Source of the DNA: Myxococcota bacterium
Lineage (GTDB): Bacteria; Myxococcota_A; UBA9160; UBA6930
DNA length: 64,000 nt
Assembly (NCBI GenBank): GCA_965223415.1
Contig: OZ245002.1
Span: 832,001-896,000 of the forward strand
Direction: 5' to 3'
Shown: positions 1 to 64,000 of the stretch, piece after piece
Numbering within the stretch: the first letter of the stretch is position 1
Layout of the letters: each line of letters opens with the position of its first letter
Notes under the pieces: model-generated
Told to the model about the DNA's origin: nothing
Seen by the model: the letters and a program-made list of their open reading frames with translations, nothing else
The model's database searches: none
Program-made: the position numbers and the translations under genes

Positions 1-1159
1 GCCACACGGCCACGGTTGGGTCGCTGCAGTCGTTCTCGTCGACGCTGTCGACAGTGAAGGTCTGCGCCCCGGCTGCTGCCTGGCTGTCCCGCCAGGCGAG
101 GGCCTGGTCGCGCATCGAGAGCATCTCGAAGGTGAGAGAGTGGTCGCTCATCACCTGGAAATCGAAGGCCAGGATCAGGCTCTGGCGATGGACGCCAACC
201 TGGGAGAGGCGCTGCAGAACCGGCTCCAGCTGGTCGCGGCGGGCCTCGACGGCGGGCAGGTCGGAAGGCGTGCCGTCGCGGATGGCCTCGAACACCGGCT
301 CCGGCGGCACGGGGACGCCCTGGCCGTCCACCAGGCCGCGAACGGCCACGATGTAGCGATGGCCGGGTTCCAGGCTGCGGCCCGGGCGCAGGAACGTGAC
401 GGTCCGCTCGGGATCCGTCGCGTTGACGTCGTTCTCGATCCAGTGGATGACCCGCTCGCCCGTGTTCCAGTCGATCAGCACGGTCGGACTGGTCGACGCG
501 GTGCCGCTCTCGTCGTAGGTACGGGTGGCGGGGAGGATGCGCGGCGCGCCGGAGAGCGCGGGATCCGGGATCGCCTCGAAGTGCATGACCACCTGGGCCG
601 TCGGGCTGAAGCCGTCGTTCTGGAGGAAGGGCGCTGGCGAGATCGGTCCGGAGACGATCCCCACGCCGGGCACGATGCGATCGGCATTCGGTAGGGTGTT
701 CGGCCCGTAGGCGATGCGCACGCCGGTGGGCGTCGGCGCTGGCTCCTCGAAGCGCGAGGAGGGGAAGGGCAGCACGCACTCGGCCTGGTTCAGGATGTCG
801 CACTCGTCCGGGTTGGCGAGCGCGACCAGGGTGAAGTCGGTCTGGACCGTGCGCAGGTCGCCGGCCTGCACCTCGGCCTCCAGCACGTGTTCGCCTTCCG
901 GCACCGCGGGCAGCGTCCCCACCACCAGGCCACCGAGAACCGAGTACGCCGCCGGCGCCACCACCTGACCATCGAGACGGATCACCACCGTCGTGGTGTT
1001 CGCGCTGATCGGCAGCTGCAGCTCGAAGTCCACGTCTCCGGGCGCCGAGAGGAAGCCGGCCACCGGGCTCGTGAAGCGGAGCTGCTGGGGCAGGCAGCCC
1101 GCCAGGAGCATGCACAGTCCGAGGAGGAGGGCGAAGAGCAGGGGGCCGGCGCGGGTCAT
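1..1159 (-). CDS. Secreted lipoprotein, possibly extracellular lipase/hydrolase-like (N-terminal part; runs off window)
   Basis: ATG at 1159 with GAGGA upstream; MTRAGPLLFALLLGLCMLLAGC lipobox; frame open to position 1; motifs CVLPFPSSRF, NDGFSP, FLRPARSLEPGHRYIVAV. Not in the ORF track. Confidence 0.7.
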   Translation of the reverse strand, partial: MTRAGPLLFALLLGLCMLLAGCLPQQLRFTSPVAGFLSAPGDVDFELQLPISANTTTVVIRLDGQVVAPAAYSVLGGLVVGTLPAVPEGEHVLEAEVQAGDLRTVQTDFTLVALANPDECDILNQAECVLPFPSSRFEEPAPTPTGVRIAYGPNTLPNADRIVPGVGIVSGPISPAPFLQNDGFSPTAQVVMHFEAIPDPALSGAPRILPATRTYDESGTASTSPTVLIDWNTGERVIHWIENDVNATDPERTVTFLRPGRSLEPGHRYIVAVRGLVDGQGVPVPPEPVFEAIRDGTPSDLPAVEARRDQLEPVLQRLSQVGVHRQSLILAFDFQVMSDHSLTFEMLSMRDQALAWRDSQAAAGAQTFTVDSVDENDCSDPTVAVW

Positions 1160-1287
1160 CGACTGTCCTCGATCAGGTGGACCGGCCATCCTACCACTCT
1201 TCCCGACCGAGCGGTCAGCGCATCGTGGGCGGATCCCCACCCCGATGCCCCGTGAGCCTTCGGCTCGGGAGCCGGGCGAAGAATCGA

Positions 1288-2346
1288 TCAGGCAGGAGCT
1301 GGCTCCTGCTGGGTCAGGCAGTGGCAGGCGCCCAGCCCGAGGACGAGCTCCCGGGCGGGGATCGGCGCTAGTCGGCGGTCGGGCAGCACCTCCCGGAGCA
1401 CCGCCAGGGCCCGCTCGTCGCTCGGGACCCCGAAGACCGGCACCAGCGCCACCCCGTTCGCCAGGTAGAAATTGGCGTAGCTGGCCGGGCAGCGGAGTCC
1501 GTCCACGTACACCGGCGGCGGCATGGGCAGCGGCACGACGTCGAGGGGCCGCCCCCGGGCGTCGCGCATCTGCTGGAGGCGCTCGAGGTTCGCCGCCAAG
1601 GGGGCGTGGTTGGCGTCGTGGGGATCCGGCTCCACGGCGGCCACCACGACCAGCTCCGACACGAAGCGGGCGATGTCGTCCACGTGACCGTCGGTGTCGT
1701 CGCCGACGATCCCGTCGCCGAGCCACAGCACCTGCTCCGCACCGAGCCAATCGCGGAGCCGCCGCTCCATGCCTTTGCGGGTGCGCGGCGGCTCCCCCTC
1801 TCTCCGGCGGTTGTCGTTCAGCAAGCAGGAGGCGGTGGTGAGGATCGTGCCAGCGCCGTTGCCGTCGACGGAGCCCGCCTCGAGCACGAAGCCGGCCTCC
1901 AGGCGCGGCACCCGACGCAGCTCCGCGATGTGCGCCGCCACGGCGTCGTCCCGGTCCCACGGCGGGTACTTCCGCCCCCAGGCGTCGAAGCCGAAGTCCA
2001 CCGCCTGGAGACCGCCTCGCCCGTCCTGGAGGAAGACCGGGCCGTGGTCCCGCACCCAGGCGTCGTCGGTGGGCAGGGAGTGGAAGGACACGCCGGCTTC
2101 CGGTCCCAGGGGCTCCAGCAGGCGGGCGACGTGCTCGCGGTGGGGCTCGTCGCGCACGGCGATGCAGACCTCCTCCCGGCCGACCAACGCGCGCACCATC
2201 TCGACGAAGGCCGCTTCCGCCTCGGCCAGGCGGCCGGGCCACGTCTCCCGGTTGTGGGGCCAGGCGAGCCAGGTGGCCCGGTGGGGCTCCCACTCCGCGG
2301 GCCAGCGCAGGCCCTGCTCTCGGGGTGTCGTCGGAGTCTCGGTCAA
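1288..2346 (-). CDS. aguA: Agmatine deiminase
   Basis: WPAEWEPH, DAWVRDHGP, DDTDGHVDD, SYANFY, GACHCLTQQEP motifs; start uncertain (TTG 2346 chosen, ORF extends to 2415); downstream of aguB. Confidence 0.92.
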   Translation of the reverse strand: MTETPTTPREQGLRWPAEWEPHRATWLAWPHNRETWPGRLAEAEAAFVEMVRALVGREEVCIAVRDEPHREHVARLLEPLGPEAGVSFHSLPTDDAWVRDHGPVFLQDGRGGLQAVDFGFDAWGRKYPPWDRDDAVAAHIAELRRVPRLEAGFVLEAGSVDGNGAGTILTTASCLLNDNRRREGEPPRTRKGMERRLRDWLGAEQVLWLGDGIVGDDTDGHVDDIARFVSELVVVAAVEPDPHDANHAPLAANLERLQQMRDARGRPLDVVPLPMPPPVYVDGLRCPASYANFYLANGVALVPVFGVPSDERALAVLREVLPDRRLAPIPARELVLGLGACHCLTQQEPAPA

Positions 2347-2377
2347 TCGCCGGATTACCGTGTCGGGGGAGTGCCGC

Positions 2378-3241
2378 TCAATCCCGGAAGCGGCGGCCGA
2401 GATCGCCGTAGGCATCGACCCGGCGGTCCCGCAGGAAGGGCCACTGGCGACGGGTCTCCTCGACCGCGGCGAGGTCGCAGTCGACGACGAGCAGCTCCGG
2501 TCGGTCGGCGGACGCCCGCGCCAGCACCCGCCCGAAGGGATCGGCGACGAAGGAGTGGCCCCAGAAGCGGATGCCGCCCTCCGGGCCGACCCGGTTCACC
2601 GCCGCCACGAAGACGCCGTTGGCGATGGCGTGGCCCCGCTGCACCGTCTCCCAGGCGTCGTGCTGGGCCCGATCCTCCTCCTCGCTCTCGCCCTTCTGCC
2701 AGCCGATCGCAGTGGGATAGAGGAGCAGCTCGGCACCAGCAGTGGCCGTCAGACGGGCCGCCTCCGGAAACCACTGGTCCCAGCACACCAGGGTGCCGAG
2801 GCGGGCCCGCCGGGTGGAGGCCGCCCGGAACCCCAGGTCCCCGGGCGTGAAGTAGAACTTCTCGTAGTAGAGGGGATCGTCGGGGATGTGCATCTTGCGA
2901 TAGGTCCCCACCTGCCGGCCGGCCTCGTCGAAGGTGACCGCGGTGTTGTGGTAGACCCCCGCTGCCCGGCGCTCGAAGAGTGAGGCGACCAGGGCCACTT
3001 CGTGCCGGGCCGCGGCCTTGGCGAGGGCCTCGCTGCTCGGGCCCGGGATCGGCTCGGCCAGGTCGAAGCGGGCCGGATCCTCGTCCTGGCACGGGTAGGG
3101 GGCCAGAAAGAGCTCCGGGAGGCAGACCACGTGGGCCCCGCCTTCCGCCGCCTCCTCGATGCGGGCCAGGGCCTCCTCGAGGTTTGCCTGCGGCGCTTCG
3201 CCGGGCTGCATCTGCACGAGGGCCAGTCGCAGCGCGTCCAT
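2378..3241 (-). CDS. aguB: N-carbamoylputrescine amidase (carbon-nitrogen hydrolase)
   Basis: Nitrilase triad motifs LPELF, YRKMHIPDDP.YYEKFYF, VCWDQWFPE; adjacent to aguA. Confidence 0.9.
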   Translation of the reverse strand: MDALRLALVQMQPGEAPQANLEEALARIEEAAEGGAHVVCLPELFLAPYPCQDEDPARFDLAEPIPGPSSEALAKAAARHEVALVASLFERRAAGVYHNTAVTFDEAGRQVGTYRKMHIPDDPLYYEKFYFTPGDLGFRAASTRRARLGTLVCWDQWFPEAARLTATAGAELLLYPTAIGWQKGESEEEDRAQHDAWETVQRGHAIANGVFVAAVNRVGPEGGIRFWGHSFVADPFGRVLARASADRPELLVVDCDLAAVEETRRQWPFLRDRRVDAYGDLGRRFRD

Positions 3242-3416
3242 GCGGGCAAGATCGCAGACCGGCTGTGACCGCGCCTGTCATGGTGCGGGAGCAGGCTGGG
3301 GCCATGCAGCGGATCCCCTCCTGGCTCCTCGGCATCCTCCAGACGGGCGCCGTCATGGCGGGAGTCCTCGCCGTCGGCCTCGGCGCGGCGGCCGTGGGCA
3401 GTACACTCGGGCCCCC

Positions 3417-3818
3417 ATGGAAGAGCCCGAGCGCTGGCTCGTCGATGGCTTCAACGTCCTGCACGCGGGGCTCCTCCGCGGCCGCGATCGGGGCCAATGG
3501 TGGGCTGCCAAGGCGCGGGAGCAGCTGCTCAACCGGGTGCGGGGCTTCGACGGCTCCGGCGAGGTCTGGGTGGTGTTCGATGGGCCGGATCCGGCCCAGG
3601 CCGGCGCCGAGCCCGCAGGCGGCCTCGGACCGGCGGTGGTCTTCGCGCCCTCGGCCGACGCCTGGCTCCTGGCGGAGCTCCGCAGGCACCCGGCACCCGG
3701 CCGCCTGGCCGTCGTCACCGCCGACCGCCACCTGGCGGATCGGGCCCGACATCGCGGCGCCCAGGTGAGATCGCCCCGGGAGTTCCTCGCCCGCTGCAGA
3801 GTCCCGGCCACCGACTGA
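3417..3818 (+). CDS. NYN/YacP-like PIN-fold nuclease domain protein
   Basis: WLVDGFNVLH, VVFDG, SADAWL, VVTADRHL motifs; ATG at 3417. Confidence 0.75.
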   Translation: MEEPERWLVDGFNVLHAGLLRGRDRGQWWAAKAREQLLNRVRGFDGSGEVWVVFDGPDPAQAGAEPAGGLGPAVVFAPSADAWLLAELRRHPAPGRLAVVTADRHLADRARHRGAQVRSPREFLARCRVPATD

Positions 3819-4058
3819 ATCGAGGGCACCCGCCCGGGTGTCACCCCGGGGACGAGCCGCGCGCAGATGCCCCCGGAACCCCGCGGAATTTGGCATTCGC
3901 GAGCGGTTCGCGGTAGAACAGTGTGCTCCCGGGACAGGCTCGGGCTCCGGACGAAATCCGGTGGTGTCGGTGTCATGTCCGCGGACGGTCTCACGGGGGG
4001 ATGAGACCTGGCCCGCGGCGCGACGGCGCGCCCCCCCACCTACTGGACGAGGACCGAG

Positions 4059-7000
4059 ATGGCCGAGGCCCAAGAGCCGTCGCAAGGACGTGAATCGGGA
4101 ACCCTGCGCTTCGCGAAGATGATCGTGAAGCACCGCGCGATCGTGGCGTTCCTGCTCATCGCGTCCACGAGCTTCTTCGCGTACCCGATCCTGAACACGG
4201 TGTTGACCGCGCTCGGCTCGCCGCTTCCGGGCCCCACCGTGCGCATCGACACCAATGCCCGGGACCAGTGGCCGGACCATCCCTTCATCCACGCCCAGGA
4301 CAAGTTCGCGGCCAAGTTCGGCTCGGCCACGGCGGTGGCGATCGGCCTGGTGGTCGAAGAAGGCACGATCTTCACCCCGGAGACACTCCAGAAGATCGAC
4401 CGCATCACGAAGAGCCTCGACGGCGTCGAGGCCAGCGAGGAGCTCCTGGCCTTCGACAGCCAGACCGACGCCCGGGACGAGTTGCGCGAGGCGTGGGAGG
4501 AGGAAGCCGGCGACGAGGAGGTCTCGGCCTTCCAGATGATCCGGCGCCTCGACCGGCAATTCCCTCCCTACCCGGTCAACCACGACCAGGTGCGCTCGGT
4601 CAGCCACCGCTCGACCCGGGTGTTCGAGATCCAGCCCGACGGCGCGATCGAGAACCGGCTGCTCATGCCGAAGATCCCGGAGACCCAGGAGCAGGCGGAC
4701 AAGATCCGCGAGCTGGTCCGCCAGAACCCGCCGGTGATCTTCGGCCGCTACGTCTCCTACGACGAGAAGGCCGCGCTGATCACGGCCAACTTCGTCACGG
4801 ATCGGCTCTCGGGCAGCGAGGTGTACCGGGCCGTCTTCGACCACGTCCAGCGCATCAAGGACGTGGAGGAGGACGCGAACCACAAGATCTACATCTCCGG
4901 TGCCCCGGTGTTGGTCGGCTGGATCCTGAAGCACGCCTTCCAGATCGGGCTCTACGTGCTGCTCACGATCGCGATGATCTTCCTGCTGCTGTGGGCCTAC
5001 TTCCGGCGCTGGCACGGCGTCTTCATCCCCTTCATCGCGGCCGTCGCCACGGTGATCTGGGGTCTCGGCTACACCGGCTGGCGGGGCATCACCTTCGACC
5101 CGCTCATCCTCGTGATCCCGATGATCATCACCGCCCGCGCCGTTTCCCACACGGTGCAGATGGCGGAGCGCTTCTTCGAGGACTACGAGATCATGCTCCC
5201 GCGCTACGGCGACCCGGACGAGGCCAAGCGCGAGGTGGCCACGATCGCCATGGGCGAGCTGATCGTGCCCGGCACTCTCGGCATCATCACCGACGTCGCC
5301 GGCCTGCTGGCGATCATGGTGACGACGATCCCACAGATGCGGGACCTGGGTGAGTTCGGCGCCTTCTGGGTGGTCTCGATCATCGTCACGGTGGAGATCC
5401 TCCATCCGATCCTGATCTGCTACATGCCGGCGCCCACCGAGCACGAGCACTTCCTGCCCGAGTTCATGATCCGGTTCACTCGCTTCATCGGGAACACGGC
5501 GACCCACCCGACCTACAAGTACGTGATCGCTGGCGTGACGATCGCGCTCTTCATCTCCTCCACCTGGGTCACCCTCTTCTACTCGAAGATCGGCGAGGCG
5601 AGCCCGGGAACGCCGCTCCTGTGGCCGGACCACCCGTGGAACCAGGCCACGGCGGTGATCGCGAAGAAGTTCGGCGGCGTGGACACCTTCGTGGTCTACG
5701 CCGACGGCGACAAGGAGAACGCCAGCGGCGACGCGCAGCCGATCCAGCGCATGGAGGAGCTCGAGCGCTGGATGTCGGCCAACACCGACCTCGGTGCCAC
5801 GGTCTCGGTGGTGCCCTTCATGAAGGCCTACTGGGGCCAGAACCACTTCGGCGACCCGAAGTGGTCCTACATCCCCGCGGATTCGGGCAGCGTACGCGCC
5901 GCCCTCTTCCAGCTGCGCCAGAGCGGCGCCCCAGGCTTCCTCCGCCCCTTCATGACCGACGACGGGCGCTACGCGAACCTCGCGCTGATCTATCGGGACC
6001 ACAAGGGCGACACGCTGATCAACGTGACCAAGGCGGCGGACGCCTACATCAAGGACAACCCGATCGGCGAGGTCATCGTCCGGCTCGACAAGAACCACGC
6101 CGAGAAGGGCGCCGGCTTCTTCACCAAGGAGAAGATCCTCGACAATTTCTACTACATGCTCGGGCCGCTGCTCCCGGAGCGCAGCCACACGCTGAAGGTC
6201 AAGATCCGCCAGGAGGACGGGCGCTACGAGGACATCGCCGTCAACGAGACGAACGGCGAAGGCAGCATCCCGGACTGGTTCCAGGACTTCCGCGGCGACG
6301 CCATCACCGACTACGAGGACGCCTTCGACGACATCGAGGAGGGCGACGTCTTCACCTGGCCGGAGAGCCTGGCCGAGTGGGACCAGGACGATGTCCAGTG
6401 GTGGTGGGAGAGCGAGGAGTACGGCATCCGCGCCGTGGGTGTGAATACCCGCGACCTGATCGTCCATGACACGAAGGCGGTCGATTCGGTCCCGCGCTAC
6501 CAGCCCACCAACTCCTGGACGCGCGGCATGCAGTTCGTGCTGGCCGGCGGCATCATGGGCATCCTCGCGGCGACGAACGACGAGGTGGAGCGCAGCCACG
6601 TGGCGAACATCGCGCTCATCTTCCTCATCATCTTCGTGCTGCACTCGATCACCTACCAGTCGGTGCCGAGCGGGTTCATCATCCTGCTGCAGATCGCCAC
6701 AGCCACGATGCTCTCGCTCGCCTACATGGCCATCCGGGGGCTGGGGCTGAACATCAACACCCTCCCCGTCCAGTCCGTGGGCGTGGGCATCGGGGTCGAC
6801 TACGCGATCTACATCGTCGACCGCATCCGCCAGGAGGTGGCGGACACCGCCGACATCGACGAGGCGGTGCGGCGAGCGGTGCGGACGACCGGCATGGCGG
6901 TGAGCTTCACCGCCACGACCATCGTGGGCGGCATCGCCATGTGGGCGCTTCCGCGGCCCCTGGGCCCGGACCTGCGTTTCCAGGGCGAGATGGCCCAGCT

Positions 7001-7169
7001 CCTCGTCATCCTGATGGTCATCAACATGCTCGGCGCGATCACGGTCGTGCCCGCCTTCTACTCGATCTTCCGCCCGAAGGTGGCCACCGCGCTGCTGACG
7101 GAGGAGCAGATGGAGGCCCTGCGCATCCAGAAGGAGGCGGAGGTCCGCAAGGGCCTGCGCGACGAGTAG
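4059..7169 (+). CDS. MMPL/RND-superfamily transporter (paralog 1)
   Basis: 1036 aa, two 1+5 TM repeats, GVGIGVDYAIYIVDRIRQE and ITARAVSH motifs; GAGGA upstream. Confidence 0.9.
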   Translation: MAEAQEPSQGRESGTLRFAKMIVKHRAIVAFLLIASTSFFAYPILNTVLTALGSPLPGPTVRIDTNARDQWPDHPFIHAQDKFAAKFGSATAVAIGLVVEEGTIFTPETLQKIDRITKSLDGVEASEELLAFDSQTDARDELREAWEEEAGDEEVSAFQMIRRLDRQFPPYPVNHDQVRSVSHRSTRVFEIQPDGAIENRLLMPKIPETQEQADKIRELVRQNPPVIFGRYVSYDEKAALITANFVTDRLSGSEVYRAVFDHVQRIKDVEEDANHKIYISGAPVLVGWILKHAFQIGLYVLLTIAMIFLLLWAYFRRWHGVFIPFIAAVATVIWGLGYTGWRGITFDPLILVIPMIITARAVSHTVQMAERFFEDYEIMLPRYGDPDEAKREVATIAMGELIVPGTLGIITDVAGLLAIMVTTIPQMRDLGEFGAFWVVSIIVTVEILHPILICYMPAPTEHEHFLPEFMIRFTRFIGNTATHPTYKYVIAGVTIALFISSTWVTLFYSKIGEASPGTPLLWPDHPWNQATAVIAKKFGGVDTFVVYADGDKENASGDAQPIQRMEELERWMSANTDLGATVSVVPFMKAYWGQNHFGDPKWSYIPADSGSVRAALFQLRQSGAPGFLRPFMTDDGRYANLALIYRDHKGDTLINVTKAADAYIKDNPIGEVIVRLDKNHAEKGAGFFTKEKILDNFYYMLGPLLPERSHTLKVKIRQEDGRYEDIAVNETNGEGSIPDWFQDFRGDAITDYEDAFDDIEEGDVFTWPESLAEWDQDDVQWWWESEEYGIRAVGVNTRDLIVHDTKAVDSVPRYQPTNSWTRGMQFVLAGGIMGILAATNDEVERSHVANIALIFLIIFVLHSITYQSVPSGFIILLQIATATMLSLAYMAIRGLGLNINTLPVQSVGVGIGVDYAIYIVDRIRQEVADTADIDEAVRRAVRTTGMAVSFTATTIVGGIAMWALPRPLGPDLRFQGEMAQLLVILMVINMLGAITVVPAFYSIFRPKVATALLTEEQMEALRIQKEAEVRKGLRDE

Positions 7170-7186
7170 GCCTTCGCCCCCACCGC

Positions 7187-7226
7187 CGAGGGCCCGGCCC
7201 GGAGACGCCTCCGGCCCGGGCCCTCG
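7187..7226 (+). terminator. GC-rich hairpin after MMPL paralog 1
   Basis: CGAGGGCCCGGCCCGGAG-ACGC-CTCCGGCCCGGGCCCTCG, 18-bp stem with 1 mismatch; no U-tract. Confidence 0.45.
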
Positions 7227-7241
7227 TCGTCTCGTGACGGC

Positions 7242-7271
7242 TTGACGGCCGTAGCCGATCCGAAATATCGT
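7242..7271 (+). promoter_or_regulatory. Possible sigma70-type promoter for MMPL paralog 2
   Basis: TTGACG-N18-TATCGT upstream of the 7367 ATG. Confidence 0.35.
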
Positions 7272-7366
7272 GCCGGCGGGTGTCGTCGCCCCGAGGGGTG
7301 GGTCCTCTCGAGGCGCCGGAGGGCTGCGTGAGCCCCCACCCGACCGAGGGAGGTGGCAAGACCGCC

Positions 7367-10300
7367 ATGGCCGAGCATCCGGGGCAACACCAGATCCGCG
7401 AGACCGCGACTCTCCGCTTTGCGCGGTGGACCGTTCGGAATCGATTCTTCGTCGCCCTCGGGCTGATCCTGGCGACGCTCTTCTTCCTCTACCCGACCGT
7501 CAACGCGGTCTCTTCCAACTTCGGGTACGAGCTGAAGGGACCGATGGTGCGGGTCGACGCCAGCGCCCGGGCCCAGTGGCCGGACCATCCCTTCATCCAC
7601 GCCCAGGACAAGTTCGCCAAGACCTTCGGCTCGGCCTCCCTCGTCGCGGTGGCGGTGGTGGTGAAGGAGGGGACGATCTTCACGCCGGAGACGCTGCAGA
7701 AGCTCTCGCGCATCACCCACCGCCTCGACGGCGAGGGCTACGACAGCCGCACCGACGAGCGGGACGCCTACCGGGACGAAATCGAGGAGAACCTCCCGGA
7801 AGACGAGGAGATCAACACCTTCGAGCTGATCAAGCAGCTCGACCGGAAGTTCCCGCCGTACCCCGTGAACCACGACCGGGTCCAGGCGCTCACCCACGGC
7901 TCCACCCGGGTCGTCACGATCGAGCCCGACGGCGCGATCACGTCCGAGGTGCTGGTCGACAAGGTCCCCGAGACCCAGGAAGACGCGGACGAGATCCGCG
8001 AGAAGGTGCGGCAGAACCCGCCCTTCATCTTCGGGCGCCTCGTCTCCTACGACGAGAAGGGCGCGTTCATCGCCGCGAACTTCATCAACGATCGCCTCTC
8101 GGGCCGCGAGGTCTTCATGGCGGTCTTCAACCACGTCCAGAAGATCAAGAACGGCTGGAAGTGCGGCGAGGCCGAGATCGCCAAGGGCATGGAGTGCGCC
8201 GAGGGCGAGTGGATCTGGGAGCCGGAAGAGGACGAGAACCACCACATCTACCTGTCCGGCGAGCCGATGGCAACGGGCTGGATCATCACCCACGCCTTCG
8301 AGATCGTTCAGTACGTCATCCTCACGATCCTGCTGACCTTCCTGCTCCTGCTGATCTACTTCCGGCGGCTGCACGGCGTCCTGATTCCCTTCATCGCGGC
8401 GATGGCCACGGCGGTCTGGGGCCTGGGCTTCACCGGCTGGATGGGGATCACCTTCGATCCGCTCGTCCTGGTGATCCCGATGATCATCACGGCGCGCGCG
8501 GTCTCCCATACGGTGCAGATGGCCGAGCGCTTCTTCGAGGACTTCGAGGTCGTCATGCCCCAGGTGGGCAACGACCCGGAGCGGGCGAAGATCGAAGCCG
8601 CCACCGTCGCGATGGGCGAGCTGATCGTGCCGGGAACCCTCGGCATCGTGACCGACTTCCTCGGCCTGCTCGTCATCCTCATCACCTCGATCCCGCAGAT
8701 GCGCGATCTGGCGGTGTTCGGCGCCTTCTGGGTGTTCACCATCCTCTTCACGGTGGAGATCCTCCACCCCGTGATGATCTGCTACATGGCGCCGCCACAC
8801 GATTCCGAGCACTACCTGCCCAGCTTCATGATCCGGCTGATGCGGGCGATCGGGAACTTCGTCACGGGCCCGGTCACCAAGTACATGGTCGCGGGCGTGG
8901 CGGTCGGCCTCCTGGTCGGCTCCTCCTACATCGCCTTCACCCAGAGCAAGATCGGCGAGGCCAGCCCGGGAACACCGCTCCTCTGGCCGGACCACGAGTT
9001 CAACCAGGCGACCGCCGCCATTGCCGAGCACTTCGGCGGGGTCGACTCCTTCGTGATCTACGCGGACGGGGACCGGGACAAGGCCACCGCGGATCCGGAG
9101 CCGATCCAGAAGATGGAGGAGTTCGAGCGCTGGATGGACGCCCACACGGATCTCGGCGCGCCGGTCTCCGTCGTCCCGATCATCCGCGCCTACTGGCAGC
9201 AGAACCACTACGGCGACCCGAAGTGGTATTTCGTCCCCGGTCACCCGGGCACCGTGCGGAACGTCCTCTTCCAGCTGCGCCAGAACGGATCGCCGGGCTT
9301 CCTCCGCCCCTACGCCACCGACGACGACCGCAAGGCGAACATCAGCTTCTTCTATCGGGACCACAAGGGCGATACGGTGTCGGCGGCCGTGATCGCGGCC
9401 AAGGAGTTCATCCGGCAGAACCCGATCGGCGAGGTGAACATCCGCCTCGAGCAGGATCACGCGGAACGGGACGCCACCTTCTTCGACTACGACAAGCTGG
9501 CCGACAACACCTACTACATGATCGGCCCGATGCTCCCGCCGCGGAACCACAGCCTGAAGGTGTCCATCCGCGATTCGGAAGGGAAGTACACCTACATCGA
9601 CGTCCCCAAGGTACAGGGCGAGGCCGAGGTCCCCGAGTGGATCGGGGAGTTCGCCGAGATGTCGATGGACGACTACCTCGACGAGATGGAGTCGGTGGAC
9701 GAGGGCGAGTACTTCGCCTGGCCGGACGACCTCGAGGAGTGGGACGCGTCGAACGTGGACGCGATCTACGAGAACGAAGAGCTCGGCGTCCGCGCCGTGG
9801 CGATGAAGACGAAGAACCTCATCGTCCACGACCTCAAGGCCGTCGACAGCGTGCCGCGTTACCAGCCCACCAACTCCTGGACCCGAGGCGTCCAGTTCGT
9901 GATGGCGGGCGGCGTGATGGGCGTGCTGGCCGCCGTGAACGACGAGGTCGAGCGCGGGCACATCGCGAACATCTCACTGATCCTGCTCGTCATCTACATC
10001 CTCCAGACGCTCACCTACCGCTCGCTCTGGAGCGGCACGATCATCGTCATCCAGCTTGCCACCGCGACGATGCTCTCGCTGGCCTACATGGCGCTGAACG
10101 ACGTGGGCCTCAACATCAACACCCTGCCGGTGCAGTCGGTCGGGGTCGGAATCGGCGTGGACTACGCCATCTACATCGTCGATCGGATACGCCAGGAGGT
10201 CGTCGAGACCCAGGGCGATATCGACGAGGCGGTCAGACGCACGATCAGCACCACCGGCATGGCGGTGAGCTTCACGGCGACGACCATCGTCGGAGGCATC

Positions 10301-10486
10301 TTCACCTGGACCTTCTCGAACCTGCGCTTCCAGGCGGAGATGGCCTGGCTCCTCGTCATCCTGATGGTCATCAACATGCTGGGCGCCGTCACCGTCGTCC
10401 CCGCCCTCTACTCCATCATCAAGCCCGCGTTCGCCCACGGCCTCCTCGAAGAGCAGGAGCGCGCGAAGGCTGCTGGGGGGGCGTAG
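7367..10486 (+). CDS. MMPL/RND-superfamily transporter (paralog 2)
   Basis: Colinear with paralog 1 (shared QWPDHPFIHAQDKFA, SKIGEASPGTPLLWPDH, VDSVPRYQPTNSWTRG blocks); ATG 7367 after GGAGG. Confidence 0.9.
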   Translation: MAEHPGQHQIRETATLRFARWTVRNRFFVALGLILATLFFLYPTVNAVSSNFGYELKGPMVRVDASARAQWPDHPFIHAQDKFAKTFGSASLVAVAVVVKEGTIFTPETLQKLSRITHRLDGEGYDSRTDERDAYRDEIEENLPEDEEINTFELIKQLDRKFPPYPVNHDRVQALTHGSTRVVTIEPDGAITSEVLVDKVPETQEDADEIREKVRQNPPFIFGRLVSYDEKGAFIAANFINDRLSGREVFMAVFNHVQKIKNGWKCGEAEIAKGMECAEGEWIWEPEEDENHHIYLSGEPMATGWIITHAFEIVQYVILTILLTFLLLLIYFRRLHGVLIPFIAAMATAVWGLGFTGWMGITFDPLVLVIPMIITARAVSHTVQMAERFFEDFEVVMPQVGNDPERAKIEAATVAMGELIVPGTLGIVTDFLGLLVILITSIPQMRDLAVFGAFWVFTILFTVEILHPVMICYMAPPHDSEHYLPSFMIRLMRAIGNFVTGPVTKYMVAGVAVGLLVGSSYIAFTQSKIGEASPGTPLLWPDHEFNQATAAIAEHFGGVDSFVIYADGDRDKATADPEPIQKMEEFERWMDAHTDLGAPVSVVPIIRAYWQQNHYGDPKWYFVPGHPGTVRNVLFQLRQNGSPGFLRPYATDDDRKANISFFYRDHKGDTVSAAVIAAKEFIRQNPIGEVNIRLEQDHAERDATFFDYDKLADNTYYMIGPMLPPRNHSLKVSIRDSEGKYTYIDVPKVQGEAEVPEWIGEFAEMSMDDYLDEMESVDEGEYFAWPDDLEEWDASNVDAIYENEELGVRAVAMKTKNLIVHDLKAVDSVPRYQPTNSWTRGVQFVMAGGVMGVLAAVNDEVERGHIANISLILLVIYILQTLTYRSLWSGTIIVIQLATATMLSLAYMALNDVGLNINTLPVQSVGVGIGVDYAIYIVDRIRQEVVETQGDIDEAVRRTISTTGMAVSFTATTIVGGIFTWTFSNLRFQAEMAWLLVILMVINMLGAVTVVPALYSIIKPAFAHGLLEEQERAKAAGGA

Positions 10487-11030
10487 GGGCGGGGGGCCGC
10501 TTCGCTTCTCTCTCGGAGGTGGGAGACGTCGGCTCCGGGCGCCGGCCGGGCGGAATGGCTCGGCCGGGGCGTGGAGGCCGCGTACGGGGTCGCATGGAGG
10601 GGTCGCCGCTTCCGGCCTTCGGCCGGCGGCAACCTTCGCGCACGACGGTCGTCGTGCCTGCCTGCGCTTGATTTCCGCCCGGCCGGCGCCCGGAACCGAC
10701 GTTCGTCACCCCACGGACGGACGCCGATCCCTTCCGGATGGGCGCAGCCTTCGTAGAAGGGTGAGGGTGGAGGCGACTCGGACGTTCGCGTCGGCTCCAC
10801 CCCTTTTCTTCATTCGCCGGGAGCGACGCCAACTCGAACACCGAGGGCGGGGCGGCGGGTGGGCCCGGCGCGGAAGTCAAGCGCAGCAAGGCCTTCGAGT
10901 ACGCGCCCAGGGCGGCCCGCGTCGCGCACCCTCCGTACGCGCGCGTTCGAAGGCCGCAGCGAGCCATGGAGCGCCGGGCCCACCCGCCGCCCCGCGCTCG
11001 CGCCCCAAGAAGCGAAGCGGCCCCCCGCCC
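10487..11030. mobile_element. MITE-like nested inverted-repeat element
   Basis: 23-bp perfect terminal IR (10487-10509 / 11008-11030) next to both flanking TAG stops; internal 30-bp IRs 10526-10555/10673-10702 and 10842-10871/10971-11000. Confidence 0.6.
10765..10810 (+). terminator. Intrinsic terminator-like hairpin inside the element
   Basis: GGGTGGAG-G-CGAC...GTCG-G-CTCCACCC followed by CTTTTCTT. Confidence 0.5.
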
Positions 11031-11857
11031 TACGACCGCCTCTCCACCCGCTCGAGGATCCGCGCCGCGTTCTCCTCCACCGCCCGCCCGGTGATGTCCA
11101 CCGTCTTCCAGGTGTGGCGGTGGAAGAGGCGGCGGGCGCGGCGGAGCTCCTGGGCGACGCTCTCGGCGTCGTCGTAGGTGCTGTAGGGCGGGGCGCGGAG
11201 CTGGCGGAGGCGGGCCTTGCGGATGCCGAGCAGGGTGGCGCTGTCGACGACCAGGCCGAAGACCTTGCGCGGGTCGAGCTCGAGCAGCTCTCGGGGCGGG
11301 TCGATGCCGGGGACGAGGGGCACGTTGCCGGTCTTGAAGCCCCGCTGGGCCAGATACATCGAGAGGGGCGTCTTGCCCGTGCGCGAGACCCCGGTGAGGA
11401 CGAGGTCGGCCTCGAAGAGGGTGTGGAGGTTCGCGCCGTCGTCGTGGCGGACGGCGAACTCGACGGCCTCGACCCGCCGGAAGTAGTCATCGGAAAAGGC
11501 GTGGAGGACCCCCTGGCGGTATTGAGGCTTCACGGCGTACTGGGCAGACATGGTGCGGATCAGCGGCCCGAGGAGGTCCAGGGTCGGCACGCCGAGCTCC
11601 TGGCCCCGGTCCTGGAGCAGCTGGGCCAGGGGCTCGTGCACGAGGGTGAAGATGACGAGCGCCCCCGCCTCGTCGGCGCGCTCGAGGATGCGGCGCACCT
11701 GGGACTCGTGGCGGATCTCGCCGAAGGTGCGGACCTTGAACTTCTCCTGAAACTGGGTGGCCGCCGCCTGCACGGCGGCCAGGGCGGTCTCCCCGGTGCC
11801 GTCGGAGAGGATGAAGACCTCGCGTCGGCTCGTCTCCGCCTGGGTGTCGCTGGCCAC
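11030..11857 (-). CDS. ppsR: PEP synthase/PPDK regulatory kinase-pyrophosphorylase (DUF299)
   Basis: [53 protein letters not shown]. Confidence 0.92.
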
Positions 11858-11922
11858 GCCGGGAAGCTAGCGGGCGCTCCTCGGTTGACGCTGCTCGAGG
11901 GGGCCGGCACTTTCCAGCCGCC

Positions 11923-14535
11923 ATGGCCTACGAACCCGATGCGATCGAGGCGCGCTGGCAGCGCTACTGGCTCGAGAACGAGACCTTCCTCTGCGAGGTC
12001 GACCCCGAGCGTCCCAAGTACTACGTGCTCGACATGTTCCCCTACCCGAGCGGGAAGGGGCTCCACGTGGGCCACCCGAAGGGCTACATCAGCACCGACG
12101 CCATCGCGCGCTACAAGCGCATGCGCGGCTTCAACGTGCTGCACCCGATGGGCTGGGACGCCTTCGGGCTACCCGCCGAGCAGCACGCGGTGGAGACCGG
12201 TACCCACCCGTCGATCACCACCCAGGCCAACATCGAGACCTACCGGCGCCAGCTCCGGAGCCTGGGCCTCTCCTACGACTGGTCCCGGGAGGTCGATACC
12301 ACCGATCCGGGCTACGTGCGCTGGACCCAGTGGATCTTCCAACAGCTCCACGAGCGCGGGCTGGCCTACGAGGCCGAGGTGGCGGTGAACTGGTGCCCGG
12401 CCCTCGGCACCGTGCTCGCCAACGAGGAGGTGATCGACGGCAAGAGCGAGCGAGGCGGACATCCGGTCGTGCGGATGCCCATGCGCCAGTGGATGCTGCG
12501 CATCACCGAGTACGCCGAGCGGCTGCTGGCCGACCTGGAGGGCCTCGACTGGCCGGAGCACATCAAGCGGATGCAGGTGGAGTGGATCGGCCGCTCGGAG
12601 GGCGCGCGGGTCGTCTTCCCGCTGCCGGACCACGCGGGCGACGGCATCGAGGTGTTCACCACGCGCCCCGACACCCTCTTCGGCGCCACCTACATGGTGC
12701 TCGCCCCGGAGCATCCCCTCGTCGCGACGGTGACGACGGACGAGCAGCGCGAGGCCGTGGAGGCCTACGTGGCCGAGGCCGCCCGCAAGAGCGAGCGCTC
12801 GCGAACCGCCGAAGGCGACGACAAGTCGGGCGTCTTCACCGGCGCCCATGCCGTGAACCCGGTCAACGACGAGCGCATTCCCGTGTGGATCGCCGACTAC
12901 GTGCTCGCCAGCTACGGCACCGGCGCGATCATGGCCGTCCCCGGCCACGACGAGCGCGACTGGGCCTTCGCGACGAAGTTCGGCCTGCCGATCCTGGAGG
13001 TGGTGGCCGGCGGAGACGTGTCCCAGGGAGCCTTCACCGCCGACGGCACGGCGGTGAACTCGGGCTTCCTCGACGGCCTGCCCACCGGCGAAGCCAAGAG
13101 CCGGATGGGCGCCTGGCTGGAGGAGCGGGGCAAGGGCGAGGCCACGATCAACTACAAGCTCCGCGACTGGCTCTTCAGCCGGCAGCGCTACTGGGGAGAG
13201 CCCTTCCCCGTCCTGCACCTGGAGGACGGCACGGTCAAGCTCGTGCCCGCCGATCAGCTGCCGGTCACGCTTCCCGAGCTCGAGGACTGGACGCCGTCCG
13301 GCGAGTTCGAGACCCCGCTTTCCCGAGTCCCCGACTGGATCGAGACGACGGATCCGGACACGGGCGCAAAGGCCCGCAGGGACCCGAACACGATGCCCCA
13401 ATGGGCCGGCAGCTGCTGGTACTACCTGCGCTTCTGCGATCCGCGGAACGACGGCGCGGCGTGGTCGGCGAAGGCCGAGCGCTACTGGATGCCGGTCGAC
13501 CTCTACGTCGGCGGCGCCGAACACGCCGTGCTGCACCTTCTCTACGCCCGCTTCTGGCACAAGGTGCTCTTCGACTGCGGGCTCGTGTCCACGAAGGAGC
13601 CCTTCCAGAAGCTGCTGAACCCGGGGATGATCCTGGGCTTCGCCTACCGGTACTACGACGACAACCTCGGCGACGATGCGACCGCGACGCCGCGGCCCTA
13701 CCCGTCCTCCGCGGTGCGCCAGGGCCCGGACGGCATGGTGGCGGCCGCCACCGGTGAGCCGGTCAAGGCCCGCTGGGTTCGGCGCGAGGACGTGCGCTGG
13801 GCGGACGACGAGACGCCGCTCCATCCGACGATCGACGACCTCCCCCTGGAGGAGGTCACGGAGAAGATGTCGAAGAGCCGCGGCAACGTGATCTCGCCGG
13901 ACGACGTGATCGCCGAGTTCGGCGCCGACAGCATGCGCCTCTACGAGCTCTTCATGGGCCCCCTCGAGAAGGGCGCGCCCTGGTCCACCGAGGGCATCCC
14001 GGGCTGCCACCGCTTCCTCGCCCGCGCCCATCGCCTGATCGCCGAGCAGGAGCTGGCGGACGGCGATGGGACCCCGGAGCAGGCGCGACTCACCGCGAAG
14101 ACCGTCCAGGGAGTGACCGACGACATGGAGACGATCCAGCCGAACACCGCCATCGCCAAGCTCATGGTGTGGGTCCGCGACGTGAGCCGGGACGCGCCGG
14201 CGCCCCGCGCCGGCGCCGAGGCCTTCGCGAAGATGCTCGCGCCCTTCGCCCCACACTTGGCCGAGGAGCTGTGGCGCGCCCTCGGCCACGAGGACACGCT
14301 GGCCTACGAGCCCTGGCCCGCCGCAGACTCGTCACTCCTCGTCGAGGACACGGTCACCCTCGCCGTGCAGGTCAACGGCAAGCGCCGGGACGAGATCCAG
14401 GTCCCCCCCGACGCCGATCAGGCCGCGATCGAAGCCGCGGCCCTGGCCGCCGAGAACGTCCGCCGCCACGTGGGCGACCAGCCGCCCCGCAAGGTCATCG
14501 TCGTCAAGGGCCGCCTCGTCAACATCGTCCTCTGA
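11923..14535 (+). CDS. leuS: Leucine--tRNA ligase
   Basis: [51 protein letters not shown]. Confidence 0.98.
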
Positions 14536-14537
14536 AC

Positions 14538-14609
14538 ACGCAAGAGGGGGGACGTTCCTTGCAACTTGCGCAATTGCGCAAGTTGCAAGGAACGTCCCCC
14601 CTCTTGCGT
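14538..14609. repeat. REP doublet (72-bp perfect palindrome)
   Basis: ACGCAAGAGGGGGGACGTTCCTTGCAACTTGCG-CAATTG-reverse complement; arms match the RAYT flanks; between convergent leuS and the oxidase operon. Confidence 0.9.
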
Positions 14610-14615
14610 TCTGGG

Positions 14616-14831
14616 CTACTCGGGGTGGGCGGCGGCAAGGGAGCGGACGCGGCGGCGGACGTAGAGGACGAGGCCGCCGATCAGCGAGACGGGCAGGACG
14701 CTCATGACGACGGTCATGAGCACGTAGGTATCCCGACTGCGGTCGTCCTCCCCTCCGGCGCAGACGGCGCAGGCGCCGGCGGCGTCGGCCAGCAGGAAGA
14801 TGGCGGCCAGGGCGAGCAGGAGCCTCGTCAT
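14616..14831 (-). CDS. Small membrane protein with CAVC motif (71 aa), last gene of the oxidase operon
   Basis: ATGA overlap with upstream gene; MTRLLLALAAIFLLADAAGACAVCAGG followed by one TM helix. Confidence 0.7.
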   Translation of the reverse strand: MTRLLLALAAIFLLADAAGACAVCAGGEDDRSRDTYVLMTVVMSVLPVSLIGGLVLYVRRRVRSLAAAHPE

Positions 14832-15421
14832 CCGTAGACCCTCCAGTAGAGCAGCGGCCAGACGCCCACCACGAAGTACCAAAAGGCCTGCCCCGACGCG
14901 AAGGTGCTCTGGGACAGTCGTCCGCGCTGCAGGCGCAGGAAGTTCATGGCCAGCACCGTGAGGGCGCCCACCGCGTGGAGGGCGTGCATGCCGATGATCA
15001 GATAGAAGAAGCTGCCGTGGGTGCTCGAGGTGAGCGTCAGTCCCTCCCGGATCAGGGCGACCCACTCGACACCTTGGAAGACGACGAAGAAGCTTCCGAG
15101 GGCGATCGCGCCGCCGAGCCACGGCTTCGCCCGGCGCCGGTCCTTGCGGAAGGCCTTCTGCGCCATGAAGAGCAGCACGCCGGAGAGCAGCAGGGCCGCC
15201 GTGTTGAAGGCCGTCTCCTCGACCGGGAGGCGGGGCTGACCCGGCGGGGGCCAGCCGAGCAGCGACTGGGAGCGGGCGATGCCGAGGGCGCTGATCATGC
15301 CCGCGAAGAGCATCACCTCGGTGAACAGGAAGAGCAGCATGCCCAGCACCGCGCTCGGGATGACCGGCGGCCGCGGGTTCGTCACGACCCGGAGCGAGGA
15401 GTTGACGGTGCGGGAGGACAT
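14828..15421 (-). CDS. Heme-copper oxidase subunit III family protein (second copy)
   Basis: LGMLLFLFTEVMLFAG, FQGVEW, IGMHALH, FWYFVVGVW. Confidence 0.85.
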   Translation of the reverse strand: MSSRTVNSSLRVVTNPRPPVIPSAVLGMLLFLFTEVMLFAGMISALGIARSQSLLGWPPPGQPRLPVEETAFNTAALLLSGVLLFMAQKAFRKDRRRAKPWLGGAIALGSFFVVFQGVEWVALIREGLTLTSSTHGSFFYLIIGMHALHAVGALTVLAMNFLRLQRGRLSQSTFASGQAFWYFVVGVWPLLYWRVYG

Positions 15422-15433
15422 GGGCGGCGGCGC

Positions 15434-15784
15434 CTAGTGGTGGGCTCCGCCGTCGGGGGCGGGCTGCTCCACGTGGGGCTTGATCCACTGGTCGCCCTCG
15501 TGCTTCATCACGTCCGGGGCGGTCCCGGCGAAGAGCAGCAGCATGAAGACCAGGGCCGTGGCCAGCAGGTAGGTCACGTACTGGGGCTGCACGTTCAGGT
15601 GCATGAAGTTCTTCACCACCAGGTACGCCTTCCAGATGGCGATGCCGAAGGCGGTGAGCAGCGTGACGATCTGGATCTCCAGCATCGGCCCCAGCACGCT
15701 GACGACCAGCAGCACCAGCAGGATGGCCCAGATCTTGATGTAGTGGCTCTCGGAGTGCGCGCCGTGCTCGGCGTGTTCGGACAT
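15434..15784 (-). CDS. Cytochrome c oxidase subunit IV (caa3/CyoD-type)
   Basis: Three TMs, KAYLVVKNFMHL motif, position in operon. Confidence 0.85.
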   Translation of the reverse strand: MSEHAEHGAHSESHYIKIWAILLVLLVVSVLGPMLEIQIVTLLTAFGIAIWKAYLVVKNFMHLNVQPQYVTYLLATALVFMLLLFAGTAPDVMKHEGDQWIKPHVEQPAPDGGAHH

Positions 15785-15793
15785 GGCCCGTCC

Positions 15794-16363
15794 TTACTTC
15801 GCGATGTAGAGGAGAGGGAAGAGGAAGATCCAGACGACGTCGACGAAGTGCCAGTAGATGCCCACCAGCTCGACCCGGTGGAGCTCGGCGTTCTTGGCCG
15901 CGTCCTTGGCCACGAAGGCCATCAGGATCATGCCCGCGATCACGTGGGAGGCGTGCACCCCCGCGGCCGTGTAGTAGAAGGACCAGAAGCCGTTGGCGGT
16001 GATCGTGAAGCCGTGCTGGATCTCGGTGGTCCACTCGAAGGCCTTCACGCACAGGAAGACGGCGCCGCCGCCGATCGTGTAGAGCAGGCGCCGGGCGGCG
16101 AGCTTGCCGTCGCCCCGCTCCGCAGCTGCGTGCGCCAGCACCGCCGAGAGGCTCGAGGTGAGGAGCACGAAGGTGTTGAAGGCGCCGATGGCGGTGTTCG
16201 TGTTCGCGGCGTAGTCGGCCCAGATGCCGTGGGACAGCCGGAACATGATGTACGACGCCAGGATGCCGCCGAAGATCACGATCTCGGAGGCCAGCACCCA
16301 CCAGACGGCCAGGCGGCCGGTGGGAATCCCCGCGGCGGTGCGCGTGTTCGCAATCGGTCTCAT
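15794..16363 (-). CDS. ctaE: Cytochrome c oxidase subunit III
   Basis: WVLASEIVIFGG, KAFEW, GVHASHV, IYWHFVDVVWIFLFPLLY; ATG at 16363. Confidence 0.9.
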   Translation of the reverse strand: MRPIANTRTAAGIPTGRLAVWWVLASEIVIFGGILASYIMFRLSHGIWADYAANTNTAIGAFNTFVLLTSSLSAVLAHAAAERGDGKLAARRLLYTIGGGAVFLCVKAFEWTTEIQHGFTITANGFWSFYYTAAGVHASHVIAGMILMAFVAKDAAKNAELHRVELVGIYWHFVDVVWIFLFPLLYIAK

Positions 16364-16386
16364 CGTCTCTCTTTCTGGTGACGGGC

Positions 16387-18087
16387 CTAGGCCGGCTCGT
16401 TCTGGGGCCAGTAGTCGTCTTCGCGGTCCGGATGGCTGTACTCGTAGGGTCCCCGGTACACCGTCGGCAGCTCCTCGAAGTTGCCGTGGCCGGGGGGCGA
16501 AGGCGCCACCCACTCCAGGGTGTTGGCCTTCCACGGGTTGTTCCCGGCCTTCTTGCCGCTCCGCAGGCTCATCCAGACGTTCACGAAGAAGACGACCTGG
16601 AAGGCGATCATGACGAGCAGCGCGGCGGTCGCGAGCTGCCGCAGGTCGAACATCCAACCTTCGGCCAGCTGCGGGAAGTGCTCGTAGTTGTAGATGCGGC
16701 GGTGCTGACCAGCGGCTCCGAGCACGAAGAGCGGAATGAAGATGACGTTGAAGGGGATGATCGTGCCCCAGAAATGGATCTTCCCCAGGGTGTCGTTCAT
16801 CATCTTGCCGGTCATCTTCGGCCACCAGTAGGTGAGCCCGGCGTAGGTCCCGATGATGGCAATCGGGAAGAAGGTGTAGTGGAAGTGGGCCAGCACGAAG
16901 TAGGTGTCGTGGAAGTAGATGTCCGAGCCGCTGGCTCCCAGGAAGATGCCCGTCACTCCGCCGATCAGGAACTCACCGATGAAGGCGAGGGCCCAGAGCA
17001 TCGGCGTGTTCAGCGTGATCGACCCGCCGTACAGCGTGGCGATGTAGACGAAGATCATCTCCGCGATCGGCACCGAGATCAGCAGCGTCGTGATCGTGAA
17101 GACGTGGGCCATGCGCGGGTCGATGCCCGCGATGAACTGGTGGTGGGCCCAGACGGTGAAGGAGAGCACGCCGGTCGCGATCGCCGTGTTCAGCACCGAG
17201 CGGTAGGCGAAGAGCTTCTTCCGCGCGAAGGTCGTGATGATCTCCGCGCAGATGCCGATCGCCGGCAGCAGCACCACGTAGACCTCGGGGTGACCGAAGA
17301 ACCAGAAGAGGTGCTGCCAGAGGATCGGATCGCCGCCCCGGGTCGGATCGTAGAATCCGGTCCCGATGGTCTGGTCGAAGAGCAGCATGATGGCGCCGGC
17401 GACGAGCGGGCCCACCGAAGCCATGAACAGGATGCTCGCGATGACGATGAACCAGACGACGATGGGCACGTCGTAGAGCTTCATGCCCTTGGCGCGGGCA
17501 TTCATCGCGGTCGTGATGAAGTTGATGCCGCCCAGCAGGAAGGCGATGAATTCCAGCGCGACGGCTACCAGCCATATCGACGAGCCCAGGGGCGTCAAGC
17601 TGTACTCCGCCTTGGACGAGAGCGGCGGATAGGCCGTCCAGGCGCCCCCGAAGGCACCGCCCTCGACGAAGAAAGAGGCCAGGAGCACGATCGCCGAGAG
17701 CAGGAAGATCTGGTACGAGAGCCGGTTGATCTTCGGGAAGACCATGTCGTCGCAGCCGATCATCAGCGGAATCAGGTAGTTCCCGAAGGCGGCGATCAGC
17801 ACGGGCATCGCCACCCAGAAGATCATGATCGTGCCGTGGTTCGTGACCAGCGCGTTGTAGTCTGCCGGCGAGACGACGCCCCAGAGCGGCACGTCCATCC
17901 CGGGCCAGGCGAGCTGCATCCGGAAGGCGTAGGCGAAGAAGCCGCCGATCACGCCCATTGCTATGCCCGTGATCATGTACTGGAAGCAGATCATCTTGTG
18001 GTCGGTGGACCACAGGTACTTCCTGAAGAAGCCCTCGTCGTGGTGACCGTGGTCGTCGTGGTGGGTCGCGACTTCGGCGGTGGCCAT
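16387..18087 (-). CDS. ctaD: Cytochrome c oxidase subunit I (A-type, atypical K-channel)
   Basis: TNHG, WFFGHPEVY, VWAHH, HDT..VLAHFHY, RR pair. Confidence 0.95.
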   Translation of the reverse strand: MATAEVATHHDDHGHHDEGFFRKYLWSTDHKMICFQYMITGIAMGVIGGFFAYAFRMQLAWPGMDVPLWGVVSPADYNALVTNHGTIMIFWVAMPVLIAAFGNYLIPLMIGCDDMVFPKINRLSYQIFLLSAIVLLASFFVEGGAFGGAWTAYPPLSSKAEYSLTPLGSSIWLVAVALEFIAFLLGGINFITTAMNARAKGMKLYDVPIVVWFIVIASILFMASVGPLVAGAIMLLFDQTIGTGFYDPTRGGDPILWQHLFWFFGHPEVYVVLLPAIGICAEIITTFARKKLFAYRSVLNTAIATGVLSFTVWAHHQFIAGIDPRMAHVFTITTLLISVPIAEMIFVYIATLYGGSITLNTPMLWALAFIGEFLIGGVTGIFLGASGSDIYFHDTYFVLAHFHYTFFPIAIIGTYAGLTYWWPKMTGKMMNDTLGKIHFWGTIIPFNVIFIPLFVLGAAGQHRRIYNYEHFPQLAEGWMFDLRQLATAALLVMIAFQVVFFVNVWMSLRSGKKAGNNPWKANTLEWVAPSPPGHGNFEELPTVYRGPYEYSHPDREDDYWPQNEPA

Positions 18088-18103
18088 TCAGCTGCTCTCC
18101 CAG

Positions 18104-18802
18104 CTACCGGGCGGTGGCCGCAGCGAGGGCGGTGGGCGCCTGCTGCGCCTGCCAGGCCGCGTGCTGTTCCGGGGACTCGATGAAGATGCGGGCCGGCATG
18201 AGGCCGTGGCCGATGCCGCAGATCTCCGCACACTGGATGTCGTACTCGCCGGTGAGCGTGGGCTCGAACCAGCCGGTGATCACCCGACCGGGAATGGCGT
18301 CCTGCTTGAGCCGGAAGACCGGCACCGAGAAGTCGTGGAGGACGTCGAGCGACGTGAGCTCGTAGACGTACTTCCTGTTCACCTGGACGTGCAGCTCGTC
18401 GACCTTGGTGATGTCGTCGGCCGTATCGAGCTTCCCGTCGGGGCCGGCGTGAACGAAGGTCCAGGCCCACTGCTGCGAGATCACGCGCACCTTCTCGGAC
18501 TCCGCCTCGGCCGGCAGGGTCTGCTTGATGTCCACCCAGACCTGCACGGCGCCGATCACGATGAAGATGTCGCAAACGAGGATCAGGTGATGCGGCCAGT
18601 GCACCCAGCGGCTCTCGTGCTTCTCGTAGCCAGTGACGTACTCGGCCTTGGGATGCGACTTCTTGCGGTAGCGGAGGATCAGATAGAAGAAGGTGAAGAG
18701 GCTCGCGAAGAACCAGAACCCGACCAGGATCGCGATCAGGTTGACGACGTTGTCCAGGCTCGCGGCGTAGCTCGACGCCTGGACCAGGTAGCGTTCGATC
18801 AT
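18104..18802 (-). CDS. ctaC: Cytochrome c oxidase subunit II (CuA)
   Basis: DVLHDF and CAEICGIGHGLM CuA ligands; QQWAW; ATG at 18802. Confidence 0.93.
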   Translation of the reverse strand: MIERYLVQASSYAASLDNVVNLIAILVGFWFFASLFTFFYLILRYRKKSHPKAEYVTGYEKHESRWVHWPHHLILVCDIFIVIGAVQVWVDIKQTLPAEAESEKVRVISQQWAWTFVHAGPDGKLDTADDITKVDELHVQVNRKYVYELTSLDVLHDFSVPVFRLKQDAIPGRVITGWFEPTLTGEYDIQCAEICGIGHGLMPARIFIESPEQHAAWQAQQAPTALAAATAR

Positions 18803-18812
18803 CGCTGCACCC

Positions 18813-18920
18813 CTAGAGAATGAACAGGAACACGATGGCGATCCAGGCACCGACGCCAGCCATCGTCATGAGGAAGAGGCGGGTGGCAAACTGCTCCGCC
18901 GTGTACTCCTTGCCGGCCAT
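18813..18920 (-). CDS. 35-aa single-TM peptide in the oxidase operon
   Basis: MAGKEYTAEQFATRLFLMTMAGVGAWIAIVFLFIL*; GAGGGGA upstream; fills the gap between the cytochrome c and subunit II genes. Confidence 0.7.
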   Translation of the reverse strand: MAGKEYTAEQFATRLFLMTMAGVGAWIAIVFLFIL

Positions 18921-18929
18921 GGGATCCCC

Positions 18930-19574
18930 TCAGTTCGAGAAGGTCAGGATGTGGGCGATGACGTCCTTCATGGCCTGATCGTCCTGGAGGACCATCGCCA
19001 TGCCACGCATCACCGCGCCGTCGGTGTCCCGGGGATCGCCGCCGCGAATACCCGCCTTGTACTTCTCGATCGAACGGTAGAGGTACCAGTCCGAGAGGCC
19101 GACGAGGGGAGCGCCGTTGGTGGCCGGGACGCCTTCGCCTCGGGCGCCGTGGCAGGCGGTGCAGGGCTGGTAGAGATCGCCGCCGCGGGAGGCGTCTCCG
19201 CCCTCCAGGGTGGGCTGCGCGGAAGGCATGGGAAGCGCCGCGACGTAGGCCGAGACCGCGTTCACCTGCTCGTCGGTCTGCAGCCAGCGCGACATCGGCC
19301 GCATGCGCAGGCCCTCGGCATCGAGAGGGTGATTGGCGCGCACGCCGTCGCGGAACTTGACGAGCTGCTTCGACAGGTACCACTCGGCCATGCCGGCGAT
19401 GGGCGGGGCGCCGACGAGGGCCTTCCCCTCCCCGGCACTGCCGTGGCACTGGGCGCAGAGCGCGAAGATCTCCTCGCCATCGGCCTCGGCCCATGCGGGC
19501 CCGGGCGCGAGGAGGAGGACCGCGGCCATCGCGATCCGGGTTGCCGATGAGATGCGGGTTCGGGGCGACGCCAT
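18930..19574 (-). CDS. Diheme c4-like cytochrome c
   Basis: Signal peptide, CAQCH and CTACH, distal Met-containing segments. Confidence 0.9.
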   Translation of the reverse strand: MASPRTRISSATRIAMAAVLLLAPGPAWAEADGEEIFALCAQCHGSAGEGKALVGAPPIAGMAEWYLSKQLVKFRDGVRANHPLDAEGLRMRPMSRWLQTDEQVNAVSAYVAALPMPSAQPTLEGGDASRGGDLYQPCTACHGARGEGVPATNGAPLVGLSDWYLYRSIEKYKAGIRGGDPRDTDGAVMRGMAMVLQDDQAMKDVIAHILTFSN

Positions 19575-19811
19575 CCTGATCCTTGCGAGCTTTGCCGACG
19601 CAACGCAGGGCCGAAAATCGGCTGGGCAGGGCCTTCCCCCGAGGTCCCCCGTGCGCGGCCATGCCGCGCAAGCCTGCGCGCAAGCGTTGGAAATCGCGGC
19701 GGAGTGTGGGCGGCCTTCCGCAGTTCGTCAACCCGGAAACGGCCCTTTCCGTCCGCCGGGAGCTCTGAAATCGCCAGCCTTTCCGGACGGCTGGGGCACG
19801 CTGCCCCCCCC

Positions 19812-20246
19812 CTAGGCCGGGACCGGGTTGAGGTGGTAGAGGAGCAGGTAGATCACCACACCGGTGACCGATACGTAGATCCAGATCGGCCAGGCGATGC
19901 GCGCCAGACGGCGGTGCCCCTCGAGCCGACCGCGCAGGCCGAGGGTGACGAGGGTGATCGCGAAGACGGGCACGGTCATGGCGAGCAGCACGTGGCTCGC
20001 GAGCAGCGCGAGGTAGAGCCCCTTGGCGAGTCCCTCGGCGTGGAAGGTGGTGTTCTCGAAGTCCCGCGCCGCCTTGTGCAGGACGTAGAGGACGAGGAAC
20101 GCCCCGGAGACGCCAAAGGCCACCAGCATGGTGCGCCGGTGGGCGTCGACCTGTCCCGCCCGGATCAGTAGACGCCCGCGGACGAGCAGGATCGTCGCGA
20201 CGGCGTTCAGGCTCGCGTTGACCGCAGGGAGGAAGAAGAGGTCCAC
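19812..20246 (-). CDS. DUF420 membrane protein
   Basis: LPAVNASLN, HRRTML, HRRLAR..WPIWIYVSVTGV. Confidence 0.88.
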   Translation of the reverse strand: MDLFFLPAVNASLNAVATILLVRGRLLIRAGQVDAHRRTMLVAFGVSGAFLVLYVLHKAARDFENTTFHAEGLAKGLYLALLASHVLLAMTVPVFAITLVTLGLRGRLEGHRRLARIAWPIWIYVSVTGVVIYLLLYHLNPVPA

Positions 20247-20259
20247 GCGGTGCGCGGGT

Positions 20260-21150
20260 TCAGCGGACGAGGAGGTCCGCGATCATCGCGAAGTAGAGCA
20301 GGAACAGGTAGGCGAGGGAGGTGAAGAAGACCCGGCGGGCCGCACCGTCACTGCGCTCGCGGATCAGCCGCACGCCGACCCACACGAACCAGGTGTTGAG
20401 GACCAGCGCAGCCACCCCGTAGAGGCTCCCCAACAGGCCGAGCGGAATCGGCAGCAGGGTGATGACGACCAGCCCGAGGGTGTACCAGAGCATGCGCCAG
20501 CGGGTGCGCTCCGGGCCGACGGCGGCGGGCATCATGGGAATCCCCGCCGCGGCGTAGTCCTCGGCGCGATAGAGGGCGATTGCCCATACGTGGGGCGGCT
20601 GCCAGAGGAAGACGATCCCGAAGAGCAGCAGGCCCGGGAGGCCGACGCTGCCGTTCACCGCAGCGTCGGCGATCAGCGGTGCCGCGGCGCCCGCCGCTCC
20701 GCCGATCACCGCGTTGTAGACCGAGCGCGGCTTCAGCCAGATCGTGTAGACGAAGACGTAGAAGAGGATGCTGGCGACGCCGAGGGCGGCGGCCGGAAGC
20801 CCGCCGGCCAGCCAGAGCAGCCCCGTCGAAGCCACCGAGAGCACCAGGCCGAAGACCAGCGCCGAGCGTGCTCCGAGGCTGGCAGCGGGCAGCGGGCGGG
20901 TACGGGTGCGCTCCATCAGGGCGTCCCGGTCCCGCTCGACGTACATGTTCAGCGTATTGGCGGCGGCCGCGGCCACGGCGATTCCCAGCAGGATCAGGAG
21001 CAGGGACGGAAGCGCGGGCCACCCGCCGGCCGCCATGCCCATCACCGGCAGGGCCGTGAAGATCACGAGGGGCAGGATGCGCGGCTTCGTGAGCGCCAGG
21101 TAGCTCACGAAGCGGCTGCGCGGAGCGGGCTGGGCAGCGGCGGCGCTCAT
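20260..21150 (-). CDS. ctaB: Protoheme IX farnesyltransferase (heme O synthase)
   Basis: LTKPRI, ERDRDALMERTRTRPLP, YTIWLK, WQPPH.WAIAL...DY. Confidence 0.95.
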   Translation of the reverse strand: MSAAAAQPAPRSRFVSYLALTKPRILPLVIFTALPVMGMAAGGWPALPSLLLILLGIAVAAAAANTLNMYVERDRDALMERTRTRPLPAASLGARSALVFGLVLSVASTGLLWLAGGLPAAALGVASILFYVFVYTIWLKPRSVYNAVIGGAAGAAAPLIADAAVNGSVGLPGLLLFGIVFLWQPPHVWAIALYRAEDYAAAGIPMMPAAVGPERTRWRMLWYTLGLVVITLLPIPLGLLGSLYGVAALVLNTWFVWVGVRLIRERSDGAARRVFFTSLAYLFLLYFAMIADLLVR

Positions 21151-21212
21151 CGGGGGCAAGGGTCTCCTCTGGGCGGCACAGGATACGAATTGTGCGCCCG
21201 ACTCTCAAATCC

Positions 21213-21279
21213 GTGAGACAAAGGGACGTTCCTGTCTGTCTCACGGAGTGAGACAGACAGGAACGTCCCTTTGTCTCAC
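21213..21279. repeat. REP-like doublet, second stem variant
   Basis: 32-bp perfect IR (21213-21244 / 21248-21279) with GGA loop; shares the GGGACGTTCCT core with the RAYT REP. Confidence 0.8.
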
Positions 21280-23237
21280 TACTCCGCGTAGCCGAGGGCC
21301 CGGAGCTGCTCGAGGTGCTCCGGGTCGATCGGAGGCGCCGAGCCCGCATCCCGCTCGCGGGCCGGCGGGTGGGCCGCGAGCCAGGCGTCGAGACCCCGCT
21401 CGAGCCGGGCGCGGAGCGCCGGATCCGACGCGGCCAGGTCCGCCGCCTCGCCGGGATCGCGGCCGAGGTCGTAGACGGACACGGCGCCGCGAGCCGTGCG
21501 GCGGAGCTTGTGGGCCCCCTCCCGGTAGACCCGGACGTCGCGGTCGAAGCGTCCGCCGTAGCGCGGATCCAGGTGGGCCGAGTGCTCGCTCGCATACCAC
21601 TCGGCAACGACCGCCGGAGGAGCCGGCCCGAGCAGCGAGCCGGCCCCGCCCTCCGCGCCGAGGCGCTCGAGCACCGTCCCGTGCAGCGAGGTGATCGAGA
21701 CCGGATCGGCCCGCCGCCCGGGGGTGACGCCCGGGCCGCGAATCACCAGCGGAACCGCCAGGCCCTCCTCCCACAGGTCACGGGAGTGGTCGACGAGGGC
21801 GTGCTCACCGAAGTGCTCTCCGTGATCGGAGGTGACGATCACCGTCGTGCGGCCGGCCAGGGGCGGCGCCTCCAGCGCGTCGAGCAGCCGGCCGAGCTGC
21901 GTGTCCAGACGCGAGAGCTCCCGGTCGTACTCGTTCACCAGATGGCGGTGCACGGCGGCGGGCAGGGGCTGCCCTTCCATCACCTGCTCGAGCTCGAAGC
22001 GGGCGCCGGCCGGGGTGGATTCCGCTTCCAGCGGTGCCGCCGCGGTCGGCGGCGCGCGATTGGGCGCGTGGGCGTCCATGTAGTTCACGAACAGGAAGAA
22101 GGAGCGATCGCCGTGTGCACCGAGCCACTGGAGCGCCCGGTCGGTGATCTCGTGGGCGCGATAGTAGGCCCATCGCACCCTCTCCACGCCGTGGGGATCG
22201 AAGCTGTGGGCGAGGGCGTCGAGACCGGGCACCACCAGTCCGCGCCGGGGCGAGGGCACCCAGTAGGTCTCGAAGCCCGCGTCGAGGCCGAAGCGAGGCG
22301 AGAGATAGAAGTGGTTCGAGACCACGGCGCCAGTCGCGGCGCCGTGGCGCCTCACGCGCTCGGCCAGGGTGTCGACGGCATCCGGCAGGGGGTGGGCGTT
22401 GCCGGTTCGGGCCTCGCCGCGGTAGCCGTGGGCGCCGTGGCTGCGCGGCGGCAGCCCGGTGAACATCGATGCGTGGCTGGGCAAGGTCCACGAGGAAGTG
22501 GACCAGGCGGCGTCGAAGACCAGCGCGTCCCGGGCGAAGTGCTCCAGGCGCGGCATGGGATCGCGCTCGTAGCCGTAGAGGGCCAGGTGATCCCGGCGCA
22601 GGGTGTCGAGGACCACCAGCACGACCCCCGGGCCCTCCGGCGCGGGCGCCGCCTCCGCGATCCGCATGCGCGAGCCCGAGCGAGGCCACTCGGCCTGGCT
22701 GGTCACCAGCAGGAGTAGCGCGACGCCGGCGCAGGAGAACGCGGGATGGAGCCGCGGGCGCCAGCGGAGCGGCAAGGCGGCGAGCAGGGCGGCGAGGGGC
22801 AGCACGAGGAGGCCCGCGCGGTGGACGCGGGCGGCGACCAGGCTGGCGGGAAGCGCCAGCGCCACCAGGGGAACAGCCCAGGAGGGATCGACCACCCGGC
22901 TCCCGCGCAGCACCGCGAGCACGAGCCGGCCCAGCGCGAGGACCGCCAGCGCTGCGCACGCGAGCTTCCATGGGAGCGGAATCGCCGGCACCGCGACCCA
23001 TTCGCCCCAGGCCGCCCAGGCCGGCAGCGACGCCGCGACGATTCCGAGCGGGGCCGCGCCCTGCCCGACGCGCAGCCGTGCCGCCGCCGCGCCCAGCCCG
23101 GCCGCCGCCGCCCCCGCCGCCAGGTCCCAGGGCGTGAACACGGAGGAGAACGGCTCCATGCTGACCCAGCGGCCCAGGACCAGTCCGCCGCCCGCCCACA
23201 GCGCGGTCACGACCCACGGCACCCGCTCGTCCCGCAT
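21279..23237 (-). CDS. Membrane-anchored sulfatase/alkaline-phosphatase-superfamily protein
   Basis: Several N-terminal TMs, VVLDTLRRDH, SSWTLPSHASMFTG, NYMDAH, TSDHGE, LRALGY. Confidence 0.85.
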   Translation of the reverse strand: MRDERVPWVVTALWAGGGLVLGRWVSMEPFSSVFTPWDLAAGAAAAGLGAAAARLRVGQGAAPLGIVAASLPAWAAWGEWVAVPAIPLPWKLACAALAVLALGRLVLAVLRGSRVVDPSWAVPLVALALPASLVAARVHRAGLLVLPLAALLAALPLRWRPRLHPAFSCAGVALLLLVTSQAEWPRSGSRMRIAEAAPAPEGPGVVLVVLDTLRRDHLALYGYERDPMPRLEHFARDALVFDAAWSTSSWTLPSHASMFTGLPPRSHGAHGYRGEARTGNAHPLPDAVDTLAERVRRHGAATGAVVSNHFYLSPRFGLDAGFETYWVPSPRRGLVVPGLDALAHSFDPHGVERVRWAYYRAHEITDRALQWLGAHGDRSFFLFVNYMDAHAPNRAPPTAAAPLEAESTPAGARFELEQVMEGQPLPAAVHRHLVNEYDRELSRLDTQLGRLLDALEAPPLAGRTTVIVTSDHGEHFGEHALVDHSRDLWEEGLAVPLVIRGPGVTPGRRADPVSITSLHGTVLERLGAEGGAGSLLGPAPPAVVAEWYASEHSAHLDPRYGGRFDRDVRVYREGAHKLRRTARGAVSVYDLGRDPGEAADLAASDPALRARLERGLDAWLAAHPPARERDAGSAPPIDPEHLEQLRALGYAE

Positions 23238-23278
23238 CACAAACACTCTATCCGTCAGCGTGCGCCTATGCTCCGGCG

Positions 23279-24793
23279 ATGGCGTCTCCCCTTCGCGCCG
23301 CGTTCGCGTGCCTGATCCTGGTCTACGCCGCATGGATCCCCCTGTCCTTCGCGATGGCGCCCAACGCACCGTTCGGGGCGCACCAGGAGCGAGAGGTGGC
23401 GTTCCTCGGGCGCGGCATCGACGCCCTCCCGCTGCTGTCGGAGGAGATCCGGACCCGGGCCCACGCGATCGCGAACGGCGAAGGCCCCTTCGCCGACGCC
23501 TTCCTTCGCCAGGCCACGTGGGCGGCGCTGATGGTGCTCGCCAGCGCGGCGGCGCTCTTCGCGCTGGGCTGGCTCGCCCGAGCGCCGGAGGCCGCGCTCA
23601 CCCGCGAGCTTCGCCGGAAGCTCCTGCGCGCAGGCCTCGCCTTCGGCGGGCTCGCCTTCTTCGCCTATCCGGCCTTCACCCAGGACCCGTGGATGGGCGT
23701 GGCCTGGGGCCGCATGTGGGCCGACGGGCTGAGCCCGTACCACCACGACTTCAGCGACGCGAGCCTCGAAGGGCTGCCGCTCGCCGCCTTCGACCTGCGC
23801 ATGGTCTACGGCCCGCTCTGGGCCTGGATCACCGCCGGGCTCGCCTCTCTGAGCGGGCGCAGTGCCTGGGGCGCGCTCGTCCTGCTGAAGACGCTCCAGC
23901 TCGCCTGCTGGGCGGGCTGCCTGGTGCTGATCTCTCGCATCACGGCGCCGGCCCCGCGGCGCCACGCAGTGGCGTTGGTGCTGTTCGGCTGGCTGCCGTT
24001 CTCGGTCCACTTTGCGGTGGCCGAGGCCCACAACGACGTGATCATGGTGGTGGGGCTGGTGGGCTGGCTGGCGCTGCTCCACGCGGGACGCGCGACCTCG
24101 GGCCTGGCGCTCCTGGCCTCGGCGCTCGTGAAGTACGTGACCGCACCGCTGCTCGCCCTGGAGGTATGGCACCGGCTCCGGGGCACGCCGCGGAGAGGCG
24201 GGCGCGCCCTGGGCCTGCTCGGCGCGGGGCTGCTCGCGGGCCTGCTGCTGGCGACGCCGTTCCTGCTCGAGGGGCCGCTGTTCGAGGACACGGCGAAGAT
24301 GCAGTTCCGCACCCTCTCGCCGGCGAAGGCCCTCTACTCGGCTTGGGGCCGCTGGATGCCGGGCCCCGATCTTCCCATCGACGGGGCCGACGCCCTGGTG
24401 GCCGTGGCCTTCGTCGTGCTGCTGGTGCCGGTCGGCCTGCGATTCCTCGCCCGCGCCAGCCTCGATCGCCTGGTGCCCCTCGCCTTCCTCGCCCTCTGCG
24501 TCGCATCGCTCCTGGCACTCCGGCACACCTGGCCCTGGTGGCTGCTGTGGCCCTTCGCGGTGGGCTGTCTCATCTGGGACTCGCGACTCTTCCTGGGCTT
24601 CCTTCCGATCTTCGTCGTGGCGCCGTTCTTCGACCTCTTCTGGCTCCAGGATCAGGGATGGGCCGGGGCCGATCGCTACGGGCTCTGGCTCTACCTCGCG
24701 GCGGCGACGGGTGTCGCCCCATGCGGATGGCTGCTGGCGCCCGGCCGGCGGGCCCTCGCGAGCCCACCCCACGCCCGCGGCCCCACTCGGTGA
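23279..24793 (+). CDS. GT-C type membrane glycosyltransferase (MptB/GT87-like)
   Basis: Polytopic; QDP...WGR...SPY, VYGPLW, AEAHND, ALVKY motifs. Confidence 0.65.
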   Translation: MASPLRAAFACLILVYAAWIPLSFAMAPNAPFGAHQEREVAFLGRGIDALPLLSEEIRTRAHAIANGEGPFADAFLRQATWAALMVLASAAALFALGWLARAPEAALTRELRRKLLRAGLAFGGLAFFAYPAFTQDPWMGVAWGRMWADGLSPYHHDFSDASLEGLPLAAFDLRMVYGPLWAWITAGLASLSGRSAWGALVLLKTLQLACWAGCLVLISRITAPAPRRHAVALVLFGWLPFSVHFAVAEAHNDVIMVVGLVGWLALLHAGRATSGLALLASALVKYVTAPLLALEVWHRLRGTPRRGGRALGLLGAGLLAGLLLATPFLLEGPLFEDTAKMQFRTLSPAKALYSAWGRWMPGPDLPIDGADALVAVAFVVLLVPVGLRFLARASLDRLVPLAFLALCVASLLALRHTWPWWLLWPFAVGCLIWDSRLFLGFLPIFVVAPFFDLFWLQDQGWAGADRYGLWLYLAAATGVAPCGWLLAPGRRALASPPHARGPTR

Positions 24794-25665
24794 ACGGCCC
24801 CGAGCTGGCGATGGTGATGGTGAGCGCCCTGCTCCACGCCGTCTGGAGCGCCTCGATCAAGGGCAGCGGCGACCCGATCGCCTTCAACGTGATGCAGGGG
24901 AGCCTGACGGTCGCCGTCGGTGCCCTGCTGGTGCCCTGGATGGGCCTCGAGGAGATCGGGCGCCCGGTGTGGCTGCTGCTGGCGGCCACCGGCGTCGCCC
25001 ACGGGCTCTACTGGTACGGTCTCAGCCGCGCGTTTCGGGAGGCGGACCTCTCCCTCGCCTATCCGATCATCCGCTCGACCCCGGCCTTCCTGCCCTTCGT
25101 GGCGGTGCCGCTGCTCGGCGAGCAGCTGAGCGTGCTCGGCGCGCTCGGCATCGCGGTGGTGGTGGCCGGAATCTGGGTGCTGCAGGGCAGTGCGCCCAAG
25201 GGGCCCCAGGGAGGGCGCGGCCTGCGGCTCGCCTACTTCACCCTGGCGACGACGGTGGCCTACTCCCTGCTCGACAAGCAGGCCATGGCGGAGGTCTCGG
25301 CGACGCCGTGGCGGGCGGAGCTGCCCCGCTCGCTGGCGATGTACTTCCTGATCTCGTTCACGGGCCTGCTGGGCTTCGTCCCCCTGGCGGCGCACCGGCT
25401 CGAGCGCAGCGCCGTCGTGGCCTGCTGGCGACAGGAGCGGAGCCGCTTGCTCGGCGCCGTCGGAATCGGGATCGCGGGCTACGGGCTCATCCTGGAGGCC
25501 TACCGAAGCGCGCCGGCCAGCTACGTCGTGGCCGTGCGCCAGCTCTCGGTGTTGTTCGCCCTGGTGATCGCCGTCGCGCTGCTGGGCGAGGGCGTCACCC
25601 GGCGCAGGCTGGTGGGCGGGATCGCTACCGTCGCCGGCGTCGTGCTGATCGCATTGCGGGGGTGA
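24790..25665 (+). CDS. EamA/DMT family transporter
   Basis: GTGA overlap; SALLHAVW, DLSLAYPIIR, YSLLDK, YVVAVRQLSV. Confidence 0.85.
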   Translation: MNGPELAMVMVSALLHAVWSASIKGSGDPIAFNVMQGSLTVAVGALLVPWMGLEEIGRPVWLLLAATGVAHGLYWYGLSRAFREADLSLAYPIIRSTPAFLPFVAVPLLGEQLSVLGALGIAVVVAGIWVLQGSAPKGPQGGRGLRLAYFTLATTVAYSLLDKQAMAEVSATPWRAELPRSLAMYFLISFTGLLGFVPLAAHRLERSAVVACWRQERSRLLGAVGIGIAGYGLILEAYRSAPASYVVAVRQLSVLFALVIAVALLGEGVTRRRLVGGIATVAGVVLIALRG

Positions 25666-26321
25666 GCGTGGGCGTGGACCGGGAGTCGTGGCGGTACCGC
25701 GCGCGGGTGCGGCTGCTGGCGTGGCTGGCAGCGGGCTTCCTGCGCCTGCTGGGCGCGACCTGGCGGGTCCGGGTCAGCGGGCCGTCGCCCTGGGAGGAGG
25801 CGCCCTTCGTGGCGGCACTCTGGCACCAGGGGCTGTTCGTCGCCGCCATCGTCTGGAAGGGCCGCGGGGTGGCGGTTCCGGTGAGCCGCAGCCGGGACGG
25901 CGACCAGATCGACGCCGTCATGCGCCGGCTGGGCTTCGCCGAGAGCCCGCGGGGCTCGAGCTCCCGGGGCGCCAGCTCGCTCCTGCGGGAGATGATCCGG
26001 CGGGTCCAGGGCGGCCAGGTCGTCGGCATGCTGCCGGACGGCCCGCGGGGCCCGGCGGGCGAGGCGAAGCCCGGCGTCGTCGCCCTCTCTCGGGCCACGG
26101 GGGCTCGCCTGGTGCCGGTGGGGGTGGCCGCGGCCCCGGCCTTGCGCTTCGGCAGCTGGGACCGGGCGATCCTGCCGCTCCCCTTCGCCCGGGTGCGCTG
26201 CCGCTACGGAGAGCCCCTCGTCGTGCCGAAGAGGGCCCGTGGCGCGGAGCTCGATGAGCTGCGCGTCCGTCTGGAAGGCGAGCTCGATCGATTGAACCGG
26301 GAGGTCGAGGCCGGCCTCTGA
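25662..26321 (+). CDS. DUF374 / lysophospholipid acyltransferase-family protein
   Basis: GTGA overlap; ALWH, VSRSRDG, RGSSSRG, PDGPRGP, SWDR..LPLPF. Confidence 0.85.
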   Translation: MSVGVDRESWRYRARVRLLAWLAAGFLRLLGATWRVRVSGPSPWEEAPFVAALWHQGLFVAAIVWKGRGVAVPVSRSRDGDQIDAVMRRLGFAESPRGSSSRGASSLLREMIRRVQGGQVVGMLPDGPRGPAGEAKPGVVALSRATGARLVPVGVAAAPALRFGSWDRAILPLPFARVRCRYGEPLVVPKRARGAELDELRVRLEGELDRLNREVEAGL

Positions 26322-26364
26322 TTCGGGGCCGGCCCGGCTGCCGGCCCCCTGGAGACCGACCCCC

Positions 26365-27060
26365 GTGACCCCCCACCTGCGGCTGATGACCGCGAACCTG
26401 TACAACGGACGCGCCACCCCGGAGGCGATCGCCCGGCTGGTCGAGACCCTTCAGGTGGACGTGGCCTGCTTCCAGGAGCTGGCGCCGGCCCAGGCCGAGG
26501 CGATCGGGGCCGTCCTTCCCCACGGAAAGCTCGATCCGCGCACCGACCACGAGGGGGCGGGCATCGCCCTGCGCCGGCCTGCCGAGGTCGAGCGTCTGCC
26601 GCTGCCCCGCCGCGACGCGCGGGTGACGCGGCTCGAGCCCCGCCACTGGCCGGTGCTCGACGCGCCCCTCGAGGTGGTGGGCGTCCACATCCAGGCCCCC
26701 CACGGCAACCCGCCGCCGTGGATCACCCTGCCCCTGCGCCGGGGCCAGATGGCCGGGCTGGTCGACTACTTCGAGAGCGTCCCGCGCCCGCACCGGGTCG
26801 TGGTCGGCGACTTCAACGCGACGCCGCTGTGGCCGGCCTACCGGCGCATGCGCCAGCACCTCTGCGACGGTCCGGCCCAGCTCGCCCGCTCCCGCGGCGA
26901 GCGCCCGCCGCGCACCTGGGGCCCCGGCTTCGCCCGCGGCCTCCGCCTCCTGCGCATCGACCACGTCTTCACCAGCGGCGTCGCCCTCGCCGACAGCGCC
27001 GTCCACCCCATCGAGGGCTCCGACCACGCCGCCCTCGTCGTCGACCTCGAGCTCGCCTGA
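26365..27060 (+). CDS. Endonuclease/exonuclease/phosphatase family protein
   Basis: MTANL, FQE, VGDFNATP, IDHVF, GSDH. Confidence 0.88.
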   Translation: MTPHLRLMTANLYNGRATPEAIARLVETLQVDVACFQELAPAQAEAIGAVLPHGKLDPRTDHEGAGIALRRPAEVERLPLPRRDARVTRLEPRHWPVLDAPLEVVGVHIQAPHGNPPPWITLPLRRGQMAGLVDYFESVPRPHRVVVGDFNATPLWPAYRRMRQHLCDGPAQLARSRGERPPRTWGPGFARGLRLLRIDHVFTSGVALADSAVHPIEGSDHAALVVDLELA

Positions 27061-27065
27061 AAAAG

Positions 27066-27097
27066 CGCAAGAGTGGGGACGTTCCTTGCATCTTGCG
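27066..27097 (+). repeat. REP, left flank of RAYT
   Basis: CGCAAGAGTGGGGACGTTCCTTGCATCTTGCG with internal CGCAAGA/TCTTGCG stem. Confidence 0.85.
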
Positions 27098-27165
27098 TTC
27101 TTGCCGTGGCCTCGGGACAACGAGCCGGCTACATGTGAGGCACCCCGGTCCCGGGGAGTCCAGCC

Positions 27166-27990
27166 ATGGCCCGAGGACCGAGAGTCGACGCGCCTGGCGC
27201 GGTTCAGCACGTCATGATCCGCGGCATCGAACGGCGCCGGATCTTCGTCGACTCCGCGGACTACGACGCCTTCGCCGCCCGCCTCGACCGGCTCCTGCCG
27301 GAGCTCGGGTTTCGCTGCTTCGCCTGGGTGTTGATGCCGAACCACGGCCACTTCGTCCTCCAGACCGGCGAGGTCCCGCTTCCCCAGCTGATGGCGCGCT
27401 TGGGTACGAGCTACGCCCGGTACTTCAACGATCGCCACGACCGGGCAGGGCACGTCACCCAGAATCGCTACAGGTCGCGCCTGGCCGAAGACGAGGCCGA
27501 TCTCAAGGGCCTGATCGCCTACGTCGACCGCAATCCGATCGGTGCCGGCCTCGTACCGGACGTAGATGCGCTGGGAGACTTCGAGTCGTGCGGCTACGCG
27601 GCCTGTATCGGGACGCGACCACCGCGCCCCTTCGAGAGCCCGAGCGAGACGCTGCGGCTGTTCGGCGACGACACCCAGGCGGCTCGCGAGCAGCTCCGCC
27701 GCTGGGTGGAGCACCCGCTGGACACCGGAGCCCCCCTCCCCGCAGAGGCCGCCGAGGAGGACCCGACGCTGCTCGATCGGCTGATCGAGGTGGTGTGCGC
27801 AGGCCACGACCTACCGCGGGAGCGGGTCCTGGGGCCCCGTCACGATCGTCGGACTGTCGCCGCTCGCGCAGAGATCGTTCGCCGGGCCGTCGAGGACCTG
27901 GGCCTGCGCGGCAGCGTCGTCGCGAGGGCTCTCGGTGTGTCCGAGTCGACCGTGAGCCGGGCACTTCGGCGTGGCCGGCCGCCGCCCTAG
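27166..27990 (+). mobile_element. REP-associated tyrosine (HUH/Y1) transposase, RAYT, with C-terminal HTH
   Basis: HVMIRGIERRRIF, AWVLMPNHGHF (HUH), YFNDRH.RAGH..QNRY, YVDRNP; C-terminal HTH; flanked by inverted REPs. Confidence 0.9.
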
Positions 27991-27995
27991 AAAGT

Positions 27996-28026
27996 GCAAG
28001 ATGCAAGGAACGTCCCCGGTCTTGCG
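27996..28026 (-). repeat. REP, right flank of RAYT (inverted)
   Basis: Reverse complement CGCAAGACCGGGGACGTTCCTTGCATCTTGC, 29/31 identical to the left copy. Confidence 0.85.
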
Positions 28027-28033
28027 TTTCGGG

Positions 28034-30415
28034 CTAGCGGCGTTCGATGGAGCGGCGGAGCCAGTCGCCGATGTCGGGGTGGTCGAGGAGGCCGGCGGTC
28101 TCCAGGCGTCGGGCGCTGATGGCGCGGACGTCGGCCGGGGAGTCGGCGTCGAGGGCGAGGCGGGCGTCGGTGGCGGCGTCGCCCATGTCGAGGGCGCGCA
28201 CGATCTCCTTGACGACGGGGATGGCGCTGGCGACGCCGGAGAGCTCGCCGAGGCCCAGGCCGACGAGGATCGGCACGGCCAGGGGATCGCTGGCCATCTC
28301 TCCGCACAGCGAGATCGGGATGTCCGCGCGCGCGGCGGCCCGCACCGATCGGTCGATCAGGTTCAGCACCGCCGGGTGCAGCGAATCGTACAGGTGCGCC
28401 ACGCGCTCGTTGCCGCGATCGACAGCCAGGGTGTACTGGGTGAGATCGTTCGTCCCGATGCTGAAGAAGTCGCACTCCCGGGCGAGCACGTCGGCGGTCA
28501 CCGCGGCGGCGGGCACCTCGATCATGATGCCCACCGGCACCTCCTCGTCGAAGGCCGCGCCGCGCTCCCGCAGCTCCTGCTTCGTCTCCTCGACGAGCGC
28601 ATGGACCCGCTGGAGCTCCTGCACGTGGCTGACCATGGGGATCAGGATGCGCACGTTGCGGTAGGCGCTCGCCCGGAGGATCGCCCGCAGCTGCGCCCGG
28701 AAGCTCTCCACGTGGGACAGGGAGAGCCGGATCGAGCGCCAGCCGAGCTGCGGATTCTCCTCCCCCTCCAGCTCGAGGCCGGGGATCGCCTTGTCCCCGC
28801 CGAGATCGAGGGTGCGGATCGTGACCGGCCGCGGCGACATGGCGCGGGCCGCCCCCTCGTAGAGCTGCTCCTGCTCGTCCTCGCTCGGAAAGCCCCGGTG
28901 CACCAGGGCCAGGAGCTCCGTCCGGAAGAGCCCGACCCCCTCGGCGCCGTGCCGCTCGCACAGCCGCAGGTCCGAGAGCAGGCCGACGTTCGCGGTCAGG
29001 CGCACCCGGTGGCCGTCCCAGGTCTCTGCGGGGCGATCGGCGAGGGCGTCCAGGTGCTCGAGGGCGATCTGGGCCCGCTGCTGGGCCCGCTGGTACTCGG
29101 CGCGCAGGTGGTCGTCGGGAGAACGGAAGATGCGCCCGGTGTCGCCGTCGACGATCACCTCCTCGCCGGCGCGCACGGCCGCCAGCACGCCGGCCGCGCC
29201 GGTGACCGAGGGGATCTCCAGGGCGCGGGCGAAGATGGCGCCGTGGGAGGTCGGGCCGCCGTGCTCCGAGACGATTGCCGTCACCTTGTCCGTATCGAGC
29301 AGCGCGAAGTGGGCCGGCAGCAGGTTCGACGCGACCACCACCGAGCCCTCGCGCAGCGGCATCGCGTGGTGACGCAGACCGAGCAGGCGGGCGATCACAC
29401 GCTGCCCCACGTCCTGCACGTCGGTTCCGCGCTCCTGGAAGTAGGGGTCCTCGATCGACGCGAAGAGCTGCTCGTACTCGTCGAGCACCTGGCGAAGCGC
29501 CGCCAGGGCGCTTCCGGTGTTGCGCGCGCCCGCCTCGAGCTTCACCACGAAGCCCGTGTCCTCCAGCATCTGGATGTGGGTGTTGAAGACCGAGGCGAAG
29601 TCGGCCCCGAAACGCTCGCCCACGTCCTCGCGCAGAGCGTCGAGCTCGCGGCGGGCCTCGTCCAGGGCGCCGCGCAGGTCCGCCCACTCGGCGTCCGGGT
29701 CCGGGTTCGGCGTGTACTCGACACGATCGAGGTCCACGGTGTCGCCCAGGAAGTGCACCGGACCGATGGCGATGCCGCGAGAGGTGGGCATGCCGAGGAT
29801 CGGAGCGCCGCGCTCCTCCTCGCCGTCCTGCCCGCGCACGTGGAGGCCCGCCTCGTCGAGCTCCTCCACGATCCGCGCCCGCGCCTCGGCGTTCCCGGCG
29901 ACCAGCGCCAGGAGCTGGGAGTTCATCACGACCGGTGCGATCAGGCGTGCGGAGGTGTCGAGCAGCTCCAGGTCGTCGTCGGAGAAGGCGCGCTCCTGGC
30001 GGGTCTGCACGACGAGCACGCCGATCGTGAGCCCCCGATCGCTCTCGGCCCCGCGCACGACGAGCGGTGCCGCAGCGAGGGAGGCGAAGCGCTCCTCGCC
30101 GGTCTCCGGGAAATAGCGGTAGGCCGGGTGGTCCCGCGCGTCGGTGAAGGCCTCGGGCCGCCCCTGTCGCACCACGTGTCCCACCAGCCCTTCGCCGGGC
30201 GGCAGGCGCACGCGACCGACGGCCGTGCGGTCGAGACCGATCGTCGCCTGCAGCTGCATGTGACGCAGGTCCGTGTCGGTCAGGTAGACGGAGCAGGCGT
30301 CGGCGTCGAGACGCTTCGCCACCAGGTCGACGACGTTGTCCAGGGTCTCGCGCAGGTCGTGGGATCGCGAGACGATCCCGGCGACATCCGCCAGCAGGGT
30401 TTGCCGATCCGGAAT
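28034..30415 (-). CDS. ptsP: GAF-containing PEP-protein phosphotransferase (EI-Ntr)
   Basis: N-terminal GAF, GGPTSHGAI, GVGLFRTE, IRTLDLGGDK, FSIGTNDLTQY, LCGEMA; start placed at ATT 30415 (first canonical start GTG 30322). Confidence 0.93.
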   Translation of the reverse strand: MPDRQTLLADVAGIVSRSHDLRETLDNVVDLVAKRLDADACSVYLTDTDLRHMQLQATIGLDRTAVGRVRLPPGEGLVGHVVRQGRPEAFTDARDHPAYRYFPETGEERFASLAAAPLVVRGAESDRGLTIGVLVVQTRQERAFSDDDLELLDTSARLIAPVVMNSQLLALVAGNAEARARIVEELDEAGLHVRGQDGEEERGAPILGMPTSRGIAIGPVHFLGDTVDLDRVEYTPNPDPDAEWADLRGALDEARRELDALREDVGERFGADFASVFNTHIQMLEDTGFVVKLEAGARNTGSALAALRQVLDEYEQLFASIEDPYFQERGTDVQDVGQRVIARLLGLRHHAMPLREGSVVVASNLLPAHFALLDTDKVTAIVSEHGGPTSHGAIFARALEIPSVTGAAGVLAAVRAGEEVIVDGDTGRIFRSPDDHLRAEYQRAQQRAQIALEHLDALADRPAETWDGHRVRLTANVGLLSDLRLCERHGAEGVGLFRTELLALVHRGFPSEDEQEQLYEGAARAMSPRPVTIRTLDLGGDKAIPGLELEGEENPQLGWRSIRLSLSHVESFRAQLRAILRASAYRNVRILIPMVSHVQELQRVHALVEETKQELRERGAAFDEEVPVGIMIEVPAAAVTADVLARECDFFSIGTNDLTQYTLAVDRGNERVAHLYDSLHPAVLNLIDRSVRAAARADIPISLCGEMASDPLAVPILVGLGLGELSGVASAIPVVKEIVRALDMGDAATDARLALDADSPADVRAISARRLETAGLLDHPDIGDWLRRSIERR

Positions 30416-30479
30416 GAGCCACCCCCTCCGAGCCCCGTCGTAAGGAGGTGAAGGGTACCGGACCCCGGCCGCCGAAGGG

Positions 30480-30755
30480 CTAGTGGGTGCCGAAGGGCGA
30501 GCCGCTCGGGTCGAAGGGCGAAGGCTCGCGGCGCCTGGCGGGCGGGAAGACCTGATCCTTGTCCTCGAAGCGCATGCCGAGGGCCAGCAGGATCTTTCGC
30601 TTCGTGTCCATCCGGCAGTTCATGCCCTTCTCGACACTGTGGATGGTGCGCAGTGCGACCTTGGCCTTGCGGGCCAGCTGCGCCTGGGTCATCAGGCGAT
30701 TCTCCCGAAGCTCTCGAACCCGGTTGGGAAACTGTCCGCTGCTCTCGTCGTTCAC
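30480..30755 (-). CDS. Small XRE-family HTH regulator
   Basis: NRVRELRENRLMTQAQLARKAKVALRTIHSVEKG..CRMDTKRKILLALG; GTG 30755. Confidence 0.85.
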   Translation of the reverse strand: MNDESSGQFPNRVRELRENRLMTQAQLARKAKVALRTIHSVEKGMNCRMDTKRKILLALGMRFEDKDQVFPPARRREPSPFDPSGSPFGTH

Positions 30756-31014
30756 TCGCCGATCCCCGTTGAGGCTCCGCTGGCGCAGGTCGCCGAATGC
30801 TGCTCGTTTCGTCCCGGGGCGGGATTTCTTTAGGGAAAATCGAGGCTTGGGCAGGGCTGGCGATCCCCGGAGCCGCTCCAGAAGCGTTGGGTTCCCAGGG
30901 GGATGCGGGTCGAGACGCACGCCGCCCGCGCTCTGGTGATGCACGATCCCCCAGGGGATCGGCACCGCCGGGAGAGGCGGGGTTGCTACCGTCGCCCCGG
31001 GGAGTCGACCAGGC

Positions 31015-33681
31015 GTGCGTCGCTGGCTGATCGTGGGGTTCCTGGTCGCGATCTTCGCGGCGGCGGCGGCGCTCGGGTTCGCTGCCGCGTCGCGGCTCGC
31101 CCCGGTCTACCTCGAGGCGGCCTTGGAGGAGGGCCTCTCGGAGGCCCTCGCCACCCCGGTGCGGCTGGAGCGGACGGAGCTGCGCCGGGGCGAGAGCTGG
31201 CCCTTCCTGCGCCTCGAGATCCGGCGGGCCAGCGCCTGGCCGGGAGCCCGGGGACCGGGCCTCGCCGTGGAGAGGGTCCACGCCGAGGTGGACCTGCTCG
31301 CCTGGCTGCGAGGCCGCACCCCCGTCGATCGGGTCGTCCTGGAGGCGCCCTGGCTCCGGCTGCCGCCCGGGGGCGAGCGGCCGCCGGACCCCGCGGTGGC
31401 CGCGACGGATCTGGACCTCCTCCAGCAGCGGGTCGCGAGCCTGACCGGCGTCGGCGAGTGGCTGCGGGAGACGGTCTGTGAGCTGCCGGCGATCGACGTC
31501 CTCGGCGGGAGGCTGCAGGCGGCGGCGGCGCCGGGCGATCCCCCGGTGGAGCTCCGGGACATCCAAGGCTCTCTGGCCTGCGACGGCGGCGGCGGCCGGA
31601 TCGGTCTCAGCGCCGAGCCGCCGAGCGGCGGCCGCGTCGAGGTCCACGTGGACGTGGTCGGCGGCGAGGTCCGCGCCGAGGTTTCCCTCGACCGGGTCGA
31701 GGCAGCCGACTGGGCACCGCTCACCGCCCCGGCCCGCGCGAAGGGGCGGCTCAGCGGCCGGCTCGGCTGGCGGACGGCTCCCGGCGCCCCGCACCGGCTC
31801 GAGGCGGCCCTCCGCGGGCCCCGCCTGGGGATCCGGGTCGAGCCGGAGCGTGGCGAGCCCTGGCGGCTCGACCTGCCGGCGCCAGCCCTGCACCTCGAGC
31901 TGCGGGCGACCCGGGAGGCCCTCGAGCTGGTCCACGGCGAGTGGGACGACCGCGGGCTCACGGTCGGAGCGGACGGCCGGCTGGCGCTGCCGGTCCGCGA
32001 TGGCTCCGCGGTCCGCCTCGCCCTGGCGGCCCGGGACCTGGCCCTGGACGCCCCGTTGCGGGACCGGGTCGCCGAGCTCCCGCCGGAGGTCCGCGGGCCC
32101 CTCGAGTTCGTCCTCGGGCGGCTGGAGAGCGGGCGCTTGCCCCGGGTGCGCCTCGAGACCCGGACCACCGTGGGCGGCTGGAACGATCTCCTCTCGGGCC
32201 GGCTCTTCGCGCGTCCGGGCGCGGTCACCCTCGATCTCTCCCTCGAGGAGGCGACGCTCCGGGTCGGAGAGACGGACCGCATGGAGCAGGTGGCCGTCGA
32301 GGCGTCCTTCCGGGGCGACGTCCTGGAGCTGAAGGCGCTCGAGGCCCACTTCCGCGGGGACCCGCTGCCGGCGATCTCGGGCCGGGTGAGCGGGTTGTCC
32401 CACATCCGCTCGAGCGACGAGCTCCAATGCATCACCCCCTTCGACGTGCCGGCCCTCCCCGGCATCGCGTCCACCCGCGACTGGGTGCGGTCGCGCCGCG
32501 ACGAGCCCGACGCCTCGACCTGGCAGCGCTTCCGGCTCGAAGCGGACTGGCTCGCCCACCCCGCCCTCCTCTGCACCCTGGAGCAGCTGGTCGCCGAGAT
32601 CCGGCCCGCCCCGGGCGGGGTCGACCTCGATCTCGAGCGAGGCGTGTGGGCCGGCCTGCCCCTGGCGGCGCAGGTCGCCTTCCGCGAGGGCGCACCGGAC
32701 GCCTGGCACGACGGGCGCGTCCGCGTGGACGTGGAAGTCGGCCCTCCCTTCGAGCCCATGCAGCCCGCCGCGCCGCGCCGCGCCTGGCTTCGCGGCCGCC
32801 TCGACGCGGAGGCGACCCGGCTCGGCGATTGGCACATCCGCGGGGGCGAGGCGCGCTTCGCTGCCCGCGGCAGCCGCCTCTTCCTGGAAGGCGCCCGGAT
32901 CGAGCTGGCGCCCCGGGGCGAGGTGCGCGGCCGCGCCGAGCTGGAGCTCGGCCACGAGGGCCGCGTCCTCTACGACGGCGGCCTGGCCCTCGAGGGCATT
33001 CCCATCGCCGACCTGTGGCGCGCCGCCGACCTGGGCGACGTCGCCCTCACCGGCAGCCTGCACGGCGCCATCCACGTCGAAGGCGAGCTGCTGCGAGACC
33101 ACCCGCCCCTCGCCTCCGCCCGCGGCCACTACACCCTTCAGGCCCGCGACGGCACCCTCCACCGCAAGCTCCCGCTCATGCTCGCCATCACCGTCGCCAG
33201 CGATCGCTGGAACCCGTTCGGGAGCCGTGACCGCATCGCCTATGAAGCGATCGACCTCACGGGCACGGTTGCGGAGGGGAGCCTGCGCAGCGACGTCCTG
33301 ACCGTGGAGGCCCCGACCTTCCGGATGGGCGCATCGGGAGAGCTCGGAGTGGAGGGACCGCATCCCCTGCAGGGCGTGCTCGGGATCTTCTTCTTCCCCG
33401 CCCTCGACCGGGTGATCGACCGGCTTCCCCTGGTGAACCGGGTGCTCCTGGGGCGAAACCGCAACCTGGTCGGGGCGTACTTCGCACTGGACGGCGAGGC
33501 GGGCGATCCCCGCGCGCGTATCATCCCAGTGAAGTCGATCACGGCCGTCGGGCCGGCGAGCTTCGTACTGGAGGGGCTGCCGGGCTTCGTGTGGGGCGGC
33601 ATCCAGCGCATCCAGGCCGTGCTGGTTCCCCGAGCGGCGGACGGCCCGAAGGACCGCGCCGCGGAGAGACAGGACTCGTGA
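31015..33681 (+). CDS. AsmA-like envelope protein
   Basis: N-terminal TM, long beta-strand-rich body, C-terminal IDRLPLVNRVLLG...GDP segment. Confidence 0.7.
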   Translation: MRRWLIVGFLVAIFAAAAALGFAAASRLAPVYLEAALEEGLSEALATPVRLERTELRRGESWPFLRLEIRRASAWPGARGPGLAVERVHAEVDLLAWLRGRTPVDRVVLEAPWLRLPPGGERPPDPAVAATDLDLLQQRVASLTGVGEWLRETVCELPAIDVLGGRLQAAAAPGDPPVELRDIQGSLACDGGGGRIGLSAEPPSGGRVEVHVDVVGGEVRAEVSLDRVEAADWAPLTAPARAKGRLSGRLGWRTAPGAPHRLEAALRGPRLGIRVEPERGEPWRLDLPAPALHLELRATREALELVHGEWDDRGLTVGADGRLALPVRDGSAVRLALAARDLALDAPLRDRVAELPPEVRGPLEFVLGRLESGRLPRVRLETRTTVGGWNDLLSGRLFARPGAVTLDLSLEEATLRVGETDRMEQVAVEASFRGDVLELKALEAHFRGDPLPAISGRVSGLSHIRSSDELQCITPFDVPALPGIASTRDWVRSRRDEPDASTWQRFRLEADWLAHPALLCTLEQLVAEIRPAPGGVDLDLERGVWAGLPLAAQVAFREGAPDAWHDGRVRVDVEVGPPFEPMQPAAPRRAWLRGRLDAEATRLGDWHIRGGEARFAARGSRLFLEGARIELAPRGEVRGRAELELGHEGRVLYDGGLALEGIPIADLWRAADLGDVALTGSLHGAIHVEGELLRDHPPLASARGHYTLQARDGTLHRKLPLMLAITVASDRWNPFGSRDRIAYEAIDLTGTVAEGSLRSDVLTVEAPTFRMGASGELGVEGPHPLQGVLGIFFFPALDRVIDRLPLVNRVLLGRNRNLVGAYFALDGEAGDPRARIIPVKSITAVGPASFVLEGLPGFVWGGIQRIQAVLVPRAADGPKDRAAERQDS

Positions 33682-34202
33682 GCTCGCCTTCTGCGCGCAG
33701 CAAGATCCTCACCCGCCGTGCGGCCCAGGCCGCGGTGAAGCGTGCCCAGCGGCGGGGCGAGCGGGTGGTCTTCACGAGCGGCTGCTTCGACCTGCTGCAC
33801 GTGGGTCACGTGCGCAGCCTGGAGCAGGCGCGCGGCTTCGGCGATCGCCTGGTGGTCGCGATCAACAGCGACGCGTCGGTTCGCCGCTTCAAGGGGCCAG
33901 AGCGCCCGATCGTTCCCGCCCGGCAGCGGGCCGAGGTACTGGCCGCACTGGCCTGCGTCGACTGGGTGCTCGTCTTCGGCGGAGCGACGCCCAGGGCCAC
34001 CCTCGCCGCCCTCGCACCGGACGTCTACGCCAAGGGCGGTGACTGGCCCCTCGCCGTGCTGCGGGCCCAGGACCTCCCGCCGGGCTTCGCCGGCCAGGTG
34101 CGGAGGCTGCGGCAGGTGCCCGGCGCCCGCACCACCCGGATCGTGGAGCGCATCCTGGAGAAACGGCGAACGACTCCCAGGCGTCGTACCGTGCGGGAGT
34201 GA
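33678..34202 (+). CDS. rfaE2: Heptose-1-phosphate adenylyltransferase (HldE C-terminal domain)
   Basis: VFTSGCFDLLHVGH, AINSDASVRRFKGPERP, KGGDW; GTGA overlap. Confidence 0.88.
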   Translation: MSSPSARSKILTRRAAQAAVKRAQRRGERVVFTSGCFDLLHVGHVRSLEQARGFGDRLVVAINSDASVRRFKGPERPIVPARQRAEVLAALACVDWVLVFGGATPRATLAALAPDVYAKGGDWPLAVLRAQDLPPGFAGQVRRLRQVPGARTTRIVERILEKRRTTPRRRTVRE

Positions 34203-34242
34203 GCTCTTCGGGCGGGACGCTGGCTTGAACACACGAGACGTC

Positions 34243-35217
34243 ATGGACGGAGCCGAGGCCACGCTAAAGGCCCTGCGCGAGGAAGTCGCGCGGGTCCTGG
34301 TGGGCCAGGAGGGCCTGGTAGAGGGCCTCCTGATCGGGCTCCTCTCCGGCGGTCACGTGCTGGTCGAGGGCGTCCCCGGGCTCGCCAAGACCACCGCGGT
34401 GCGCACCCTGGCCCAGGTGCTCGGGCTGGGCTTCCGACGCATCCAGTTCACGCCGGACCTCCTGCCGAGCGATCTGGTGGGCACGCCGGTCTTCGTGCCC
34501 GACGAGCAGCGCTTCGAGGTGCGCAAGGGACCCGTCTTCTCGCCGGTGGTGCTGGCGGACGAGATCAACCGCGCCCCAGCCAAGGTGCAGTCGGCGCTCC
34601 TCGAGGCGATGGAGGAACGCCAGGTCACCATCGGCGACCAGACCTTTCCGCTGCCGGACCCCTTCCTGGTGATGGCCACCCAGAACCCGATCGACCTGGA
34701 GGGCACCTACGCGCTTCCGGAAGCCCAGGTCGACCGCTTCCTCCTGAAGCTGCAGGTTCGCTACCCGAACGCGGACGAGGAGCGGGAGATCGTCGCCCGC
34801 GACGGCGCCGACGCGCCGGAGGTGCGGGCGGTGGCGGACCCGGCCGAGATCCTGCGCCTGCGCGAGGCCGCGAGCCAGGTCCACGCCGCGGAGCCGGTCG
34901 TCGACTACGCCGTGCGGCTGGTGCGCGCGACCCGCGAGCCGGACCTGGCGGGCGCGGTGCTCGAGGCGCCGGAGAAGCGGGCGGCGACCGGTGCGGTCGC
35001 AGTGGGCGCCTCACCGCGCGCCTCGATCTTCCTGTCACGAGCCGCGCGGGCCCGCGCCCTGCTCGGGGGACGGCGCTACGTCACACCCCACGACGTGAAG
35101 CAGGTGGCGCCGGACGTGCTGCGCCACCGGCTGATCCTCTCCTACGAAGCCGAGGCGGACGGCGTGGACGTGGAAGAAGTGCTCCGCGCCCTACTCGCCG
35201 CGGTGGAGACGCCCTGA
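34243..35217 (+). CDS. moxR: MoxR-family AAA+ ATPase
   Basis: EGVPGLAKT, RIQFTPDLLPSD, LADEINRAPAKVQSALLEAMEE, ATQNPI..EGTY.LPEAQ.DRF. Confidence 0.95.
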   Translation: MDGAEATLKALREEVARVLVGQEGLVEGLLIGLLSGGHVLVEGVPGLAKTTAVRTLAQVLGLGFRRIQFTPDLLPSDLVGTPVFVPDEQRFEVRKGPVFSPVVLADEINRAPAKVQSALLEAMEERQVTIGDQTFPLPDPFLVMATQNPIDLEGTYALPEAQVDRFLLKLQVRYPNADEEREIVARDGADAPEVRAVADPAEILRLREAASQVHAAEPVVDYAVRLVRATREPDLAGAVLEAPEKRAATGAVAVGASPRASIFLSRAARARALLGGRRYVTPHDVKQVAPDVLRHRLILSYEAEADGVDVEEVLRALLAAVETP

Positions 35218-35220
35218 GCC

Positions 35221-36201
35221 GTGGCGACGCCCGCCCCGGTCGGCTTGGTCCACGCCCCCGGAAGCTGGACGGCGCAGGCCGGCGAGCTTTCCCGGGCGCC
35301 GCGCATCCTCGCCGTGCGCAGCCGGCGCGAGGTGAGCGGCGCCTTCGTCGGCGGCTACCAGAGCGCCTTCCGCGGGGTGGGCATCGAGTTCGAGGAGTCC
35401 CGGCCCTACGTCCCCGGCGACGACGTCCGCTTCCTCGACGCGGCGGTGATGGCGCGCACCGGCGTGCCCTACGTGAAGCGCTTCCGGGAGGAGCGCGACC
35501 AGACGGTCCACCTCGTGGTCGACGTCTCCGGCTCGATGGCCTTCGGCAGCGCCGGCCGGCCGAAGGGGGCGCTGGCCGCCCACGCCGCGGCACTGCTGGC
35601 CGTCGCGGCGCTTCGCGCCGGCGATCGGGTGGGCCTGTGGACCTTCGACGAGAAGGTGCGGAGCGAGCTTCCGCCCGCCCGCGGCGGACGCCAGGCCTGG
35701 CAGATCCTCGAGCGACTGGTCGCGGCCCCGGGAGACCTGGGCGGCGCCACGGGGCTGGCAGCGGCGCTGGCGCGGGTGCGCGGTGCAGCCCGGCGACGCG
35801 GCCTGGTCTTCGTGATCTCCGACTTCCGCGACGAGCGCTTCTTCGCGCCGGCCGGCCCGGGCGAGGCGCCGCCCCGGGCCGAGTGGGTCGGCCTGGCGCG
35901 GGAGCACGACCTGGTGGCGATCCTCGTGCACGACCCGCGGGAGGACGCCCTTCCGCGCGCCGGCACGATCCGCGTCGCCGACCCGGAGCGCCCGGGCCGC
36001 ACGCTCCTCCTCGCCACCGGGCGCAAGGCGGTCCGCGAGCGCTACCGCACTGCCAGCGAGGTGCGTCGCCGGGCGCTCGTCCGCCGGCTCCGGGGCGACG
36101 GCGCCAGCGTGCTCAGCCTGCGCGCGGACCGGGAGCCCCTGCGCGGCCTCGCCCGCTTCTTCGCCGAGCGCGCGCTGACCCGCGGGAGGGGCCGGCGATG
36201 A
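35221..36201 (+). CDS. DUF58 protein
   Basis: GIEFEESRPYVPGDDVR, DVSGSM, ISDF. Confidence 0.9.
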   Translation: MATPAPVGLVHAPGSWTAQAGELSRAPRILAVRSRREVSGAFVGGYQSAFRGVGIEFEESRPYVPGDDVRFLDAAVMARTGVPYVKRFREERDQTVHLVVDVSGSMAFGSAGRPKGALAAHAAALLAVAALRAGDRVGLWTFDEKVRSELPPARGGRQAWQILERLVAAPGDLGGATGLAAALARVRGAARRRGLVFVISDFRDERFFAPAGPGEAPPRAEWVGLAREHDLVAILVHDPREDALPRAGTIRVADPERPGRTLLLATGRKAVRERYRTASEVRRRALVRRLRGDGASVLSLRADREPLRGLARFFAERALTRGRGRR

Positions 36202-37286
36202 GGGTGGCTCCCGCCCTCGTCGCGGCAGCGCTCGGCGTGCCGCTGGCCTGCGCCGAGACGGTGCCGCCGGAGCGGCCGCCCGCCGTCTCCGGGCCGGCGG
36301 CCACCACGATCCTCGAGCCGCCGCGGCTCGAGATCGGCGAGACCGCCGCCATCGACGTCGCGGTGGCCGTGCCGCCGGGCGCGAAGGTCGGCCCCGTCGA
36401 GACGCCCCGCGAGACGCCGGGCCTGTGGGTGCTGGCCGTCTCCGGGCCCACGGTCGAGCGCACGCCGGAGCGCGAGGTCCACCGCACCCGCTTCCGCGTC
36501 CGTGCCAAGGAGACCGGCGACTTCGCGTGGCCGGCGAGCCGCGTCTCCATCGACCTCGCCAACGGCACCGAGCAGGTCCTCGACGTTCCCGCGCGCCCGT
36601 TCCGGGTGCACACGGTGGCCCACGACGTGCCGGACCAGCTGACCTTCTTCTCCTACCGCTCGCCGGCCTTGCTAGGCGAGGAGCGCGGCGGCGGTGGCGT
36701 GCTGCTCCCCGCCTTGGTCGGCGCCGCCCTGGCCCTCGCCGGCGTCGGGCTGGTGGGGTGGGTGCGGCGAGCGCGCCGTGTTCGCGACGCGCCCCCAGCG
36801 GAGCCCGCCCCGAGCCAGGTGCCCTGGCGCTCCGCCCAGGCGGCCCTCGCCGCGGCGGCGGAGGTGGCCGAGAGCGATCTCCCACGCGCTGCGGACATGG
36901 CCTCGGCAGCGCTCCGCGTGTTCGTCGACCACCGGTTCCACACGCGGACGACGCGGGCCACGAGCGAGGAGCTGCGGGCGAGCGAGGCGCCCTTCCTGCT
37001 GACCACGCGCTGGGAGCGGCTGCTCGAGCTCCTGGAACGCTTCGACGCCCTGCGCTTCCCGCCGCCGGCGGCCAACGGCGGCGCCGACCCCGGGCGGCTG
37101 CGCGCGGCGGTGGAGGACGCCCAGGCCTTCGTCCGGGACGCGACGCCGCGGGGAAACGCGATGCCCGCGTCGCCGGCGCCGGGCGATGCGGCGCCGTCCG
37201 AGCCAGCGGCTGCTCCGAGTGACGCGGAGCCGGCAGCCGTGCCGGGTGATACGACGCCGGCCGGGCCGCGGACCGACGACGGGTGA
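36198..37286 (+). CDS. Bat-operon accessory membrane protein
   Basis: ATGA overlap; signal peptide ending PLAC, beta-rich domain, TM, helical C-terminus, Pro/Ala-rich tail. Confidence 0.7.
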   Translation: MRVAPALVAAALGVPLACAETVPPERPPAVSGPAATTILEPPRLEIGETAAIDVAVAVPPGAKVGPVETPRETPGLWVLAVSGPTVERTPEREVHRTRFRVRAKETGDFAWPASRVSIDLANGTEQVLDVPARPFRVHTVAHDVPDQLTFFSYRSPALLGEERGGGGVLLPALVGAALALAGVGLVGWVRRARRVRDAPPAEPAPSQVPWRSAQAALAAAAEVAESDLPRAADMASAALRVFVDHRFHTRTTRATSEELRASEAPFLLTTRWERLLELLERFDALRFPPPAANGGADPGRLRAAVEDAQAFVRDATPRGNAMPASPAPGDAAPSEPAAAPSDAEPAAVPGDTTPAGPRTDDG

Positions 37287-38350
37287 GCGAGGCGCTGGCC
37301 GCGGCCGTGCGGGCCGCCACCGGCTCGCCGGTGGCGGGCTTCGCCGAGCCGACCTGGCTGTGGCTACTTCCCGTGGCGTGGGCCTGGCTCGCCGCCGTGC
37401 ACCTCGCCGGACGGCGGGCTGCGCTCGGCTGGCCGGCCACGACCGAGGCCCGGGCCGCGGGCGCCCGACGATTCGACGCCGTCGGGAGCTGCGTCGGCGC
37501 CCTGCGACTCGCTGCGGTGACGCTGCTGGCCCTGGTGCTCGCCCGGCCCATGGGCTCGGAGCAGGAGGTGAAGCTCCGCCACGACGGGCTCGACCTGGTG
37601 CTCGCCCTGGACGCCTCGGGCAGCATGCGCGCCCTCGACGCGGAAGGCGCCGGCGAGCCCCGCACGCGGCTCAGCCTCGCGAAGGAGGTGGTCGCCCGCT
37701 TCGCCGGCGAGCGCGTGGCCGAGGGGGACCGGGTCGCGCTGGTCGTGTTCGGCGATCGTGCCTTCACCCAGAGCCCCCTGTCGTCGGACGGAGCGCTGCT
37801 GGCCGCCGCCCTCGGCCGGGTGGAGGCGGGCATGGCCGGCGAGTCCACCGCCCTGGGCGACGCCCTCGGCCTCTCGGTGAAACGGGCGGGCCCGAAGCGC
37901 GAGGCCGCCGACGCCGAGGCCCTCGCCGGCCGGGTCGTCGTCCTCCTCACCGACGGGCGCTCGAACGCCGGCCAGGTGCCGCCGGAGATCGCCCTGGCCC
38001 TCGCCCGCGACCGCGGCGTGCGGGTGCACACGGTGGGCATCGGCGGGCAGGGACAGGTCGCCATGGCCGGGCGCCACGGCGGCCGTCGGCTCTCCCTCGA
38101 GCGGCACGATCTCGACGCCGCGACCCTCCAGCGCGTCGCGGAGCAAACCGGCGGGCGCTACTTCGCGGCCCGCAGCTCCGAGGACCTGGCGTCGGTGTAC
38201 GCGGAGATTGACCAGCTCGAGCGAGTCGAGCGCGAGGCCCCGCCGCGCCGATTGGGCGCGCCGGTGCCGGAGCCCCTCCTGGCTGCGGCGGGCGGCCTGC
38301 TCTTCGCCCAGCTGATGCTGGGTCGCGTGCTGGCGAGGCGGCTGCCATGA
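37283..38350 (+). CDS. batA: BatA-like VWA protein
   Basis: LARP, DASGSM MIDAS, TALGDAL, LLTDG.SNAG, TGGRYF. Confidence 0.85.
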   Translation: MSEALAAAVRAATGSPVAGFAEPTWLWLLPVAWAWLAAVHLAGRRAALGWPATTEARAAGARRFDAVGSCVGALRLAAVTLLALVLARPMGSEQEVKLRHDGLDLVLALDASGSMRALDAEGAGEPRTRLSLAKEVVARFAGERVAEGDRVALVVFGDRAFTQSPLSSDGALLAAALGRVEAGMAGESTALGDALGLSVKRAGPKREAADAEALAGRVVVLLTDGRSNAGQVPPEIALALARDRGVRVHTVGIGGQGQVAMAGRHGGRRLSLERHDLDAATLQRVAEQTGGRYFAARSSEDLASVYAEIDQLERVEREAPPRRLGAPVPEPLLAAAGGLLFAQLMLGRVLARRLP

Positions 38351-40065
38351 GCGACGTCGCTCCCCTCGCCCATCCCGAGTGGCTGGTGCCCCTCGCGTCC
38401 CTCGTCGCGGGCTGCGCGCTCGCCATGCTCTTCGCCTTCCGCCGCGGCGAGCGCGCGCTGCGCGGGCTGATCGGCGTGGCCCCGGGCTCCCTCGATCGCG
38501 GGCTGCGCGACGGCCTGCTGCTGCTCGCCCTCGCCGCCGTGGCGGTCGGACTGGTGGGTCCGCGCATCGGCACGGAGAAGCTCCGGGTGCCGGCCACCGG
38601 CCTCGACCTGGTCGTGCTCCTCGACCTCTCCCGCAGCATGACCGCCGCCGACGTGCCGCCGAGCCGCATGGCCCGGGCGCGGCGCATCGCGGCTGGCGTG
38701 CTCGAACGCCTCGGGGAGGGCGATCGCGCTGCGCTGGCCGTGTTCGCCGGCCAGGCCGCACTGGTCACGCCGATCACGCCGGACAAGGCGGCCCTCACCG
38801 AGATGCTCCCGGCCCTCGATCCGACGCTCCTGGCCGACGTCGGCTCCGACGGCGCGGCGGGCCTGCAGGCCGCCCTGCCCGCCTTCGAGGGCTCGGGACC
38901 GCGGCCGCGGCTGCTCCTGCTGCTGAGCGACGGCGAGGTCGGCCGCGTGCCGGCGAGCGTGCTGGAGGACCTGAAGCGCGCCGACACCCGGGTGGTGACG
39001 GTGCTGCTCGGCACCGAGCCCGGCGGGCCGATCCCGGATCGGGGACGCCTGCTCCTGGACGCGGACGGCCGGACCGTCCGCAGTCGACGGGTGCTCGCGG
39101 ATCTGGCGCCGGTGGTCGAGGCGACCGGTGGCCGCAGCTTCCTCGCCGACGCATGGGGCGAGGTCGACCTGCGCGGACTCGTCGCGGAGATCCGACGCGA
39201 CGCAATTCCCACCGCCGAAGGCATGCTGCTCCGCCGGGTGCCGGTCACCTGGGTCGCGCTCCCCGCCGGTGCGGCCCTCCTGCTGCTGCTCCTGGAGGCG
39301 TGGCCCCGCGCCTTCGGGCGCCGCCGCCGCCCGACACCGAGCCCGCCGCCGGCGATCCCGGGCACCCGCACGGCCCTCGTGACTCGCGTCCTGCCCTGGC
39401 TGCTGCTCGGCGTGCTGGTGCCGCGCGCCGCCGAGCCCCAGGCCGACCCGCGTCCCCTCCTCGAGGCGCGGCTGCGGGCCGACGGACCCGACGGGCGACT
39501 GCTCGTGGCCCTGGGCGTGGCCCGTGCCGAGGCCGGAGAGCAGGCGGAAGCTCGACAGGCTTTCCGCGCCGCCGCCCTCGGCGCCTCCGACCCACGCGTC
39601 TCGGCCCTCGCCTGGTACGACCTGGGCGTGCTGGCCCTGGAGGGCGGCCGCCTGGCCGAAGCCCGCGACGCGTTCTTCGAATCGCTCGCCCTCGAGCCCG
39701 GGAGCCGCAAGGCGAAGTTCAACCTCGAGTGGACCCTCGCGGCCCTGCGCAGCGAGGAGCGGGAGCCGCCGGAGGCGCCGCCCCGGCCGGACCCGTCCGC
39801 CCAGGAAGAGGCGCCTCAGCCGGACGAAGATGCCCCGGCAACCGAGCCGGAGCAGCAGCGAGCCGAAGAGCGCGCGGAGCCCACACCGGACGAGCCCCCG
39901 GCAGAGGGCCAGGAGGCCCGCAGCGGGCGCTCCGAGCCGCCCCCGCCCCTCGACCGGGAGGCGGCGGAGCGCTGGCTCGACGGCCTGGAGGACGACGTGC
40001 GCGCCGCCCTCGAGGCCCAGCTCGAGGAGCTGGGCGGACCCTGGCGCGGCGGGCCGCGCTGGTGA
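38347..40065 (+). CDS. BatB/BatC-like VWA + TPR protein
   Basis: DLSRSM.A.DV.PSR, LLSDGE, TPR (WYDLG...AKFNLE), acidic/Pro linker. Confidence 0.8.
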   Translation: MSDVAPLAHPEWLVPLASLVAGCALAMLFAFRRGERALRGLIGVAPGSLDRGLRDGLLLLALAAVAVGLVGPRIGTEKLRVPATGLDLVVLLDLSRSMTAADVPPSRMARARRIAAGVLERLGEGDRAALAVFAGQAALVTPITPDKAALTEMLPALDPTLLADVGSDGAAGLQAALPAFEGSGPRPRLLLLLSDGEVGRVPASVLEDLKRADTRVVTVLLGTEPGGPIPDRGRLLLDADGRTVRSRRVLADLAPVVEATGGRSFLADAWGEVDLRGLVAEIRRDAIPTAEGMLLRRVPVTWVALPAGAALLLLLLEAWPRAFGRRRRPTPSPPPAIPGTRTALVTRVLPWLLLGVLVPRAAEPQADPRPLLEARLRADGPDGRLLVALGVARAEAGEQAEARQAFRAAALGASDPRVSALAWYDLGVLALEGGRLAEARDAFFESLALEPGSRKAKFNLEWTLAALRSEEREPPEAPPRPDPSAQEEAPQPDEDAPATEPEQQRAEERAEPTPDEPPAEGQEARSGRSEPPPPLDREAAERWLDGLEDDVRAALEAQLEELGGPWRGGPRW

Positions 40066-41315
40066 GAGGCGCCCGCGCGGCGATCGCCGTGCTGTCCGTG
40101 CTGGCGCCCCTGGCTCCGCAGCCCGCCGAAGCGGAGGCGCCCGCGCCCTGCGCCGTGACCGTGCGCCTCGAGCCCGAAGAGGCCTTCGTCGGCCAGCAGG
40201 TGCTCTACGCCCTGCGCATCGAGCAGCGCCGGGACGTGGCGCGGGTGCGCTTCCAGCCGGCGCTCTCCTTTCCCTCCATGCGCAGCGAGTGGCTCCCGAC
40301 GGTGAACCTGCCCGACCCGGGCGAGGGCACGCGCGCCTACGAAGAACGCCGCGCGCTGCACCCGGCCCACGCCGGCACACTCCCCCTCCCGGAAGTCGCC
40401 CTCGTCTGCGACACGCCGGAAGGGACCCGGCTCGTCCGCGTCCCGTCGGCTTCCCTGCCCGTGCACGACGTGCCGGAGACCGCGCTGCCCGAGGCGTGGC
40501 GGGGAGACTGGAAGGGCGTGATCGGCCCCGTCGAGCTCGGCTGGACGCTGACGCCGGGACGCATCGCCCTGGGAGAGACGGCGCGGCTCAGCGTGCGCAT
40601 CGCGGGCCCGGGAAACGTCTGGCGGGTCGACCCGGGCTTGGAGCGGGTGCTGGCGCCAGCCGACGCGGACGTGTTCCCCCTGGCCCCCGAGACCCTGCGC
40701 GATTCCGGCCGCAGTCTCACCCTGCGCCACTATCGGAGCTACGACCTCGTGCCGCGCCGGAGCGTGGAGCTCCTCGTCCCGGGCCTGCGGGTGGTCGCCT
40801 TCGAGCCGCTGGCACGGGAGTTCCGGGAGTACACGTTGCCGGACCTGCGGCTCGAGGTGAACCCGCGACCGGCCATGGAGCCGCCGGAACCGGCCCCGCC
40901 GAGGCGGCGCCAGGCAGCGGTGCGGGAGCCGAGCGACGCGGGCGGTCCGGGCTGGGCGGCGCTCCTGGCGCTCCTCGGCGCCGCCCTCGTGGTCCTCCTG
41001 GGATGGCGGCTGCGCGGCCGGCCGGCCGATCCGCGTCGCCAGGCGGGGCCGATGCTGGCGGAAGGCCGGGCGGCCCTCCGCGACGGAGACCTCCCGGGCG
41101 CGGCCAAGGCCCTGGCCCGTTGCCTGGCCGAGCTGCGTGGCGCCCACCCGGAGGACCCGTTCGATGTCGACGGCGCGACGGACGGGCGCGAGCGAGCCCT
41201 GGCGCTCCTGGACGAGCGCGTCGAGCGCGCGCGCTTCGCGGGCGAGCCGGACGCGGCGGAGCTTCGCGCCGTCGCCGGCGAGCTCGAGACGTTGCTCGGC
41301 GACCGACGGCGCTAG
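40062..41315 (+). CDS. BatD-like protein
   Basis: GTGA overlap; signal peptide, FVGQQVLY, GETARL.VRIAG.GN, C-terminal TM. Confidence 0.7.
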   Translation: MRGARAAIAVLSVLAPLAPQPAEAEAPAPCAVTVRLEPEEAFVGQQVLYALRIEQRRDVARVRFQPALSFPSMRSEWLPTVNLPDPGEGTRAYEERRALHPAHAGTLPLPEVALVCDTPEGTRLVRVPSASLPVHDVPETALPEAWRGDWKGVIGPVELGWTLTPGRIALGETARLSVRIAGPGNVWRVDPGLERVLAPADADVFPLAPETLRDSGRSLTLRHYRSYDLVPRRSVELLVPGLRVVAFEPLAREFREYTLPDLRLEVNPRPAMEPPEPAPPRRRQAAVREPSDAGGPGWAALLALLGAALVVLLGWRLRGRPADPRRQAGPMLAEGRAALRDGDLPGAAKALARCLAELRGAHPEDPFDVDGATDGRERALALLDERVERARFAGEPDAAELRAVAGELETLLGDRRR

Positions 41316-41360
41316 GGAGATTGCTACGATCCGCCTCCCCGTAAGCCCCAGGAGGCCCCG

Positions 41361-42971
<1,611 letters not shown>

Positions 42972-44207
42972 TCACGCAGCGAGGTCTTCGGCGAGGCCGT
43001 GGACCCACTCGTAGGCGGCGAGCTCCGCCGCCTGGAACCTCGCGGCGGGGATGGCGAGTTCGGCCAGGCCCGTGTCGACGCGCTCGAAGGCACCCCGCTC
43101 GAAGTCCTCGGCCAGCGTGAGGAGCCGGCCGAGCAGGCCCTCGTGACGGAGCAGCGCGCCCTCGGCCTCCGCGTCCAGGTGGAGCTCGCCGATCAGCTCG
43201 GCCTTCGGACGCCCGAGGAGCGCGTCGATGGAGGCGAGGATGCCCACCAGGAAGGCGCGCTCGCGCCACGCCGTATCCACGTCCAGGTGGCGCGCGGCGA
43301 GCTCGAGCAGGCGGCCCCGCTTCGCCGCGGTGATGAGCAGCGGATCGGCCAGACCGCCGGGGCGGTCGTGGGCGAAGAGCAGGACGGCGAGCCAGCGCCG
43401 GAGCTGCCGGCGGCCGAGGAAGACGAGGGCGTCCTCGACGCGGGCCACCCGCTGGGCTCGCGCCACGGCGGACGAGTTCGCGATGCGCAGCAGGCCGACG
43501 CTCAGGCTCGGGTGGGGTTTCAGCGCCTCCACCACCCGCGAGGTGTCCTCGTCGCGTTGCAGCCGGCCCAGGAGCTCGAGCAGCGCCGCCTGGGAGGGCT
43601 CCATGCTGCGCCCGCTCAGGATCTCCGGGTGGGCGAAGTAGAAGCCCTGGAAGTAGTCGAAGCCGAGGCGATGGCAGTGGGCGTGCTCTTCCCGGGTCGA
43701 GACCTTCTCGGCCAGGAGCCGCGGCCCGCTGCCGCGGAGCTGGCGAACCAGACGCTTCAGCTGCTTGGGATCGGTCTCGAGCAGGTCGACCTTCACCCAG
43801 TCCGCCAGGGGGAGCATCTCCTCCCTCGAATCGCCGGGCACGTAGTCGTCGAGGGCGAGGGAGAAGCCGCGGGCGCGGAGCGCCTCGCAGGCGCCGATCA
43901 CCTCGTCGTCCGGCTCGATGTCTTCGAGGATCTCGATGACGACCCGGTCGGGGGGCAGCGCGGACAAGGCGCCGGACGCGAGCACCGGGCGAGTGACGTT
44001 CAGGAAGCCCAGGGTGCTGCCGAGCACCAGCTCCGGGCCCAGGTGCACGAAGGCGTCGACCACGACGCTGGCGGCGGCCCGGTCCTGGTCGTCGAAGTCC
44101 GCGAGCTGGCTCTCGGCGGACGCGCGGAACAGCAGCTCGTAGCCGATGACCCGCTCGCGGCGGTCGGTGATCGGCTGGCGGCCGAGGAAGACGTTGGGCG
44201 CGGTCAT
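42972..44207 (-). CDS. EAL + HDOD domain c-di-GMP signalling protein
   Basis: RQPI, YELLFR, ALDDY, VKVD, LAEKV, FQGFYF, LLRIANS. Confidence 0.9.
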   Translation of the reverse strand: MTAPNVFLGRQPITDRRERVIGYELLFRASAESQLADFDDQDRAAASVVVDAFVHLGPELVLGSTLGFLNVTRPVLASGALSALPPDRVVIEILEDIEPDDEVIGACEALRARGFSLALDDYVPGDSREEMLPLADWVKVDLLETDPKQLKRLVRQLRGSGPRLLAEKVSTREEHAHCHRLGFDYFQGFYFAHPEILSGRSMEPSQAALLELLGRLQRDEDTSRVVEALKPHPSLSVGLLRIANSSAVARAQRVARVEDALVFLGRRQLRRWLAVLLFAHDRPGGLADPLLITAAKRGRLLELAARHLDVDTAWRERAFLVGILASIDALLGRPKAELIGELHLDAEAEGALLRHEGLLGRLLTLAEDFERGAFERVDTGLAELAIPAARFQAAELAAYEWVHGLAEDLAA

Positions 44208-44271
44208 GCCCGCCGTATCGACCGGCGGGAGGCGCCAGGGGATCGGGCGGACGCCGGAGCGGGCCCGGGGG

Positions 44272-46437
44272 TTACCCGGACTCGCCGGGCCGGTAGTCCC
44301 GGGTCGCGGTCGGCAGCAAGGCCTCGAGGGTCCAGGGAACCCTCTTGGTCTTCTCGTCCAGGAAGAGGGGGACCTGGTCCGCGAAGTGGGGGGACGAGGG
44401 GTCGAGGGTGGCGCTGCCGAACTGGTGGACCGTGTCGACACGATGCCGGCCGGCCGCATCCCACTCGACGAACATCACGAGCGTATCGCCGGAGTTCACG
44501 GTGTAGGTGCCGTCGGGGTCGAGCACGAAGGCCTCCAGGGCGCGGAGCACGTCGGGGCCGCCGTCGGCGGGAAGATCGAGGGCGCCGCGGCGGAAGCGGT
44601 TCACCTCGCCCCAGGTGGGATCGAGGCGGCCGTGGTGGCGCTCCAGGCTCCGGGTGGCGTCGCGGAAGGACTCGAGGGGGTCGACCGGCGGCTGCTCGCG
44701 CAGCTGGGCCACGATCACCGGCGTGGCCGTGAGGATGGCGATGGGCGCGGTGCGGCTCGCGGCCCGCGCGGTGAAGTCCCAGGCGGCGAGCAGCTCCCGC
44801 GCCCGGGCGAGCTGGGGATCGTCACCCAGGTCGGCCTCCAGGACGGTGGCGACGATCTCCCGGACCGCGCTGTCCTCGGAGTACGACTTGTCGTACTTGT
44901 AGGCTCGGAACTCCGCGGGCGTGATCGACGTGTCGCCGCCGTAGAGCTCGAGGGCGCGCAGGGCCCGGTTGGTCACGCGGCGCTCGATGCCGTGGGTCTC
45001 GGGGAAGTCCGCGCGGCGCGGGCCCTCGCCGTCGACCGTCGCGCGGAAAGGCGTGTGATTGGCGTTGGCGACGACCTGGGAGGCGGGGTTCAGGAGCTGC
45101 GGCACCTCGCCCAGGCCGTGGAACTCCTCCCAGATCAGGTCCGAGCGATCTCCGGGCAGGTAGCCCTTCCAGTCCCAGCCTTCGGGCCGGCGCGGGAAGC
45201 GAGCGTTGTAGAGGTAGCCGACGTTCCCTTCGCGGTCGGCGTAGACGAAGTTGATCGAGGGCAGCGCCTGCATCTCCATGGCCGCGCGCCACTCGCCGAG
45301 ATCGCGGGCCTTGTTCATGCGCAGGTATTGGTCGAGCCCGCGGAGCTCGCCCATGCCGACGAAGCGCACGGCGTAGGTGCCGTGGGGGCGGCGCAGGGCC
45401 GGGCCGTGGGCGCTCTTCAGGAGCTCCCGGGTGGCCGTCCAGCGCAGGCGGCCGAGCAGCTTGATGGCGAAGGACGCCTCGCCGCGCTCGAAGCTCCGCC
45501 ACTCGCCGTCCAGGCGGTAGCGGCTCGGGTCGTCGGGATCGACGTCGAGCACGTAGACGTCCGCCAGGTCCGGCTGGTTGACGGTGCTCGCCCAGCCCAG
45601 GTGCCGATTGGTGCCGTGCAGCATCACCGGCGAGCCCGGGAAAACGCCACCGGCGACGTCCCAGCCCTCCTGGCTGTGCAGGCGCACCTCGTACCAGGCC
45701 ACGGGGCCGGTGTACGGCTGGTGGGAGTTGACGAGCAGGCGGGTCGCGCCGTCGGCGGAGCGGCCGGGGCCGACGGCGACCGCGTTGGAGCCGAGGATGG
45801 GCTGGGGAACGTCGGTGAGGTGAAAGGCGCGCTCGGTGGGGGAGAGGGCGAGCTCCCGCTGGGCCTCGTCCTCGAAGAGCTCGAGCATCGTGCTCTGGAA
45901 GCCGTAGAAGAGCGGCGTCTTCAGGGTGAAGCCCGCCACGATGTCGCGGCCGGTCGCGGGGATGGCCCCGGGCAGCACCTCCTCCGGGTGAAGTGCCGCG
46001 TAGTGGTTCAGGCCGGCGGCGTAGGCTTCGGCGATGGCGCGGGCTTCCTGCGACACCTCGCTCTCGTAGCCCCGTTCCACCGCGTCCCACACGCCCATCC
46101 ACTGGGCCATGAAGTCGAGCGGCGCCGCGTCGGGCCCGTCGACGGCGGCGAGTCGGCCGCGGGTCGCAAGGGTGACCTTCTGGATGGTGAGGAAGTCGTC
46201 CTCGGCGTGGGCGAAGGCCAGCCCGTAGGCCACGTCCACGTCGCGCCGGCCGTAGATGTGGGGCACGCCGTAGCCGTCGCGGACGATCCGCACATCGTAG
46301 GCGGAGGCAGCGGCCCGCCAGGCCTGCGGATCGAGATCGAGATCCTCGGGCATGACCGCCCAGAACGCGACGGCCCCGAGGCCCGCGAACAGGACAAGGA
46401 AGAACGCTGCGATCACACGCTTCAAGGGGCGAAACAA
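44272..46437 (-). CDS. Penicillin acylase family Ntn-hydrolase
   Basis: IVRDGYGVPHIY, GSNAVAV nucleophile, NSHQP, NFVYAD; N-terminal TM. Confidence 0.9.
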   Translation of the reverse strand: MFRPLKRVIAAFFLVLFAGLGAVAFWAVMPEDLDLDPQAWRAAASAYDVRIVRDGYGVPHIYGRRDVDVAYGLAFAHAEDDFLTIQKVTLATRGRLAAVDGPDAAPLDFMAQWMGVWDAVERGYESEVSQEARAIAEAYAAGLNHYAALHPEEVLPGAIPATGRDIVAGFTLKTPLFYGFQSTMLELFEDEAQRELALSPTERAFHLTDVPQPILGSNAVAVGPGRSADGATRLLVNSHQPYTGPVAWYEVRLHSQEGWDVAGGVFPGSPVMLHGTNRHLGWASTVNQPDLADVYVLDVDPDDPSRYRLDGEWRSFERGEASFAIKLLGRLRWTATRELLKSAHGPALRRPHGTYAVRFVGMGELRGLDQYLRMNKARDLGEWRAAMEMQALPSINFVYADREGNVGYLYNARFPRRPEGWDWKGYLPGDRSDLIWEEFHGLGEVPQLLNPASQVVANANHTPFRATVDGEGPRRADFPETHGIERRVTNRALRALELYGGDTSITPAEFRAYKYDKSYSEDSAVREIVATVLEADLGDDPQLARARELLAAWDFTARAASRTAPIAILTATPVIVAQLREQPPVDPLESFRDATRSLERHHGRLDPTWGEVNRFRRGALDLPADGGPDVLRALEAFVLDPDGTYTVNSGDTLVMFVEWDAAGRHRVDTVHQFGSATLDPSSPHFADQVPLFLDEKTKRVPWTLEALLPTATRDYRPGESG

Positions 46438-46463
46438 CTTAACAAATGGAACCGGCCCCTAAC

Positions 46464-47231
46464 TTAACGACCGTGGAGGGGGCCGGCGGGGAGGGTGCCT
46501 TCGACGTCGGTGAAGTGGTAGGTGTCGGCGAGGTCGCGGGAGGGGATGGCGCGGCCGCTCCAGCGCTGGACGTCCGGGTCGGCGGCGAGGGCGGCAACGG
46601 CGCGGCCGGTGAAGCGCTGGGATTCGGCGCCGGAGAAGTCGAGGGTCGGAAGCACCTCGGCGGCGCCGCGGGTGCGCTCGGTGAGGACGAGGCCGGGCCA
46701 CAGGGAGACGACGGCCACGCCGTGGTCGCGCAGCTCGTGGGCGGCATCGGCGGTGAGGCGATCGAGGGCGCACTTCCCGACGCCGTAGACCACGTGCCAG
46801 GCGTATTCCTGGGCGCCGGAGGAGCTCACGTTGGCGATCAGGCCGCGACCCTCCTTCACCATCAGCGGCGCCGCGTACCAGCTCGCCACGTAGGCCGAGC
46901 GCGTGCCCACGTCGATCATGTCGTCCCAGTTGGAGATCGGCACCTCCCAGAAGGGCCTGCGCGAGGTGAGCTCCTTGGGGATCAGGAAGGCGTTGTTGAC
47001 GAGCACGTCCAGCCGGCCCTGCTCGTCCATCACGCGGCTGAAGAGCGCCTCGACCTCGTCATCCCGGCGGTGATCGCAGCGCACGGCGATGCCGCCGCCC
47101 TCCACCGCGTCGATGCTGCGCCCGGTGCCGTAGACCGTCGCCCCGGCGAGGGCCAACTCGTGGGCCACGCCCTTGCCGATGCCGTAGCTCGCGCCGGTGA
47201 CGATCGCGACCCGGCCGTCGAGAGCGCCCAT
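46464..47231 (-). CDS. Short-chain dehydrogenase/reductase
   Basis: TGASYGIG, LVNNA, YGVGK, SLWPG; ATG 47231. Confidence 0.9.
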   Translation of the reverse strand: MGALDGRVAIVTGASYGIGKGVAHELALAGATVYGTGRSIDAVEGGGIAVRCDHRRDDEVEALFSRVMDEQGRLDVLVNNAFLIPKELTSRRPFWEVPISNWDDMIDVGTRSAYVASWYAAPLMVKEGRGLIANVSSSGAQEYAWHVVYGVGKCALDRLTADAAHELRDHGVAVVSLWPGLVLTERTRGAAEVLPTLDFSGAESQRFTGRAVAALAADPDVQRWSGRAIPSRDLADTYHFTDVEGTLPAGPLHGR

Positions 47232-48721
47232 CAATCGCCGGCCGCGACCCGCGCGGCCTCCGCCTCGACCCGGGTGCCGGCGAAGAAGTCCGGGTTGAGC
47301 CGCGTGTAGAAGCGCACCGGGTTCGCGAAGACGAAGTCCCGGAAATCGTCGGTATCGATCTGCTCGTGTTCGACCAGTTCCCAGGCCTCTTCCAGGATCT
47401 CCGTCATGTCCGGCACGTCCCAGTGTCCCATGTCGCTCGAGAACATGGCGCGGAGCTTCGCCCCCATCGGGTTCGCCCGGTCGTTGAACGCCCACGCCAC
47501 CGTGGGGTCGTCCGCCTCGCAGCCGAAGAAGAAGTGGGGGACGAAGCGCTCCCGCACGTCCTCCTTCGTGTCGACCCCACAGGCCTCCCACTCGTCGAGG
47601 AAGGGCGGCTCGGGCTCGAGTTTCTGGAAGCTCTCCACCAGCCCGGGCACACCGGCGTGGAAGTGCTCGTCGGCGTACACGTCGAAGAGCCGGGCGAGCT
47701 CCGCCGGATCGATGCGTTTCGGATCCAGGTGATGGATCGCCTCGCGGTTGCGCTTCTCCCAGTGGGAGACGATGTCGGCGTAGAGGATGCAGGCCCAGCC
47801 GACGCCCCCTTCCAGGAGGCCGAAGGCCAGCTCCGGGAAGCGGTGGGTCACGCCGCCCATGAAGAGCGCCCGGCACAGCGCCTCCGCGCTCGCCGCGAAG
47901 GAGCCCAGATGGTTGGCCATGTAGCTCGACACCGAGCGCCGGCTGCCCCAGCCCATCCCGGGCGTGTGCGAGGCCGGCGCCACCTTGAGCTCGACGCAGC
48001 GCCGCCAGAAGGGATCGTAGTCGTGGGCCGAGTCGAGCCCGAGGGCGTCGATCCGCTCGCCGGAGCCCGAGCCCCAGTTGGGCTTGGTCGGGTCGATCTC
48101 CGCTGTGCCGGCGCCGATCGGCCGGTGCACGAGCCCGTTGATCATGATCGCCTTCATGCCGAGCTCGCCCACGGCGTGCTCCAGCTCCGCGATCGCCTCC
48201 TCCGGCGTGTGCATCGGGATCTGGGCGGCCGGCGTCATGCGATCCGCGTAGGGCGCGTAGACCTCGGCGTTGAAGGCGTTGAGCGCGCGGCACGCCACCT
48301 GCCGCACCTCGTCGTCCTTGATCGCCGTCGTGGTGAGCGTACGGCTGCCGTAGAGCACCGCGAAGTCGATGCCGAAATCGTCGAGGCGCTGGTGCAGGAG
48401 CCGGGGAAGGTGCGCCGTCGCCCGGTCCAGCGTGTTCGCCGCCGGTAGCGACCACCAGGAGGGACGGGTCGCCCAGATCTCCCGCCGCTCGTCCCAGGAG
48501 AGCTGGCTCCAGGGCCGCAGCACCATGTCGTCGAAGTCCATCCCGCCGACCTCGCGGAAGCGCTTCACCATGTCGCCGCCGGCGACGTCCCGGACGAAGT
48601 CCTCGAAGAAGGGCATGAACACCGGAGGCGTCTCGATGATGTGGCCGTCCGCGTCGATGACGGGATGGCCGAGCTCCCGGCGGATGCGTCCCGCCTCGGT
48701 GGCGCCGCTGCCGATCGTCAC
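47231..48721 (-). CDS. Amidohydrolase-2 family protein
   Basis: HPVIDADGH, YDPFW, FPEL.FGLLEGG.GW, FSSDMGHWD; GTGA overlap. Confidence 0.88.
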   Translation of the reverse strand: MTIGSGATEAGRIRRELGHPVIDADGHIIETPPVFMPFFEDFVRDVAGGDMVKRFREVGGMDFDDMVLRPWSQLSWDERREIWATRPSWWSLPAANTLDRATAHLPRLLHQRLDDFGIDFAVLYGSRTLTTTAIKDDEVRQVACRALNAFNAEVYAPYADRMTPAAQIPMHTPEEAIAELEHAVGELGMKAIMINGLVHRPIGAGTAEIDPTKPNWGSGSGERIDALGLDSAHDYDPFWRRCVELKVAPASHTPGMGWGSRRSVSSYMANHLGSFAASAEALCRALFMGGVTHRFPELAFGLLEGGVGWACILYADIVSHWEKRNREAIHHLDPKRIDPAELARLFDVYADEHFHAGVPGLVESFQKLEPEPPFLDEWEACGVDTKEDVRERFVPHFFFGCEADDPTVAWAFNDRANPMGAKLRAMFSSDMGHWDVPDMTEILEEAWELVEHEQIDTDDFRDFVFANPVRFYTRLNPDFFAGTRVEAEAARVAAGD

Positions 48722-49239
48722 TCCGCCCCCTCCTCCTTCGCGGCCCGCACCCGGAAGGCCAGCGCCTCGACCTCCGGCATCACCGCCTCGAGCCGCGCCG
48801 GGTCGATCGTCTCCGCCACGTCCGCCGCCCCGGCCCGCGCCAGCATCTGGGGCAGCCGCGTGCGGATGCGCTCCAACGCCCAGGCGAGGGGATCGCCGTC
48901 CGCCACCGGATCGAGGTGGATCATGTCGTTCGTCCGGTCCCGCCACGAGACGTAGTGGTAGTGGGGGTCCTCGACGAAGCAGTCGAAGCGCAGGAACTCC
49001 CGCCGCTCGCCGTCCTGGGTGGCGAAGACGTGCAGCGCGACCCCCCGATCGTCGAGCCCGGTCACCTGGCCCCGCTCGTCTCCGCTGGCCGCCTCGAGCC
49101 GGGCGTCCGCCGCAGCCGCAATCGCGTCGTTCAGCAGGCGGTACTCGACGCCGATCTCGACGCCGCCGGCCTCGAAGTAGGAGGTATGGGCCTCGACGGG
49201 CGGGATGGGCATGACGCTGTAGCGCGTGACGTGGGGCAT
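48718..49239 (-). CDS. Hypothetical protein (173 aa)
   Basis: Coding-like codon use; LRFDCF.EDPHYHY motif; coupled to the amidohydrolase. Confidence 0.75.
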   Translation of the reverse strand: MPHVTRYSVMPIPPVEAHTSYFEAGGVEIGVEYRLLNDAIAAAADARLEAASGDERGQVTGLDDRGVALHVFATQDGERREFLRFDCFVEDPHYHYVSWRDRTNDMIHLDPVADGDPLAWALERIRTRLPQMLARAGAADVAETIDPARLEAVMPEVEALAFRVRAAKEEGAE

Positions 49240-49343
49240 GGTGCTCCGGGCGGTGGAGGATAGCCCGTTGTGCCGACGGCGGACGCTCGGACGGCTCGCC
49301 GGCTGGCGATGGTGGGGCTCTCATGGCGGGGTCGCGCGCCGGC

Positions 49344-49784
49344 CTAGCCCTTCTGGGTCGGACCGACCACGCGGCCGTGCAGCAGCGAGTGGTACCGCCA
49401 GCGGCCCGGCATGTGGGAGCTGACGCTGCCGATCACCAGGGCGAGGGTCAGCAGGACGAGCCGCAGTTCCCAGGCCACGCCCACACCGGCCACCAGGACG
49501 AGCTTCACGAAGGTCGCGGCCCCTCGCAGCTGGACCAGCCAGATGCGGGCCTGCCACACCTCGAAGATCACCAGGGCGCCGCCGGTGGCGAGGACGGCGG
49601 CCAGGGCGGGCAGCAGGCGATCGGCCTCCACGCCGTACACGTGGCCGCCGTAGAGCGCGCCTACCGCGACCAGGTGCAGAGTGCGGAGGCTGGTGCGCGT
49701 CCAGCGAGCACCGGGAAGGGCGCGTCCGGGCACCTCGATCCAGCGCTCCGCGCGAGCGCGCCATCCGCGGGCTTCCGGCTCCAC
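49344..49784 (-). CDS. Hypothetical membrane protein (about 4 TMs)
   Basis: LRTLHL...GGH, SHMP..WRY; hydrophobic segments. Confidence 0.7.
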   Translation of the reverse strand: MEPEARGWRARAERWIEVPGRALPGARWTRTSLRTLHLVAVGALYGGHVYGVEADRLLPALAAVLATGGALVIFEVWQARIWLVQLRGAATFVKLVLVAGVGVAWELRLVLLTLALVIGSVSSHMPGRWRYHSLLHGRVVGPTQKG

Positions 49785-49804
49785 GGGTGGGAGTGTAGGC
49801 CTCC

Positions 49805-51187
49805 TCAGAGGTCCGGCGGCATCCACCCCAGCGCGACCACGCTCACCGCCATGCACGCCAAGGCGAACAGGAACGTGTATCCCACGATGTCGCCGAAACG
49901 CAGCCGCGTCACCGCCAGCAACGGGAGCGCCCACATCGGCTGGATCAGGTTCGTCGTCGAGTCGCCGTAGGCATAGGCGAGGAGCACGCTCACCGTCGAG
50001 ACGCCCACCTCCTCGCCGACCGGGATCAGGTAGGGCGCCTCGATCAGCCACTTCGAGCCCGCGGAGGGGACGAAGAGGTTCATGACGCCCGAGTAGAGGT
50101 AGACGAGGAGCGGGTAGGTGCCCTGGGTCGCGATCCGGCCGAAGAGCTCGCCGAGCCACGGGCCGAGGTGCGTGCCCTGCATCACCCCGAAGATTCCCGC
50201 GTAGAGCGGGAACTGGACGATCAGGCCCCAGGCCGTGTCGAGGCCACGCCGGCAAGCCGCGAGAAACGGAAGCGGGCGACCGTGCAGCAGGAGGCCCAGG
50301 GTCATGAACACGACGTTGTAGGCGTTGATCGTCCAGCTCGCGCCGAAGCCCCGGGTGGCGATCGAGTGGACGAGGGGATAGGCGAAGAGGGCCGCGGCCA
50401 GGTAGCTCCAGCCGCGGAACCGGTCCATGCGCGCCGCGGGGGTCGTCGGCGGCGGCTCGGGCTCCGGCGGCGTGGGCAGGATCGCCTCCAGCTGCTCGGG
50501 GGTAAGCGTGCGCGCCCCTTCCTTCGGGTGCAGGACCCAGCAGGCGAGCAGGCACACGGCCGAGAGCACGGCCAGGTAGGCGAAGTTGAAGGGGAGGAAG
50601 AGGCTCTCGGTCACGGGAACGAGGCGGTCGACGATGGGCGGGCCGGTCTCCGGCGCGAGCAGCGGGTTGCCGGGCGTGGCGAGGATGAGCGGTGCCGAGC
50701 CCGAGAGGCCACCGTGCCAGACGGTGCCGAGCCCCAGGTAGGCGGCGGCGATCAGCAGACGGATGTCGGCCTTCGGGTTGTTGCGGGCGACGAAGGGCAC
50801 GAGCAGCGCGCAGGCCACCGTGCACACGGCGCCGTTCACGTAGCCCACGGCCATCGAGAAGGCGCCGGCCAGCAGGATGGCCTGGCGGGGCTCCTCCGGG
50901 TTCGGCAGCGAGGCCAGGCGGTCGATCAGCCGGAACACCGGCCGCGATGTGACGACGGCGTAGGCCGCGATGAACGAGATGGTGAACTGCATGGCCAGGG
51001 TGAGGAGGGACCACACGCCGTCGCCCCAGGCGAGGACGGTCGCTTCCACGCCGGCGCCGGCCGGGCCGACGGCGAGGACGAGCACGATCGTCGTCAGTGC
51101 CATGCAGATGACGAAGGCGTCGGGAATCCAGCGCTCGGTCCACCGGGAGAGCGCGGCGCCTGCGCCGCGCAGCGCGTCCCCCACCAT
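49805..51187 (-). CDS. atoE: Short-chain fatty acid transporter
   Basis: ERWIPDAF, WHGGLSGSAPL, QFPLYAGI, NLFVPS.GSKW, NLIQPMWALPLL. Confidence 0.88.
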   Translation of the reverse strand: MVGDALRGAGAALSRWTERWIPDAFVICMALTTIVLVLAVGPAGAGVEATVLAWGDGVWSLLTLAMQFTISFIAAYAVVTSRPVFRLIDRLASLPNPEEPRQAILLAGAFSMAVGYVNGAVCTVACALLVPFVARNNPKADIRLLIAAAYLGLGTVWHGGLSGSAPLILATPGNPLLAPETGPPIVDRLVPVTESLFLPFNFAYLAVLSAVCLLACWVLHPKEGARTLTPEQLEAILPTPPEPEPPPTTPAARMDRFRGWSYLAAALFAYPLVHSIATRGFGASWTINAYNVVFMTLGLLLHGRPLPFLAACRRGLDTAWGLIVQFPLYAGIFGVMQGTHLGPWLGELFGRIATQGTYPLLVYLYSGVMNLFVPSAGSKWLIEAPYLIPVGEEVGVSTVSVLLAYAYGDSTTNLIQPMWALPLLAVTRLRFGDIVGYTFLFALACMAVSVVALGWMPPDL

Positions 51188-51188
51188 G

Positions 51189-51791
51189 CTAAGCCGGCCC
51201 CAGGGCTGCCCAGGCCACGGCGTCGCCCACCCGGTCGTTCCCCCAGAAGAGCTCGCTCTCGACCCGCAGGGTGGGGGCGCCGAAGATGCCGAGCGCGGCG
51301 GCCTCCTCGGTCTGGGCGCGGAGGCGCTGCTTGTTCTCCGGGGCGTCGGCAGCCTGGAGAAGCGGGCCCGGCGTCTGGCCTAGGCCCTCCAGCACGCCGC
51401 TGATCACGGCGGGATCGGCGATGTCCCGATCGTCGGCAAAGCTGGCGTGGAAGACGTCGCGCACGAAGGAAGGCCCGAAGCCGCGATCGATCGCCACCAG
51501 CGCGACACGGGCCGCGAGCAGGCCGTTCCTCGGGAACCCGGAGGGCTTGCGGAAGGGCAGGCCGTAGCCCTGGCAGAGCCGCTCCATGTCCCGCCACATG
51601 TAGCGGCCCTTGGCCGGGTAGAGGTTGAAGGGCGAGTCGTCCCAGCCCTGGGCGGCGAAGAGGGGGCCGAGCAGGAAGGGTTTCCAGACGATCTCCGCCC
51701 CGGCGGCCTCGGCGATCGTCTCGATCCGCATGACCGTCAGGTACGAGTAGGTGCTCGCGAACTCGAACCAGAGCTCGATCGGTCGACTCAC
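51189..51791 (-). CDS. 2-hydroxychromene-2-carboxylate isomerase / DsbA-like (kappa GST) protein
   Basis: WFEFASTYSYL, WKPFLLG, GIFGAPT, LFWGNDR. Confidence 0.88.
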   Translation of the reverse strand: MSRPIELWFEFASTYSYLTVMRIETIAEAAGAEIVWKPFLLGPLFAAQGWDDSPFNLYPAKGRYMWRDMERLCQGYGLPFRKPSGFPRNGLLAARVALVAIDRGFGPSFVRDVFHASFADDRDIADPAVISGVLEGLGQTPGPLLQAADAPENKQRLRAQTEEAAALGIFGAPTLRVESELFWGNDRVGDAVAWAALGPA

Positions 51792-52357
51792 TACCACGCC
51801 TCCGTTCCGGGCTCGCCCTTGAACGGACCCTTGATCGCACCCGTGACCCAGCCGCCGTAGAAGGGGCCGGGCTGGGGCCGCACCCGCTCGCGGCCGAGGA
51901 AGCAGGCATCGACGCGACCGGGGTAGAAGGCCAGGTGATCGCGCAACGCGTGGAAGCCGGCCTCGGGCTCCGGGTAGGACCAGGCGGCGTCGCGAGCGAA
52001 GCGGCTGCCGACCCGCAGGTGGTGGTAGCGGGCCAGGCCCTTCCACTCGCAGAAGCTCTCGAGCGGGCTCGGCTCGAGGCAGCTCGTGTCGACGTCGCCG
52101 GGGGGGACGTAGTAGGCCGGCGGGCTGGCCGTCTCGACGACGCGGAGCGCCCGTGTCGACGCGGCCAGGACGCGACCGCCGAGCTCCACCCGCACCGGCA
52201 GGAGGGCCGCCTCCACCCGCGGCGGACGCGGGTAGTCCCAGACCGACTCCTCGCCCGGGCCGGCGGGCTCGCAATGGGCGGGCCGCTCCCGCCGCGCACC
52301 GCGAAAGCGCGCTCGAGCCGCGTCGAGGTCGGGGGGGCGTCCGTAGCCGTCATCCAT
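51791..52357 (-). CDS. DUF427 protein
   Basis: ESVWDYPRPP, ETASPPAYY, SFCEWKG.A.Y, AAWSYP, FYGGW. Confidence 0.88.
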   Translation of the reverse strand: MDDGYGRPPDLDAARARFRGARRERPAHCEPAGPGEESVWDYPRPPRVEAALLPVRVELGGRVLAASTRALRVVETASPPAYYVPPGDVDTSCLEPSPLESFCEWKGLARYHHLRVGSRFARDAAWSYPEPEAGFHALRDHLAFYPGRVDACFLGRERVRPQPGPFYGGWVTGAIKGPFKGEPGTEAW

Positions 52358-52489
52358 CGGCGGGCCACGGTAGCGTCGCTCCGGCGCCGGGGCGCGTGCC
52401 TCACGGCGCCGACAGGGTGGCGGGCCTGCGCGCCGGCGCGGCGCCGCAGCGCGTCGCCCGAGCGGGTCAGGCGCTGGAGGAGCTCGATC

Positions 52490-52770
52490 CGTCGCCGCCT
52501 CCGAGGTGCAGCAGCTCGTCCAGTACGCCGACATCTTCCAGGGCAGGTACATCTGGAAGGAGCAGGGTGCGCTCCTCAAGCTGCCGCACACCGGCATCTT
52601 CGACGGCGACGTGATCCTCGACTTCGCCCGTGAGGTCGGGCCCGGCTTCGTCGCGACACGCCCCTGGTCCTCCGGCTTCGGCGGCGAAGCCGGGTTCCTG
52701 GTGATCGGCCAGTACAACGAGATGTCGTCCTCCTGCATGCCGTGCACCGTCAAGCTCCACGCCCCCCCGT
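52490..52770 (+). pseudogene. Possible gene remnant
   Basis: About 90 codons with strong GC3 bias on +; no clear start context and no nearby stop; runs into a REP doublet. Confidence 0.35.
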
Positions 52771-52806
52771 CTTCCAGGGCCCGCCCACCCTCGTCCTCCC
52801 CTGACA

Positions 52807-52874
52807 ACGCAAGAGTGGGGACGTTCCTTGCAACTTGCGCAATTGCGCAAGTTGCAAGGAACGTCCCCACTCTT
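52807..52874. repeat. REP doublet (64-bp perfect palindrome 52811-52874)
   Basis: ACGCAAGAGTGGGGACGTTCCTTGCAACTTGCGCAATTGCGCAAGTTGCAAGGAACGTCCCCACTCTT. Confidence 0.9.
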
Positions 52875-53552
52875 TCACTCTTTGGGATCGAAGAGGTAGA
52901 TGGCGGTGCGGAGGCCGGGCTGAAGGTAGAGCCAGGCGAGGGCGTGGAGCCCGAGGGACTTCTCGTGGTTGGGGTGGGCGGCCCGCAGCGCGAGACCGTT
53001 CGCGTTGGCGAGGGCTTCCAGGCGGGGCCGGGCGCTCGTCATGTGATGGACGATCAGGAGGCCTCCGGGGGCGAGCCAGCTCGGCGCGTGCTCGAAGAGC
53101 TTCGGGAGGAAGCCCGCCGCGCTGGCCCAGCGCGGGTGCCCGCCTCCGACGTCGGCCTCGGCGAAGGGCGGGCCGCAGAGCACGACGTCGAAGGGACCCT
53201 CCGGTGCGGCGCGAAAGACGTCGGCCTCCCGCGCCTCGACGTGGGTGAGGCCGAGCCGCTGCGCGTTCTCCCGCGTGCACGCGACGGCTTCGGGATCGAC
53301 GTCGAGGGCGAGGACCGACGCGCTGCGCCGCGCGGCGGCCAGGCCGAGCACACCGCAGCCGCAGCCCACGTCGAGCGCCCGGCCGCCTGGCGGCACCCAC
53401 GCGGCGACGCGCGCCTCGTTCTGGATCGGCTTGTACACGCCGGGTGCCACCCGCAGGCGCATCCCGTCCAGACGGATCCACGGCAGCAGCCGGTTGCACA
53501 GGCCGGCCCAGCGATAGTAGAGGGCGTAGACCCACGCGGGAAACGGCGGCAC
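52875..53552 (-). CDS. Class I SAM-dependent methyltransferase (HemK/MTS-like)
   Basis: ALDVGCGCG, ALDVDP, FDVVLCGPPF. Confidence 0.85.
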   Translation of the reverse strand: MPPFPAWVYALYYRWAGLCNRLLPWIRLDGMRLRVAPGVYKPIQNEARVAAWVPPGGRALDVGCGCGVLGLAAARRSASVLALDVDPEAVACTRENAQRLGLTHVEAREADVFRAAPEGPFDVVLCGPPFAEADVGGGHPRWASAAGFLPKLFEHAPSWLAPGGLLIVHHMTSARPRLEALANANGLALRAAHPNHEKSLGLHALAWLYLQPGLRTAIYLFDPKE

Positions 53553-53599
53553 GGGGCGAGAGTAGGGCTAGCATGGCGCCCGATCGAACGGAGGGATCC

Positions 53600-55021
53600 A
53601 TGCGCCGTCACCTCGCCACCGCCCTGCTCCTCCTCTGGGGCGCTGTCTGCCCGGCCCAGGTCGTCGCCCAAGCCGTCGAGGTGGACGCCGATCTCGTCGC
53701 CCGCCACCTGGCCGAGGCGATCCGCTTCCCCACCGTGAGCCACCAGGACCCGGAGCGCTTCGACGGCCAGCCCTTCGCCGAGCTGCTCGACTTCCTGGCC
53801 GCCACCTACCCGCGCGTCCACGAGCAGCTCCAGGTGGAGCGGATCGCGAGCTACAGCCTGCTCGTCACCTGGCCGGGCAGCGATCCCTCCCTCGCGCCCG
53901 CGCTCTTCATGTCCCACACCGACGTGGTGCCCGTCGAAGCGGAAGCCCTCGAAGGCTGGACCCACCCGCCCTTCGGCGGCGTCATTGACGACGAGTTCGT
54001 CTGGGGCCGCGGCGCCCTCGACGTGAAGAGCGGCGTGATCGGCTGGCTCGAGGCGGCCGAGGCGCTCCTCGCCGAGGGCTTCGCCCCGGCGCGCACCCTC
54101 TACTTCGCCTTCGGCCACGACGAGGAGATCGGCGGCGACCAGGGCGCCGCAGCCCTCGCCGCCACCCTTCGGGAGCGCGGCGTGCGCCTCTCCTTCCTGG
54201 TCGACGAGGGCGGCTTCCTCACCGAGGATCTGGGCCTCGTGCCGGGCCGCATCGTCGCCCAGATCAACACCGCCGAGAAGACCTACTTCACGATCCACCT
54301 GACCGCGCGCAGCGAGGGCGGCCATTCATCGACGCCCCCGGAGCACACCGCCGTCGGCAAGCTCGCCACGGCCATCCACCGCCTGGAGGCGAACCCCTTC
54401 CCCCTCCGCTTCACCCAGCCGGTGCGCGATTCCTTCGATGCGCTGCGGCCCCACCTCCCCTTCCCGCGCCGCCTGATGCTCGGCAACCTCTGGCTCTTCG
54501 GCCCCCTGGTGAAGCGCCAGCTCGCGGAGGAGCCCTTCCAGGCCGCGATGCTGCGCACCACGACGGCGGCCACCATGATCTCCGGCGGCGTGAAGGAGAA
54601 CGTGGTGCCGAAGCGCGCCACCGCAGCCGTGAACTTCCGCATCCTGCCCGGCGAGACCCCGGACGACGTGCTCGCCCGGGTGCGCGACGTGATCGACGAT
54701 CCCGAGATCGAGATCCACTCCGACGCCTGGTCCGAGGCTCCGCGGCCCGGGTCCGTCGGCGGCCCGGGCTACCGGGTGCTCAGCGAGGCGGTCCACGAGA
54801 TCTACCCGGAGGCTGTGATCGTGCCCGGCATGCTGCTCGGGGCCACCGACACGCGGCACTACGCCGACATCGTCGACGACGCCTACCGTTTCCTGGGCGC
54901 CATCGTCACCCGGGCCCAGATCACCGGCGTGCACGGAACCGACGAGCGCATCGGCGTGGAGAGCATGGCCAACGCCGTGCGGCTGCAGGCGGAGGTGTTG
55001 CGCCGCGCCGGCGCGCCCTGA
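53600..55021 (+). CDS. M20 family peptidase/amidohydrolase, secreted
   Basis: SHTDVVP, GRGALDVK, GHDEEIGG, VDEGG, GGHSS, HGTDE; signal peptide. Confidence 0.92.
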   Translation: MRRHLATALLLLWGAVCPAQVVAQAVEVDADLVARHLAEAIRFPTVSHQDPERFDGQPFAELLDFLAATYPRVHEQLQVERIASYSLLVTWPGSDPSLAPALFMSHTDVVPVEAEALEGWTHPPFGGVIDDEFVWGRGALDVKSGVIGWLEAAEALLAEGFAPARTLYFAFGHDEEIGGDQGAAALAATLRERGVRLSFLVDEGGFLTEDLGLVPGRIVAQINTAEKTYFTIHLTARSEGGHSSTPPEHTAVGKLATAIHRLEANPFPLRFTQPVRDSFDALRPHLPFPRRLMLGNLWLFGPLVKRQLAEEPFQAAMLRTTTAATMISGGVKENVVPKRATAAVNFRILPGETPDDVLARVRDVIDDPEIEIHSDAWSEAPRPGSVGGPGYRVLSEAVHEIYPEAVIVPGMLLGATDTRHYADIVDDAYRFLGAIVTRAQITGVHGTDERIGVESMANAVRLQAEVLRRAGAP

Positions 55022-55049
55022 CGGGTTGGCGGCGCTGCCCCGACCGCGC

Positions 55050-55418
55050 TCACCCGCCGACCTCGCGATCGCGCAGCGCGCACCAGGCCTTCACGACGGC
55101 GCGGATCTCCGCCCGGGCCGCCTTCACCTCCGCCGCATCGGCAAAGCGCATCATGCGCACGGTCTTGCCGTCCCCCTCGATGCGTGGGCTCGCGTTCGCC
55201 AGCTCGGCGCCGCGGTGCAGCATCAATCCCACGTGGGCCTTCGTGCGCGGGTTGATGCTGGCGAAGTTGCCCTGGTAGGTGAAGGTCGGGCTCTTCCACT
55301 TGACGCACTCGCCCATCCGCCGGTCGGCGGCCAGGATCTCGCGGCGCAGCGCGCGGATCGCCGGGAGGAGGGAATGGTCGGACGCGGCGAGCCAGGCGTC
55401 GACCTGCTTGCGCGTCAC
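55050..55418 (-). CDS. DUF1801 protein
   Basis: LRREIL, ECVKWKSPTF, LHRGA. Confidence 0.8.
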   Translation of the reverse strand: MTRKQVDAWLAASDHSLLPAIRALRREILAADRRMGECVKWKSPTFTYQGNFASINPRTKAHVGLMLHRGAELANASPRIEGDGKTVRMMRFADAAEVKAARAEIRAVVKAWCALRDREVGG

Positions 55419-55741
55419 CCCCTCGTCCTCTTTCGCTCGGCTGCCCGCTGCAGCCGGACGAGCCCGAGGGACCAGTAGGTGTCGAGCTGCGCGAACACGT
55501 CGCGCAGCGAGGCGCGGTCCGAGGCGTAGAGCCGCTTCGTTCCCTCCTCGCGCACCGTCAGCAAGCGAGCGTCGAGCAGCACCTTCAGGTGCTGGGAGAC
55601 GGCGGGCCGGCTCAGGTCGAAGGCCCGCGCCACCTCCGAGGCAGCCACCTCCCGCTCCGCCACGAGATGCAGGATCTCCCGCCGGGTCGGATCCGAGAGC
55701 GCCCGCATCTGCTCGTCCAGCCGTTCGGCTCTAGACGGCAC
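55415..55741 (-). CDS. ArsR/SmtB-family regulator
   Basis: ALSDPTRREIL, SRPAVSQHLKVL, EGTKRLY. Confidence 0.9.
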   Translation of the reverse strand: MPSRAERLDEQMRALSDPTRREILHLVAEREVAASEVARAFDLSRPAVSQHLKVLLDARLLTVREEGTKRLYASDRASLRDVFAQLDTYWSLGLVRLQRAAERKRTRG

Positions 55742-56135
55742 GGACGAGCTCGGGCAGGAAGTGGTGCCAGCCGTCCCCGACCGGGTCGCCGACCGCGAAG
55801 CCCGTGTGCCGCAGCGCGATCCGGGTGCCCGCCCCCTCCGCCGAGAGCCGCACCTCCACCCGACTGCTCCCGGCCGGCGTCGCTCCGTCGCCCGCCTCGA
55901 AGCCCCAGGTGAAGGCGACGAGGTGGGGCGGCTCCACCTCCTGGAACACCCCGGCCAGGACGGCGCCGTTCGCGTGGCGGACCCACCACTCCCCTCCGGG
56001 CTTCGGATCCAGGCGCACCTCGACGCCGTGCCACTCGAGCATCCGGGCCGGCTCGGTGAAGTAGCGGAACACCTCGCCGACGGGAGCGGCGACCCAGTGG
56101 ACGAGCTCGAAGGCGGGGATGTCCGGAGTGTCCAT
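55731..56135 (-). CDS. SRPBCC/AHSA1 domain protein
   Basis: VFRYFTEP...EW, FTWG, LRHTG, GW. Confidence 0.88.
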   Translation of the reverse strand: MDTPDIPAFELVHWVAAPVGEVFRYFTEPARMLEWHGVEVRLDPKPGGEWWVRHANGAVLAGVFQEVEPPHLVAFTWGFEAGDGATPAGSSRVEVRLSAEGAGTRIALRHTGFAVGDPVGDGWHHFLPELVRAV

Positions 56136-56144
56136 CCGATCTAA

Positions 56145-56162
56145 CGTAAGTGATTTCTTACG
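56145..56162. promoter_or_regulatory. Putative ArsR operator
   Basis: CGTAAG-TGATTT-CTTACG inverted repeat overlapping a TACGTT -10 box just upstream of the SRPBCC-ArsR operon. Confidence 0.6.
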
Positions 56163-57204
56163 GATGGACCAGCGCCGATCGATAGGGCGCCGGATCGAAC
56201 CCCAGCGGCCCGTAGCGCGCGGTCACCGCCTCGACGGTCTCCCGCGTCCAGTAGGCGTGCCCCGGCGCCGGGAAGCCGAGCACGCAGCGCTGATCGACGC
56301 TCGCCCCCGCGAGCAGCCGCTCCAGCGGCTGGCCAGGCCGGTACATCGCCCAGGCCCAGCCGGCGTGGAGCACGCTCACCCACTCGCTCCCCGCCTTGCG
56401 CAGGGTCATGTTGTGCACGAGGCGGAGGGTGCCGGGGCGCAGCGGCGTGCCGCGGTGCCAGGTGTCGTGGCGGTAGAAGAGGATGCTGCCGACGCGGTAG
56501 CGGGCCTCGACCTCGCGAGGGTAGAGGTGGCGGCGGCGCCATTCGGCGACGTCCGGCGCCTCCCGCCCGAGGGCGGCTTCGGCCCGGGCGCGGTCGTTGA
56601 TCCAGGGCAGGGCTCCCACGCCGGGCGTCCCCACCACGGGCCACGGATAGGCGGGGTCGCCGGGGCCGGTGCGCGGCACCACCCGGGTCGCGCCGCCGCA
56701 CTCGTCCACGTCGCTCAAGTAGAGGATCAGCTCGACGGCCTCGGGCTCGTCCCACGGCGGAGGGTGGGTGAGGGTGTGGTTCGGGTAGTCGACGTGGATG
56801 CGCTGGTCGGCGTTGTCGAAGTCGTCCCGGCCGGAGGACGCGCGGCCGTACTTCGGCCACAGGTCGGCCTGGGTGAGGCGAAGCTCGCGCACGGGCGCAC
56901 CGAGGAGCTGGGCGGCCGCGCTCAGCAAGCGGGGATGGAGCGTGAGCTCGTTCAGCGCCTCGCAGGGGGCCGGGAAGCTCATGCGGCCGAGGCTTCCGAA
57001 GTCCCGGATCCCGTCGGCGCCGGGGCTTCCCGGAGCGGGTACGCGGGCGAGGGCGTCGGCGCGCACCCGCTCCACCAAGGCTTCAGGGAGCACGCCGTCC
57101 ACGAGGGTGAAACCTTGCCGTCGCCAACCCGTGACCTGCTCCGGGGTGAGCACCTCGCCCGCTTCCGGGTCGGGCCGTGCGGCTCCGGGAACGACCCCCC
57201 CCAA
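56158..57204 (-). CDS. PhyH-like Fe(II)/2-oxoglutarate dioxygenase
   Basis: IHVD (HxD), GATRVVP, WHRG...R; start uncertain. Confidence 0.8.
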   Translation of the reverse strand: MGGVVPGAARPDPEAGEVLTPEQVTGWRRQGFTLVDGVLPEALVERVRADALARVPAPGSPGADGIRDFGSLGRMSFPAPCEALNELTLHPRLLSAAAQLLGAPVRELRLTQADLWPKYGRASSGRDDFDNADQRIHVDYPNHTLTHPPPWDEPEAVELILYLSDVDECGGATRVVPRTGPGDPAYPWPVVGTPGVGALPWINDRARAEAALGREAPDVAEWRRRHLYPREVEARYRVGSILFYRHDTWHRGTPLRPGTLRLVHNMTLRKAGSEWVSVLHAGWAWAMYRPGQPLERLLAGASVDQRCVLGFPAPGHAYWTRETVEAVTARYGPLGFDPAPYRSALVHP

Positions 57205-57209
57205 GGGCG

Positions 57210-58004
57210 TCAGGCCAGGTTGCCCGGCACGTAGGGGTGGGAACTCGAGAGGCCGCCGTCCACGGCGAGGGCCTGGCCGTTCACGTAGCTGCTCTCGTCG
57301 CTGGCGAGGAAGACGGCAGCCTGGGCGATCTCGACGGGCTCCGCGTAGCGCTTCAGCGGATTGAGCTGGCCGATCTTATGGCCCTTGCCCGCCGCCCGCG
57401 CTGCGTCGAAGATCGGCTTCGTCATGCCGGTCTCGGTGAGGCCGGGGCAGATCGCGTTCACCCGCACGCCGGTACCCGCCAGCTGGTAGGCCGCGGTCTG
57501 GACCAGGCTGATCACGCCGGCCTTGCTCGCGCTGTAGGGGCTCGGGCCGGCGCCGGAGCGAAGCCCCGCCACCGACGCGGTGCACAGGATGGAGCCGCCC
57601 CCATGCGCGCACATGTGGGCGGCGCCGTGCTTCACGGCGAGGAAGGGGCCGATCAGGTTCACCCGCAGCACCCCCTCCCAGTCGGCGGCGTCCAGCTCGA
57701 GGATCGCCTTGGGCTCCCCGCCCACGCCGGCGTTCGCGTAGATCACCTCCAGACCGCCGAGCTCCCGCACGGCCTCGGCCACCAGTCCGGCGACGCCGAC
57801 CTCGTCGCCGGCGTCCGCCTCCCGGGCCAGCACGCTTCCGCCGACCTTCTCGATCGCCTCTGCGGTCTCGGCGAGACCCGGGCCGGAGAGGTCCGAGACG
57901 AGCACCGCGGCGCCCTCCTCGGCAAAGCGAAGGGCGGTAGCGCGGCCGATGCCGCTCCCCGCCCCGGTGACGATGGCTCGCTTGCCCTCGAGTCGACCTG
58001 CCAT
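57210..58004 (-). CDS. Short-chain dehydrogenase/reductase
   Basis: [29 protein letters not shown]. Confidence 0.92.
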
Positions 58005-58047
58005 GATTGCGCGCACACCTCCGTTCGAGCCCGAGAAGGGGGCGATG

Positions 58048-59106
58048 TTAGCGCTCGAAGGGCAGCACCTCCGCTCTCGCCGCACCCGACCACAGAGCCC
58101 ATACCTCGGCTTCGAGCTCGCGGCAACGCTCGACCACCGCCCACCAGCGCCCGATGCGCTCCTCGCTGGGAAGCTCCTCGAAGTCTGCGCGGTCGGGAAC
58201 CTTTGCACCGGGTAGGCTGGCGACGAAGGCCTGCGACGGGGCGATCGTCACCACGCGGTCCAGATCGTCCGGATGGGGACGCCGCCAGCGCAGCGGCTTG
58301 TCGAACCAGCCCGGGGTGATGCGGTCGAAGAAGTGGGGGAAGAGGATCAAGCCCGGGGCCGTGCGGAAGCGGAAGTCGAAGTGGTAGTCGAGGATGCCGC
58401 CGTCGAGGTAGAGACCCAGGCGCGCGCCCGCGGGATCGAGAACGCCTTCCATGAGGAGCGGGATGGAGCCGCTGGCGGCGAGCGCCCTGGCCAGGTTGTC
58501 CTCGCACAGGGTCACCCGCTCGGCACCGTCCCCGCGAAAGCGGACGGCTCCCACCTCGGGCGCGAAGACGATGCGCTCGAAGAACGCACCCAGGCTGGCT
58601 CGCGAAGCGGCGTTCGCGAGGGCTGCGGCTCCGAGGCCCGCGCGAAAGGCCGCGCCGGTGCCGCGTCGCCCGGCGCGCCAGCGCGCGGTGACGACGTGGT
58701 TGCGAAGGAAGGGATGGCCGACGATCTCGCCGGCACCTCCGCCCTCGAGCATCGCCTCGACGATGCGGGTGGTCTCGCCGCTCACTTCGGCTTGGCTCGG
58801 CCGCCCTCCGCTGTCATAACGCTGCTCGACGTAGGCCCGCTCGAGGGTCCCGATCGCCGCAATCGGATCCCGGCGCGAGAGGGCGGCGTGGCGGAAGCTC
58901 CCGATGGAGGAGCCGAGCAGATCGAGGGGCTCCTTGCGATCCGCCAGCAGCCAGCCGGCCAGGGCGCGGTCGATGCGGCTCAGCACGAGCCACTTCGGGC
59001 CACCAGAGGCTCCGACCAGCGTGGTGAATGCGCCGGGGCGCCAGCCGTCCCGTTCGAGCTGCGCCCGCGCACGGGCGCCGGCCCGGATCACCAGCGACGA
59101 GGACAC
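58048..59106 (-). CDS. Patatin-like phospholipase family protein
   Basis: [13 protein letters not shown] nucleophile elbow, ASGSIP, DGG. Confidence 0.82.
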
Positions 59107-59153
59107 GATCGACACCTCCGGAAGCGGGCCGGCAGTCTGGCATACTCGGCGCC

Positions 59154-60410
59154 GTGACGGAGGAGCCCACGCCCGAGAGACGCCCCGCACCACGGGGCGT
59201 GCGGGGCGCCTGGAGCACGCTTCGCCTTCCCCACTTCGGCACGCTCCTGGGCTCGAACTTCGTGCAGTTCCTGTGCGCGACGATCCTCTCCATGGCGCTC
59301 CAGTGACTGGTCACGGGGCTCACACCGTCCCGCACGGTGCTCGGCCTCGTGGGCTTCGTGCAAGGAGGTGCGGTGGCCCTGCTCTCCCCGGCCGGTGGCG
59401 TGCTCGCCGATCGCTTCCCGAAGCGCGATCTGCTCGTCGTCGGCCGCGCGCTGATCGCGGCGATCGCGTTCGGCGTGGGGGCCCTCGTCGCGAGCGAGAC
59501 CATCGCGATCGCCCACGTGCTGATCGCCTCCTTCCTGGGCGGCGTGCTGGCCGCGGGGCTCCAGCCCGCGACCCAGACCTACGTCTTCGACCTGGTCGGC
59601 CGCGAGCGGGTCGAGAGCGCGGTGGCGCTGAACGCCACCGGCGGCGGCATCGCCCAGGTGGCGGGGCCGGCCCTGGCGGGAAGCCTGATCGCGGCGGTCG
59701 GCCTCGCGTTCACCTTCATGGGCGCTGCGGCCGGCGTGCTGGTGGCGGGGCTCCTGCTCCTCGTGGTGCCCGTGCGCGGCACCAGCGGCGCGGCCCGCCG
59801 TCGTGTGCTCGACGATCTCCGCGAGGGCTTCGTCTGGGTGCGGAACGATCCGCCGGTTCGCCTCGTGCTCATCGGCTGCACGATGGCGATCTTCAACGGC
59901 GCCGTCTTCTCGATGCGCGCCGTCTTCGCCCGCCACGTGCTCGAGGTGGGCAGCCTCGGTTACGGCGGCCTCGCGGCGGCCCAGGGCGCGGGCACCGTGG
60001 TCGTCGCGTTGCTCCTCACCGGCCTGCCCCTGCGCAGGCCGGGCATCGCGATTATCGCCAGCATGCTGGGCTACGCCGCCTGCATCGTCGCCTACGCCCT
60101 CGCCTTCTCCTATGAGTACGTTCTCGCCATCGAATTCCTGCTGGGGGTGACCGGCCAGGTCTGGAACGTCACCACGGTCTCGGGCCTCCAGCTCGCCGTG
60201 CCGGAGGCCATGCGCGGGCGCATCCTCGGCATGGTGTTCATGCTCGCCCAGCTCGGCTTCCTGGGCCAGCTCGCCGTGGGAGTGCTGGCGGACCGGGTGG
60301 GGGACCAGCTCGCCCTGGGCATCTTCGGCGTGATTCCCACCGTCGTGCTGACCGGCGTGCTGGTGATGGGGTGGAGGCTCTTGCGACAGGTCGGCGCGTT
60401 CCGAGCCTAA
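59154..60410 (+). pseudogene. MFS transporter interrupted by a single in-frame TGA (59304-59306)
   Basis: Same frame on both sides: ...ILSMALQ*LVTGLTPSRTVLGLVG...GGVLADRFPKR (MFS motif A). Confidence 0.75.
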
Positions 60411-61300
60411 CGTTCCAGGTCGGTGGCCACGAAGCGCACGAAGTCGTCGGGCTTCACGAAGCCCTTGCCCCAGGTGGCGTCCAGGTCTTCGGTCGGCCTG
60501 GCCGCGACCACCTCGTCGACGCTTCGACCGGCCACGAGGGCGGCGCGGATGCGGTCGCGGACGGTGACGAGCATGTCGCGGTACGCCTGGAGCTCGGCCC
60601 GGCTCGAGAGAGGGCCGTGGCCGGGGAGGATGCGGGTGTCGTCGTCGGCTCGGGCGAGCACGGAGTCGGTGGCGGAGATGACGCCGTCGATCGTGCCGCC
60701 GCTGCCGACGTCGATGAAGGGGTAGGTGCCGGCGAAGAAGGTGTCGCCCATGTGGACGGCATTGCGGTCCGTGAACCAGACCAGGGCGTCGCCGTCCGTG
60801 TGGGCGGGCGGCACGTGCACCACCTCGGTGGTCACGCCGTTCAGGTGGAAGGTGACCGCGGTCGGAAAGGTCACGACCGGCAGGGCGGCGGGGGGCGAGG
60901 GCGGAGCGTCGCGGCCAAGGGCCTCCATCACCTGCCGCACGCTCATGCGCGCCCGCACGTTTTCGTGGGCGACGATCACCGCGCCGCCCATGCCCAGGCT
61001 CTCGTTGCCGCCGGTGTGATCGCCGTGCCAGTGGGTGTTCACGACGAAGCGGATCGGGCCGGGATCGATGGCAGCCACAGCGGCGAGGATCTTCTCGGTG
61101 AGCGGCGCGAATTGGTCGTCTACGAGGAAGACGCCGTCCGCGCCGGACAGCACGGCGATGTTGCCGCCGCGGCCGACGAGCATGTGGAGGCCTTCCGCCA
61201 CGGGCACGGTCCGGATCTCGACGTCCGAGAAATCCTGGGCGGAGAGACCCGCCGGCAGGAGGAGGCTGAGGACCCAGAGGAGAGACGCGAAACGCAGCAT
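60407..61300 (-). CDS. Secreted MBL-fold metallo-hydrolase
   Basis: Signal peptide, NTHWHGDHTGGN, AHTDGD, HMGD, PGHG. Confidence 0.9.
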   Translation of the reverse strand: MLRFASLLWVLSLLLPAGLSAQDFSDVEIRTVPVAEGLHMLVGRGGNIAVLSGADGVFLVDDQFAPLTEKILAAVAAIDPGPIRFVVNTHWHGDHTGGNESLGMGGAVIVAHENVRARMSVRQVMEALGRDAPPSPPAALPVVTFPTAVTFHLNGVTTEVVHVPPAHTDGDALVWFTDRNAVHMGDTFFAGTYPFIDVGSGGTIDGVISATDSVLARADDDTRILPGHGPLSSRAELQAYRDMLVTVRDRIRAALVAGRSVDEVVAARPTEDLDATWGKGFVKPDDFVRFVATDLER

Positions 61301-61373
61301 GGCCCGATGGCAGCTCGTCTCGGGGCCCTTGGCAAGCTCGGGCCGGCAACGCAACATGCGGGCGGAGGTCGCC

Positions 61374-63017
61374 GTGAGGCCCGGTCCCGTCCTGCTCGCC
61401 TTCGCCCTGCTCGCCCACGCCGCCGGCGCCGGCAGCGAGGAGCGCCCGAACGTCCTGTTGATCATGGCCGAGGACCTGAGCCCGAGGATCGGCGCGTACG
61501 GGGACACGCTGGCCCGCACGCCGAACCTCGATCGGCTCGCCGCCGAGGGCATGCGCTTCGAGCGGGCGTTCACGAGCGCCGGCGTGTGCGCGCCGAGCCG
61601 TGCCGGCATCATCATGGGCGTGCACGCGGACAGCTGGGGCGCCGGCCACATGCGCGTCAGCGGGCGGGACTACACGGCGGTGCCGCCGCCGGACATGAAG
61701 GCCTTCCCGGAGCTGCTGCGCGCGGACGGCTACTGGACCGCCAACGGCGAGAAGACCGACTACCAGATGGCCACCGGTTTCGGCACGGCCTTCGAGGGCC
61801 CGTTCACGATCTGGGACGAGAACGGCGCCGAGGACTGGCGCGGCCGTGACGAGGACCAGCCCTTCTTCGCCTACCTCACGCTCGGCGGGACTCACGAGAG
61901 CCAGGTCTGGCCTACCTGGCGCTTCCCGAGGAGCCTCGTCGAGCTCGTCCTCATGCCGATGCGAGTCGCCAACCACGCGCAGTGGCTGCACGAGACGGAC
62001 CCCGCCCGCGTCTCCCTGCCTCCCTACTACGTGGACACGAAGGCCACCCGGGAGGACCTGGCCCGTCACTACAACAACATCGAGGTCATGGACGCCCAGG
62101 TCGGCGAGCTCGTCGCGAAGCTCGAGGAGGACGGCCTGGCCGAGCGCACGATCGTCATCTGGACGACGGACCACGGCGACGGGCTCCCCCGGGCCAAGCG
62201 CTGGCCCTACGACTCGGGCATCCGCATTCCCCTCCTCGTCCGCTGGCCCGGCGTGACGACCCCCGGCTCGGTGAACGAGGAGCTGGTGAGCGGCGTCGAC
62301 TTCGCGCCGACCCTCCTGCGGGCGGCCGGCGTGGAGATTCCCGCCCACGTCCAGGGCCGCGTCTTCCTGGGCCCCGGCAAGCAGCCCGAACCGGAGTGGA
62401 TCTACGCCGCGCGCGACCGCATCGACGAGCAGACCGACCGCGTACGAGCCGTACGGGACCGCCGCTACAAGTTCGTCCGCCACCTCCTGCCGGAGCTGCC
62501 CTACGTGCTGCCCGTAGCGTTCCGCAACGCAATGCCGATGATGCAGGAGCTGCTCGCCCTCGCCGAGGCGGACGAGCTCACCGGACCTCCCGCCCTCTGG
62601 TTCCGGCCCACCCGCGACGCCGAAGAACTCTTCGACACCGAGACCGACCCCGACGAGATCCGCAACCTGGCCGGCGATCCAGCCCACGAAGAGCGACTCG
62701 CCCGCATGCGCGGGGCCCTCGACCGCTGGCTGGTCGATTCCGGCGATCTCGGCCTGCTGCCGGAGGAAGAGCTGAAGGAGCGCTTCTGGCCCGGCGGCGA
62801 GCAGCCGGTGACTGAGCCCCCAGCGATCCGCGTGCAGGACGGTCTCGTGCACCTGACCAGCCCGAGCGAAGGGGCCTCCATCGGCTACCGGGTCGCCGAC
62901 GGCCGGTGGCGGCTCTACACGGGCCCGTTCGCGCCTCCGGCCGGGAGCACGCTCGCCGCCAAGGCGGTGCGCTACGGCTGGGCGGAGAGCGACGAAACCG
63001 AGAGGACGATCCCATGA
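61374..63017 (+). CDS. Formylglycine-type sulfatase, secreted
   Basis: RPNVLLI.AED, CAPSR motif, TDHG, ELFD...DPDE..NLA; alternative start ATG 61356. Confidence 0.92.
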   Translation: MRPGPVLLAFALLAHAAGAGSEERPNVLLIMAEDLSPRIGAYGDTLARTPNLDRLAAEGMRFERAFTSAGVCAPSRAGIIMGVHADSWGAGHMRVSGRDYTAVPPPDMKAFPELLRADGYWTANGEKTDYQMATGFGTAFEGPFTIWDENGAEDWRGRDEDQPFFAYLTLGGTHESQVWPTWRFPRSLVELVLMPMRVANHAQWLHETDPARVSLPPYYVDTKATREDLARHYNNIEVMDAQVGELVAKLEEDGLAERTIVIWTTDHGDGLPRAKRWPYDSGIRIPLLVRWPGVTTPGSVNEELVSGVDFAPTLLRAAGVEIPAHVQGRVFLGPGKQPEPEWIYAARDRIDEQTDRVRAVRDRRYKFVRHLLPELPYVLPVAFRNAMPMMQELLALAEADELTGPPALWFRPTRDAEELFDTETDPDEIRNLAGDPAHEERLARMRGALDRWLVDSGDLGLLPEEELKERFWPGGEQPVTEPPAIRVQDGLVHLTSPSEGASIGYRVADGRWRLYTGPFAPPAGSTLAAKAVRYGWAESDETERTIP

Positions 63018-63442
63018 CGATCCTGCGGGTGATCCTCTACGTGCTGTTGGCGCTGGTCCTGCTGGCCGGCGGCTACCTGGGCTACATGCGGTGGATCGGC
63101 AACGCCCGCGTGGAGCGGGAGCTGATGGAGCGTCCGGACGGCGAGCGGGCAGGCCAGGTCATGCTCCTGACCCTGCCCGGAGGCCGCCGGATTCCCGTGA
63201 ACTACCTGCGCGAAGGCGACCGGATCTACGCCGGCGCCGACGGCCGCTGGTGGCGCGAGCTGGTCGGGAAGGGCGTCCCAGTTCGCGTGCTGGTGCGCGG
63301 CGAGGCGCTCGAGGGCAACGCGCGCGCCGTGCTCGACGACCCGGCCTACACGAAGGACGTCTTCTCCCGGCTGCGACCCAACGCCCTGGAAGGCTTCGGC
63401 ACGCTGGTCGAGATCCGGCTCGAGGCGGAGGGAGGGGACTGA
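63014..63442 (+). CDS. Membrane-anchored hypothetical protein (possible split-barrel fold)
   Basis: ATGA overlap; N-terminal TM; PVNY...WWREL; fold call tentative. Confidence 0.65.
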   Translation: MTILRVILYVLLALVLLAGGYLGYMRWIGNARVERELMERPDGERAGQVMLLTLPGGRRIPVNYLREGDRIYAGADGRWWRELVGKGVPVRVLVRGEALEGNARAVLDDPAYTKDVFSRLRPNALEGFGTLVEIRLEAEGGD

Positions 63443-63445
63443 GCG

Positions 63446-64000
63446 GTGGTGATCTGGGGCCGGCGAAGCGCCTTCAACGTGCAGAAGGTGCTGTGGCTCG
63501 CCGGAGAGCTCGGCCTCGACTACGAGCACCGCGATGCCGGCGGCTCCTTCGGCGGCCTCGACGCGCCGGAGTTTCGGGCCATGAACCCCCACGGCCGTGT
63601 GCCCGTGCTATGCGACGACGACCGCGCGATCTGGGAGTCCCACGCCATCCTCCGTTACCTGGCGGCGCGCTACGGCGGTGCCTCCCTGTGGCCTGAGGAT
63701 CCCGCCCGGCGCTCCCTCGCGGACCGTTGGATGGATTGGTCCCAGACCGCCTGGCAGCCGGACTTCATGCGGGTCTTCTGGGGCTGGTACCGCACGCCCG
63801 AGAGCGAGCGGGACAGGCCGCGGATCGAAGCGGCGCTGCGCGATTGCGGCCGGCACCTGGAGCGACTGGACGAGCAGCTGGCCGCCCAGCCCTTCCTCGC
63901 GGGCGAAGCCTTCGGCCTCGCCGACGTGCCAGCCGGGACCGCCCTCTTCCGCTGGCTCGAGATGGGCCTCGCCGTGCCGCGCCCGCCGAACGTCGTCCGA
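63446..64000 (+). CDS. Glutathione S-transferase (runs off window)
   Basis: IWGRRSAFNVQKVLW, MNPHGRVPVL, IWESHAILRYL, DRWMDW. Confidence 0.9.
   Translation, partial: MVIWGRRSAFNVQKVLWLAGELGLDYEHRDAGGSFGGLDAPEFRAMNPHGRVPVLCDDDRAIWESHAILRYLAARYGGASLWPEDPARRSLADRWMDWSQTAWQPDFMRVFWGWYRTPESERDRPRIEAALRDCGRHLERLDEQLAAQPFLAGEAFGLADVPAGTALFRWLEMGLAVPRPPNVVR

What the first reader, a model, noticed from the sequence alone, without database searches (positions are those of the whole stretch)
16387..18802. A-type heme-copper oxidase with no canonical K-channel and two new intramembrane glutamates
Seen: subunit I keeps all six His ligands, HPEVY (A1-type Glu and cross-link Tyr), the D-channel entry Asp (MIGCDDMVFP), HD and RR. 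Helix VIII, however, reads ISVPIAEMIF (17050-17079) where A-family enzymes have IAVPTG(I/V)K. The K-channel Thr and Lys (T359/K362 in R. sphaeroides) become Ile341/Met344, with Glu343 beside them. Helix IX carries a second Glu (FIGEF, E372, 16972-16974). The helix VI Ser position reads Ala (GICAEII). Subunit II TM2 lacks the usual LE.IW entry Glu and reads VHWPHHLILVCD. Established: the K-channel Lys is essential in studied A-family oxidases. Inference: coordinated changes in two subunits of an intact operon suggest a rewired proton path, a cation (e.g. Na+) site or altered chemistry rather than decay.
Basis: partly seen in the sequence, partly recalled or inferred. Interest (0 to 1): 0.78.

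Follow-up and report, generated by a model that had tools for sequence, protein, structure and literature searches.

The report
Lysine-less oxidase, cross-subunit Glu-His pair
This operon encodes an intact oxygen-respiring enzyme from a widespread bacterial branch that lacks the textbook lysine proton channel and instead keeps buried acidic and histidine residues that swap between its two core subunits during evolution, which makes it a natural test of how such enzymes get protons to their active site.

Summary
The observation mostly holds. Subunit I keeps the O2 site and most of the D-channel, but K362/T359/S299 read M344/I341/A281. It is not decay: the clade spans several phyla, dN/dS is 0.05-0.2, and it is the only terminal oxidase found in nine relatives.

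Corrections: subunit II here does keep Glu63 at the E101 position, but only 14 of 75 relatives do. E372 is dispensable (about 11 changes). A third buried Glu (E179, D-channel) was missed. Lys loss predates E343/E372.

New: E343 appears to pair with subunit II His71. When E343 is lost, a carboxylate appears in subunit II instead (Glu68 in one lineage, Asp71 in one genome). II-Asp78 is invariant (80 of 80).

Best reading: an O2-reducing, A1-derived oxidase with a rebuilt side-entry proton route (about 45%). Rivals: D-channel-only supply (about 33%) or a Na+ site (about 13%). No atomic contacts could be inspected.

K-less A-family oxidases are already in print, and this scan reported other K-less lineages. 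I found no report of this clade or its Glu-His-Asp module. New variant of a known kind.

The parts
16387..18087 (-). coxA, subunit I (566 aa), A1-derived heme-copper oxidase lacking K362/T359/S299
   Evidence: TIGR02891 578.6 bits, below its 670.75 cut-off
17050..17079 (-). Helix VIII 337-346: S338 (Rs A356), I341 (T359), E343 (I361; codon 17059-17061), M344 (K362)
16972..16974 (-). E372, helix IX (Rs L390); Glu in 242 of 263 clade sequences, otherwise T/S/A, about 11 parsimony changes
17551..17553 (-).
17137..17199 (-). Helix VII hydroxyl ladder S/T297, T301, T305, S309 (Rs P315, A319, I323, G327) and Q317 (Rs M335)
17278..17292 (-). HPEVY 266-270: CuB His, A1-type Glu (E286) and cross-link Tyr (Y288)
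   Evidence: 120/120
18104..18802 (-). coxB, subunit II (232 aa); CuA ligands H156, C191, E193, C195, H199, M202 invariant in 30 of 30
18569..18616 (-). Subunit II TM2: E63 (E101 position, 18614-18616, not conserved), H71 (18590-18592; H in 74 and D in 1 of 75), D78 (18569-18571; 80 of 80)
18813..18920 (-). 35-aa single-TM ORF between cytochrome c and coxB; candidate extra subunit, no family hit
   Evidence: homolog at this position in 26 of 35 clade loci, 4 more by position; purine-rich RBS-like site and dN 0.08 / dS 1.5 against L016
18930..19574 (-). Diheme class I cytochrome c, likely electron donor; upstream of coxB in main-clade operons
15794..16363 (-). First subunit III-like gene (cox3a)
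15434..15784 (-). caa3-type subunit IV (TIGR02229 above cut-off)
14828..15421 (-). Second subunit III-like gene (cox3b), completing the COX3 doublet
14616..14831 (-). 71-aa ORF with CxxC and a TM segment at the operon end; no family hit
19812..20246 (-). DUF420 membrane protein
20260..21150 (-). Heme O synthase (ctaB); a heme A synthase-family gene lies elsewhere, G000:C1:3787668-3788474

Best explanation
A cytochrome c:O2 oxidoreductase derived from the A1 family. Electrons pass from the co-encoded diheme cytochrome c to CuA, the low-spin heme and the heme-CuB site with the His-Tyr link (motifs shown, activity inferred). The canonical K-channel axis (Lys, Thr359, Ser299, Met316, a conserved Glu101) is gone (shown). 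Inferred: the chemical protons that the K-channel normally carries enter by a rebuilt lateral route in the groove between helices VII/VIII and subunit II TM2. A buried E343(I)-H71(II) pair takes over the protonatable role of the Lys and hands protons along the new helix VII Thr/Ser ladder (297/301/305/309) and S338 towards Tyr270, with invariant II-Asp78 higher up as a further relay or electrostatic anchor. The D-channel still feeds E268 and pumps, with E179 replacing the serine zone. E372 is accessory.
For: O2 site and 7 of 8 D-channel residues intact. In nine relatives this is the only COX1-family gene; none has a bd oxidase and two have a nitrite reductase over cut-off. Positions that line or gauge the K-channel in Rs (P315, A319, G327, A356; passages of PMC10341450) became Thr/Ser, 117-120 of 120. 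A helical wheel puts E343 about 100 degrees off the Lys face, towards helix VII and subunit II TM2 (helix neighbours partly recalled, groove described in PMC10095113). Of 75 paired loci, 64 have E343/H71; 10 (one lineage) have I343 with a new II-Glu68; 1 (G116) has Q343 with II-Asp71; none lacks a carboxylate there. T305 is Thr in 238 of 238 with E343 and Leu in 25 of 25 without. II-D78 is present in 80 of 80.
Against: No coordinates could be inspected; contacts rest on a wheel and on two evolutionary events, one seen in a single genome (1 of 29 parsed congeners). Seven K-less sister loci lack E343, E372 and H71 yet look intact, so the pair is not needed for life without the Lys. The I343 lineage also loses T305 and T297, which breaks the proposed ladder. 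A charge swap fits a structural salt bridge equally well. I341 removes the Thr next to the Tyr. No biochemical or expression data.
Confidence: 0.45

Rival explanations
1. O2 reductase fed by the D-channel alone. The K-side is sealed, the extra D-channel acid E179 lets one channel deliver both chemical and pumped protons (perhaps with fewer pumped per electron), and E343-H71, E372 and II-D78 are structural or electrostatic.
For: An acid in mid helices II-IV occurs in 0 of 149 K-bearing and 56 of 85 K-less rows (25 of 259 rows dropped for gaps). 41 of the 56 are this superclade, 14 are a distant second lineage and 1 is a singleton, so the gain is convergent (tree). E179 arose with Lys loss, before E343/H71. 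Published K-less COX keep the D-channel (bioRxiv 2020.03.01.968255, passages).
Against: 29 of 85 K-less rows have no such acid. It does not explain why K-cavity-lining positions became Thr/Ser, or why a carboxylate is kept by swapping. S201->Phe could narrow the D-channel. Helix IV direction of E179 not seen in a structure.
Confidence: 0.33
2. The E343/H71/T301/T305 cluster next to the Pro340 kink binds Na+, as a pumped ion or as a structural or regulatory cation that stands in for the Lys charge.
For: Carboxylate plus Thr hydroxyls at a helix kink resembles Na+ sites (own knowledge). The genome has a Na+-NQR operon over curated cut-offs. NqrB is in 21 of 40 carriers against 23 of 111 other genomes of the phylum sample (hand count; Fisher p 0.0004, not corrected for kinship or habitat). 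A Na+-pumping cbb3 oxidase exists (PMC8874543, one passage).
Against: 19 of 40 carriers have no NqrB hit. None of 29 F-type c subunits read in carriers has the Thr of the recalled full Na+ motif, though most keep its Gln, Glu, Ser and Tyr. His is an unusual Na+ ligand. The A1 proton D-channel is intact. No Na+ exit path identified.
Confidence: 0.13
3. Altered chemistry, such as NO reduction.
For: NO reductases arose repeatedly from O2 reductases (PMC11214002, parts 1-2 of 6). Helix VIII carries a Glu, and Q317 and T405 near the hemes are unusual.
Against: The cross-link Tyr is 120/120, whereas the NOR families lack it. Neither NOR motif of PMC3084760 is met: E343 lies six residues past the NOR Glu position. 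The genome has a separate cNOR-like gene. Seven of nine sole-HCO relatives have no nitrite reductase over cut-off.
Confidence: 0.04
4. A decaying or inactive copy, or an alignment artefact.
For: Scores fall below the curated CtaD and CoxB cut-offs. One relative (L047) is frameshifted.
Against: dN about 0.05 against dS 0.54-0.68 for coxA within the genus; present in 40 of 151 sampled genomes and 38 of 55 in one other genus; gap-free alignment and a continuous helix.
Confidence: 0.01

Closest known systems
A1-type aa3 cytochrome c oxidase (R. sphaeroides 1M56, P. denitrificans 1AR1)
   Same: Fold (Foldseek TM 0.81-0.82, 38% identity), six His, His-Tyr motif, E286, D132, N121, N139, N207, Y33, S142, CuA subunit II.
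   Different: K362, T359, S299 and M316 lost; E101 not conserved; S197->E, S200->A, S201->F; new E343, E372, helix VII Thr ladder, Q317; subunit II TM2 four residues longer with His and Asp.
A1 'subtype a-III' operon with COX3 doublet (PMC6431628, passage); CoxMNOP-like (name recalled)
   Same: Gene order II, I, IIIa, IV, IIIb. The nearest K-bearing branch in the tree includes alphaproteobacterial loci such as L109 (support only 0.79).
   Different: Those neighbours keep the Lys, Thr/Ser and subunit II Glu. The main clade adds a diheme cytochrome c and a 35-aa TM ORF.
K-channel-less COX of acidophilic Fe(II) oxidisers and Ferrigenium straubiae (bioRxiv 2020.03.01.968255; PMC8239418; 10.64898/2026.01.22.701106; passages)
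   Same: Lys replaced by a hydrophobic residue, subunit II Glu not conserved, D-channel kept.
   Different: The acidophile enzymes are described as A2 type and deep-branching; this clade is HPEVY A1 type. The passages read mention no compensating Glu, His or Asp. Their supplements, which classify K-channel variants, were not seen.
B-family ba3 oxidases with a Lys-free 'alternative K-channel' (PMC3084760, Table 2 passage)
   Same: Works-like analogy: a hydroxyl ladder without Lys leading to the Tyr.
   Different: The B-type Thr, Ser and Tyr positions are Met, Ile and Ala here, the D-channel is present, and sequence similarity is remote (E about 1e-9).
Na+-pumping cbb3 oxidase of Thioalkalivibrio (PMC8874543, one passage)
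   Same: Precedent for Na+ coupling in the superfamily; a helix IX Glu is part of its site (recalled).
   Different: C-family scaffold. By my recalled numbering its Glu lies about two turns from E372; not tested with a tool.

Membership tests
A1-type heme-copper O2 reductase | Six His ligands and helix VI cross-link Tyr (Tyr-I) | tested here: met
   H84, H266, H315, H316, H401, H403, Y270
A1-type heme-copper O2 reductase | Helix VI Glu278 (A1 rather than A2) | tested here: met
   E268, 120/120
A1-type heme-copper O2 reductase | Full D-channel list D124, N199, N113, N131, Y35, S134, S193, E278 (Pd numbering, PMC3084760) | tested here: inconclusive
   7 of 8 present (D114, N189, N103, N121, Y37, S124, E268); S193 is Phe183, with a new Glu179 one turn before
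A1-type heme-copper O2 reductase | K-channel K354, T351, S291, Y280 | tested here: not met
   Only the Tyr; M344, I341, A281. So: A1-derived and working like A1 at the O2 site, not a canonical member
A1-type heme-copper O2 reductase | CuA-bearing subunit II | tested here: met
   All six ligands invariant in 30 of 30
A1-type heme-copper O2 reductase | O2 reduction with about 4 pumped H+ per O2 | not testable with these tools
   Needs biochemistry
NCBIfam CtaD_CoxA / CoxB equivalogs | Curated score cut-off | tested here: not met
   578.6 < 670.75 and 123.5 < 147.7
B-type oxidase | No D-channel; Thr, Ser, Tyr at the K354, T351, S291 positions | tested here: not met
   D-channel present; Met, Ile, Ala at those positions
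NO reductases (cNOR/qNOR, eNOR/sNOR/gNOR/nNOR) | No active-site Tyr; H-X-Arom-X-E and H-H-X-Arom-Arom-X17-E motifs | tested here: not met
   Tyr270 present; the X17+1 position is I337
K-less COX of acidophilic Fe(II) oxidisers | A2 type, deep-branching, K354 hydrophobic | tested here: not met
   Shares Lys loss but is HPEVY A1 type; those sequences were not identified in my tree
A1 subtype a-III operon | COX3 doublet | tested here: met
   15794-16363 and 14828-15421
Na+-pumping oxidase | Na+ site and Na+ translocation | not testable with these tools
   Only genome context examined

The most novel reading that the evidence does not exclude
An A-family oxidase in which an inter-subunit carboxylate/His/Thr site replaces the K-channel Lys by binding or conducting Na+ (a Na+-dependent or Na+-pumping A-type oxidase), serving as the only A-type oxidase found in many Myxococcota-like and other bacteria, with an undescribed 35-aa subunit.
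Probability: 0.13. Interest if true: 0.9.

Novelty: new variant of a known kind. Interest (0 to 1): 0.6.

Why it matters
Why A-type oxidases need a separate Lys channel for the reductive-phase protons is a long-standing question, and K362M blocks turnover in model enzymes (title of a reference in PMC10095113; own knowledge). This clade is a natural K-less enzyme with three built-in comparisons: E343/H71, I343/II-E68, and a sister group with neither. That allows a direct test of whether a side entry, the D-channel alone or a cation replaces the Lys. It is common (40 of 151 sampled genomes, 34 of them with no other A-type hit at E <= 1e-100), so its H+/e- yield matters for the energetics of these mostly uncultured bacteria. 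One named record, Puniceicoccaceae bacterium K14 (L042), is not labelled as a MAG and may be culturable.

Full report
Observation. The minus strand carries an intact operon: ctaB, DUF420, diheme cytochrome c, a 35-aa ORF, coxB, coxA, cox3a, subunit IV, cox3b and a 71-aa ORF. Subunit I (566 aa) aligns without gaps through helices VI-IX to R. sphaeroides 1m56_A. The metal ligands, HPEVY, D132 (D114), the HD and RR pairs are kept. K362, T359, S299 and M316 read M344, I341, A281 and V298. E343 sits at I361 and E372 at L390. The AF2 model (pLDDT 69) shows helix VIII as one helix, and its best fold matches are the Paracoccus and Rhodobacter aa3 oxidases (TM 0.81). The entry Glu is present here but is Glu in only 14 of 75 clade loci.

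Conservation and range. Among the 120 best sequences (query plus 119 homologs at 78% identity or more), E343, E179, S338, T301, T305, S309 and T405 are 120/120, Q317 119, M/L344 120 and E372 116. In 56 distinct genome loci E179 is 56/56, E343 54 and E372 45. On a tree of 263 clade sequences E372 changes about 11 times and E343 once. Named records include Myxococcota, Bradymonadia, Polyangiales, Gemmatimonadota, Bdellovibrionaceae, Ca. Eisenbacteria and Puniceicoccaceae K14 (a partial scan); SAR324 appears among source names. In a sample of 151 genomes of the own phylum, 40 carry the clade enzyme (70% identity or more) and 34 of these have no other hit at E <= 1e-100 (hand count). Within the genus, coxA has dN 0.05-0.08 against dS 0.47-0.68 and coxB dN 0.12 against dS 0.58-0.72. 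Decay is excluded.

What it reduces. The own genome has three COX1-family genes: this one, a cbb3 type and a cNOR type (the last two named from motifs and neighbours I recognised). Nine of 40 relatives have this enzyme as their only COX1-family gene (completeness 75-96%). None of the nine has a bd oxidase, and two have a nitrite reductase over cut-off. With the cross-link Tyr present, which the NOR families lack (PMC11214002, parts 1-2 of 6 read), and a heme A synthase-family gene in the genome, O2 reduction is by far the most likely chemistry. This is inference; nothing was assayed.

Order of events. A FastTree tree of 85 selected subunits I gives a K-less superclade (local support 1.0) marked by E179, Q317 and S338, and inside it the main clade (1.0). 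Seven sister loci (L007, L009, L046, L152-L155) lack the Lys but also lack E343, E372 and II-H71; they keep E179 and II-D78. So Lys loss came with E179 and II-D78, and the E343/E372/H71 module came later. Whether the I343 lineage is ancestral or derived is unresolved (support 0.54). Lys loss is also recurrent: 90 of 151 rows have the Lys, and several unrelated lineages do not.

The inter-subunit pair. Of 96 loci with both subunits parsed, 80 are distinct: 75 main clade and 5 sister. II-D78 is present in all 80. In the main clade, 64 have E343 with H71 and a non-acidic II-68 (T, S, H, N, A). Ten, all from one lineage around L042, have I343 and a new Glu at II-68. One, G116, has Q343 and Asp at II-71; its 28 parsed congeners have E343/H71. 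Both departures from E343 are thus matched by a carboxylate appearing at or one turn from H71. These are only two events, one in a single genome, but they agree with the helical wheel, which puts E343 about 100 degrees away from the Lys face, towards helix VII and subunit II TM2. That groove is described as bordered by helices VII, VIII and II-TM2 at the K-channel entrance (PMC10095113 passages). Rs P315, A319, G327 and A356 are used to define or gauge the K-channel (PMC10341450 passages); here they are Thr/Ser, and T305 tracks E343 perfectly (238/238 against 0/25, one event).

The D-channel. Seven of the eight defining residues are kept (PMC3084760 passage). The serine zone (S200/S201, bioRxiv 040717 passages) is replaced by Ala/Phe with Glu at S197. 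Prompted and by earlier scan notes on K-less oxidases with glutamate-lined D-channels, I counted acids in mid helices II-IV: 0 of 149 K-bearing and 56 of 85 K-less rows (25 of 259 rows dropped for gaps). 41 of the 56 belong to this superclade, 14 to a distant lineage and 1 is a singleton; 29 K-less rows have none. This supports the D-only rival as much as my lead reading.

Sodium. The genome has a Na+-NQR operon. NqrB occurs in 21 of 40 carriers and 23 of 111 other genomes, an enrichment confounded by kinship and habitat; nearly half of the carriers have no hit. None of 29 F-type c subunits read from 29 carrier genomes has the Thr of the recalled full Na+ motif; two further hits looked like V-type subunits and two of 30 searched genomes gave no hit. 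A Na+ site remains possible on chemistry grounds only.

Mechanism. Shown: O2-site motifs, loss of the K axis, conserved new polar residues, co-substitution between I-343 and II-68/71. Inferred: physical contact, proton conduction along the ladder, pumping. I give the side-entry proton route 0.45, D-only supply 0.33, Na+ 0.13, NO reduction 0.04, decay 0.01, and leave 0.04 unassigned.

Prior knowledge. K-less A-family COX is in print for acidophilic Fe(II) oxidisers and relatives (bioRxiv 2020.03.01.968255, passages; PMC8239418, passages) and Ferrigenium (10.64898/2026.01.22.701106, passages). The COX3-doublet operon is the 'subtype a-III' of PMC6431628 (passages). PMC8239185 passages give the textbook channel roles. 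Ten searches of the open library returned no paper on this clade or on a Glu-His-Asp module between subunits; subscription journals and all supplements were not seen, and the Degli Esposti and Murali supplements could list members. This scan has reported at least eight findings on other K-less oxidases. Look-ups by sequence and place showed no report on the channels of this clade; whether e1-6710274 concerns a related lineage could not be told.

Verdict. Real, conserved and apparently unstudied: a new variant of the A1-derived oxidases. The surprise is lowered by the recurrence of Lys loss and raised by the clean charge swaps, which make the question testable. Interest 0.6.

Noticed in passing
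window 18813-18920 (-): Conserved 34-36 aa single-TM ORF between the cytochrome c gene and coxB in most main-clade operons, not detected by tblastn in sister loci; no family hit; candidate extra subunit.
   Followed up: partly
window 14616-14831 (-): 71-aa ORF with a hydrophobic N-terminus, CxxC and a TM segment, found after cox3b in several clade and some sister operons; possibly a copper-handling or assembly factor (guess).
   Followed up: partly
window 16387-18087, residues 126, 405-419, 461-462, 483: Other clade-specific changes: W144->Q126, V423->T405, helix X P408 and T419, Q461/H462 before the RR pair, R483. Their role is unexplained.
   Followed up: no
G000:C1:1706500-1713500 (L118) and G000:C1:2031647-2031838 (L113): Na+-NQR operon with apbE; ATP synthase c subunit with a partial Na+-type motif.
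   Followed up: partly
L002 and L003: The genome's other two heme-copper enzymes look like a cbb3 oxidase (ccoN, ccoO) and a cNOR (norC, norB, then a MoxR-type ATPase), yet no nirS or nirK reached cut-off in this genome.
   Followed up: partly
L040: A record titled 'Klebsiella pneumoniae' MAG carries the full clade operon at 71% identity; more likely a mislabelled or mixed bin than a Klebsiella gene.
   Followed up: no
L047: Clade coxA and cox3a are in several reading-frame pieces; assembly errors or a pseudogene.
   Followed up: no
P0144, P0157, P0172, P0177 and ten more representatives: A distant K-less lineage with Glu in helix IV (and in helix II in 13 of 14), convergent with E179 here; probably the lineage of earlier scan notes.
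   Followed up: partly
window 4059-7166 and 7280-10483 (+): Two tandem genes of about 1050 aa with similar N-termini; the second is an MMPL/RND-type transporter.
   Followed up: no
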